Below are positions 1 to 64,000 of a stretch of DNA of 64,000 bases, one piece after another. Under the pieces are notes generated by a model that was not told the DNA's origin, searched no databases, and saw only the letters and a program-made list of their open reading frames with translations. Source of the DNA: Zygnema circumcarinatum SAG 698-1b (taxonomy: Eukaryota > Plantae > Zygnematophyceae); NCBI GenBank assembly GCA_037447605.1, contig CM074804.1, forward strand, positions 8,409,909-8,473,908, given 5' to 3'. The translations under genes and the position numbers were made by a program. The first letter of the stretch is position 1; each line of letters begins with the position of its first letter.

Positions 1-2171
1 AGCTCGTGGAACACGTGGGCAGCGTCAGATTGGACCTGCCTGTCAACAATGGGGAGAAGACTAAGAAGGTAGAACTACTCAATGTTCTGTACTTACCTCG
101 TCTAGGTTGCAATTTGCTCAGCATCCCTCAATTGCAGTTAATTGGCTGGAGTCACGAATCACGTGGGGATGGCTCTATTCATTTGTATGACAGAGACAAG
201 ACAAAGATCGGAGAGGGAGTGGTCACAGCATCCTTCCGCTCATTGCTCCATTGGAAGAAGCCGGATGGGCTAGTAGCAGAGGCGCAGACTGTTGGGGGGG
301 AAGGAGACTTATCATTATGGCACCAACGCCTGTGCCACACGAGTGAGAAGAACATTCAAGCCATGATCAAGTCAGGCGCTGTTAGAGGTATGGAGCTAGT
401 TTCCGGGAGCGAAATTGAGGCATGCAAGGGTTGCAGTAAAGGCAAGCAGGTACGCAAATCACACCCGGTGAAGGACGTGGAACACCGAGCTCAAGAAAGG
501 TTAGCCTTGGTTCATACAGATCTTTGTGGTGATGTGAAGCCCCCCAGCTTGGGTGGGAGTCGTTACATCATGACACTCACTGATGATTTCAGCAGGAAGA
601 CTTGGGTGTACTTTCTTCGTCAAAAGAGCGATGCCCGATTGATCTTTGAAAGGTGGGTAGATATGGTGGAGAGGGAATCAGGATGCAAAGTGAAAGTGCT
701 GCGGAGTGACAATGGAGGAGAGTTTATCGCCATGAAAGAATTTGCCACATTGTGCATCTCAGCCAGCAATTACGCCTACCTACTCTTCAATCCAACCCGG
801 TGGCGTAAAAGGAAAAATGTGACAACGCAAGACATACCCATCTATACGCACCAAACCGGGCGCCGTGAGGTTGGCTCTTTTGGGCGTAGGCGTGTGCAAA
901 CAGCCAACCATTACAAGCAACAGCACTGGACGCATCTCTAAAGACAAGACACACTGAAGAGGCTGTGGGCGGCGAGAAAACCATCATCTCTCACTTGCGT
1001 TTGGGGGTTGCAGAGCCTTTGTGCACATCCCACCTGAAAAGCGGAAGGGGAAGTTTGGGCCGAGAAGTTGGGAGGGAATATTTGTGGGTTATTCCCAAAC
1101 CAGCGCACAGTATAGAATATGGAACCCTAGTGATCGCATCTTTGCAGAAAGCAGAGATGTTGAATTTGAAGAACACCTTGTGCATCTTGGGGATGTGCTC
1201 GTTTGGGATGATGACATCGGACTTGACTTCGAGGAGATAGCCATAAGCAAAGATGTGAGTGTAACCAGTGAGGATCTGGGAAATGGAGATGTTGAGGTGA
1301 CAGGAACTGACACGACAGAGGCTGCTACGCAAGGGGCTAGGAATGCTACCACTGCCATACCACATAGCTCACCCGCGGGAGTCATTGAGCCACAAGGGGA
1401 GAGCAGGAGGACTTCCGCACGGAGCACAAGGGGCATTGCACCAGCTAAACTTACTTATGATGAGNNNNNNNNNNGTGGGTACGCTTTCCTGTGTGGGGGT
1501 GGAGTGATTTCGTGGAACTCCAAACTTCAGCCCACAGTAGCCCTTAGCAGCACAGAGGCCGAATACATGGCTGCATGCCATGCAGCCAAGGAAGCTGTGT
1601 GGCTTCGGAGTCTTTTTAAGGAGATTGGGCTGGAACAGCGGGCGATTAATATCCGTTCTGACAATCAAGGCTGTCTCGCACTCATTAGGAACCCTGTGTT
1701 CCATAAGCGCACTAAACACATCCACATCCAATGGCACTTTGTACGGGAACTTGCTGAGAGCAAAGCAGTTAGGTTTTCCTTTGTCCGTACACTTGAGCAG
1801 GGAGCAGACATGTTGACTAAAGCTGCTACCGGTGTTGTCATTGCTGAGGGTTGTCGCCTGTTAGGGTTGGAGTGAGCGGTACCATGCTCACTGAGAGGGG
1901 GAATGTTGGGTTGGGTTGGTTTGGAGTACAACTGTACGGTCGTACGGTCGTACGGCCCATTTGCAGTGGGCAGGTCCCGCTCACTCTTCTGTCAGAAGGA
2001 CTGTTAGGGCTTCTTCTTCCTCAGCTGCTGAGTGGAGGGGCGTGTTTGTAAGGGCGTGGGGTTGGGAATATAAATGGGAAAATCCGGGTGGGGCACACTG
2101 TGTCTTGTGATGGGTGCGCGTGAGGGTGAATGCAACTTGTGATGCCACTCTGTATTTAGAATACTCTGTCA
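1..2171 (+). mobile_element. Ty1/copia LTR retrotransposon, 3' part (gag-pre-integrase, integrase, N-gap hiding RT, RNase H, PPT, 3' LTR), inserted in a KEA intron
   Basis: LWHQRLCH..C..C..GKQ zinc-binding motif; HTDLCG and RSDNGGEF integrase motifs; WNSKLQPTVALSSTEAEY, SDNQG, HKRTKHI, QGADMLTK RNase H motifs. Copia domain order. The integrase is indel-riddled at about 740-1010. PPT GAGAGGGGGAA just before 1904. Confidence 0.95.
1904..2171 (+). repeat. 3' LTR of copia element (~268 bp)
   Basis: Starts TG immediately after the PPT, contains TATAAAT (~2070), and ends TGTCA at 2171, 54 bp before the KEA splice acceptor. The 5' LTR lies outside the window. Confidence 0.7.
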
Positions 2172-2225
2172 CTTAGGAGCTTCTAAAACATGAATGGTAA
2201 TTCTTTTTTTTTTGTGGTTCCACAG

Positions 2226-3869
2226 GTCCTTCATAAAGTTGGAGCGGAAAGGGCGGCCGCAGCAGTCATCACTCTCGACACGCCCGGAGCCAACTACCGG
2301 ACTGTGTGGGCTTTGAGGCAAAACTTTCCGCACGTCAAAACAATCGTTTGTTCGAACGCACGATATCGACCACGGAGTTAACTTGGAGAAGGCGGGAGCG
2401 ATAGCGGTGAGCTGGGGGAGGCGAGGGAGAGGGGGGGGGGGGGGGGGGGGGGGGGNNNNNNNNNNAGAGAGGGAGGGAGGGAGGAAGAAAGGGGATAGAA
2501 AGTGGTAGGGAGGGAAGGAGGACAAGCGGTAGAGGAGAAGGTAGAGGAGGGAGGGAGGGAGGTAGGAAGAGAGGAGATGGCGGGAGGGATGGAGGGAGGG
2601 GAGGGAGGACGAGAGGGGCGGAGGAAGGGAAGGGAGGGCGGAAGGACGGAGAGGGGAGGGAGGGAGGGAACAAGAGATGCGCGAGCAAGAGAGGAGAATT
2701 GAGAGGGGAGGAGTGAGGGGGTGAGGTAGAGAGGTGAGCAGGGAATTAGTAAACGACATGACAAGGGAGACATGCTGGGAGAGTATGTTGGGCCTTCTTG
2801 ACTACTGAATTGAAACCCATCGTGTTGGTGTGACAGGTGGTCCCGGAGACTTTGGAGCCGAACTTACAACTGGCAGCGGCTGTGCTCGCGCAGGTCTGTT
2901 CCGACTCAATTATAGCTATCGTTTCCTGGCAATCCTTTCCATTTTTTTTTTTTTTTTTCCATTTTTTTCCTTTCCTTTTCTTTTCCTTTTTTTCATTTTT
3001 TTTTACTTTCTTTTCTACGGTTCCTTGAGGGTTTCAGGGTCCAGAAAAAGAAACTGGCGAGGCGAAAGTTGCGAAGACTAGATTGACTAGCTCTTTTTGG
3101 TTGTGACGTGACAGGTGAAGCTACCAGCACAGGTGATAGCAGCGGCCATTGATGAGTTCAGGATTCGACATCTCTCAGAGCTAACGGAGGTAATTTGCTG
3201 TTGTCGTGCGGAATGCCTCCAACACTTCCTGCTCTCTCTTCCCCTGTCCTCTTGTCCTCCACTCGACCCACCTCTCTCCTCCCCCTCTCCTCTGTCGCAT
3301 TCCCTCGCCATCTCTATTCATCCTTTTTTTCCTCTCCCCTCCTGTCGCACTTTTCCTTCCTCTCTCCTCCCCTCTCTCCTCCCTCGTCTTCCTACAACTC
3401 TCCCTTTTCGTTTACTCCCGGCCCGCCTCCCCCCCCCCCCACCCCCCACCTTCGCCACCTTCCCCCTCCCCCTTTCTTTCCTCTCCCCTTCCCCCTCTCC
3501 CTTGTAGCCTTTCCTCTCTCTTTCTCTCTCGTCCAGTTTCCGATCCACTCCCCTCCTCACCTTCCCTCTCCTCCTCGCACTTCCCTCTCTCCGCTTTCTC
3601 TCGTCACCAATCCAGGGTGGCATTTTCTTACTACGTTGATCCTTAGCCTCCTGCAGCTTTCCGCCATCAGTGGCTCCTCTCTCGGTTACGGCTTCTCCCG
3701 CCTCCTCACACAGAAAAAGGAAGGGGCGGCGGCACCCCAAAGTTCAAAGGCCAAGGCTAGAGAGGAGAGTCGGTCTGAGGGCCACCTGAAAGCGCCTCCC
3801 TCTTCCTCTCCTCCCTCTGAACCGGAGACCTCGCCTTCTCTGTCACAGACCACAGATGCTTTACTGTAA
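2226..3869 (+). CDS. KEA2: K+/H+ efflux antiporter KEA1/2-type, last four exons (TrkA-N/KTN C-terminus); contains a frameshift
   Basis: Exons 2226-2406, 2837-2893, 3115-3189, 3657-3869 with GT-AG ends encode VLHKVGAERAAAAVITLDTPGANYRTVWAL, FVRTHDIDHGVNLEKAGA, VVPETLEPNLQLAAAVLAQ, IDEFRIRHLSELTE and SGSSLGYGFSR, matching the plant KEA1/KEA2 C-terminus. Four extra nt at about 2343-2346 break the frame. Confidence 0.9.
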
Positions 3870-5362
3870 CTGGTCAAACGTTTACATGCTCCTCCGTTAT
3901 AGCTTGCCTCGGCATCGTAGGCTCCGGACATGTAAAAAATAAAGGGTATTCCATGGCCGCAGAAGAAACAGTAATCAGTGGTAATGTTAATGAAAAGGGC
4001 ATGGCAAAAAATGAAGGCATTTTCTACGTTCCCACGAAAACAAACCGAGCTTGCTTAAGACTGAAGCCGGGTAGGGGAGAGGGCCCTCCAGCCACACCTT
4101 TGTACCATCTGCTGCGTTACATCACCTTTGTACGACAACTTTCAAACAAGGGTTCCACAGTTTCACGGCATTTAGACGATGTGTTTGTTATAAATGTCCT
4201 CTCGGTACGCTCTATCCTCGTTTTAAACGTTTCTACACTTTCATCTTAACAAAAATGTTTAGTTGAGATAATGAATGCACCATCCATATATATCCAATGA
4301 CTCAAAAGCAAAAATAGAAGCTCACAACGATAAGATGCGTGCACATCAATACGACGCGAGACACAATACCGCTTTATATCGCGTCAGTTCCAGAATCGCC
4401 CCTCCGCCAAGCTGCCCCCAAATCGAAGAATTTACATTAACGTGGCGCCTATTCATTGGTCACGGTACCACTGCTCTGTGTCTCTACCCTCGCCTCCGTG
4501 CGCTTACCGCGTCCCGCACACGTGCGCCTGCCATCGCTGGACGCCCCTCTGATTGGCTGCGCGCAACTTCGATCCTCGTCTTCGTGGCGCGTCTAGCGAC
4601 TGTAACGTCACGCCCCTGAGTTCGAGCACGTATTGATTTTTGCAGTCGGCCCGCAGGTGCGAGTTCTTCTGTGTGCGCCGCGTGGCGACGACTGTGGTCC
4701 CAGCGAGGCAAAATCTTCTTACGCGTCGGCCGTCGATGTCAATCGGATTATTACACACCGTCAGATCAGCCGTTAATAAAACACTGCTGATGTCAGCCGC
4801 CCGCTCGTCGTGGGACCACCGCTTAGCCGTGACGCCACGTGGAGTCCTCGCTAGACCTGCCGCCCCCTCTGCCAGGTGACACTTGTCGGCACCTGTGATA
4901 TGGTCGTCGCACTACAGTATACGGACGGCCCGGACCGCCCGTTGACCAAATTTGATATCTCGTGGCGTTCTTTTAGTCGTCCGATCTCTGACATTGCCGT
5001 TCGGGCCTGCACGCGCGCCCCCACCGACCAGGCGACCACAAAGCGCCGGCGCGCAGAATGAAAATGCCTGGTCATCGGCCAATCACAGGCCACCGTTGTA
5101 TCGGTGCGCTTTGGCGGTTCGGAATGCACACTGCCACGTGGCGCTTGGCCTCGCCAAAAACGCGGTCCCACCGGTCGAATGAATGCTTCACAGATCGGAC
5201 CGTTAGACAAACCAGTCGACTGGTTGGCAACCACTGGTTGCGGACCGAAACAACCATTCGACTGGTTGCCAACCAGTGGTATCCACTGGTTCCAAACCAG
5301 TCGACTGGTTGCCAACGAATGCCGCCGGATCGAAACAACCATTCGACTGGTTTGGAACCAGT

Positions 5363-5521
5363 AGGGCGTGTCAGACTTAAAAAATTTCAGTACGCGTGTT
5401 CGTAAGTTTGACATCAGAACAAGTACTCCAGTATAATCGCGATCCTCCTGCGGCGGAGTACTTTCGTAACCTTTTTTTTCGTAACGCTTTTCGTAAGATT
5501 TTGTTAAGTCTGACACCCCCT
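5363..5521. mobile_element. MITE with AGGG(C/G)GTGTCAGACTTAA TIRs and 3-bp TSD (AGT)
   Basis: 18-bp TIR with one mismatch and AGT on both sides. Removing the element restores the host hAT repeat unit AACCAGTGG..GGAC.GAAACAACC at its normal length. Confidence 0.8.
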
Positions 5522-5665
5522 AGTGGCGCAGGACTGAAACAACCATTCGACTGGTTCGGAACCAGTGATCCAATGGTTGGCAACCATTGAATTTCTGAAA
5601 TTATGCCTTTTTGCAAAAATGGGTCGTATGTGTTTTTTGGTGGGTTGCCAACCGTTGACAACTAG

Positions 5666-5810
5666 TGTAACAAGCCTGATGCGTACAGATGCGTACGGAT
5701 GCGTACAACCAAGTCGTGTGATTGTACGGATATTTTGTACGGCCGAGCCGTAATAGTTTTCTCCGAAACGCCGACGGCATTTTGGTAGCTGTAGCGTTCA
5801 GTTTGCTACA
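5666..5810. mobile_element. 145-bp TGT...ACA element with 5-bp TSD (Ginger-like MITE or tiny solo LTR)
   Basis: ACTAG at 5661-5665 and 5811-5815. Imperfect TIR TGTAACAAGCCTGA vs TGTAGCAAACTGA. Internal GTAC(GG) repeats. Confidence 0.65.
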
Positions 5811-8438
5811 ACTAGTGATTTAATGGTTGCCAACCATTTGATTTAATGGATATAACCATTCGACTGGTTGCCAACCAGTGGCATCCACTGGTTCCAAACC
5901 AGTCGACTGGTTGCCAACCAGTGGTTGCGGACCGAAACAACCATTCGACTGGTTGGCAACCAGTAGACGTCCAACCATTGCCATCCAATGGTTGTCCAAT
6001 GGTTGCCGATCCACTGGTCCGAACTGTGGAATGCTTACCGACATTTGTGGCGTTCGGGAAGCGGCCCGAAATGTTTTCGGCTTCCGTGTCAGTCCGCGAT
6101 TGGGCGGCGAGGGAGGACCTTTCCGGTCCTCCCTCGCCGCGAGTACGAGGTACGAGGTACAGTCAGCAGTCCTCATATTTTCCACCCTGTACAGTGCGTC
6201 CCCAAGAAATTCGCCCCGATTACGCCTCCTGCCCAGCATGCCGCCTCTCTCGCAGGGGCCGAGGAGGAGGAGGCAGCGCCAAGGAAGCGGCGGCTTCAGG
6301 AGGAGGAGGCGGGCGAGTGCGCCGAGAGGGAGGGGGAAAGAGGCAGCGTCGTCAAGCGCCTCCGCATGGCGTCGCCTGCTGCGCCCGTCCCCTTCTCTCC
6401 CGCTCCCTTCTTCCGCCTGCGAGGCTCCACCTCGGAAGAAGCCGACGCAGACGCAGGCAAGTTGAAGACTGCGGAGGAGATTGGAGCTGCGGAGGCGAGT
6501 TTTCGGAATGTTGGTGTTGGTTTTGCTTTTGGATACGGCAGGGAGACCGAGAGTGTTTGTGAAGTTCCTCGCTCTCCCCTCCCTAGAGTGGGAGTGAGGG
6601 AGAGGATAGTAAGGTTTATGATAGGGGGGAAGGTGAAGGTCCCAGGAAAGGGGGACAGTGACAACGAATCCGGGGAGGAAATGGAAGTAGAGAGAGTGAG
6701 AGGGGCGAAGAGACAGCGGAGGGGGGATGAAGACAATGAGAAGGAATATTCAATGCTCGGTAATGGAGTGAGAGGGAAACGCGCGAGGGAGGGAGAGGAG
6801 AAGGACGACGTCGCCCTCTTGGGAGAGCGCGGAAAGGTGAGGGGAGGTCATTCTCAAACCAAAAAAATTTGAATTTATTCGTTTGCTGTATCTTGTTTCG
6901 TTTTCTTCTTCTGCCCTTCTTGTTTATCCTGTCCTGTTTATTTTCTCTGTTGTTTGTTTGTTTTTTTCTTTTTTTTTCTTAATATCCGTTTTCCTGTTTG
7001 GTTGTCCCGGGCAGTATTCCAAGTACGTGTACGACTGCCGGGCAAAGGGTCAAAAAGAGACGATGAAGAAAAGGGGCTCTCTCCCTCGCGACCCCTCCGC
7101 CCGTCCGAGGAGGGCCTCTCCCACTCGCTCTGTGGAAACACACATCGGACAAATGCAGGGTCCGGGAGGAGGTCCGGCTGAAACCCTCATGGGAAAGTAC
7201 TTCCGTTTCTTCCGGTATGTAACCGGGGGGGCGTTTGGCATTTGATGTGCGGAAATGCCACGAGTTTGGGAAGGAAGGTGGAGGCGGTGAGCGTTGCGGA
7301 GCGAGTGCTGGAGGAAGCCGCTGCCGTCGCAGCCATTCGCTGTTGGCCGGAGCCCCCCCCCGCGGCCACAGCGGTGTACAGACAGGCGGTTGAGGCAGTT
7401 GTTGGATTTTTGCATTCGTTTTTTATTCTTTGTCTATGTCAGTTGCAGTTCAGTCTCAATTGCAGTTCCAGTTCCAGTTTTAGTTTCAGTTCCGGGTTCA
7501 GTTAGTTCAGTTTGGTGAATAATGAGTGCGATTTTTTACATTATCATGATTGCAGTTTCCATCGTTATTTAGTTTCAAAGTGCAGTTCAAGAGTGTAACT
7601 GAACGTGGAACTGGCTGACCAGTGACCAGCATTTCAGTGAGATGGTAGTTTAGCAGCGTCATCCTCAACGAGGACAAGTCTGTTCTATTTTTTTTTTTTT
7701 TTCATAAGATCGGAGTTTGGAAACTCAACAAGTGTTGCGCAAACAGATGAACTCGTTGTGTAAAACCATCAATAAAGCAGGGATTTCCATGAACTGATGA
7801 GGACGACCTTGGCTGTTGTTTTAGCATTTACCAGTTTTCTCTGTAAGTGAAGATGGCGGTGGCTCGGCCCTAACTGCAAATATGTGATGAATCGCGAATG
7901 GCATGTATGTGACTGAGTGACTGACTGCATCCCTCCCTGCGTGAGAGAGAGCATCAACGAGAGTACCGTACCTGCCATCAGGCCCCCCTCTCCTCTCCTC
8001 TCCTCTGGGGTCCAACCTCCTCCCAGCATGGACTGGACTCCGCTGCATTATTAGGTTGCCGGCTATCCTTCTCCCTCTCATCTCTCGTCATATCAATGTG
8101 CCGCCTTTGTCGTAGATTCCGAGACATCGATGCGCCCCCCATTGTGTCTCGCGTCGTATTGATGTGCACGCATCTTATCTCGCATCTTATCGTTGAGAGC
8201 TTCTACTTTTGCTTTTGAGTCATTGGGTATATATGGATGGTGCATTCATTATCTCAACTAAACATTTTTGTTAAGACGAAAGCGTATAAACGTTTAAAAC
8301 GAGGAAAGAGCGTACCGAGAGGACATATAGAGCAAACACATCGTCTAAAAGCCGTCAAACTGTGGAACCCTTGTTTGAAAGTTGTCGTAAAAAGGTGATA
8401 TAACGCAGCAGATGGTACAAAGGTGTGGCTGGAGGGCC

Positions 8439-8665
8439 ATTGCAACCATTGGACTATTGATTCCCGTCCCATCCAACCATTGCCAATGGTTGGAACCAGT
8501 GAGTAGCTACCCAGCCAACCATCATTGCCGATAACTGCAACCATTGGACCATTGATTCCTGCCCCACCCAACCATTGTATTCAATGGTTGGCTGGATCCG
8601 GAACCAACCGCTTGCAAATCGCGACCATTCCATTGGTTGATCCAACCCATGGTCCGTCCAGCCCT
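8439..8665. repeat. CAACCATTGG(ACCATTGATTCC) repeat array, dispersed family
   Basis: Tandem ~90-bp units, near-identical to 49170-49270. Motif is related to the hAT subterminal repeats. Confidence 0.75.
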
Positions 8666-9178
8666 TGGCCCGAAAATGTTTTTGACTGCCCTGATCGCGA
8701 AGCAAACGTCCGTGATTGGTTGAGAGTTGGCCGGGCAGCTCAAGTTTGGTTCGCGGCAGCCATAAAATGTTATTTGTTGGCCAACGACTGATCGCCACGT
8801 GTACGATGGCACACGTGGTATATTCCTATTGGATTTGGCTTCAGTTTTGTCCACATGTCACTCTTCCATTGGTAGTTGCTCGTTTATTTTAGCACAGTTT
8901 ACTCCGTGTGGCGCCTGGGCCCTTAGCCCTATCTCAAGCTCTCCACATCCCCATTGGATATTGTGAATCCTGTTGCTATCGCTCCCCCCTCTGCTCACAG
9001 CTCTCCTGTCTTTGCTCTTTTGCTCAGGCATCATCACCCATATCTTCATCAGGCATTTTACTCTTTCCTTTCCTCTCCTCTCCTCTCCTCTCTCCTCTCT
9101 CCCTTTGTACTATCTTCCTTCTCTGTCTCTCTGTCTCTCTGTCTCGCTCTGTCTCTCTAGAGTTCCATTTTTCTCAGG

Positions 9179-12100
9179 ATGATGAGTGCTCTTGTAAGCC
9201 CGTGTTTGAAGGAAGCAACTGCAGCATTGGGAGCAGCGAATGTTTACTCTAAGGACGCCTCTTCCTCTTCCTGCAAGCGCAGCATTTCTGCTTCCGCTCG
9301 GCCAGCTGTGATCGCTTCCTTGGAGTCGCCTGCACGTGGGACTGCCCTTCAGGCTTCCTGGGAATGGAGGCACCGCTCAGTCAGCGGCGCTCTTTGGAGA
9401 GAGCTTGCTACCTGTACGGCGCAGCAGGGTTTCCATGCAGTTAGAGGTGACAGCTGCGTTGCTGCTCCGTTGCAAATGTAGCCTGTAATGTAGCTCAGTT
9501 ACTTTTGTTTTGGACATTGCCGAGATAAAGCTGGAAGGGTGATGGGGGAGAGGAAAAGATGGCGAGAGAGGGAGGGGGAGAGGGAGAGTTGGAAATTTTA
9601 CCACCTTTTGGATGTTGTCAGAGTTAAAAAATTGGAGGAGATGTGGAAGGCAAGCAAATTGATGTCGCATAGTCATTTGCATTCTAATTCAATCATAATA
9701 GGTTTCTTTCTTGGTTAATGTGAAAGAATTCAAATGCGGAGGCTCTTTAAAATTTTCTTCAGTTCACAGTAATGAATGTGGAACTCTTGCGTGCGATGGT
9801 TTGCGATTGCCGACTGAAAAGTAAGCAGCGAAGCGTTTCTTTCTTTTAGTTTTGGAAGGCGCATTGAGTACCGTCATTATTTTTTTCAGTCATTTTCAAT
9901 TGTGCATTCGCGATTTTTCTTGCATTTAATTCTCGGCTGACTCTGTATTCATTGTACAACTGTGTTGCGAGCAGGAAAGAGAGCTTCGATCGTCGCGGAA
10001 GTGGGGACTGAAGACGGTAAACTACAGTGAAGGACTTGCTTTGGAAGGATAGCAGAACTGCAACTGAACTGAACAACAACAAGTGAACTGATCAGTTTAT
10101 ATAAAAAATTGTAAATAAAGTTCTTGGCATTAACGCATATTGATTTTGAGATTGGGGTCCACCGTATCCCCCACTTTTTGGCCATCATTATCAGAGCAGG
10201 CACCAACTTGTTTTATGAAAGAGCAGGCACTACATATTTTCTTGGCATAAATAGGGCACTGTCTGTCCTTATACAATCTCTCGAGTGCTCTTTATCTCTT
10301 CTTTATCTTGTTTCACTTGAACTCGAACTATCATGTTAACTTCTGCTTGCATTATTCTAGTGGATGTAGTGATATTGGTCGCCGCTTGGAAATGGATGTA
10401 AAGAGAAACAAACGTGCAGGATTGGAGAGCCTCTTAGAGGCCGAGCCTGCTTGACTTTTTTTTTTCCTTCTCTACTCGGTTCGCCTTGTCTGGCGCATCT
10501 TGCCTGCCTGCAGCTAAAACTCCATCAACTCCAACAAACGCTGCTGGCGATCAGAAGGCAGAGCGATCAAAGGCAGCACAGCTTCTTGGTATTCGTGGTG
10601 GCGTTCGAGAAACTGTGAGTCTTAGGACTTTGCTTCTTGATGTTTTGAAGGTTTTTAGTTTTTGTAAGTATATACCCAACGAGTGCCTGACAGATGCCTG
10701 TACATCTTATAAAGAAGAGAAACGAGCGTTTTCAAATGCTGGGGGAGGAGAGGAAGTTGACTTAAAATCTGTCCGTACATTGAGACGTCGCCTCCTCCCA
10801 AATTATGCACTATGCATGAATTGCTTTGTCCATCTTCCTTTCTGATGTTTCTTACGTTTCTTCTTCGTATTGGAGACGGTTCTGGCTTACTTAAGTTTAG
10901 CCCATTCTTCTCTTTCGAATGGCAGGATATATGGAAAATCCGCCTGCAACTCACTAAACCTGTGACATGGGTGCCGCTCATTTGGGGAGTTCTCTGTGGA
11001 GCTGCAGCTTCAGGTCAGCATGCAAACTCCAATGTGTACTTTAACGAGAGTTTTTAGAGTTCACGATGAGTACATGGACCTGCATGCGGGCATTTCATGC
11101 ATGTTCTTAATAGTAATGTTTGGAATCAAGATTTTCTCGTTTGTTTGTTACAGGCAATTTTGAATGGACGCCAGAGTGTGTGGCTAAGTCCATTGCATGT
11201 ATGTTTTTATCGGGACCTCTCCTCACAGGGTATACTCAGGTGCCAATCTGTGAGCCTTGGGCTTTTTGGGGCTTAAGCGATAAAAGGTAGAAATTGGGAG
11301 CTGAAGTCTGAATAGTTGGAGGTCCTACACGTTCCAATTTTATTGCCTGAAAGTTTCCTTAAGCTTCTAGCTGTTAGTTGACCGATTATGCTTAATAAGT
11401 TGTTCACTTGCTCTGAGCCAGTAAAAGGATGGTCAGATCTTTGTTGTAGATAAACAAACGGAAGGGAAGAGTTTGCGAGCCTGCGAGGCGGAGGACTAGA
11501 ACATAATACTTTTTACGAAATGGAAGTTTTGCGTAACTGTTGACACAAATCTGAGGCTGGTTTCAAGATGATTCCACTCAATTTTCCCTGTCAAAGTGCT
11601 CTTAAGATCTAACATTTCATTAACATCAATATTTCTGCGGGCTCACTGTGCCCATTTGTTTCAATCTTGAAGTAGACTATGAATGATTGGTACGATCGGG
11701 AAATTGATGCCATTAACGAACCAGATCGGCCCATTCCATCGGGCGCCATTGCGGAAGGAGATGTGAGCCCTCTGCTCCGCTTGTACTAGTGGTTTTTTTG
11801 GGTGCTCATTCTCAACTTCTCATCCTTAGTATATTGCGTTCAATCCACTTTAGAGTTTGCTTCTCCATGCTGGGAATCATACCCATGCTGGGTTGCATGC
11901 AGACAGAACTTTCGGACTACATAGTTCCCGCTTGTATGCATACAATGGTCGACCAATTTGGGTGCTAATGCAAGTGCTCTGTAGTATTTGCCTTCTCTTT
12001 CCAACTACCTAGATGTTTATGGGCATTTCTCTACTGGTTTACTCTTAAAGGAATAGTTAACTTCATCGTCTTTTTGTTTAATGAATTTGACGTTTTTGGC

Positions 12101-12407
12101 TTCTGGATGTGCATCAGGTGATTGCTCAAATCTGGATCCTCCTATTCGCAGGGCTTGGCCTCTCCTACGCACTTGATCTTTGGGTAAGCTCTTACAACTT
12201 TGAACATGAACCAAAGCAGAAGGTGGATATCTCCGGCAGCTTACTCAGCCTTGAAAAATTGCTGAAATTTTGAGCCCTCGAATTTTGACATCCATTTTTG
12301 GGGAAGAGACGTTTGTGAGCGGAACCAGAACACATGCGTCCACCCCTCGCACGACTCATAGAGAGGGAGTGCTAAGAAGAGATAGGTAGAGAGAGAGAGT
12401 GAGGGGG

Positions 12408-12459
<52 letters not shown>

Positions 12460-14892
12460 GCTATAATGCATATTCTTAAGAAGTTTCACGCACTAAAATT
12501 CAGTCTGTCAAACCAAAGGCGCCGATTAATCTCTGTCGGGAGTTGGGCGCAGGCAGGCCATGAGTTCCCAATTATGTTGGAGCTTTCCACATTTGGAGCA
12601 TTCATCTCCTACATCTACTCCGCCCCTCCCCTCAAGGTGGGCTTCAAGTCAACCACTAGCTTGTGGTATCTCATTTTACAGGAAACTCAGTCTGCTTACC
12701 AGACAACGTTTGTGTCTTTTTCTAATAGTTTGAGACGTACTTGCACACGCTTGAACGCTGACTGAGCTCTATGTTTTGAGAATGTAAAATGCAGTTAAAG
12801 CAGAGTGGATGGATTGGAAATTATGCCTTGGGTTCCAGCTACATCTCATTGCCCTGGTAACTACACACGCATCCGTGCTCGAACCTACCCATAAAGCACG
12901 CTCAATCTGGTTGAATAGACACTAGATATAGAGAGTATATTATATGTAGAGAGATCATATCGATCATATTCAGTCGTATTTCTTCTTTGCGCTTTACTTT
13001 CTTTAGCTTGACAATTCCCTTTGCAGTTATACGGTGTTCTAAGATGTACCTTTTTTTTTTTTTTTTTTTTTTCTTTCAAGGGTCCTTTGGTGTGTAATGG
13101 TTCTGGAAGACAGTATTTTTTCTTGCAGTTCCTTGTTTAACTGCTGACACGAGAATGGAACTTGTACACATGCAGGTGGGCTGGTCAGTCTCTGTTTGGA
13201 ACTCTATCCACAGATGTGGTCATCCTAACTCTGCTTTACAGCATAGCAGGGGTGAGTGTTTCTCCTGGCGAAGAAACCATGTTAAAGTGTTAACATAAGC
13301 TACTTCTGCTAAACATGTTAATGTTATTTTATCGTACCGTGAGTGTCTCACATAAGCTTATCGAGCATTGTGAAATTTCAAACTAATTTCTGAATTGTAA
13401 AATCGACACGAGAATACAAGTTTTTAGTCAGCCTGCTCATACCAACTGCTGTCCTCCTTCATGAATTCAAGCATTGGAAGTGTTTTGTGAGGAAGAAAGG
13501 TGTGAGGATTTTCAGAAACTAAAAAATGTGATGTGCTTTTTACTCGATGTGCAGTTGGGTATTGCCATTGTTAATGACTTCAAGAGCATTGAAGGCGACC
13601 GAGCCATGGGCCTGCAAGTAGGTTCAGTTTAACCTCAGGGGTCCTTCAGAGTCAACGTGCAACCTTGAAAGCCTTAGTAATGGGTTGTATATACTGATCA
13701 TGAATGCGACTTTTTCATTCGGGACATTTGCAGATAAACCCTGTAAATGACAGTTTCCGGTCTTCTATCCGTTTAATACTCTGTTAAACCCAATTGGCTG
13801 TTTAACTGATTAACCGTCCTGAACAGACTGATTGTTACATGTGACTTTGCAGTCTCTTCCTGTTGCTTTCGGAGTCGATACTGCCAAGTGGATCTGTGTG
13901 AGCTCCATCGACATCACGCAACTGTCTGTTGCTGGTACATAGAAACGCCATTTCCATGCCCAAACTATGCAAAGTTGCCAGACACTTCTTGTTCAGAGCC
14001 CTTATAGCGCCTTCTGATCCATTGCATACTGCAGTCACAAGTTGTATGTTGTGACAAAGCGCTTTGGAAACTTGTTTTAACTATAGGTTTGCCCTAAAGC
14101 CACCAAACCCTAATACTTGGGAACTGCTGGGTGGTGGTGGTGGGGGGGGGGGGGGGNNNNNNNNNNCACAGGATATTTGTTAGCCACAGGGTCAGAGTCT
14201 TATGGCCTTGCGCTATTGGGTCTGATCGCTCCGCAGATTTTCTTCCAGGTATAGCTTCTTCTTCCCGTCTTGATCCTTCCTATTGTTGAAGTAAAACTTA
14301 AAGCTCCTTTTTTCCTTTTTTCTTTTTTTCTCTTTATGCTTTGCCTTCTCTTATCCACCACATAATAAGAGGCTCAGGATGCTGAGGAGGTGGTACTCAT
14401 GTCGAATGAAGGGGGGATCCAAATGTGGCGCAGTTTACCCTGTTCTTGAAGGACCCCATTGCAAACGATGTGGCGTACCAAGTAAGCTCTTTACTGCCTC
14501 TCCGTACCTGTCTTTATACAGCTTAATCTATTCGTTATTTATTAGTTTGTGTTATTTCATGATTGTCGATTGTTTATCTGAACTGCATTCCTCAATCCAA
14601 CTGGTTTTCGGTCACAATTCACTCTTAAAGCGTCCGTTTCCACTACATCATCCCCTTCTCTATGCTCTGCAATACTGTTATGGCGACGTCAGCCGGCAGT
14701 TACTGTAGTCAGTTGGAAATACATGTATCTTTGTTAGCAGGTTTCCTATAGCGCTCCCATGTTTCTATTCTGCCGCCATTTGGCTGAGAGTGACTTTATT
14801 GAGGGTGGTTGGTTGTAATCCTTCAGGCTCGAGCTCAGCCTTTCCTCGTCTTCGGCCTCCTCACCACAGCCCTTGCGATTGGTCACCGCTGA
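9179..14892 (+). CDS. CHLG: Chlorophyll synthase (UbiA prenyltransferase family), 14 exons, with transit peptide
   Basis: Exons 9179-9446, 10514-10614, 10926-11013, 11154-11239, 11676-11762, 12118-12183, 12553-12636, 12795-12856, 13176-13251, 13555-13617, 13853-13934, 14172-14248, 14434-14481, 14827-14892 join in frame. Motifs: WKIRLQLTKPVTW, NDWYDREIDAINEP.RPIPSG, YSAPPLKLKQ, IVNDFKSIEGDR, AQPFLV. Confidence 0.96.
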
Positions 14893-15665
14893 ACGATTGT
14901 GTAGACGTTGCCAACATCACAATTGTGACATATTGGAAACTGCTGCTCTACCCAATTCTTCGCGCTTGGTTGAAAAGCGAGAACAAACTTTTGAAGCTGG
15001 AATGAAGGCCTTTCAGTCGTCAGTGGGCTGACTTACTTTTCAAAACATCAACTGAAGGCTGATTTCGGTGAACCCATGTGACATTATTGTAACCCCGCTG
15101 TAATGAAAGAATCGCTGGATGTCCGATGTATGCACGGGTCACGTAAGCGTTGGCAGGATGGAGGGAGGGATGGAAAATGTCATAGAATTCTGTTGTTTTC
15201 AACATAACCTGGAATGCTTTGAATCGTCCAGCACAGGGAGTCAGCGGTGCTGAAGTGAGATCTATACCCCCCGCTGAACACGAAAAATACGCTCAAATGA
15301 AGCTGATTGTACCGCAGCGCGAGTCTGTCCCCGATCCCTTTAAATTGAGGCGGAGGCTCCCTCTGAATGCTCTCCTCTGCAAGCTCCGGCTCCGCAACTA
15401 CTATCCATTCTTTCAAACTTCTTCTTTGTATTCATCCAAAGAGCGCCGGATGGGGCACCCATGCTGAAAGCTCTCGAGGATGTGCTGCAGTTACAGTTAC
15501 AGCTGCAGTTGTAGTTATTAGTTTCAGTTTAACTATAAAATTAGTTTAGTTTATGCCTATTTTTGGGATATGCTTGTACGGACGCGCGCGCGCGGAAATC
15601 CGTCCACGTGGCAGAGCGGTATATCCGCAACCGTGCCGGATATCCGGCCTCGGAGCAAACGGGGC

Positions 15666-15797
15666 CCGTTCCGCGGAACGGCGACTGCTTGGAACGAGAG
15701 GAAAGGGTTCCTCCAAGGCCGTACCAGACTTAACGTCGCCCGTTCCATGGGACGGCGACATTTATTAAAGCCAAACCTCGGCCGTTCCGCGGGACGG
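15666..15797. promoter_or_regulatory. Three palindromic CCGTTCC..GG(A/G)ACGG sites plus a G-box, upstream of ROCK1
   Basis: Perfect palindrome CCGTTCCGCGGAACGG at 15666-15681, variants at about 15740-15755 and 15782-15797. CCACGTGG at about 15605, in a CpG-rich island. Confidence 0.4.
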
Positions 15798-16827
15798 GAG
15801 TGCCTGGCCTTCTGGAGTGCTTGACTCTCATTTCAGGAAGAAAAGAGCGCTTTCAACTTTTCTCTACTTGTTCATAAGTTGTTCTTTACTAAACAGAAAG
15901 GTGGACGATATTTTCTGTTGACTGTTTATTTCCATTATTTAAATCATCATTTTACGTTGATTTCCTTGTTGTTGACGTGCTTCAAGGAAAGGTATATTTT
16001 AATCTGTTTTTTTCAGTGCTTACTTCAGTGCATGCATTTTCTTCGTTCCTGTTGCCTGCTGAATGCAAGCGGTATTGCAAGAAACGAGGGCAGCATTACC
16101 ATATGGAAGATCCTGACAGTCAATGTTGAAGCTATAGCGTTCAGGTTGTATGTTTAGCTAAGATATACGAAGGTGTTTTTGAAGCTGAGCTAATGTACTC
16201 GACAGGTTGGCGACCGCTGACAGGCATTCATACTGATTATTGGAAGACACTTCTTGAAAGGGAAACCAGAGTGAAAGCTTGCATTGGTCGTCATCAACTT
16301 GGCTATGTTTCGCTCTAGTTTTTTGGATCAGAGAATATGAATCTTCCAATGCGAAGGCGTGTTATGGAGGAAATGCCTCAATCTGCTTCTCCTGAACAAT
16401 AAAATATTAATGATAGCCTACATTCTATTGCGCACAAAGCTGAACCTGGCGCACTGCTCATGTCATTTCTCTTTTGAAGGAGCACAAAGAATCATCGTCA
16501 TCGTCTATTATTGTTTCCCCAGCTTCTTTGTAGGGCTTTTTAGCCAGTCATGTTTTAATTTGACGTTGCTTTTAGTTCAAGTATGATCACTTTCCCTATG
16601 CTTCTAATAATGTCCAAAGGATGAAGCCAAGCAGGTGTCTCCAAATACTTTAAGCATCTAGCTCTAGAGGCTGGTTAGCTTTACTTTCGTTTTCTGCTCG
16701 TTTTCCAGTTAAACCGGTTTCTGTGCAAGTTAAATCAATGCCACACCAGGAGCAATTTAGATGTCTGAAAAGTCTGACAAGAGTTCGATGATGCAGGAGA
16801 CCCGATTAGGAGAGCAAGTTGAACAAG

Positions 16828-19791
16828 ATGAGGTTGCGATCAACGGCTTCAGGATTAGAAGAAGATGGGCCAACGACTTTAAAAGATGAGGAAGTGAAAG
16901 AAAGAGAATCTACCGATGAAACAAAAGCGGATATAAAGCTTCCCCCTCGTTTCAATCCGGGTTTCATTTTCATGGCATTGTTGGCTCTGCAAGTTGGAAC
17001 ACAGCCACTTGTAACAAGGAAATGTGTCAGGTCGGTTAAATCTTCTGCAGCTGCCTGTGCTTGCAAGAGGAGAAATCTAGCTCTGGAATTTCTCGTTAGT
17101 GAAGTTTCGTGGATGCATTTTTGCAGTTGTTTGTTTGGCATTAGTCAGCAAAGGGCCATGATAATCAGGAAGAGAAGGCAGACTGCCACTGACAGTGGCC
17201 GATGCTTATCACTGTGAATTCAAGTCGTGCAACAAGTCCTAGTTTGTAGGAGAGACTTTAAACAGCAAGTAATTCTGCTGGTACTTCAGCTCTTTGGATT
17301 TTCTTAATTCGGACGTCACGTGGATGTTTAGTGATAAACTCCCTCGAGCCTTATTAGTGGTCCTTTAACAATATTCTTAAAAATCACTTGTATAGAAAGG
17401 TAAATTTTTATTCTTTTTAACCATATAGTACCTGTAAAAGCTCATCAGGAGGTAGTGAAATGTTCTAGTTTGAACACCGACAATGGAAAGGGCAGATTGT
17501 ATGCTGCCTTTCCCCCTTGACCCACCCCTTCTATATCTCTAAGGTTAAACAGTCAAAGTGGTTAGACCTGTTTATATTCAATCAGCCCTCTTGAGAGACC
17601 TCCGCACGCCACTAGTCCTTCATTGCAATGTTCATAATAATTTCAGAGTTTGTGTTTTTACAGCGTTTGACAAAAATAGCCGGCTGTACTCCAGCATCCG
17701 CAATTTATAGTGGCTGACACCGATCTTGGTTATTTATGCTTCTACTACTTGCAGCAAAGAGGTCATTATTACGTCACAAGTAATTGCTTGTGAGATTGCG
17801 AAGGTGAGTTTTATTCGATGCACTATCTGGAGATGTGCATAGCTGCTCGTTGCAGTTCCATATCCTTCAGTAAGGGTCTACTGAGCATCAATGTAGCGGC
17901 TTGATCAATGTGATGATGACTTTGACTTTTTCACTTCTCTTCTTCATTGTAGGTGATATGTTCGCTATCCATTATCTCCCTGGAAGGAAATATAGGCTCC
18001 TTGGCAAAGCAATGGACCTTTATTGGTGCTATGGTAGCCAGTGGCCTCCCAGCTGCTATATACGCTGTGCAGAACATGCTTATTCAGACAGCATACCGGC
18101 ATCTTGACTATCTCACGTTCAATATGCTGAATCAAACGAAGCTTCTCTTCACTGCTCTCTTCAATTTCTTGATCCTTGGGTGGGTTAACTTATCCAATCT
18201 CGGAACTAGAATGCTATCCATGTCTATACGAGCCCTGCTACTCATCCTCGTTGCCTCACTCCATTTAATGAAGATATTGGACTCGTAGCATTTGTGCAAA
18301 ATACTCGTCTTCAAATTCACCTATAAATAAGAATGTGTTAGGATTGTCAACACTGAGGAGTCCCTCTCTCTGATGTGGCTTTTCATTTCGGGATTTGGAG
18401 TCAGCCTGATGCAGTCTTCACGGCAAATTGGAGCTCTTTGCGTCATGTTGATTGCCGCCACTCTCCTGACAATCGGGGGGAAAATTTCACCGAAGGCGTC
18501 AGGTGTAGACCCTGACGAGTCGTTTTGGTTTGGTATTATACCTGTCCTGATGGCCTCCACTCTCTCTGGAATCGCCTCGACTATTTGCCAATGGGTGGTT
18601 CAGGTATCACCGTCTGGATCCTTTTCCTTTTCCTTTCCGGAGACATTAGAGTAATGTGGTGGTTTTGTTTTTCCAGGGATAGAGTAATATGTTCCTTCAA
18701 AGCGTCGAACTCAAACTGTTGTAGACAATTCCAAATCTCTGCCATTCTGACATCATTGGCAGCATACATAGCCAGTGCTGAATGTCTTTTGATTCAACCA
18801 TACCATCGGCTCTCTGTTGCTTGGGCTGACGCAGGTAAAGAAGCGCAGCCCCTACCTTCTCACTATCGAAATGTCACTCATCGGTATCAGTGTGCTTTTG
18901 ACCAGCTTGTCGCAGTCATCTGACGGACAAAAGATTGCTTCATTAGGATTCTTTCACGCCTGGACTCCTTACTCAGTGGTGAGCTGCCTGAGCCATTAAA
19001 GGAGTAGTAGCGAATGCCTATGCCAAAATTGAAGCTCGCGTAGGCAGCGAGCATGCTTAGGCTTCAGTAGTGCAGTGTGATTTGCCCCCAGCAAATGAGG
19101 ATCAAATGAAGTAGGTGATGCGAATAATGACGTGCATTAGTTATATATTTTCCAGCATTTCTTCATATTTCATGTGCGGTGCATTGTACAGTACATTCAG
19201 GATGCAAGCTTTAGAGAGGGTCAGCAATCGTGCTTTTGAAAAATGGCTTACCTTTCCGGAGGCATTGGTGTCCGATGTATGTGAATCATTTCTCCAAAAA
19301 GGACAAGGGCTCAAAGGAGGGAAAGGGGGTCTAAGCGGGTTTACAAAATGGGTGGAAGGACAGATTCCTGTCCTGACCAATGCAGCGGGAGGGATTCTTG
19401 TCGGCCTTGTCACAAAGTACTCGGGCGGAGTGAAGAAGGTAAGCACACCTTCGAAAGGAGGGTCTTATCTCCTGCCTTTGGGAAAACTCACCTCGTTCCA
19501 CGATACAGTAGAGAATTTCCCCTCTTGTCAGGCAGATTTTTCCATGTTAAGTTGGACTATAAATTACAAATGAAGGTTGTTACTTCTGGGTATGTTGCTG
19601 AACTGCCGATTTGCTGAACTGTGCAGGGCTTTGTTAACATTATGGGCTTGATTGTAACCGCCCTTGCTCAGTTTCTAGTTGATGGAAAGCCTCCATCCTT
19701 TTATGTATGGGTAGCCATGCCGCTCGTTATTGCTAGCACATACCTTCACATGCAGTACCCATACGTCAGCAAGACAAAGAAGGCTGCTTAA
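16828..19791 (+). CDS. ROCK1: Nucleotide-sugar transporter, ROCK1 / UDP-GlcNAc transporter type (SLC35A), 7 exons
   Basis: Exons 16828-17030, 17755-17803, 17953-18179, 18405-18603, 18835-18978, 19364-19438, 19627-19791 give LALQVGTQPL, ASGLPAAIYAVQN, LNQTKLLFTA, GIIPVLMASTLSG, NAAGGILVGLVT, GKPPS and QYPYVSKTKKAA*. Confidence 0.92.
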
Positions 19792-20119
19792 AGATACGTA
19801 TCTAAAAATTCGTTGATGCCCAAATAGGGCATAGAGGGAGATGCCCTAATTGCCCAGATTTCAAGGCTGGTCAGTTACGGCCAGTTTTTGAGAGAGAGAG
19901 AGAGAGAAGATTGCTTTCTACTGTATTCTCTGATCTCGCTCCTGGTGGTTTCCAGGGGGGGAATTTTTTTTTACATTTTTAACTTCGAATGGCAATTTAG
20001 TGGCTCTCAAACTACTGTCAGATATTTTCGAAGAATACTTTCAAGCCAGGGAACACTTAAAAAGCAAGTGTGGAGCCAAATTGTGAATGGCCTCGAGAAG
20101 AACTTTTGGGAAAAGAAAA

Positions 20120-20563
20120 AAATTGACATCGGCTGTGGAGAGGGAGAGGGAGGTGTGGCATTCATAACGATGGTGAGGCCATCAAAATGTACATGGTCTA
20201 AATCATCATGGGGAACCATGAGGAACTGACGACTGAACGATCGCTATATTGTCCGTTATTAGCAGCTTTTTTCTTTTGTCCTTTGGTCCTTCGCGACCAA
20301 TCCTCGTGGTTCCCCATGATGCTGATTTTGGCCATGTACAATTTGATGGCAGCATCGCCATCGTGAGATCAGTGCCACTTCCATCCCCTTCCCTTTCCCT
20401 ATTACCCGAGACAAAGTTTGTTTGTGTTTTCAAAAGAAAAGGAAAATGCCATTGAACTCGGCCATCGTGAGTTCAATGCCATTTGTACATGGACAAATGC
20501 AGCATCGTGGGGAACCACGAAGAACTGGTCGCAATGGACCTAAGCGCAAAAGAAAAAAGCTAG
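20120..20563. repeat. Three ~110-bp units in alternating orientation (foldback / MITE-like)
   Basis: The core GCCATC(A)AAATGTACATGG..AAAT..(G)CATC(A/G)TGGGGAACCA occurs + at ~20175, - at ~20300-20350, and + at ~20478. AGCTTTTTTCTTTTG (~20264) pairs with CAAAAGAAAAAAGCT (~20547). Confidence 0.65.
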
Positions 20564-22257
20564 GAGCGGAAAACTGCGCCTAGGCGCAACAATAACATCC
20601 ACGCGTTCCATGATGCGACTGTTTCACGGGCTGTCCAACTGCGAGCACATGAACAAAAAAGCGTTCACGGACGTGGACGGCCACGCCACGTACGGTCGTA
20701 CGGTTGCCTGTTGACATCTTGGAAGCGCCCACAACCGTCGATCTTCACGGTCGAAAGACGCGACGAAATTGTGGACGTCCACGTGGCATGAGACAACCAC
20801 GAACCAGCGAGATGCTCCCATCGGGCCTTTCACCGTGCCTTCCCCCGACCAATTGTAGAGCGCCACGTGGAAAACAGTGTACACGTGGTAGCATTTTATT
20901 GGATGCGGTTGAGTAGGGCTAGCAATGGAGGCAGGCCCTGCAGGAGGGAGGGAGGCTTGCAGATATGCCTCATAACTAGTAAGAAATATTGAAGTTCGAA
21001 AGAAAATCACAAGTTTACAGTAAGATTTTTTTTTAGTAAGAAGGCAAAGTTGGCTTCGATTAGATTATTCGATAGAGTGGTTGAAAGCAAAATTGAGAGA
21101 GGGCCTCAGAGTGAAGGGGCCGAGTTCAGGCTTGACGGCGCCTTACAGAACAGTTCGGACCGTAAAAAAGGCCGCTCCTTCGTCGGTATGGTCATAAAAG
21201 GTCCGAGTCTGTAAGAGTCAGTTATTTTTAGCGACTCCAACGGCGCTGAGGGCGTAGAGCCTATCTCCTCCACGACGTTGGACGATGAGTTGGCTGCTTT
21301 AGACGAGCGCAATAGGTTCGGGGATTCGAGTTGGGATTAGTGCATCATATTGACATCCGGCACAGTGTGCCCTCACCATCATCATCATCGTATTGACATC
21401 TTGTTAGAAACTGACGGGAGACTGTCAAGTCCTGTGTGCGCCTGTGTGCTATTTCCAGACCCCTCTCTCTCTCCCCCTCTTCATCGATCTCTTTATTGAA
21501 GGTCGGTTCCTGCTACCAGCAGTCTCGGTAAAGTTTCCCCAGTTTCTAAAATGTATGGCCCGCCAAGTGAGCTTGCAGGACGCGGTTATGCCTATGTCCT
21601 GCTTTCTTTGCTTGTCGTGCTGCTCCGAGGCTGCCGATGTCAAGATTTTTCCATTTCATAGGCATCTGAAACTTTTCTCTGGATTGCATGAATCAGAAAC
21701 AGAAAGATAACAAAAGCAAAAGTTGTGTATGTGATGTATGGCAGCCATGCCCATGCGCTTATTGGGCTTCTGCAAGGTCCAGGTCTTGAGGGACGAAGGA
21801 AAGATGACTGCCGAGTGAAGTATTGATGCAGAAAAGGAGGAGTTTTTGCAGGTAGCGATCAAAGTGGAGAATACATGCAGGTAGAGTCTGCATGTGCGAA
21901 GGCCCTTCTTGGGAGCCATAGCCATGGCAAGAGAGAAGAAAACAGTGGATAAATATGCCGGACCCTCTGATGGCGACGACGATCGTTTAGATACGAGGAA
22001 TGAGAAGAATGGATTCCTTTCAATCGCTAGGGTTGAGCCAGAGGGTCGTCAAGGTGAGGAAGGCCACTACTGAAGTCAGTATGCTAGTATAACGACGATA
22101 CGTTAACTGTTTAGTGCTGATACCTAGGATCATTAGTTAAAAGTGAAAAATGCGGGATTTATCCCAGGGAAAGTGAAGCAAGTATTAGAATAGGCAGTGC
22201 ATGTAGATTATTGAACAGTTACTACCAAATAATCAAAGCAATTGCTGATTCATGCAG

Positions 22258-25200
22258 GAGGGATGGGATGCAGGACCTTATGCCGCTCAGCGAGGATTGC
22301 ATGCCTCATCTTCCACTAATGTTCTCATTAACGGATGGAGTAGTGAGAGCAAGAAAGCAGACATGGGCGGTGCAGAACGGGGGCATGATTACAATTTTGG
22401 ACGAGGCCTGGAAGGTGGGAGTCCTCGTTTGAAGATACGAGCGAGGGCGGCTGAAGGAGACGGTGCTGGGTGTGGAGGAGAGACAGAGGTAGAGCCAGTC
22501 GAGAGAATGGTGGAGGAAAGGGACCAGCATTGCAGGCAAGTTTCGTGATTGGTTTTGATTTTTTTTTGGGTCACTTTCGTGAACTTGGCAGACAGATGAC
22601 AATTGTGGGAAATAGTAGGTTTGCTGGAAAAAAATGGCTTATCTTGGCTTGAGATTGAGTTCCTCTGCAAAAATTGGACGGTAAAAGCTGGTGTGCTTCT
22701 TGCCTTGATTGAAAGACTACTCTGAGGGAGCTAATTGCATGCTTCGATGTTTTCTGCAGCAAACGGCATCGAACAGCTAATGGGAAACAGGGTGATGAAG
22801 AGTTTGAAAGGGATGTCGCTTCTGTACATCCGTTGGCGGAGGATGCTCGAAGTGGCTTTGAGAAGGCAACCTCACGTACATTTTGGAACGATGACAGAGG
22901 CATGGATCGGTCAGATTTTGTAGATTTGGGAAGTCCAAAGAGTAGGTTTGAGAGATCGAAGGTGGTTCCGAGCAACATGATGCACCGTGTAAAGGTTAAA
23001 AAAGGTGGAGATAATGGTCGAGATGGGGCGCATGGGGAAGGCGAAGCTGCAAATGGCGATTTTGGTCAAAGCATGCTCGGGGAGGGCTCAACAAATCAGG
23101 AATTAGGGTTAGGTGGAATTCGGTTCGAGGATGACGATGCTCCTTATTGGGACTCTTGGATGGAGAAGCGAAACGAAGCATCGAATCCGACTATTCTGAG
23201 TGCTCCGAAGTCACATTCTGTATCTCCTGAGTTGGGGGTAGAACGCCTTCGAATTGGCGGCAATATCATGCCTGGCCAGACTGAGAATGTGCTGAGTGAG
23301 GCCGCTTCCGATTGTAATACTGTCCTTCGTCTGTTTTCAGAACGAGATAATTCTGAGACATTTATCCAACGAAACAAAATGTCTCCTGGGATATTTGGGA
23401 GATCAGAGGGAAGGACATCACAATCACTTTCATCAGTGCGGGAAGTGGAAGAATTGCCGAAACTTAATGGCGTTCTGGATCTCTCTTCTCCGACATCATT
23501 TAGCCTTTTTGGAAAAAGTGCAGATAGAACTCCGAATGCTTCTCAATTTCGGCCCACAAACAGATCCGCTGTCAGTGCTGCAAGGAATATTCGATCGAAC
23601 AGAGGATATTTGGCTGTTAACGGAGATCCTATCGAGGTGCCCAACAGAGTGGAGGAAAACAGGGACTCGTCCAATATTGCTGTTCGTCCTTGTGGTGAAG
23701 AAAATTGCTTACCTGATGTAGATTTTGCATCGTTGTTGCCTTTACAAAGGCCAAGGAACGCCCGACAAAGGAGGCGTTCTCAGGAGGAAGATGCATCTGG
23801 CAGTATGCATCTTGGGCTTAACAGTGACACGATCCGAGAGGGAAATACGCTGGCAAAGGATAAGCCATCGTCTGATACTCATTCTGTACCTGCTCGAGAT
23901 TCCGACCAGAGAAGTGTAAGTAACTGGAGGAGCAGGCTGGTGGAGTTGATTTCCCTTACAGATGAAGAAGCAGATAACGCAGAACATAGTATTCATGCGA
24001 ATGGTACTCCATCTGCTATGGCCCAGCCTCCAAATTCTTCACTACGACAGGATTTATTGTGGTCTGATCAAGCGAATGAAGCTGTCCGGCCTAGCAGTAT
24101 GATGGACCGTGATTTACGCTCTGCAGGGCAAGAACAGACAGTGGCAGAGGCAGATTCTTTGCCAGATAACATACGGCTTCTGGGTTCTTCATTGTTTGAT
24201 GACCTTTGGTTTGATCCAGTACGAGAAACGGGTCAGCCAGGGAGCAGACCAGTGAACCGTGTCTCACAACCAGGGGGTAAAGAAAGGGCATCTGTGTCAG
24301 AAATTGATGGAGGCCAAGGTCCAACATCAAACAGCGTGCTGCCGAGTCTACGACCATCGCTGTTCCGAAATTCGCGGGGTCTTGATCAGCCGAATGGAGC
24401 GTTGAGGAGGCTGAGGAATCCTGACGTGTCAATGGAGGGAGGGGAAAATTCTGAAGAGAGAGTGGGAGAGAGGCAAGAAAATGCACAGTCGAATATTTTG
24501 CCATCAACCAACATGCAGCCTCCACTCCTGACATCATTTCAAGAGTTGTGGAGATCTGATGAATCAAATGAAGGTAGTCGTCCGAGAAGATTTATGGATT
24601 TTATCGCGCCAAGGAGGGAAAGGGACGAGGCAGGGAGGGCAAGAGAGGAGGCAGATTTCCAACGAGGTCGACAGGCAGAATCTTCTTTTACGCAGCTTCC
24701 CGACTCGTTTTGGTCCGGATATGATTGGGGCTCTGAGCCGGAGAACGAAGCCAATGATCGGAGAAATAGGTTAATGAATCTTTTCTCCCGAGTAATGCCG
24801 AATGACGAATCTGCTGATGCAAGAGATGGTGCTCTAGCAGACACTGCCCCATCAGCTGACTCGGGGGCTTCAAATTCTAGGTTTTTTCGAGATGTGCGTG
24901 ACTCCAATCCTGCGAATGGGGCTGGAAACTCGAGGAGCAGCTTAGTGGATTTCATTTCACGGAGAATGGCCAGGGACGAGGCAGCTGCTGCTGTGCAGGA
25001 AACACATGGAAATGTGGATGCTGTGGAAGTAGGCTCAAGTGCTGGTGGAGCAGGGATATGGGGAATTGGAGGGGAACAGCCAAACAGAGCTGGATTCCTC
25101 CGGCAATGCCCCATCAGTTTAGATAATGGTCTGGAGAGGGAGGGAGCAGGGGTAACAAGCCAAAGGAGGACAAATGGATGGATTAGGTTTGGGGGAGGAA

Positions 25201-28200
25201 GAGTGGCTTCAGGTCAGGAGTCAGAAGAAGCAAGGGAGAGGGAGATAGGAAGGCCAGTTAGGTCGTCAGCGTCTGGGCTTTCACTTGCGAGGGATACATG
25301 GATGTTGGGCTCTAATTCTGATAACCATGTGAACAGGGGCAATGCGGAAACAGCCTCTCCTAAAGAATTATTGACGGAAATGAGCAAGCAAGAAGGGCGG
25401 AGGAGGCAGAGAGCAACATCTACATTGAGGGGTTATCGTAGAGCTCGGCCCCTTTCAGATGTACAGGTGGTTGAGTTGGGAGATGACGAAGATGAAGGTC
25501 GGATGAACGTCGAGGAATTGGGGAATGCAACCCTTTCTTCTGTCGCTGGAGTTATTGAAGAGCCCCCTGCTGATCGAGATACTCAGCTTGCGTCAGATGA
25601 GAAGCTTGCATTGGAATTACAGGCAGCTTTGGATGCGGAGGACCAAAGATTGGCAGAGCAGGTGGGCTTCGTTGAGGATTGGGATGGACAAAAGGGAGGA
25701 GTTTTAGACATCTTGTTGTGTCGTTGTTTTCACGAATTTCTGATGTTAGACTGTCATAAAGTCTCATTTCAATTACGCTTGCTCATTTGCATTTTATGAA
25801 GGGTGCCTTTGTCTTCAAGTTGTGCAACGAGGCACAAGTTAACGTTGAGACATGTTTTCGATGAGGGCTACTTTGGTTTTTCGATGTATGTAAGTGGGTC
25901 TATATTGTCATTAGTATATGGTTGAACGTGAAACGTGAAAAAGGCACATTCTATGTTGATGGTGCTGCAGGTAGATGGAGAATCTATGCAGGCTGATGCT
26001 GAGTTGGCCCGTACGTTACAAGTAGAAGAAAATGCAAGGGCTTTCAGAAGACGAGGACATGTACAAAGCAGAGAAGGCTCCCATAGAGCTGGAACGGGCG
26101 AGCAAGAGTGGGATACTTACCTTTCATTAACATCGCAGGTACATTATTCTTCCCCCTCCCTAGATTTTCACATTATTCGGTTTGCGATTTTTTTTTGCTA
26201 TCGGTCGATAACGACTAAGTCTTTCTATTGCGTTGAATTTGCTTATTGAGATCACGAGTGAGGCATCTCGTTTTTCTCTCTTTGCCTTGTCCATTTCTGA
26301 CTTTTGTTTGACATATGATACCTTGCAATTTCCTACAGTCCCCATCCCGGCTATTTCATGCACCCCGAGAGAATCATAGTGATTCTTCCGTATTTCATCG
26401 CCGTCTTCCTTCGCACATTTCAAGTGATAATGTTCAGTCAAGGAATGATGGAACCCTTCGAGCCTTTCGTGATATAGAAATTTCATCTGCAGTCGAGGAG
26501 GAAGCAGGAGCACGCAGTCCGGGACAGAGTGTCGGTGTGTTAGAGGATAGAGCAGAGAGAGTCTTCGGAGATGGAAGGAGAGTTGGAGCCCTATGGCCGG
26601 AAAGAGCTGGAATTGAAATAGCAGAAACGAATGATACACTCCCTCTGGGATTTAGGGGCAGAGCAGAACGATTCTTGAATCCGGGGTTCATGACAACGAG
26701 AGACTTACGAGGGAGAGAAGCTTTCTTTGGGGTGCGAGGAGATGGAAATGGTGAGGAAGGGGAGGGTGGCGGCGGAACAGCGGAGGATGAAGGGCGGGAG
26801 AGGGACGCAACTAATGGAGGTGGAGGCATTCGAGAGAGGTTGAATGGAGCGAGGGGTGCTTCTGAGCGACTTAGACGAAACGAAAGGGCGAGGGAGAGGA
26901 GGGAGAGGCGAATGTGGATGGGCGGAGTGGGCCCAGATCTTGATGACACATTGTTTGGAAGGAGGAGAATGAGTTTTTCCCAAACAATGTCTTCCGATCA
27001 GGTGAGAGAGAGAAAGATTGTCAAGAATTCAGTACTGTTCAATGGCTCTGTCGGTTGCATTTGGATGTAGCAAGGAAGTTGAAGTTCCAATTGATGCTGT
27101 CTGAACATTTGAATTGTGTTTAAGATTTGGGTGTGTGTGAGAGAGAAGAGATGTGCGAGCAAGTGCGAGAGAGGAGTGGCAAAGAGTGAAGGAGTAGATA
27201 GATGACTTGGGATGTTTCGATTAGGTAAAAGGTGTTTAGCATATTTTGTTACTGATGGGCGTTGTGCGATGGGTTTTGTATTCAGAGAGTAGAATTTCTT
27301 GCGAGCTTGGAAGCTGCACTCAGCCGTGAACTCCCTCTGGCTTTACGTCTTGCAACTGTGGATCGCGATTTTAATGAGTGAGTGAAAAGTTTATTTTTGT
27401 AGGCAGGACATTTCATCTTTACGTTAGCGCACGAGGACAATCCATGCAGCAAAGCTTTTCCGTACTTGACTGTGGATTGCTGCATGCTGTGTTGTACAAA
27501 AAGGAGCTACAAAAGCTTGTTGAGTTCCCTGGTTAAGTGAGGCATTGTTTGGTCAGCCATTTTTTTTGCCTTAGTTAAAGCCATGTCTGTTGCGCATGTC
27601 TGGTCATTACCTGAAGGCTTAATCTGAATGGATGCTCTTTGCATGGCGTTTGCAGGGATGACTATGAAATGCTGCTCCGCTTGGATGAGATCGGATTGGA
27701 GCCATCGCGGAGGGGGGCTTCTTCTGCAAACATTAATCAACTTCCAACAACAACTGTAACGGTAACGATACGGGGCTGATATTCCTTCGAGAGATAAACT
27801 TTGATCTTTAGTTTTTCGTCAGAAAACTGGAACTACAATACACTCACTATGCAGGAGCCTTGTGTGTTATTCTGTATATAACGATATTCTTCTTTCTTTC
27901 GTTTAGCTCTAGCGTTGATATTGGCTTTCATGGTAGGATCTGACAATGCCTTTCTCTCCTCCTTTGTCTTCAGGATATCGATGTGTTTGAAGAGCCATGT
28001 TCCATTTGCTTGGAAGAGCCAAAAGTGGGTGAAGTGCTGCGGCGTCTGCCTTGTGTTCACATCTTTCACAGACAGGTGCCAATTCAGTGACCCCCTCTCC
28101 TCCCTCTCTCCCTCTCTTGCTCTCGCCCCTCTCTCTTTCTTACACAGCTGTTATGTGTCAATAGCACAGGTGTTTGTTTTCCTTTGACATGTATGATAAA

Positions 28201-28532
28201 CACAAAGGATGCTTCTTTTGTTTTTCCAAAGGAGGCGCTGTCTCACCACGAAGCCGTGCCTGTCTGTCTGTCTGTCTCTCTGATTCAACGGTAGAAGGCT
28301 TGCATGTTGGGATGTTTTTGAAAGCTTGCTTCCCTCCCTCCCTTTATGTTTACTTCTTTTGTTACTTGTTTTTTAAATGGGACATTGCATGTAAGGAGCG
28401 CTCTAGGCAGCTGGTAAAGGTGACGTGTGGGGGGGGGGGGCTGTGGGCTGCGGGGGGCTTCAGTGTATTGATGACTGGCTCCGCCGGCAGGCCGTGTGCC
28501 CCATCTGCAAGAGGGAGATCAGCAGGACCTGA
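22258..28532 (+). CDS. RING-H2 E3 ubiquitin ligase with long disordered N-terminus (SDIR1/Arkadia-like C-terminus); 5' end not resolved
   Basis: Exons 22258-22535, 22760-25661, 25971-26138, 26339-27001, 27286-27377, 27656-27761, 27974-28075, 28464-28532 are phase-compatible. [17 protein letters not shown] precedes [36 protein letters not shown]. Confidence 0.9.
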
Positions 28533-30445
28533 ACTCTCTCTCACTTTCTCTCTCTCCCAAGGTCGTCCCTGGGAAACATGTGCAGAATAGAACCAATTGA
28601 TGGTCAGAATTGTACCAGTACGAGGCTAGCGTTGCAGTCAGGCATTATCGCGATGAAGCAGCAGGAGTAATGCTGTAGAGAGGACAGGTCAGATCTGAGA
28701 TAATTCAAATTTGAGTTGCGACAGGTCGCATACTTACTCGCTGTACTTTTTCAAAATTTCGAGCCGCTCGGATGCGCTGATGTCCCAGTGGCGCTGGTCC
28801 TTTATCTCTGTCAGCAGCCATGGCTAAATGAAGACATCAGGACGGTACACAGTCAATAAGGAGACGGCAGCAACAGCAAATCGCTGCCAGCATTCATCTC
28901 TCGGTCTGAAGGACTCGTTTGCGTGGGGTCTTTGCCCTCCTTTTCTTTATTTTTTTTTTAATTTTATGACGATGCAAATTTGAAAGTAATGTGATGCTGC
29001 AAAGCTCCTGTCGGATATCTTGTCACTGTAATGGTGCAGGCATCCTCTTCTTCCAGTACGGTTTGAACTGGGGTGTGTTCCTATGACATGCGTGTGCCTT
29101 TAGATGGTGTTCCCAGTGATCTTTGGGACGTGCTCCGAGTGATTTCAAGACTTTCTTGGCAGCCTCCACATCAGCACTAAATCAATCACAATTAGCGACG
29201 TTGAATTTATGGCGGATAGGCGATCATTAAACAAACTGCGCACCAAAAAAATGTCCATGGTGGAGCCATGGGAGGAGGGTCGTGGGCGGGAGCGGGGGCG
29301 GGGAAGGGGAGGGGAGGATCGGTAAGGATTGACGGGAGGGCTTGTGGTCCATTGGATTTGTGGGAAGGGACGAAGAAAATGGATAGGTGGGAAAGTAGGG
29401 GTGGAAGGGGCAGGAGAGAGAGAGAGAGGAGAGAGGGACGGAATAGTGCTGAATCAAGCGCGACATGGAGGGAGAGAAAGTGGAAAGCGGAAAGCGGAAG
29501 AGAGAAGTGGGGAAGGACTCCGGGAGGGGGGGAGACAGAGGAAAGGGAAGCAGCTGCTGAGAGCTCGGGTCTGGCTCAGTCAGGCGACCTCTGACTTAGT
29601 TAACTCAAATGACCACCCACCTCAATAAGAAGACATTGACGCATTTAATCAGTGAACTGTCGTCATTCTCATTGAAAAAACAATAATTTAACCGAACTAT
29701 TACAGAGATCCGTAGTGTGAAACTTTAGAATTAAGCAGCCGGGAGGATACTAAGCGACTTTTAGAACCTCCAACCGTCAAAAGAAAACCTTAAACCTTAA
29801 CCTCAAAACCCCCCTTCGAATGATGTGCCAAGCTATACACTTTGCTATCCGTTTTCCGTTGAACTAGAAATTCGGTCCTCTGTTAAGGTTATTTGTATCA
29901 TCATAAGGCTGAGCGAGAGAGATAAGGGGGGGGGGTGAGAGAGAGCGAGAGAGAGAGAGAGAGAGGCTGAGGCTGAGAGAGTGAAAAGCTTCTCTGAAGC
30001 TTTCACCCGCGGAGCTGAGCTCCTATATAGCCAAAAGGCTTGCTCCATCTTGATCCGGCCCTTCAACATTAAGGCGGGCCTACACTTAGGCTTATTCCTG
30101 TACTGTTAAGGCGTACCGCCAGTTTCTTCCTTAAGCTAAGTCTTTCGCTGAGAAGACAAGAGAAGGGCGCTGGAGGCGAAGATGGGTGCATCTGAAGCTG
30201 CGAACTCTCACCTCAAAGAGGAGGGAAAAAAATAGTCAGTTGGTCAAATACATAATCCATGCGGTGTGGATGTTCGTTGGCAATGAATGACGCCTTTAAG
30301 TAATGAGAGTACCGAGGTGATGAGCCATTGGTTTGGAGTCATCAGATCAGGAGAAGGGTGGAAAATATCGGTTGCAGGAAGAGAGAGCCTTGAGCCTGCC
30401 TTGTGGGGGAGATGGTGGGAGGAGGAATGTTCTGTGAGAGGAGGT

Positions 30446-39651
<9,206 letters not shown>

Positions 39652-40995
39652 GGCTCTCGTATCACAATGCGGCCACATAGGGCTTCCACCCCGCCTCTCT
39701 CTCCGTCTTCCTCTCTCCCTCTCTCTCTCTCCCGCTCACTCCCCCTTCTCTCTTCTGCCTTTGCCCCTCCCGGGCTTCGCCGTACCGCTTGCAATGCAAC
39801 AGCTTGCAGGAGGGCACACTCCCTCTCTCCCTCCCTCCCCCCTTTCCCTCTCCCTCTCTCCCTCTTCCTCTCTCCCCCCTCTCCCTCTCCCTCTCCCGCC
39901 ACCCCTTCTTCGGCGACTGTATGGCCTCGCGCCACACGTGGACATGTCACGCCGGCATTATTCCTGCAAAAAGTAGTCAACGATCCCGTCACGTGGCTTC
40001 CTCACATTCGTCGCTTTTTCCCTTCTCCAATGGCCACACGCCACGTGTTCCCGCCCTGGCCCCGACCGCGGCGGAGGCGGGCCCCCTCCCTCGAGATGCG
40101 AGGCGCCACGCGGCATATTCCGGCGGCCTCCCAAGGTGTAACGATGCCATGTAGGCGTACGGTGACTGAAAGTGTACGAACCGTACTGTACGAAACTGGG
40201 GATGATTGACGGGGTTAAATGGACGGCCGACCGACCAACACCTGACGGGATGGAAAGAATGGACCAATGGGAGGATGCCACGCGTATACTATTGTCACGC
40301 GTTTATCTCTGATTGGCTCTGTTTTTCAGTGTGCCTACGTGGCGGCCCGTCCGCAGAAAGTCGACGACGTTTGACTGGCGTCGGTTGACGTGTTTTGAAA
40401 GGTACGGTCAAAAGTTGGCCCACATCGGGATATATCGATATATATCGATGTACTTTTTCCGCGTTCAGAGATATTTTCGTGCTGTACATGACTCGCAAAG
40501 TGTTGCCGTACGATGACGTGATTGCAGGGTTTGGTGACGTGTACATAACACAATGTTGTGAATAAACCACGAGGACCGCCTCTAGGCGCACAACAACATC
40601 ATGTTGGCCGTGATGTGATTTGTTTTTGATTTGCTTTGTTATTTTTTTTATTTTGTTTTTCACGCTCAAAAGCGAAGCTTATATACGCACAGAAGCAATG
40701 CAGAAAGCCACCACGCAACATGCTCACTCTCAGGACATAGACAACGCATCACCGACCTTCATTCTTTCTCTGTGAGATGGAATAAACTTCCCTCCGTGGC
40801 GAGGACCAGCACAAGGCCCGAAAGAGAGCACAGGCCCTGAAGGTAAGTGGCATTGCTGGCAAGCTGCTGTACAGTCCCCCTCACAGCCATGGCAGCTGCA
40901 TGATGATGATGGGTGCGTATGCGTATGCGCCTTATCTGTCATGTGCTACTACTCCTAAACGTGTGCCTACATGAGGACCCATCAGCCCACCACAG

Positions 40996-43814
40996 TCAAT
41001 GGTGCCCCAAGCGCCTGGTGGGTACCCCCTGCTGCCTATTCAAAACATTGCCTGAATTCCTATCCCTTTTCCTGCTTGGTGTTCCTGCTTTCCATGCACA
41101 TAGTCTGCCATCCTCTCCCCCTGTCCAGCAGAGCCAGCCCTCCCCTCCCCAGCTCTCGTATCCTCTCTCTGCCGCGGTAGAGACGGCCCTCACTACCCCT
41201 GCATGCCCTCCTGCAAGGACCGCCGATGCAGGACCCACTACTGTTCCCTTCGTTGAAGGAGGGGAGGAAGCCTTAAGGACTGGGAAGGCCCCCACAGTGC
41301 CATCATTGCTGCCGGCAAGAAGGCGGAGGTCCTCACTATCTTGCGAGCTTGTGCAGCCTATGAGATAGTCAATCTGCAAGGGGTACATTGGTAATATTCC
41401 ATGAGAATCCTTTTCAGTATTAGGAAAGAAAGGATCCAGGATCCCTGCCTGATAAGGAATGAAAAACATGGTCAGAGCCATGGTAGAAAGCAGCCTTATT
41501 CAAGTCACAACGTAGCTAACTGAGTTTACAATCGTTCACAGGAACAAGCATGTGACGACTGGGGAGCAGAAACAAATCAACATAGTTTTTATGCTCAGAT
41601 CTCTCTTGGAAGTTTCACCCACCTGCCCTCTGTTCCACTTTGCGGCTGCCATGGCTCGCGTCTCTGGAAAGTCAGCTATCTGCTCTCCTTGGTCAAGCTC
41701 CCACAGACTGCCCACGGATCCCTCATTTCAGATGAAAATTTTTTGAATTTTTTTTTTTTGAGGTCTCCTTGCATGGCGGCAGAATTGCAGACACACATTC
41801 ACTTGGTTCCCACCCTTTAAAAACCGTGAAACTTGCAACATTACAGGAGATGATATGGCTTGTGAATACAGAAAAGGTTTTTAGGGTTTAGTAGTGGTGC
41901 TAGAAAGCTGCAGGAGGGACTAAGTTACCTCAATGTCTCGATGTGGGTTGTGCACCAAAGCCGCGCATAGCGACTGCCATAAAATCCAATTCGAGAAATA
42001 GAGGTGCCTACGCTCAGGACCTGGGCACCAGTCTTTCCCCCGCAACACATTAAATCGAAAAAAAATCACTGATTTAACTATTTATCTAAACATCTCCCGC
42101 TGACAGAGCTTCAACTTTGGAAGGGACAATGATTACTACCTTCATATGCTCATTCAAGAAAGCACATCCTCCTTTTACTTCGCTTTCTTTTCTGTGCAGG
42201 TTTTTCCTGCATGGCCCTCGAACAGCCATTAGCACCTGGGTGGAGTGGCAATCTCTTACCCATTGCATTGCTTCGTCTTCACTTAGATCTGTTGCTGTAT
42301 CAAAGGAGCATATGAGGCCATCGACTGATGCCGACAACAGCTGCGAGCGAAGTATTGGATGAAAACGAACCTGAAAAATGCAAAAGACACATGCTCTCAC
42401 ACCATCCATCTCAGCCATTTAACCTGACAAGATGAGAATCTACAAATACAGACCTTAGAAACTCCATACATGAAAGCAAGCAGAGAACAATGAACCAATG
42501 AAGCTCGACGGGTCCAGATACAACTTGCCATTGGCGCTATGGCCTAATTGATGAAAAGATTAAAAAGAGAAATTTAGCTGAAGTATATACTCCGTGAAAG
42601 GTGGGCAAAGAGCATATCTTGCAGGGTGTGTTTAGACAGGCTAGCATTACCTGAGTTACTGCTTCAGTGTGAGCTTCTTCCAAGCAGGCCATCTGTCGAG
42701 CTGATCTGCGATCCCATAACAGTATCTGAGGGCACAATTCTTCCCCACAGTTTCCATCTCTCCCGGGGTCTGATCAGTCCCTCGAACTCACACTCATCCT
42801 TTGTTCCTTTCTCCACCCACAAGCACCTCTCCAAATACCACCATCTAGCCAAGCCGGTTCAATATGCTCATAATACCTTCTCGTCAGCACCTGCTGCAAG
42901 GCACTGACCCGTGCTGCCTCCAATCGCTACACTCCAAAACTCATCTCGTGCTTCCGAAGAGATGAAGTTTCCTGTCTGCAACTCCATTTCCCTGTCCGTC
43001 AGAAAGCTTCGGAGCCATACAAAACACAGCAACTCGGAAAACTACGGAAAACAGAAGCCCTAAAAAACCTGAAATCTCGTCCTTTCAAGTGGCGGACAAG
43101 CACCAAGTTACATTGTTTGCATGCACGAGCACACAACAGCTCAGGCGAGGAGAGCTACAATCTAGTAAACCCTAATTCAAGACCCGCTGGGCGACTCACC
43201 CACAGTAGCGGAGGACCAGAGAACGGAGATGCTCACCTACCTGCTCTCGGCTCCTCACATCCCACGCCCGGACACTTCCATCTGCTGCGCTTGAAAACAG
43301 CGTGTGAGGCTCTGTAGAGTCTGCAAAAGTGATGCCGCTAATTGTGCGTCTATGGCCGCAGCACTCTCCAAGAAATGAACCTGTTTCCGGGCTGTACAGC
43401 TTGATTCTATTGTTTGACAGAGATGCGGCAAGGACGGAAGAGTTGCAGCTGAGAAAAGGCAGTAAAAAAAACGGCTTAGATTCTTAAGTCTGGCAGCATA
43501 GTCTCATTGCGCAGGAGATGCGGAACTTTAAGTAGCTTAATCAAATGATTACTTGCATACTGTTAACATGAATGGCATTACTGTGTTTGAGTTACTGCTC
43601 GAGTCAAAGCAAGAGATAATCGCCAGCCCTAAACCAATGCCCTCACTTGGAAAACTGAGAGAAGGCTCAAACAAAAAAAAACTGCATTCAGTTCCAAGCT
43701 GCAACCAACCCGGGCAGCGACTCACGCAAGCTGCAGGTCGAAGACGTAGGGCGGCTCTTCCCCCTCACCCTCCGCATTCAGCGTCAGAGCCGCGTGGAGC
43801 GGCAGCCCCGCCAT
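40996..43814 (-). CDS. WDR89: WD40-repeat protein WDR89 / GIGANTUS1-like
   Basis: Exon 43814-43726 (PYVFDL); exon 43448-43241 (LAASLSNNRIKLYSPETG..GEC.GH..DGSVRAWD); then ILLWDRR..ACLEEAHTEAVTQ, VRFHP..LLSASVDGLIC, and a last exon with IDYLIGC..GGHAGVVR..WTGGEDGRLCAW. Confidence 0.9.
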
Positions 43815-45320
43815 GGCGAGTGTCCTCTTCCTCTCCCCTCCCCCTCCCTTCCTCTCCCTCGCCCTCCCTGTTCCTTTTCACCCACCTCTCCCCTCACCTC
43901 TTCCCCTCCCCCTTCCCCTTCCTTTTCCCCCCTCCCTTTCTCTCCTGCACCCAATCTCCCTCACTCTCCCTCACACTCTCCCCACTCCCTCCCTCCCTCC
44001 CTCCCTCTACACGTGGCATATGCCCATTGGCTGTGCCCTTCGTACTGAAGAGGGGGGGATGGCGGGGCTCGTTAGGGTTAGCCCTCGATGTAGGAGGTGG
44101 GCCTGAAAGGCCTTCAGAGAGGGGCCTTGCTCAAGCTCAAGCTCAAGCTCTGCCCCTCCTGCTTTAGATACAATTTGGATGAAGGCTCATTTTCTTTCTT
44201 CATTTCCTTTTTGGATCCACCATCGAACGAACAATCAAAGAATGGCTTCGAACGGCCTTGTTTCCATTTTTTCATTCCCATTTGAAGTTTGGTAACGACG
44301 GTGGTTTCTATAATGTAACCGTCTCCTTCAGTCGTTCACTTTTTGAGTTGAGTGTGTGGAACTTCATCTCTTTGAAGGGGCAAATCCCCACAAAAAAACA
44401 AAAAACCCACATCCCATCTCATCCCAAGCTTTGGGACCTCTTTTTCACCTCCACGTCTGCTAGAATAAAGGGACACCTCAGTGTCTATTGGAAAGGGAAG
44501 AGGAAGGAAGGGGAAGGGAAGGGAGAGAGAGAGAGAGGGAGAGGGAGGGAGAGGGAGAGGGAGAGGGAGGGGGAGGGGTCCAATCTCACAAGTTTTTGGC
44601 AAACCATGGCCACATGCCCATCTCTCATGCATGAGACATGGGCACATGGGCAATGGCATGTTCAACATGTGCCTAGTCTGAACCATGTGTTGTTTGCTAG
44701 AAACATGGAATTTTATGCGCCCCAAGTCCACACCACCATTCCCCACAAAAGGTGAATAATAACCTTAACGAACCATACAGTGTAGTGAGGCAGGTGGTAC
44801 GCACAGCACAAAAATAGGACATAGCTCTAACGCTCTGCTTCATGTAACGCAGTTCGAGTTCCAGTTCTGTTGCGTATTGAAAGAATTCCAAAGTCAGCAT
44901 TCTCTCTCTCCCTCTCTCCCCTCCCTCCCTCCCTCCCTTGCTCTCTCCCCCCCTTACTTTTCCATCTCTCGCTCTCCCCCCCCCCTCTCTCTCTCTCTCT
45001 CTCCCCCTCTCGCGCTCTCTCTCTCTCTCGCTTACACGGAAAAAGCCACGTTCGCCAGCGAAGCTCCCCTCACCGATTCTCTTCCTCTCTCCCCACTCTC
45101 CATTCTGAACCCCAATTTCCGGCAAACGGCGCAAGCCCGAGCCAAAAAAGGAGCCTTGAAACATGGACGAGGTTTCAACAATCTGAAACTGAACACATGT
45201 GAATGCACGCACACGTGTCGCAGCCTCCAAAGAAAATTCGTCCTTTTGCGATAGCTTCCGACTCCGAAAATTGCAGGAGAAAGGGGCTTCCCCATGCATA
45301 CATACATATATATATTTTTT

Positions 45321-45786
45321 TTATTGGTGAAGCCACGAAATTCCTGTGACCCCTGAGTCGGTGAGGAGCTCCCACTCTCCCACAGGGCGGGAGTCTCCCT
45401 CCTCCCCTCCTCCACCCCCATAGACGGGTCTCTGAGCCCACGAGAATCCGCAGTAGTTCACTTCGTAAACTGTAACGGGAAGCAGTCGAGACACGGAAAC
45501 GGAGACCCCCTCCCCTGCGAGGCCATGCAAGGCCATGCACGGAGTCAGTCCGACGGAAAAAACAAAATGGGTTGCGTGGCATAGACGGAGCCTGTTTGTG
45601 AGAGAGCCACTATGAGGGGAGGAAGGAGAGAGGTGGAGGGAGAGAAAGGCGACGGGGGAGGGGGGGGAGAGAGAGAGGGAGGGAGGGGGGGAGAGAGAAG
45701 TGAGGACTGAGCCAGATGGAAGAGAAGTGAGGGAAAAGGGGCGGAAGGGAGAGAAAGGGAGCGAGAGATAGTGTGTGTGAGAGAGT

Positions 45787-45817
<31 letters not shown>

Positions 45818-48360
45818 GGAGAGAAGGGGGGAGGGCCCTTTCACGCACTAGCCGATAACCAAAGCAGTCAGCCAGTTCAGTCAGTTAATTTCCTGCATCT
45901 CGAAAGCCGGAGCTTGCTCTGTCCTTTAGATGAAATTTTGGGTACTTAGGACCGTGCCCTTGTCCGGTTCTGCATCACTTTGCGGCTCAACATCACATAC
46001 CGTGAGTGATGCAGAGCACGTCCTCCTCCATGTGTTTGTCGGCTAGTGCATCGAATGTCCTTGAAAATCGAACATGGGCTGCTTCGTCAGACTCCGGATA
46101 TGCAGGCAACTGCAAAAACGTAAACTCCCAAAGTAGAAAAATTCCCAATTTCCCAAATGCGTATTAGGATTTTTCTCTCCTTTTTTTCTATCTAAGATAA
46201 CAAGCAGAACTTGAGAGAACAAGGAAAGCCACGATTTCATACCTTTGTCATTGTGGGAACTGCTTCTTTATCGAGCAGAGAGGGAGGGAGTAAGCTCTCA
46301 AGCTCTGCCTGCGGGAGGAGCCAAACCTCTCCCTCCACTCCCTTCCCTTTGAGAGAGACCGAGTCCCGCATAGCCCTCCGATTCATCATTTCTCCAAGCC
46401 CATAATCTATGTATACCTGCAAAAGAAAAATTCAAATGCATCTTTTATACCAACCAAAAACTCATTCAATTTCAGTCCCGAGAAGGCAGTTTTAGTTTTT
46501 AGGGTAACAATTCAAAAAGAACTCATAGCTAAATACCTTAATCTGTGTTGGGTCCACCTTCAGTTCCGTCCTACTGCCCTCCGTTCCCTGCAACGGAACT
46601 GCCGTCAAAGCACGCAACACTTCCGCCGCAGTTTGAACGCATCGAAGGAACGGCGAAACCACGAGTCGAGAAATTTCCCACGCTTCGGACCTCACCCTTC
46701 TCCCCACTTCAAAAGCAATTTCTTTTCCCCTTTCCGTAATAGGAGGGTCCCAGGGCCTCTCTGAGGAAGCCACCCACAAAGGGTCGACATCATCCAGCCT
46801 CTCACTATGTCGCATTACTATGAGGGACTGGCGTCTAACAGAGGTAGAGGTAGAGGTAGAGGTAGAGGTAGGGAAGGGGCTCTCTAGACCGCTCATACTC
46901 GGGCGGGGGCTGCCGAGAGTGGCGGCGGTAGAGTCGAAACTGTTGGTGCGTGTGAGGAAGCCACTCTCTCCCGTCTCTCTCTCGCGGGAGAAGGCGCCGG
47001 AAGTCATAGAGTCAAAGTAGGTAGGGGAGCTGGGGACAGAGGGAGGGGGCTCGTCAAGCATGGGCTCGGCTCCGGAGTAGGCTTCTGACCTGAAGGAGGG
47101 AGGGAGGGAGGGAGGGAGGGAGGGAGAGTGGATGTATGAGTGGGGGCTTGTGTGTGAGAGCGAGGGGAATTGTTTTTCCTTTGGGGAAGGGGGGGAGAGG
47201 GGGGAAGAGCGGCAAAGGAGATGTTGCATTGGAGGGACCGCAGGGGGCGAGAGTGAAAGAGAGAGAGAGGGAGGAGAAAGGGAAGGAAGGAGAGGAAAGG
47301 GAGGAGCGGGAAGAGAGAGCAAAGGAGAGAGGAGAGAAGGGGGGAGGAGAGGTAAGGGAAAGAGAGAGACAAAGACCCAGGGGGCAGAGCGAGAGAATAA
47401 CACATAGGATCCTCCGAAACTTGGCAACAAAAACCAGAAAAAACCAAAGAACCAGCAAAAACTTAAAAAAGTATCTGAAACCTATAATTCTTGAAACTGA
47501 AAGTTCTCCAAAACGCTAAAAATTGAAAAGATCAGAAAAGGGAGAGAGCGGGGTCGGCTCCTGTTCCATTTGTAACCCTAAAAAACCCAAACAGAACATA
47601 ATTCAAAACGACAAAAATCTTGAAGATCATAGAAACCCTAGAACTGCTGCAAACCTAAAATTCGAACAAAAGTGACCTGGCAGTAAACTTAATAATATCA
47701 AATGCAAAGGAACGGAAGGGACTTTTCTTTTCCAAAAAACATAGAAAAGAAACCATTTAATATCATAATGTTTGGTTGATTGTGTAAAAAAAGAGTTAGT
47801 GTGGACAGTCATTGAAGATAGACACTCCCTAACGTATGATCCAATCAGGGCTCTCCACGTCAGATACAGTGCTTACGTGGCAAGCCTTGATTGGCGGATA
47901 TCTTCGCAAGCAACCCTCAATGGAACCCTACATCCTAAGTGACTTTCTATGCAGAATCAGGTTTCGTATTTCCTTTCAAGAAAAGAAAAGAAAAAAAAAT
48001 TGATGTAATGATCACGGCATTAAGGAGCGGGGGGTTTCTCTCTCTCCCACTCTGTCTCTCTACCCCCCCCCTCTCTCTCTCCCTCTTTCTCCCCCTGTCT
48101 CTCTCTCTCTCTTCCCCCCCCCCTCTCTCCACATAACATTTGTCCCGCTCCCCCTTTCTTTCCCTCCTTTTCCTCCTTCCTCCCACCCTCTCCTCCTCGC
48201 CGATCCCTCCCCTAACTGTCCTAAGTTCCCAGAAAACCTATAATTCCAAAATTTCCCGAGGAGCACTACGAAGGGCTGAACCCTAAACTCTGAGGCCCCA
48301 CCTGAAAATCCCTTCAGGTGCGCGCTCGATGGGGGAGGCGTATTGGGGAGCGTCCTCCAT
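45321..48360 (-). CDS. Histidine phosphatase / phosphoglycerate mutase-like protein
   Basis: Exons 47089-46537 (IVMRHSER, WDPPIT, SPFLRCVQTA), 46416-46243 (IDYGLGE), 46109-46001 (LCITHG), 45514-45321 (VYEVNYC). A tentative first exon 48360-48302 splices in phase; the alternative start is ATG 47061. Confidence 0.88.
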
Positions 48361-48965
48361 CTCTACCGCCTCCGGGTGGAAGGAGAAGCCGCCATGGCCA
48401 GTGGGGTGGGAGTGGCTGCAGGGGGAGGGGAGGGCGTGGGAGATGGCTGAGAGGGATAGGGGCGTGGAGTGAGAGAGAGAGTCCACGGGAGAGTCAACGG
48501 CAGGAGAGGGGGAGGCAAGAAAGGCGTCTGGGGACAGCGATAGCGGGAGAGAGAGGGCGAGGGAGGGGTCGCGGGAGAGGGGAGAGAGGGAGTGAGAGGG
48601 AGGTGAAGCCATGGTGGGAGGGCGCGAGAGGGACGAGCAAGGGAGAGCCTGGTGATTACGGGGAAGGCAGGCGGATATTGGGGAGAGGAAATAAGGGCGT
48701 CGTACTGAACGGGGNNNNNNNNNNCGGGGGGCGGGGGGCGGGGAGTGCGTTCCACGTGACGGAGCGGCCGTTAGGGTTTGCTGCTCGTGGTGATGATGTT
48801 GGGGGAAATGATGTTGGAGGGGATGATGTTGGGAAGGATGATGTTGGATGGGATGGTGTTAGATATGGCCATGATGTTAGAGGGGATGGTACGCTGCCTT
48901 ACCTCTATGCTGTGAAAAATCGGAGAGCCAACCAACCATTCCCAATTGTTGGTTGGACTCCTAAT

Positions 48966-49163
48966 AGGGGGAGTCAGACATTGCCCATCGCCAAATCAAT
49001 TAAGCGTGTCGGGCGAATTAAGCATAGGCTAAGTATGCATTTCGGTACGGTTGTGTACAACGGAGCCGCGGATCCCGACACGGAATTCGTAAACGAAACG
49101 TTGCCTGTTAGTATACTTAAATTCGGAAATTTAATACGCGATGGTCAATGTCTGACTCCCCCT
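48966..49163. mobile_element. MITE, same TIR family as 5363-5521, 3-bp TSD (AAT), inserted in a CAACCATTGG array
   Basis: 26-bp TIR AGGGGGAGTCAGACATTG(C/A)CCATCGC with one mismatch. AAT on both sides. Flanks 48925-48965 and 49164-49270 are CAACCATT repeats. Confidence 0.8.
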
Positions 49164-49899
49164 AATAATTCCAACCATTGGACCATTGATTCCTACGTCA
49201 CCCAACCATTGCCTAGCTACCCAGCCAACCATTGCCACCGACTGCAACCATTGGACCATTGATTCCCGCCCAATGTGTTGAAGCAAGGGACTGATTGCTG
49301 CTTCCGGCAACACCTCGTGTGTCACCTTCCAAGGGAATTCGTGTTCCCACCGATGTAGACATTTCCCACTCTATCACTCTCAAGGCTCTACCTCAATTCA
49401 CTCATCACCCATAACTCACAGAATAAACACCAATAAATAATAATAATAATAATAACACCAAAGATAAGCACAACGGAAATCAAACAAGAGAAGTGTAAGA
49501 GAAAGCTCACGGCTCTAAAATTCCTTTATAATGAAATGTCCACCCACATGAAATTCTCCCACCACTACAAGGTAAGTCTTTCTTACTCACTACCTCACTA
49601 TCTCACGACACAAGTGAAGGCAGCCTGACAACATGAGCAGGCACAGAATAAGAGACAAAACTAATATGGTTATTTTCCCATAGTAAAATTATGCACTATA
49701 TAATATGGCGCCGTGACGTGATACACATATCACATCGCATCTGCCATTGTAAACCTATACACTAAGTCTGAGTGGGCGCACTCAAGAATAACGACCAGCT
49801 AGTGGCCTCGTAAACCTACGACAGTATCGACCTAGTTTTTGTCTGTTTGTACATCCGTCCGTACAGTTCCGCCGCTTCGCCAACCCTCCTTAGCGATCT

Positions 49900-50274
49900 T
49901 TGCCCACTGATACTTCGGCTGTACACTCAAACCAGCGGACCCACATTGCAAGTGGTCCACGTGGCGCATCGCGGTTCACTGCCAATATTCCCTCTGTCGT
50001 TTTCTCGTCGTAACTTTGCACTCTACGTTTTGCGCCTACATCGCAACCAATTAGCGTCGCACGTCCATACTCCACAAACCCGCGTCAGCGTTGGGACCAA
50101 TCAGCACTGCTTGTTTGTACTCCGCGCATTCGCGATGCACTCGCCAAAGTCAGAGCACCGACATCACCAAATCTAGGAGCACTACGCTTAAGAGGTCTCA
50201 TGTTCAACAACGGAGTACCACAACAAGTTAGTATGTACAATGCAATGTCTAACTATCATACACTAACACTAACA
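49900..50274 (-). repeat. Diverged antisense copy of the copia-2 LTR (probable solo LTR; left boundary uncertain)
   Basis: The reverse complement starts TGTTAGTGTTAGTGTATGATAG like 50816, and shares GCTGATTGGTC..GCTGACGCG and CCACGTGG(A/G)CCACTT blocks. Confidence 0.7.
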
Positions 50275-51190
50275 CAATGGGAGGAGGAATAGGATGAGAG
50301 TCCAACATTGAAGAGAGCGAGGCAAGAGCTCCCGCAACTGAGCATCTCCTCCTGCCATAGCCCGAGCCCCTTTCAACGCCTTTGTGCTCGGGCCCTGCGT
50401 ATCTTCCAGCTAGCTCCCAATCTACCACACAACAAAGGGTACGTTTTTTCTTTAAGGTTTGTGTGGTCCTTGAAAAAAATGTATTTTTTATTATAAGGAG
50501 AAAGACTGAACGACTTTTCACTGACATGAGTTAACGTGTTGTGTGTTTTTTTTCGAAATTTACCCACCCAGCACTGCTATAGCTGCTATAACCCTTAAAG
50601 CTGCTGTAGCACCTACAACTCCTACAACTTCTTCAGCTGCGTCAATTGTTGGCACACCTAAAAAAGAAGTCCAAGAGAAGGCTACAGAACGTCATCCATA
50701 ACAAGACCCATCACAGGTGTAGCAAAACGCTATAGCCACCGGAGGCACTATGCGCACCACAAAGATCTTTGTACAGTTTGTCCGTATTGATTGTCAATTT
50801 GGTCTGAGATTGAACTGTTAGTGTTAGTGTATTATAGTTAAGCATTACATAGTACACACTAACTTGGTTATGGTACTCAGTCGTGAAAAACTACCTAGTA
50901 TGAGTCGCGATGACGTCAGCAACTTAAGTTCAGAGGTGCGCGTGTAGCGCGCGCGGGCGGAGTTTGGATGAACGGCCACGATTGATCGCGGCGCTAACTT
51001 GGAGACGCGCGGAGCTGATTGGTCGTGGGGCTGACGCGAAGGCGCGTGGTACGGACGCGCGAAGATGATTGGACGCGGCGCGGGCGCGAGGACGCGGAGT
51101 GCGCGTCGGTGACGCGAAACGACGAAAGGATGTCGGCGACGAATCGCGCAGCGCCACGTGGGCCACTTACTGAGTGGGCCNNNNNNNNNN

Positions 51191-54100
51191 CACTGCACGG
51201 CCGCAGAAGTTGACTCCAGAGGAAATGGAGAAAATGCAGCGGGAGAACAAGTGTTTCCGCTGCCGCAAGGAGGGGCATAAGGCCCGGGATTGCCCTCTCA
51301 ACACCAAGGACAAGAAGGGCAAGGGGCCGGAAAACCCCAACCCACCAGCAGCTTAGGGGTCGTTGCTGGTGGACATGCTAGGCTAGGGGGAGGGAATGGG
51401 GCTGCCATCAAGGATAAGAGGCTATTGTTTCTTAGAACCTCGGACATTCTTAACTTGGTGGGCAGGACTTTGGGAGTGCAAGATCTTTTTGTGTTTGATG
51501 TACTCCCTTCTTCCATTTCTCTTTCCCCTGCCACTGTAGTGACTCCTCCTGGGTTTATGGATGTGCTGATGCATGGTCAATGGACTGTGTTTATCCTCAA
51601 TGTCATGGGCGATGATGTTCTCATGCAATGTGCCATGGATGCTTTGCATGTCATGGGAAACACTTCCCATGTCCTTGGGCTGCATGTGCTGGTTCCTCAG
51701 CACATGGCAGTTCGCACCTTTCCCAACGCCACTTGGCGGTTGGTGAAACAGTTGAGGAAAGGGCACAAATTGGTGCAGACGATGGAAGGATCAGGGTTCG
51801 CCTCATTCAATCACCTTACACCTCTGGTGTGGAGGTCACTCGGCCTCAACCCTCGCATAGTGTGCGTCTGTGTTCCATGCTTGCCGATCATGCCATGACC
51901 TTCACCGGGTTCAGCGTCTGTACCACCCCGCAAGTGATCCTGTGATCCTGCGGGGCAGATGCTAACTTTGTTAGTTCTCCCTGCGGTTACCCCACAAACT
52001 TGGGTTGACCCACAGATCCCCATTCACAAAGTGTCTTCGGGGATGGGCGCAAGAGGCCAGATCTGTCGTAGCGTCACCACTCGGGATCAAGCTGCGGATG
52101 CCGTGCGGGCAAGTGAAGTGTCTGCTGACACAGATTGGCCTTGTAGTCAAATCTTATTTCAGGAGTACTTGGTTAACATAGTCAGAGCCCGATTAGACTT
52201 TTCCATCCACAGCTGTGTCTACACGGTCAAATAGGCGCATAAGCACTGCACCCTGGCAAACCCACATCCACTGCTATCACGCAGGTTGATACTCCTTATC
52301 TCTGCTCGGCTATGCAATTGGCCAAAGCAGTTAAGGAGGGTTGCACCTTGTTCATGGTGCATGTCATGACAGCCACTGAGGATGTTCATGACGAAGATCA
52401 GGAGTGGCAGATCACATCTACTGACGTGCTCTCCACTGTTCCCTCCCAGTTCCAACCTCTGTTGGATGAATTCAGGGATGTCTTCCTGATGACCTTGCAA
52501 GGGTTGCCCCATGGAGAAGGGTGGGGCACACGATCCGTCTTGAGGCCTGAGCGGAGGCCCCCCTGGCGGCCGATCTGTCGGTAGTCCGGAAGAAAGCGAG
52601 CTGCGACAGCAGCGTTGGCGCTTTGCGTGAAAAGGATACGATAAGAAACCCAGTCAGACCCCCCTGGGGCGCCCATCTTGTTCGTTGGGAAGAAAGATGG
52701 CTCGTTGAGGATGTGCAAAATTTGGAGCAAAAATAATGAAAAGATAAATGAGCATAATTGTCAATGCATCGACAAGATCACCGTAAAGATTGGTTTACTT
52801 ACACGTATGGATAATATGTGGTAACATTCACACAAAGTGTCACATCACTTGATCTTGCTCAGGTGTTCCATCAAATCCACGTCACGGAAGCTAATGTGCA
52901 AAGCTGCGTTCCAGACGCCGATGGTCATTTCCCAATGTAAGGTGTTGCCTTTTAGAATGACTGATGCTCCGGCAACTTCACTCTCATGAACGGAGTATCC
53001 ATCGCATGGGCGAGTTTGTTTTGGTTTACCTCGATGATATCCTTGTCTTCAGTAAGACGGAGGAGGCACATCTTGAACACGTTCGGAAAGTGTTTGAGAC
53101 CCTGAGGAAACACCGTTATCCGAGGGGGAATGTCAGTTTCATGCAGCGGAGTTGCTTTATCTTGACATCTCTGAATAATCAGCCTTCGGCTGGTGCTACA
53201 ACGCAGTAGAAACTTCCAGCGCCGCAGGCTAGGCTACCACGTTCTGGGGTCCCTACTGGGCTTTGCAAAATCTTTTTCGTAAGTTAGTCCAAGGGTTTAG
53301 TAAATTGGTTACTCCCTTGACTAATTTGACACGTTCCGGTGTCCCCTTTGCATGGACCCCTGAATGTCAGGAAGCATTCAAGGGCGTGCGCCATGCCCTT
53401 GTTACCGCGCCCACTCTCCGTTTGGCGGACCCGTCCAAGCCTTATGAAGTGGTTTGTGATGCTTCGGGATTCACCTTGGGGTGCCGTCTTGTTTAGGATG
53501 GCCAGCCTTTGGGTGTGAAGCTCGCCAAAATGAATCCCGCTAACGCAACTATTCTTGCAGACAGACGGGACTGCTTCCAGTGGTCACGCCCTGAGTCTCG
53601 CGGGTGCTGTTGGAGGACGGAGAGCGGTCACGCTGATCAGCTAACAGGCAGGCTGACGTTCCTCTCAACCCAACGGCCCTGTCTAGGGCGGCGGCACGGC
53701 TCATCTCAAGCTCCTCCCAAAGGTTTGGCTGCCGGTGGGTTCTCAGCCCGGAAGGCGCTGGCGGCCCATTCCCATGGAGGGCCTCAGCATCTTGCCTGGA
53801 TGGTGGCTCATCGAACTCAAGTGTTGGTGAAGAGCAGGATCTGGCGGAGGTGAGGGGCCAGCGCCCAAGTGTGTTTCCAATATGCTTGTCATGGATCCCT
53901 ACCAATGACGGTCAACCTTCTTGTCTCTCTGATCTGAGCAGATGATTGGGAGGGGTATATGGTAATATTTTTTGTTGTTGGATAGCCAAGGTAATGGCTG
54001 TGGGCAAAGATGGTGTAAGACGGATTCTGGTACCACGCCAGCAAGTGGTCATGCGGCTGGACTGTGGCGGCTCATCTGAGTGAGCTACATGGTGCTTGAT

Positions 54101-56216
54101 CCCATCACCTGGGGAGCTGCGAACCCGTGAGGCAGCTGCTGGAGCATGATAGCCTGGACTCTCAAAGGAGCCTGAAGGGTATACTCGCTTGTCCGGTTTG
54201 TCAGCAAACGAACCCCGACTGGCAGGATAGCCGCCAGTCAACCTCCTGCCTTCGAAATGGACCATGTAGATATGGACTTAATCGCAGATCTTCCTGTGAC
54301 ACCTCGAGGCTAACTCCATCTGGTGTATCGATGGACGACTGGCGGTAGCTTGCACCGTTTCTTAACAACCGCCGGGACTACACGGTTGTATATTGGCAAT
54401 GTGAAGCCAGCGTGGTCTTCAGTCAGGAGTTATATCTGACCGTCATTGATCCGCGATTCATCAGCCATTTTTGGGCAAGAAGAGCTCAGAGTCAATGGGA
54501 GCGGGCCACGTTTACAAGTGACTTCCTGCAAACCGAGTAAGCCGCAGACGGGTGAGCAGGATCCTGGAGGCCTCCAGCATTGTGTCAAACCTACCCCAGA
54601 TGGGTGGACAAACTGCTCCCAATGGCTCAGTCTCCCATCAATAATGCTTCCAGAGTCCATTGGTGCCACCCCCTTTCTTCCTAAATTTTCATCAGCATCC
54701 CCTGAGTCCCCTCAAGCCAAGGGGTTGGTCCCCCTGGTCCCCACTGGAACGTGGGCGTCACAGAACCCCGATCTTAGAAGTTGAGAAGGGCTGATCAGAG
54801 CTCAACCTCCTGTAGTCAAGTCTTTTATCGACTTGCATGTCTTCCTCAAGGCGCTCCGGCGCGGAGCGTCTGCTGGCGGCCGGTCGCGACAAAAGGCCTA
54901 TGCTGATACCCACGTGCCCCGGCTCACCTTGAACAAACGCGTGAGGTATTGCTAAGTACGGCGAACTTAAAGCCGGCTTGCTGGCAAACCGTGCCTGTGG
55001 CCCCCGCTTCATCAGACCTTTCAGGCTCGGGAAGCGAAGTCCCCGATGACTGCATGTCTCAACTTCCACGGTTCAAATTTGCCATCCCACATGAAGGTGC
55101 ATCCGGTCTTTCATGTGGGTTTGCTAAAGGTCTACCGTAGCGATGGGAGGATCCAACCACCCCCCCCACCAGTGGAGCTTGAGGGTGAACTTGAGTATGA
55201 AGTTGAAACCATTCAAGCCCACGTGGATGGCTTCCGTCACGGATGCCTCGTGAAGTGGTTGGCTGTGGGGTTGAAGTAGCACATGGGAAGGCTGAGGGCA
55301 ACTTAACAAATTGCCAGGAGCTCATCAACTTGTCCTGGGAGGCGCAGGCCACAGGAGAGCGGGCGAGGGCGGCTCGGGGGGTTCCTGAGCCGTCACCGCG
55401 CAACTCGGAAAGGGACTTGACCGGGATTATCCGCTGAGTCCTCCCGTTCTCACGTGAGATTCGGCGCGTCGTGGAAGCTGCGAGTGCCCTTGCTGCCCAG
55501 CACACGTGAGCGAGGCGTTCACATCCTGTGAGGAGTAATGTGGCAACGCTGATCACCACGGAGGGTACCCAGAAGGCGGCGCTCCGTCCTAGTACTCTCA
55601 CCCCGGGCGCGGGCCGATTGGCCAAGGCGTCGGGGACCACCTAGGACCAGGAAGGGTCCTGGGATCGAAACCTTGCGAAGGCTGCAAGGGTTCGATGCGG
55701 CGCGGTATACTGAGACATATATGTATCGCGTCGTCGATGTGGTCGAGGGGTCACGGAATCCCGACCACATCTTCGCTACGTTTTGTAGCGTAGCGTGCGT
55801 CGGCCACAATTCACGAGATTCTGGGTGTGCAGACGGGTGGCATCCCGGTCGGACCTTAGCGCCCGGCGTAGGATCGACCGTGCTGACACGATACGGCGGC
55901 GTCGCGGCGGAATGCGGTGGCGTTGATGCGTTGTGCACCTCGACCCATTTGAGGTCGAGGGACGCGTGTGATCTGCCATTGGACAGCCGCTTCCCAATCC
56001 TCCATGCTGGTAGGAGGTTCAACGGGGGAAGCGTAAAGGGGCGTGGGTGACTGTCGTCACCCAACCAACGTACCGGCATACGGTTGCACCCCTGACGAGG
56101 GCTGCGCCACTCTCTGAAGCTCTCTCTCTCTCACTCTTACTCTCGCCCTCTCGCTGAACTCCGGGTGCTGGTGCGTTATTCCGCGCAGGCTGAAGAGGCG
56201 GTTTTCAATCGTTACA
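51191..56216 (+). mobile_element. Ty3/gypsy chromovirus, family A (gag zinc knuckle, extra domain, PR, RT, RH, INT, chromodomain, 3' LTR)
   Basis: CFRCRKEGHKARDC; GAPILFVGKKDGSLRMC; VYLDDILVFS; TAPTL..DPSKPYEVVCDASG; HPVFHVGLLK and EYEVETI..H..LVKW chromodomain. Pol is frameshifted many times. 3' LTR TG(55539)...CA(56216). Confidence 0.92.
51413..51835 (+). CDS. Extra Pol N-terminal domain, degenerate Dam-type adenine MTase-like (family A)
   Basis: Open frame -1 relative to gag and upstream of the protease, with DLFV..FMDVLMHGQWTVFILNVMG..HVLVPQH..WRLVKQLRKGHKLV. Aligns by eye with the family B domain. The MTase identity is from recalled motif order only. Confidence 0.55.
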
Positions 56217-59200
56217 ATCGGACTACAAGGGGTGGAGGTGGCGGCTGGTCCCCTTGCTCGTGGGCAAGGGGCTGTTAGGGTACGTTGACGACACCATCAA
56301 GGCACCGGTGCTACCAGAGGGAGCCACGGCGGAGCAGCAGTCTGAGTTCGACGCGGCGCTCACCAGATGGAAGGCCAAGGACAACAAGGCCCTTACCGGA
56401 TGCGTCATGAGTGTGAGGGGGAAGTCCCTCACCTCTATGCTGTATGATCTCAAGACCTCACATGCGATGTGGAGGTGCTTAGAATGTATGATGTAAGGAT
56501 AATGTGGCGATTGTCCAGCCTTTACACCGCGGCTAGGGAAAATGAAGTTGTCCTCAGTTGTGTAACTTAGCGAATATATGGTCAGGTTTTATACTCTGAT
56601 GGAAAGGTTCATAGCCCTTCAGAAACCATTAGAGAGTGATCATAAGATTAGCCAGTTTACGGGGGACTGCCTGCCACGTTTTGATGCTTGGCAGTTTGCG
56701 GCTCTTAGAGCGATCTTAGCAACAAATTCGAAAAGGACCTTGAGCAAGTGAAGCGAAGGATCAAAAGGAGGGAGGACTTCAGTTCAAGGCGTTGGGAGCC
56801 TTAGGGAGAAGGTGCTGCATGGCGCACTCCGCGTCGAACCGAGAAGGCTGGCGGTGAAGGCAGGAACCGAGGGAGAGGAAGCGTCTAGCGAGGTGTGCTT
56901 TACCGCGTGTAACCAAAAGCGGCCCTTGCACCGGCGGAGACTGTTCTGGTACAATGGGACCCAGATGAGGGAGGAAGCTTAGATCATCCATCGAAGGATA
57001 AGAGAAGGGGTTGAGGGACTTCAAGTGCAAGAAGCGTGGCTACAAGAGTGCAGATTGCGAGTGAGGTGGAGACCAACACTCATGGTGGCCGAACATTTTG
57101 ACTTTGTTGGGAAGATCGAGGTTCAAGATGCGAAGCGGCCATGGCCTTTGTCGACTGCGGCGGCTTCCACACACATGTGTGGCGACAAGCAAATGTTCTC
57201 AGCACGTTGGACCGCGTTGGAGAGGACCGCGTTCGTTCACTCAGCTGCGGAGGGTAGCCCGATCCGCGAGGAGGTGAAGTCAAGATGATCCTGGGAGGCG
57301 GCTCCGTGATCACGAAGAAAAGGCAAAGAGAAAGCGCCTTTGCATGTTGGCGTCCTTCACACGGCTGAAGCGAGAACTATTATACATTTAGCCAAGGGTG
57401 TGTAGAAGGGGTATGAGGTCGCGTTAGGGGGAGAAGTCTTGTGTAGCTACTCACCTCGTGACGGGAAAGCAGCTGTTTAAGGGGTTTGAGAAAGAAGGGT
57501 TGTATTACCTTCACTATAGGAGAGAGAAGGCAGCGAGAAGTCATGGCGTGGCTGAAGATCACGGTGAGTCTCTGGCAGCCCAGGAGCTTGTCACCTCCAA
57601 CCATAGGGGCTTTGCAGCAACTGGCAGAAAAGGGGCTGGTCCGTGGGTTGGATCTTGACGTATTTGAGAAGGAGATCGGATTTTGCAAAGACTGTGTGGA
57701 GGGGAAGGCGCATAGGAAGCAGTTTGGCATGAGGGTGGAGAGAAGGGGCGTTCAGCGCCAAAGGGAGATGTTGGGTTAGTCCATATACCGACCTCTGCTG
57801 ACCCGTGACACCAGAGCAACGGCGGGAGGGAGCGTTACTTCATCACCTTCTCGGCTGACTTTTAGGAAGATGCAGGTAGAAGATTCTCAGAACAAGTCTG
57901 AGGCATTGGGGACGCCCCCGAGGGTGGCAGATTCAGATGGAGAGGCGGACACAAGTTGGGAGCTCTTCGTTCGTTCAGATAGCAGGCGAGTTCAAGTCCG
58001 GGGAGTTGGTGAATACCTGAAGTCGAGGCATAAGGCATGAATTCTCGCTCCCTATTCCCCTCAAAGTAATGGAGCTGCTGAGAGAGTGAACAGGACGTTG
58101 GGGGACATGGCGCGAACCATGTTGATTGATTCCCCGTTTCAAGCATCCTTTTGGGGAGAGGCAGTGATGACTGCCGCTTACCTTAGGAACAGATGTCCAT
58201 CCCTCTGTCCCTCAAGGATTCGAGGTTCGAGGGAGGTGTGGAGTGGGGAGAAACACGGTCACTTTCACGAGGCATTGGGCCGGTGTTGGTCGGCGGTTCA
58301 GCGAAGCAGAAAGAAGTTGACCGAAAGCGTAGAAGGGTATATTCTCGGCTGCGGCGGCGGTCGCACCTACGGTGTGGAACCCTGCGATTGAATGAAGTTC
58401 AGAGTTGAGGGATATCACGGTGGATATGAGGAAGCGGTGAAAGCGACTAGGTGAGAGCCGTTGAGGAGACGGGTTGGGGAGGTGTGTGCAGGGATGTGGA
58501 GATAGTGGAGGGCGCCGGCGCTTCCCGGTCCCGGCCTTGGGAGGGAGATCAGCCGCCCGGTGGCGGAAGAGGCGAGCGAGGCGGCACCAGCGTTGGCGTG
58601 ATCGGGAGAGCGAACCGGAAGCGCCGCATCGCGGGGAGAACGCGGAAGCTCGGTGGAGGCGGCTCCGGTACACAAGCATCTGGTCCGGGGCGAGGGAGAA
58701 CTTCGGGGCAGAGACCGTTCCATTGCACCGGCGAGTGGTGAGCACGGAAGAGGGAGAGATGTTGCCGAATATGCCTCCAAGGTTTGTCCCGGCATCTTCT
58801 TCAGCAGAGTGGGAGGAGAGTGCAAGAGTCGGAGGAGCAGCGGCGATAGGGAAGCACGATCGTTTCCAGGCCCTCACAAAACTCAACCTGGTGCAGAGGT
58901 GCCTTGATTTCCGTGATCTACATGAGGTGTTGCTCATTGCTTCATGATTACCGAGCCGCAAACGTTTATGGAGGCTCATGATGGGGTCGATGGAGATAAA
59001 TGGAGAGCGGCGATAGACAGCGAATGGGATAGTCTGATGAGGGGAGTAGCTTGCGTGGCGGAAGCTGCAGAAAGGACGAGCCATTGGATGCAGGAAGTGG
59101 GTGTTCAAGGTGGCCGGCCGGGCCGGGGCGTCGGCCTTTACAAAGCGGCGGCTGGTGGCAAGGAGCCGGCCAGAAATGCGAGGAGTTGACTATCACGGAG

Positions 59201-60621
59201 ACGTGCATGATGGTGAAGTTCAACTCCCTCAGAGCCTTGATCTCGATTGCAGCAGCGGAGGGGATGCATGTCCATCAGTTGGACATCAAGACCGCGTTTT
59301 TGTACGGAGATCTTACCGAGGAGATCTACATGGAGCAGCCCGAAGGAAAGGTGGCTCCCGGTCAAGAGCATCTCGTTTGTCGTCTAGTGAAGAGCCTGTA
59401 CGGACTGAAACAGGCGCCCAGGATATGGTACGAGAAGATAGATGAACTACCAGGGAGAGCGGATTTCTTGGCGATTTGAGGCCAGGATCATTAGTCTACC
59501 GACAGAGAGAGGGAGGATCTCATATGCGTTGGGATCACGTTGAAAGCGACACTCATTATGGTGAGGTCTCACCAAACGGAAGGGAATCAATGATCTGGGC
59601 GGCTCTTGCAAGCTAACTTCAAGATGTCGGATCTAGGGGAGGCGCAGTATCTGTTAGGGATTCAGCTGAAGATGGGGCAGGATGGCAGCCTCTTCCTGGG
59701 TCAGAAGAAGTACGCGATGGATGTACTTGCGAGATTTCACATGGAGGATTGCAGACCGTGCACCAGCCCGATGGAGATCGGGGCGCGACTTTCGAAGGAT
59801 ATGTCGCCCGCAACGGATGCGGAGGTACAGCGGATATGCGGAGTGCGTCTGAATCGCTGTCGGAATCTCATGTACGATGATTACGAGTACTGGCGGCGGA
59901 CTTAGCCGTGAGCTCCGCAAGGAATGGGTTCATGGAGAATCGGGACGAACATTGGGAAGTTACGTGAAGAAGATCTTGGTATGTCGCGAGGAACAGCAGA
60001 TGCGGCCTGGCGAGATACGAGAGGGCGAATGGGTGATTGGCACGATTCAGATTACTTGGGAGGTGGTGGCGTGAACCGCGTCAAGATCGACTTTCCGAGG
60101 ATTACTACGAATGGAAGCGGAGCTATCTGCGTGGAGCTCAAGCTTGAGGTGGGTGGCGTTGTCAAGCACCGAGGGCGAGTACATGGGGGCTTGCCATGCA
60201 GCAAAGGAGGGAGTGTGGTTTCAACATTTCTTCGAGGAGTGTAAGAGGCCGCAACTGCCCGTGGCTCTGTTCACGGATAATCAGTCGTCCATTGCCTTGG
60301 TGGAAAATCCAGTGTTCCACAAGAGGACCAAGCACATCAGAGTGCTTGATATCACTATGTGCGAGTTGGTGGAGGAAAGGGATGATGATAGATTTGTATG
60401 TGAAGTGCGTTGGAACAAGAACGGGCTGCGGATATGTTGGCGAAGGTGTTGGCGGGGAGACCATACTAGTGAATAGCAGGCTTATTGGGCTGGGGCCCAT
60501 GAGAGACTGAGTCCCAAGAGGGGGATTGTTAGTGTTAGTGTATTATAGTTAAGCATTACATAGTACACACTAACTTGGTTATGGTACTCAGTCGTGAAAA
60601 ACTACCTAGTAGCGGTAGCGA

Positions 60622-62611
60622 TGTAGCCCGGCCTTCGGCCACCCGAGGCGCTACTTGCGAGGACCTCACGTGCGATTGCCGTCATTACGCCTTTGTCGGT
60701 CGGTCGAGAACTTGACTGCGAGAAGACCCGACATACTAGGACGCTGGCGTGCGGACGCGCGCCCAGCCTTCCGGCGGCGCCTTGGCGGGTATTGATGGCT
60801 GTAGCATATCTTGCGCGCGTCGTATCTTGGCAGCGTCGTGGCATATCGCGGCGGCGGCGGTTCCTGTAGCGGCAGAAAAACTGGGCGGCGGCCGACATAT
60901 ATTCCGCGTGGCGATCGCCCGCAGGCTACACCAACCAGCGGCGTCTGCGCCAGTGGTAGGCCACCTTTCGGTCCCTCGCCGCTGGTAGAGGTTACGGCGG
61001 GGAAAGCGTATAGGCGAATACGCGGCATTCAACGGAAGCCCGGCACTACTCTCTCTCTCTCTCTACCCCTCACGCCTCCTTGCTGACCCGCCAGACCGGT
61101 ACCTGGACTCCCATTACATTGGTATCAGAGCCATTTTTCTTGATCCTGCGACTGCTCACCGCTCCCACCATGGTCACCACGCGCGCACGGGGAGCTGGGG
61201 AGCCGGCACCGTCGGATACACCGCCGATTCCCCTTCCTCCTCCACCTCNNNNNNNNNNCGTGGGGGCGGGAGGGGGCCAAAGCGTCCTGGGGATGCACCA
61301 GCTCAGCCCTTGGCGGCAAAAGTTCCCAAGTTGACGTCCCAAGAAGCGGACAGGCTCAAGAAGGAGGGCCGATGTTACCGTTGCCGACAGGCGGGACATC
61401 TGGCTCGTGACTGTCCTAAGGGCCAGCAAGCTCCTGGCCCGGAAAACGGACCTCCACCTGCAGTCTAGAGGTTGTTGCAGGTGGTAGTGGTTGGGGCGGG
61501 AGATTGGTTGTTGGAGCTGCCAGGCGTAGGGATTTTGTTGTACCCTTTTCCAGTGATTTAGTAAATATTATAGGCCGGCAGCCCCTTGAGTCAGATATTT
61601 TTGTTTTGCAGTGCCCGGAATATCTGAATGACTCGTTGTTCTCCCTCTCCACCCGAATGACCTCTCTTGAGTTTTCTGTTGCGCAATGGAATGAACCTGC
61701 TGAAGTCTGGATTCTGAACCCTACCGGCACTCCCGATCTGTTTGAGAGTGTCCTTGATGCCTTTCGGCGGGGCCGCACTACACTGTTGGTGTCGGCTGTG
61801 CATATCTTACTTCCGCAGCACGTCCCCATCACTTGTTTCGGCCACGCCCATTGGAGGGTGGTCCGGCTTTGGCGTAGGGGTCACCCGTTGGTGTGCTGGG
61901 ACGCCTCCGGCCACGGCGCTTCTTGCACGCTTCCGTTCCCGCTCATTTGGCGCACGGCGCGTCCTGATGCGTTGGTTGTCCTCAGGTCCATGTTTCAGCG
62001 ATCCCACCGTGCCATGACCTTTTATGGGGTTGTGGAAGGTCGACCTGTTATCGCCTTGTTTGATTCCGGCGCTGACGACAATTTCCTGAACTCTTTGTTT
62101 GTTAAGATGACCTCCCTTGTCCTTTCAGACCGCTCCGATACAGTCACGTTCGGCGATGGTCGTAAAGGGCAGATCCTCGGTTGTGTGACTACCCGATTGC
62201 GAATTCAATCTTTTTCCGGGCAGATTCGGTGCTTGGTCACAATTCTGACTCCTGGCATTGACTTGATTTTAGGCAGTTATTGGTTGCAGTCAGTCCGGGC
62301 CACGATGGATTTTGCAGTTCCGACCTGCGTGGTTCGCAGTGGCACTCGGCGGGTCACCTTACTACCGGGTATGCCCACGGTTGTCCCCCCCCTCCATCCC
62401 GATGCGGCGCACTTGTGCTCCGCCATGCAGGTGGCGAAAGCCGTGAAGACGGGTTGTGTCCTTTTTTATGTGCACCTCGTCGATGAGATCGAGTCTGTCT
62501 ATGACGGCGACCAGGAATGGTTACCTACTGCCTCAGAGTCGTTACCACCCGTGCCACTGGCGATCCAATCTTTGCTTACCGAATTTCAGGACATTTTCCC
62601 AGAGGACCTCC
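60622..62611 (+). mobile_element. Ty3/gypsy family B, 5' part (LTR 60622-61118, PBS-iMet 61120-61132, gag, extra domain, protease)
   Basis: TGTA...TACA LTR followed by TGGTATCAGAGCC. Gag ATG at 61170 (MVTTRAR). CYRCRQAGHLARDC zinc knuckle, gag stop at 61466-61468. Protease ALFDSGADDNF at ~62060 and DLILG..WL. Confidence 0.92.
61531..61965 (+). CDS. Extra Pol N-terminal domain, degenerate Dam-type adenine MTase-like (family B)
   Basis: Intact frame continuous with the protease: DIFV..FSVAQW..VWILNPT..VLDAF..SAVHILLPQH..WRVVRLWRRGHPLV..FPLIW. Confidence 0.6.
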
Positions 62612-62621
62612 NNNNNNNNNN

Positions 62622-64000
62622 GGCGGGACCCTCAGCTCCTGCCAAACTGGCAGGAAAGAACAAGCGGAAGCAGCCGGAAGTGGCTGCCCGCCCACCCACT
62701 GCACGGCCGCAGAAGTTGACTCCAGAGGAAATGGAGAAGATGCAGCGGGAGAACAAGTGTTTCCGCTGCCGCAAGGAGGGGCACAAGGCCCGTGATTGCC
62801 CTCTGAACACCAAGGACAAGAAGGGCAAGGGGCCGGAAAACCCCAACCCACCAGCAGCTTAGGGGTCGTTGCTGGTGGACATGCTAGGCTAGGGGGAGGG
62901 AATGGGGCTGCCATCAGGGATAAAAGACTCTTGTTTCTTAGAACCCTGGACATTCTTAACTTGGTGGACAGGCCTTTGGGAGTGCAAGATCTCTTTGTGT
63001 TTGATGTACTCCCTTCTTCCATTTCTCTTTCCCCTGCCACTGTAGTGACTCCTTCTGGGTTTATGGATGTCGTGATGAATGGTGATTGGCATGTCTTTAT
63101 CCTCAATGTCATGGGCAATGATGTTCTCATGCAATGTGCCATGGATGCTTTGCATGTCATGGGAAACACCTCCCATGTCCTTGGGCTGCATGTGCTGGTT
63201 CCTCAGCACATGGCAGTTCGCACCTTTCCCAACGCCACTTGGCGGTTGGTGAAACAGTTGAGGAAAGGGCACATGTTGGTGCAAGAGATGGAAGGATCCA
63301 CCAGCTTGCTGGTTGGCNNNNNNNNNNTCAGCTCCTGCCAAACTGGCAGGAAAGAACAAGCGGAAGCAGCCGGAAGTGGCTGCCCGCCCACCCACTGCAC
63401 GGCCGCAGAAGTTGACTCCAGAGGAAATGGAGAAGATGCAGCGGGAGAACAAGTGTTTCCGCTGCCGCAAGGAGGGGCACAAGGCCCGTGATTGCCCTCT
63501 GAACACCAAGGACAAGAAGGGCAAGGGGCCGGAAAACCCCAACCCACCAGCAGCTTAGGGGTCGTTGCTGGTGGACATGCTAGGCTAGGGGGAGGGAATG
63601 GGGCTGCCATCAGGGATAAAAGACTCTTGTTTCTTAGAACCCTGGACATTCTTAACTTGGTGGACAGGCCTTTGGGAGTGCAAGATCTCTTTGTGTTTGA
63701 TGTACTCCCTTCTTCCATTTCTCTTTCCCCTGCCACTGTAGTGACTCCTTCTGGGTTTATGGATGTCGTGATGAATGGTGATTGGCATGTCTTTATCCTC
63801 AATGTCATGGGCAATGATGTTCTCATGCAATGTGCCATGGATGCTTTGCATGTCATGGGAAACACCTCCCATGTCCTTGGGCTGCATGTGCTGGTTCCTC
63901 AGCACATGGCAGTTCGCACCTTTCCCAACGCCACTTGGCGGTTGGTGAAACAGTTGAGGAAAGGGCACATGTTGGTGCAAGAGATGGAAGGATCCACCAG
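62622..64000 (+). mobile_element. Two apparently identical family-A gag-end / extra-domain fragments separated by an N-gap
   Basis: 62622-63317 and 63328-64000 repeat each other and closely match 51191-51790. Confidence 0.85.

Follow-up and report, generated by a model that had tools for sequence, protein, structure and literature searches.

Does the coding stretch that lies between gag and the protease in two families of gypsy-type retrotransposons encode what is left of a Dam-type adenine methyltransferase? A sequence-only reading of the window (the whole 64-kb stretch of DNA analysed here) had proposed that it does, in the form of an eroded pseudo-enzyme kept inside the Pol of a chromovirus. 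The answer depends on whether the stretch is a conserved domain at all, on whether it can be tied to Dam by sequence or by predicted structure, and on how the other readings of the same data compare.

Toward its end the window is assembled from short contigs, with 10-N gaps between them at 61249, 62612 and 63318. Family B is the 5' portion of a gypsy-type element lying between the first two of these gaps, which cut the copy, so that the window contains no complete element. Three-frame translation placed the 3' end of gag at 61373-61468 (+ strand), with a CCHC zinc knuckle at 61373-61414 and the stop codon at 61466-61468. The Pol frame, -1 relative to gag, opens at 61420 and the gag frame stops at 61468, giving a gag/pol overlap of 49 nt (61420-61468, + strand). 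The ORF 61504-62862 holds the pre-protease domain first (61531-61965, + strand, as delimited by the ORF, the alignment to family A and AlphaFold2 models) and the retropepsin, an aspartic protease, after it (62029-62328, + strand; Pfam RVP_2, residues 176-275, E 1.7e-4; DSGA at 62062-62073). The extra coding stretch that had been described between gag and protease, in the frame of the protease, is thus confirmed. Its conserved blocks, all on the + strand, are D-I-F-V (61594-61605), V-W-I-L-N-P-T-G (61705-61728), H-I-L-L-P-Q-H (61801-61821), R-R-G-H-P-L-V (61873-61893) and P-L-I-W-R (61939-61953). Of the parts expected in a chromovirus, family B shows the CCHC knuckle and the retropepsin; reverse transcriptase, integrase and chromodomain would fall past the N gap at 62612.

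A homologous insert had also been claimed for family A, and this was borne out. With the family B domain as query, tblastn matched 51437-51838, 62910-63281 and 63606-63977 within the window, and the B and A domains align over about 138 residues with 34% identity (E 9e-18). The first family A copy lies in a Pol-frame ORF at 51281-51898 (+ strand; domain core 51413-51850), carries V-F-I-L-N-V-M-G at 51587-51610 and H-V-L-V-P-Q-H at 51683-51703, and is degenerate downstream. Its layout (51174-51898) matches that of family B, with the gag stop at 51356 and the Pol frame opening at 51281, and the arrangement recurs in two truncated pieces further on. The second copy (62796-63317, + strand) has the end of gag upstream at 62622-62862 and is cut by the N gap at 63318, and the third (63492-64000, + strand) is cut by the end of the window. 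These later two copies are mutually identical: the fragments 62622-63317 and 63328-64000, with the 10-N gap between them, show 100% identity over 504 nt (62796-63299 and 63492-63995); one explanation is a tandem duplicate, the other an artefact of scaffolding across a repeat.

The window also holds other mobile and host sequences. A copia-type element at 3-1875 (+ strand) encodes a GAG-pre-integrase domain, an integrase core and a retroviral SH3-like domain, and a degenerate copia-like stretch at about 58041-60476 (+ strand) is adjoined by family B across the gap at 61249. The open frame 22713-25796 (+ strand) runs for 1028 codons, has no Pfam match, is rich in Ser, Arg, Asp and Glu, looks disordered, and is probably a single large exon of a host gene. 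A histidine phosphatase fragment at 46495-47481 (- strand) belongs to a host gene, and further host-gene fragments among the open frames match a nucleotide-sugar transporter, an ABC transporter and an SPX domain. No RNA family of Rfam was detected within the 64-kb window.

Between B and A the synonymous sites are saturated (pS 0.71) and the non-synonymous difference is lower (pN 0.48), which indicates that the domain was kept by selection in active lineages. Two family A copies with 95% DNA identity gave a dN/dS of 0.44-0.52, not a value near 1, from just 10 synonymous and 15-17 non-synonymous changes. The suggestion that the protein is conserved under selection despite strong divergence of the DNA therefore held, and what two diverged gypsy-type families share upstream of the protease is a real domain, conserved over about 140 residues. 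Relatives are very scarce: when all 1.84 billion protein cluster representatives were searched with a profile, a single one came back, P0001 (E 7.8e-5), which is a metagenomic chromovirus fragment from ENA contig L001 (3412-4488). The order there is a zinc-knuckle gag, the domain, the retropepsin and then, after an internal deletion, a chromodomain, so the gag-domain-protease arrangement recurs in another sample. Across B, A and P0001, 18 columns are invariant at 26-34% identity. No further relatives were found by a word-index search (queries B and P0001), two metagenome scans or one viral-contig scan; the Pfam search of the B, A and P0001 domains matched zero families at E<=10, and the PHROGs search gave nothing relevant. 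In the P0001 copy, gag and Pol do not overlap, and the gene is missing reverse transcriptase, RNase H and integrase, such that domain and retropepsin run directly into the chromodomain.

If the existence of the domain is clear, its tie to Dam at the sequence level is not. All sequence comparisons were made against phage Dam, not the DAM of eukaryotic transposons, with the Dam of phage 933W (L0094) as positive control (Pfam PF05869, E 1.2e-64) and with two Dam alignments, one narrow and one broad, the latter widened with 12 diverse phage Dam genes to 15 phage Dam proteins with identities as low as 25%. BLASTP of the domain against phage Dam gave only E>2. With hhalign, the probability against the phage Dam profiles stayed below 0.2% in both local and global mode, and a custom profile-profile alignment under four gap settings reached z values of 0.07-0.95 against 150 column shuffles. 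HMMER scores between the domain and phage Dam were inside the shuffle range in both directions. No Dam was found by tblastn against 50,697 phage records, and Pfam detected no intact Dam in any of the 132 open frames of at least 110 codons in the window. By eye, five blocks of family B follow the same order as in the 933W Dam with similar spacing: a Trp followed by V-W-x-x-N-P, a strand ending in L-L-P, an aromatic residue eight positions on, G-H where Dam has G-R, and a final L-I-W-R. This alignment failed all controls, and the motif resemblance is thus a lead and not evidence.

The catalytic motifs themselves are absent. The N-P-P-aromatic motif is lacking in all three lineages, which have N-P-T-G (B), N-V-M-G (A) and N-A-Q-G (P0001), with the Asn and the Gly as the sole invariant positions at the motif IV site. 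No SAM-binding loop was found after the first strand, where the domain reads D-I-F-V-L-Q (B), D-L-F-V-F-D (A) or T-T-I-V-T-T (P0001) and phage Dam has D-A-A-A; the roughly 25 residues that follow this strand are variable and poorly modelled. Of the sequence-based claims made earlier, the Dam-like motif order stands as an order seen by eye and in predicted structural matches, but every sequence test against Dam was negative. The sequences proposed as an eroded motif IV are present in B and A as described, yet their origin from Dam has no sequence support. Membership in the Dam sequence family was supported neither by Pfam, with no PF05869 match at E<=10, nor by hhalign.

The predicted structure was more favorable. 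The first AlphaFold2 model, from a 4-sequence alignment, had a pLDDT of 48; the second, with P0001 added to an alignment that was still very shallow, reached a pLDDT of 61.5 and a pTM of 0.63, with a core at about 70-79 and low confidence in the N-terminal 20 or so residues and in residues 30-35. The order of elements is the same in both models: the D-I-F-V strand, the variable region, a strand ending at the invariant Asn, a long helix, the strand ending in L-L-P, a short helix, four strands and a final helix. When the second model was compared with BFVD using Foldseek, phage DNA N-6-adenine-methyltransferases ranked first and third (E 5.9e-3 and 1.4e-2; probability 0.99; 18% identity), and with the first, poorer model they ranked third and tenth. 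A second-look match list for the better model was in agreement. The top structural matches in the PDB are mostly amino-methyltransferases, covered over 107-117 residues, and the first model also gave methyltransferase-like matches in the PDB. In an ESM Atlas shape search with that model, KsgA matched with a TM of 0.53-0.54 and PCIF1 with 0.48; all of the structural match scores are in the range that the tools rate as middling. Since the family named beforehand from motifs alone turned out to be the best viral structural match, these results give moderate support for a Dam-like fold. The AlphaFold and Foldseek comparison proposed earlier did place methyltransferases among the best matches, but with middling scores, and the fold is assigned from models of moderate confidence.

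Several readings of these data were weighed. The leading one, which seems to us about as likely as not, derives the domain, by strong divergence and loss of catalysis, from the small Dam-type adenine methyltransferase found in DIRS elements and in some LTR retrotransposons of green algae. It could instead have no kinship with Dam and be specific to this chromovirus group, where a generic alpha/beta sandwich, perhaps a protease pro-domain or a nucleic-acid binder resembling Alba, either originated or was acquired. A shared beta-alpha-beta arrangement would in that case be all that lies behind the methyltransferase-like matches. We hold this to be less likely, because the top viral structural match is the very family predicted from the motifs, most of the top PDB matches are amino-methyltransferases, and the invariant Asn sits exactly at the strand end where motif IV belongs. 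An unstructured, fast-evolving linker, of the kind that in many gypsy elements leads from the frameshift site to the protease, would account for the lack of family matches of any kind and for the low-confidence segments of the model. It is very unlikely to account for 18 invariant columns in three lineages at such low identity, for a pN well under a saturated pS, or for a regular alpha/beta core with the pLDDT and pTM given above.

A language-model comparison pointed elsewhere. By ESM Atlas features, the first match of family B scored 0.94 with 177 shared features, and Peptidase_C48 appeared in 25 of 30 matches, which would make the domain a truncated, dead cysteine protease of the Ulp1/SENP type (C48), as in MULE and Ginger DNA transposons. 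Family B has a His-Trp ... Trp-Asp-Ala-Ser (61849-61908, residues 116-135) that we take to resemble the C48 His and Asp strands. However, neither A nor P0001 shares this His and Asp, a suitably spaced Cys or Gln is missing ahead of the retropepsin, and P0001 had no usable ESM Atlas match. Neither B nor A nor P0001 matched PF02902 at E<=10, phmmer of B against all PDB sequences returned no Ulp1 or SENP, and no C48 chain appeared in any structural match list. The look-alike residues are thus confined to B and probably explain the language-model match. Even though Ulp1 domains, like OTU domains, are documented in DNA transposons (PMC2836005), a C48 identity was rejected, and we regard it as scarcely credible. 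The MULE and Ginger Ulp1 domains remain comparable as accessory domains on mobile elements and in the language-model features of B; they are unlike the present domain in that the latter has no catalytic triad and no fold match to C48, and in that the signal is absent from A and P0001.

Returning to descent from Dam, the closest known systems can be compared. The phage Dam of PF05869 (933W L0094) is alike in size (about 175 residues), in the order and spacing of the blocks seen by eye and in giving the best viral structural matches, but shows no detectable sequence similarity, and its N-P-P-Tyr and D-A-A-A SAM loop are absent here. In DIRS1, motif IV of the methyltransferase is loose, (A/I/L)(F/N/Y)PP and mostly A-F-P-P, and is followed by a strand ending in P-x-W (PMC3266345). 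Compared by motif description, this is also a Dam-like domain on a retroelement with a loose motif IV and then a strand ending in Pro; unlike ours, it lies C-terminal to RT-RNase H, and its motif spacing is 26-27 residues instead of 34. DAM domains are known in DIRS and in at least 4 LTR lineages, including a chromovirus clade of Chlorophyta (May 2026 preprint, 10.64898/2026.05.21.726589). Those domains conserve the Asn-Pro-Pro and flanking aromatics, showed no activity in E. coli, and are reported absent from the LTR elements of Streptophyta (10.64898/2026.05.21.726589). The present elements resemble the Chlorophyta DAM-chromoviruses in a Ty3/gypsy backbone, probably of chromovirus type, in the green lineage, in an extra small Pol domain and in its methyltransferase-like predicted fold. 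The DAM-LTR domains differ in that they pass Pfam Dam at E<=1e-5 and keep Asn-Pro-Pro, whereas Pfam Dam does not match the domain described here at E<=10, and N-P-T-G, N-V-M-G or N-A-Q-G stands in place of that motif. Since the preprint screened with a threshold of Pfam Dam E<=1e-5 (10.64898/2026.05.21.726589), the present domain would have escaped its count.

Position next to the protease has a parallel of its own. Betaretroviruses and some lentiviruses carry a dUTPase in the pro frame, beside the protease and frameshifted. This is likewise an extra domain with an enzyme fold that adjoins the protease in a frameshifted frame; it differs in having another fold and in being catalytically active.

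What the domain may do can be sketched from its place and its model. It would fold independently, as a unit of about 140 residues with which the Pol of a chromovirus-type Ty3/gypsy group begins. At the end of gag, ribosomes would shift to the -1 frame, so that the domain is made solely within Gag-Pol, and the adjoining retropepsin would presumably free it by cleavage. Every A and B gag/pol overlap contains the nonamer CCGGAAAAC, which reads Pro-Glu-Asn in frame with gag (61439-61447, 51327-51335, 62833-62841 and 63529-63537), although the A and B DNA is otherwise strongly diverged; this nonamer and a family A heptamer, A-AAC-CCC from 51332, are candidate -1 frameshift sites. The predicted secondary-structure order would correspond to a methyltransferase core: a strand, a strand with the invariant Asn at its end, a long helix, a strand ending in L-x-P and a beta-hairpin starting from the invariant Gly-His. 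With the N-P-P-aromatic motif and the small-residue SAM loop gone, methyl transfer has probably been lost, which suggests a non-catalytic job. In the model, three invariant polar residues, Asn72, His106 and His127 (counted from 61504), lie where the fourth and fifth strands end and in the turn of the hairpin, at the edge of the sheet where the target base is held in methyltransferases. They suggest that a pocket able to take a base, nucleic acid or peptide may survive, and our best guess is that the domain would use what remains of this pocket, with those residues as its lining, to bind nucleic acid or a base.

The earlier proposal of a pseudo-enzyme inside a chromovirus Pol thus keeps its conserved domain, its methyltransferase-like model and its missing catalytic motif, but the sequence tie to Dam is missing; descent from Dam and the function of the domain are what we infer. 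With less assurance than for descent itself, we tentatively suggest that purifying selection has preserved a dead, transposon-borne Dam descendant at the head of Pol in several chromovirus lineages. The host here, probably a streptophyte alga, would belong to a group where DAM-LTRs are reported absent and genomic 6mA is scarce, and the pseudo-enzyme might have been reused non-catalytically, for binding of bases or nucleic acid or as a protease pro-domain, after its epigenetic use was lost.

Either way, annotation pipelines currently miss this pre-protease domain. If descent from Dam is false, the domain is an almost orphan folded domain of Pol, with one relative among 1.84 billion protein representatives. 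If it is true, the newly described DAM-LTR retrotransposons would extend to forms that are invisible to ordinary domain searches, and the fold would have outlived its chemistry, which would bear on how transposons adapt when their host gains or loses 6mA.
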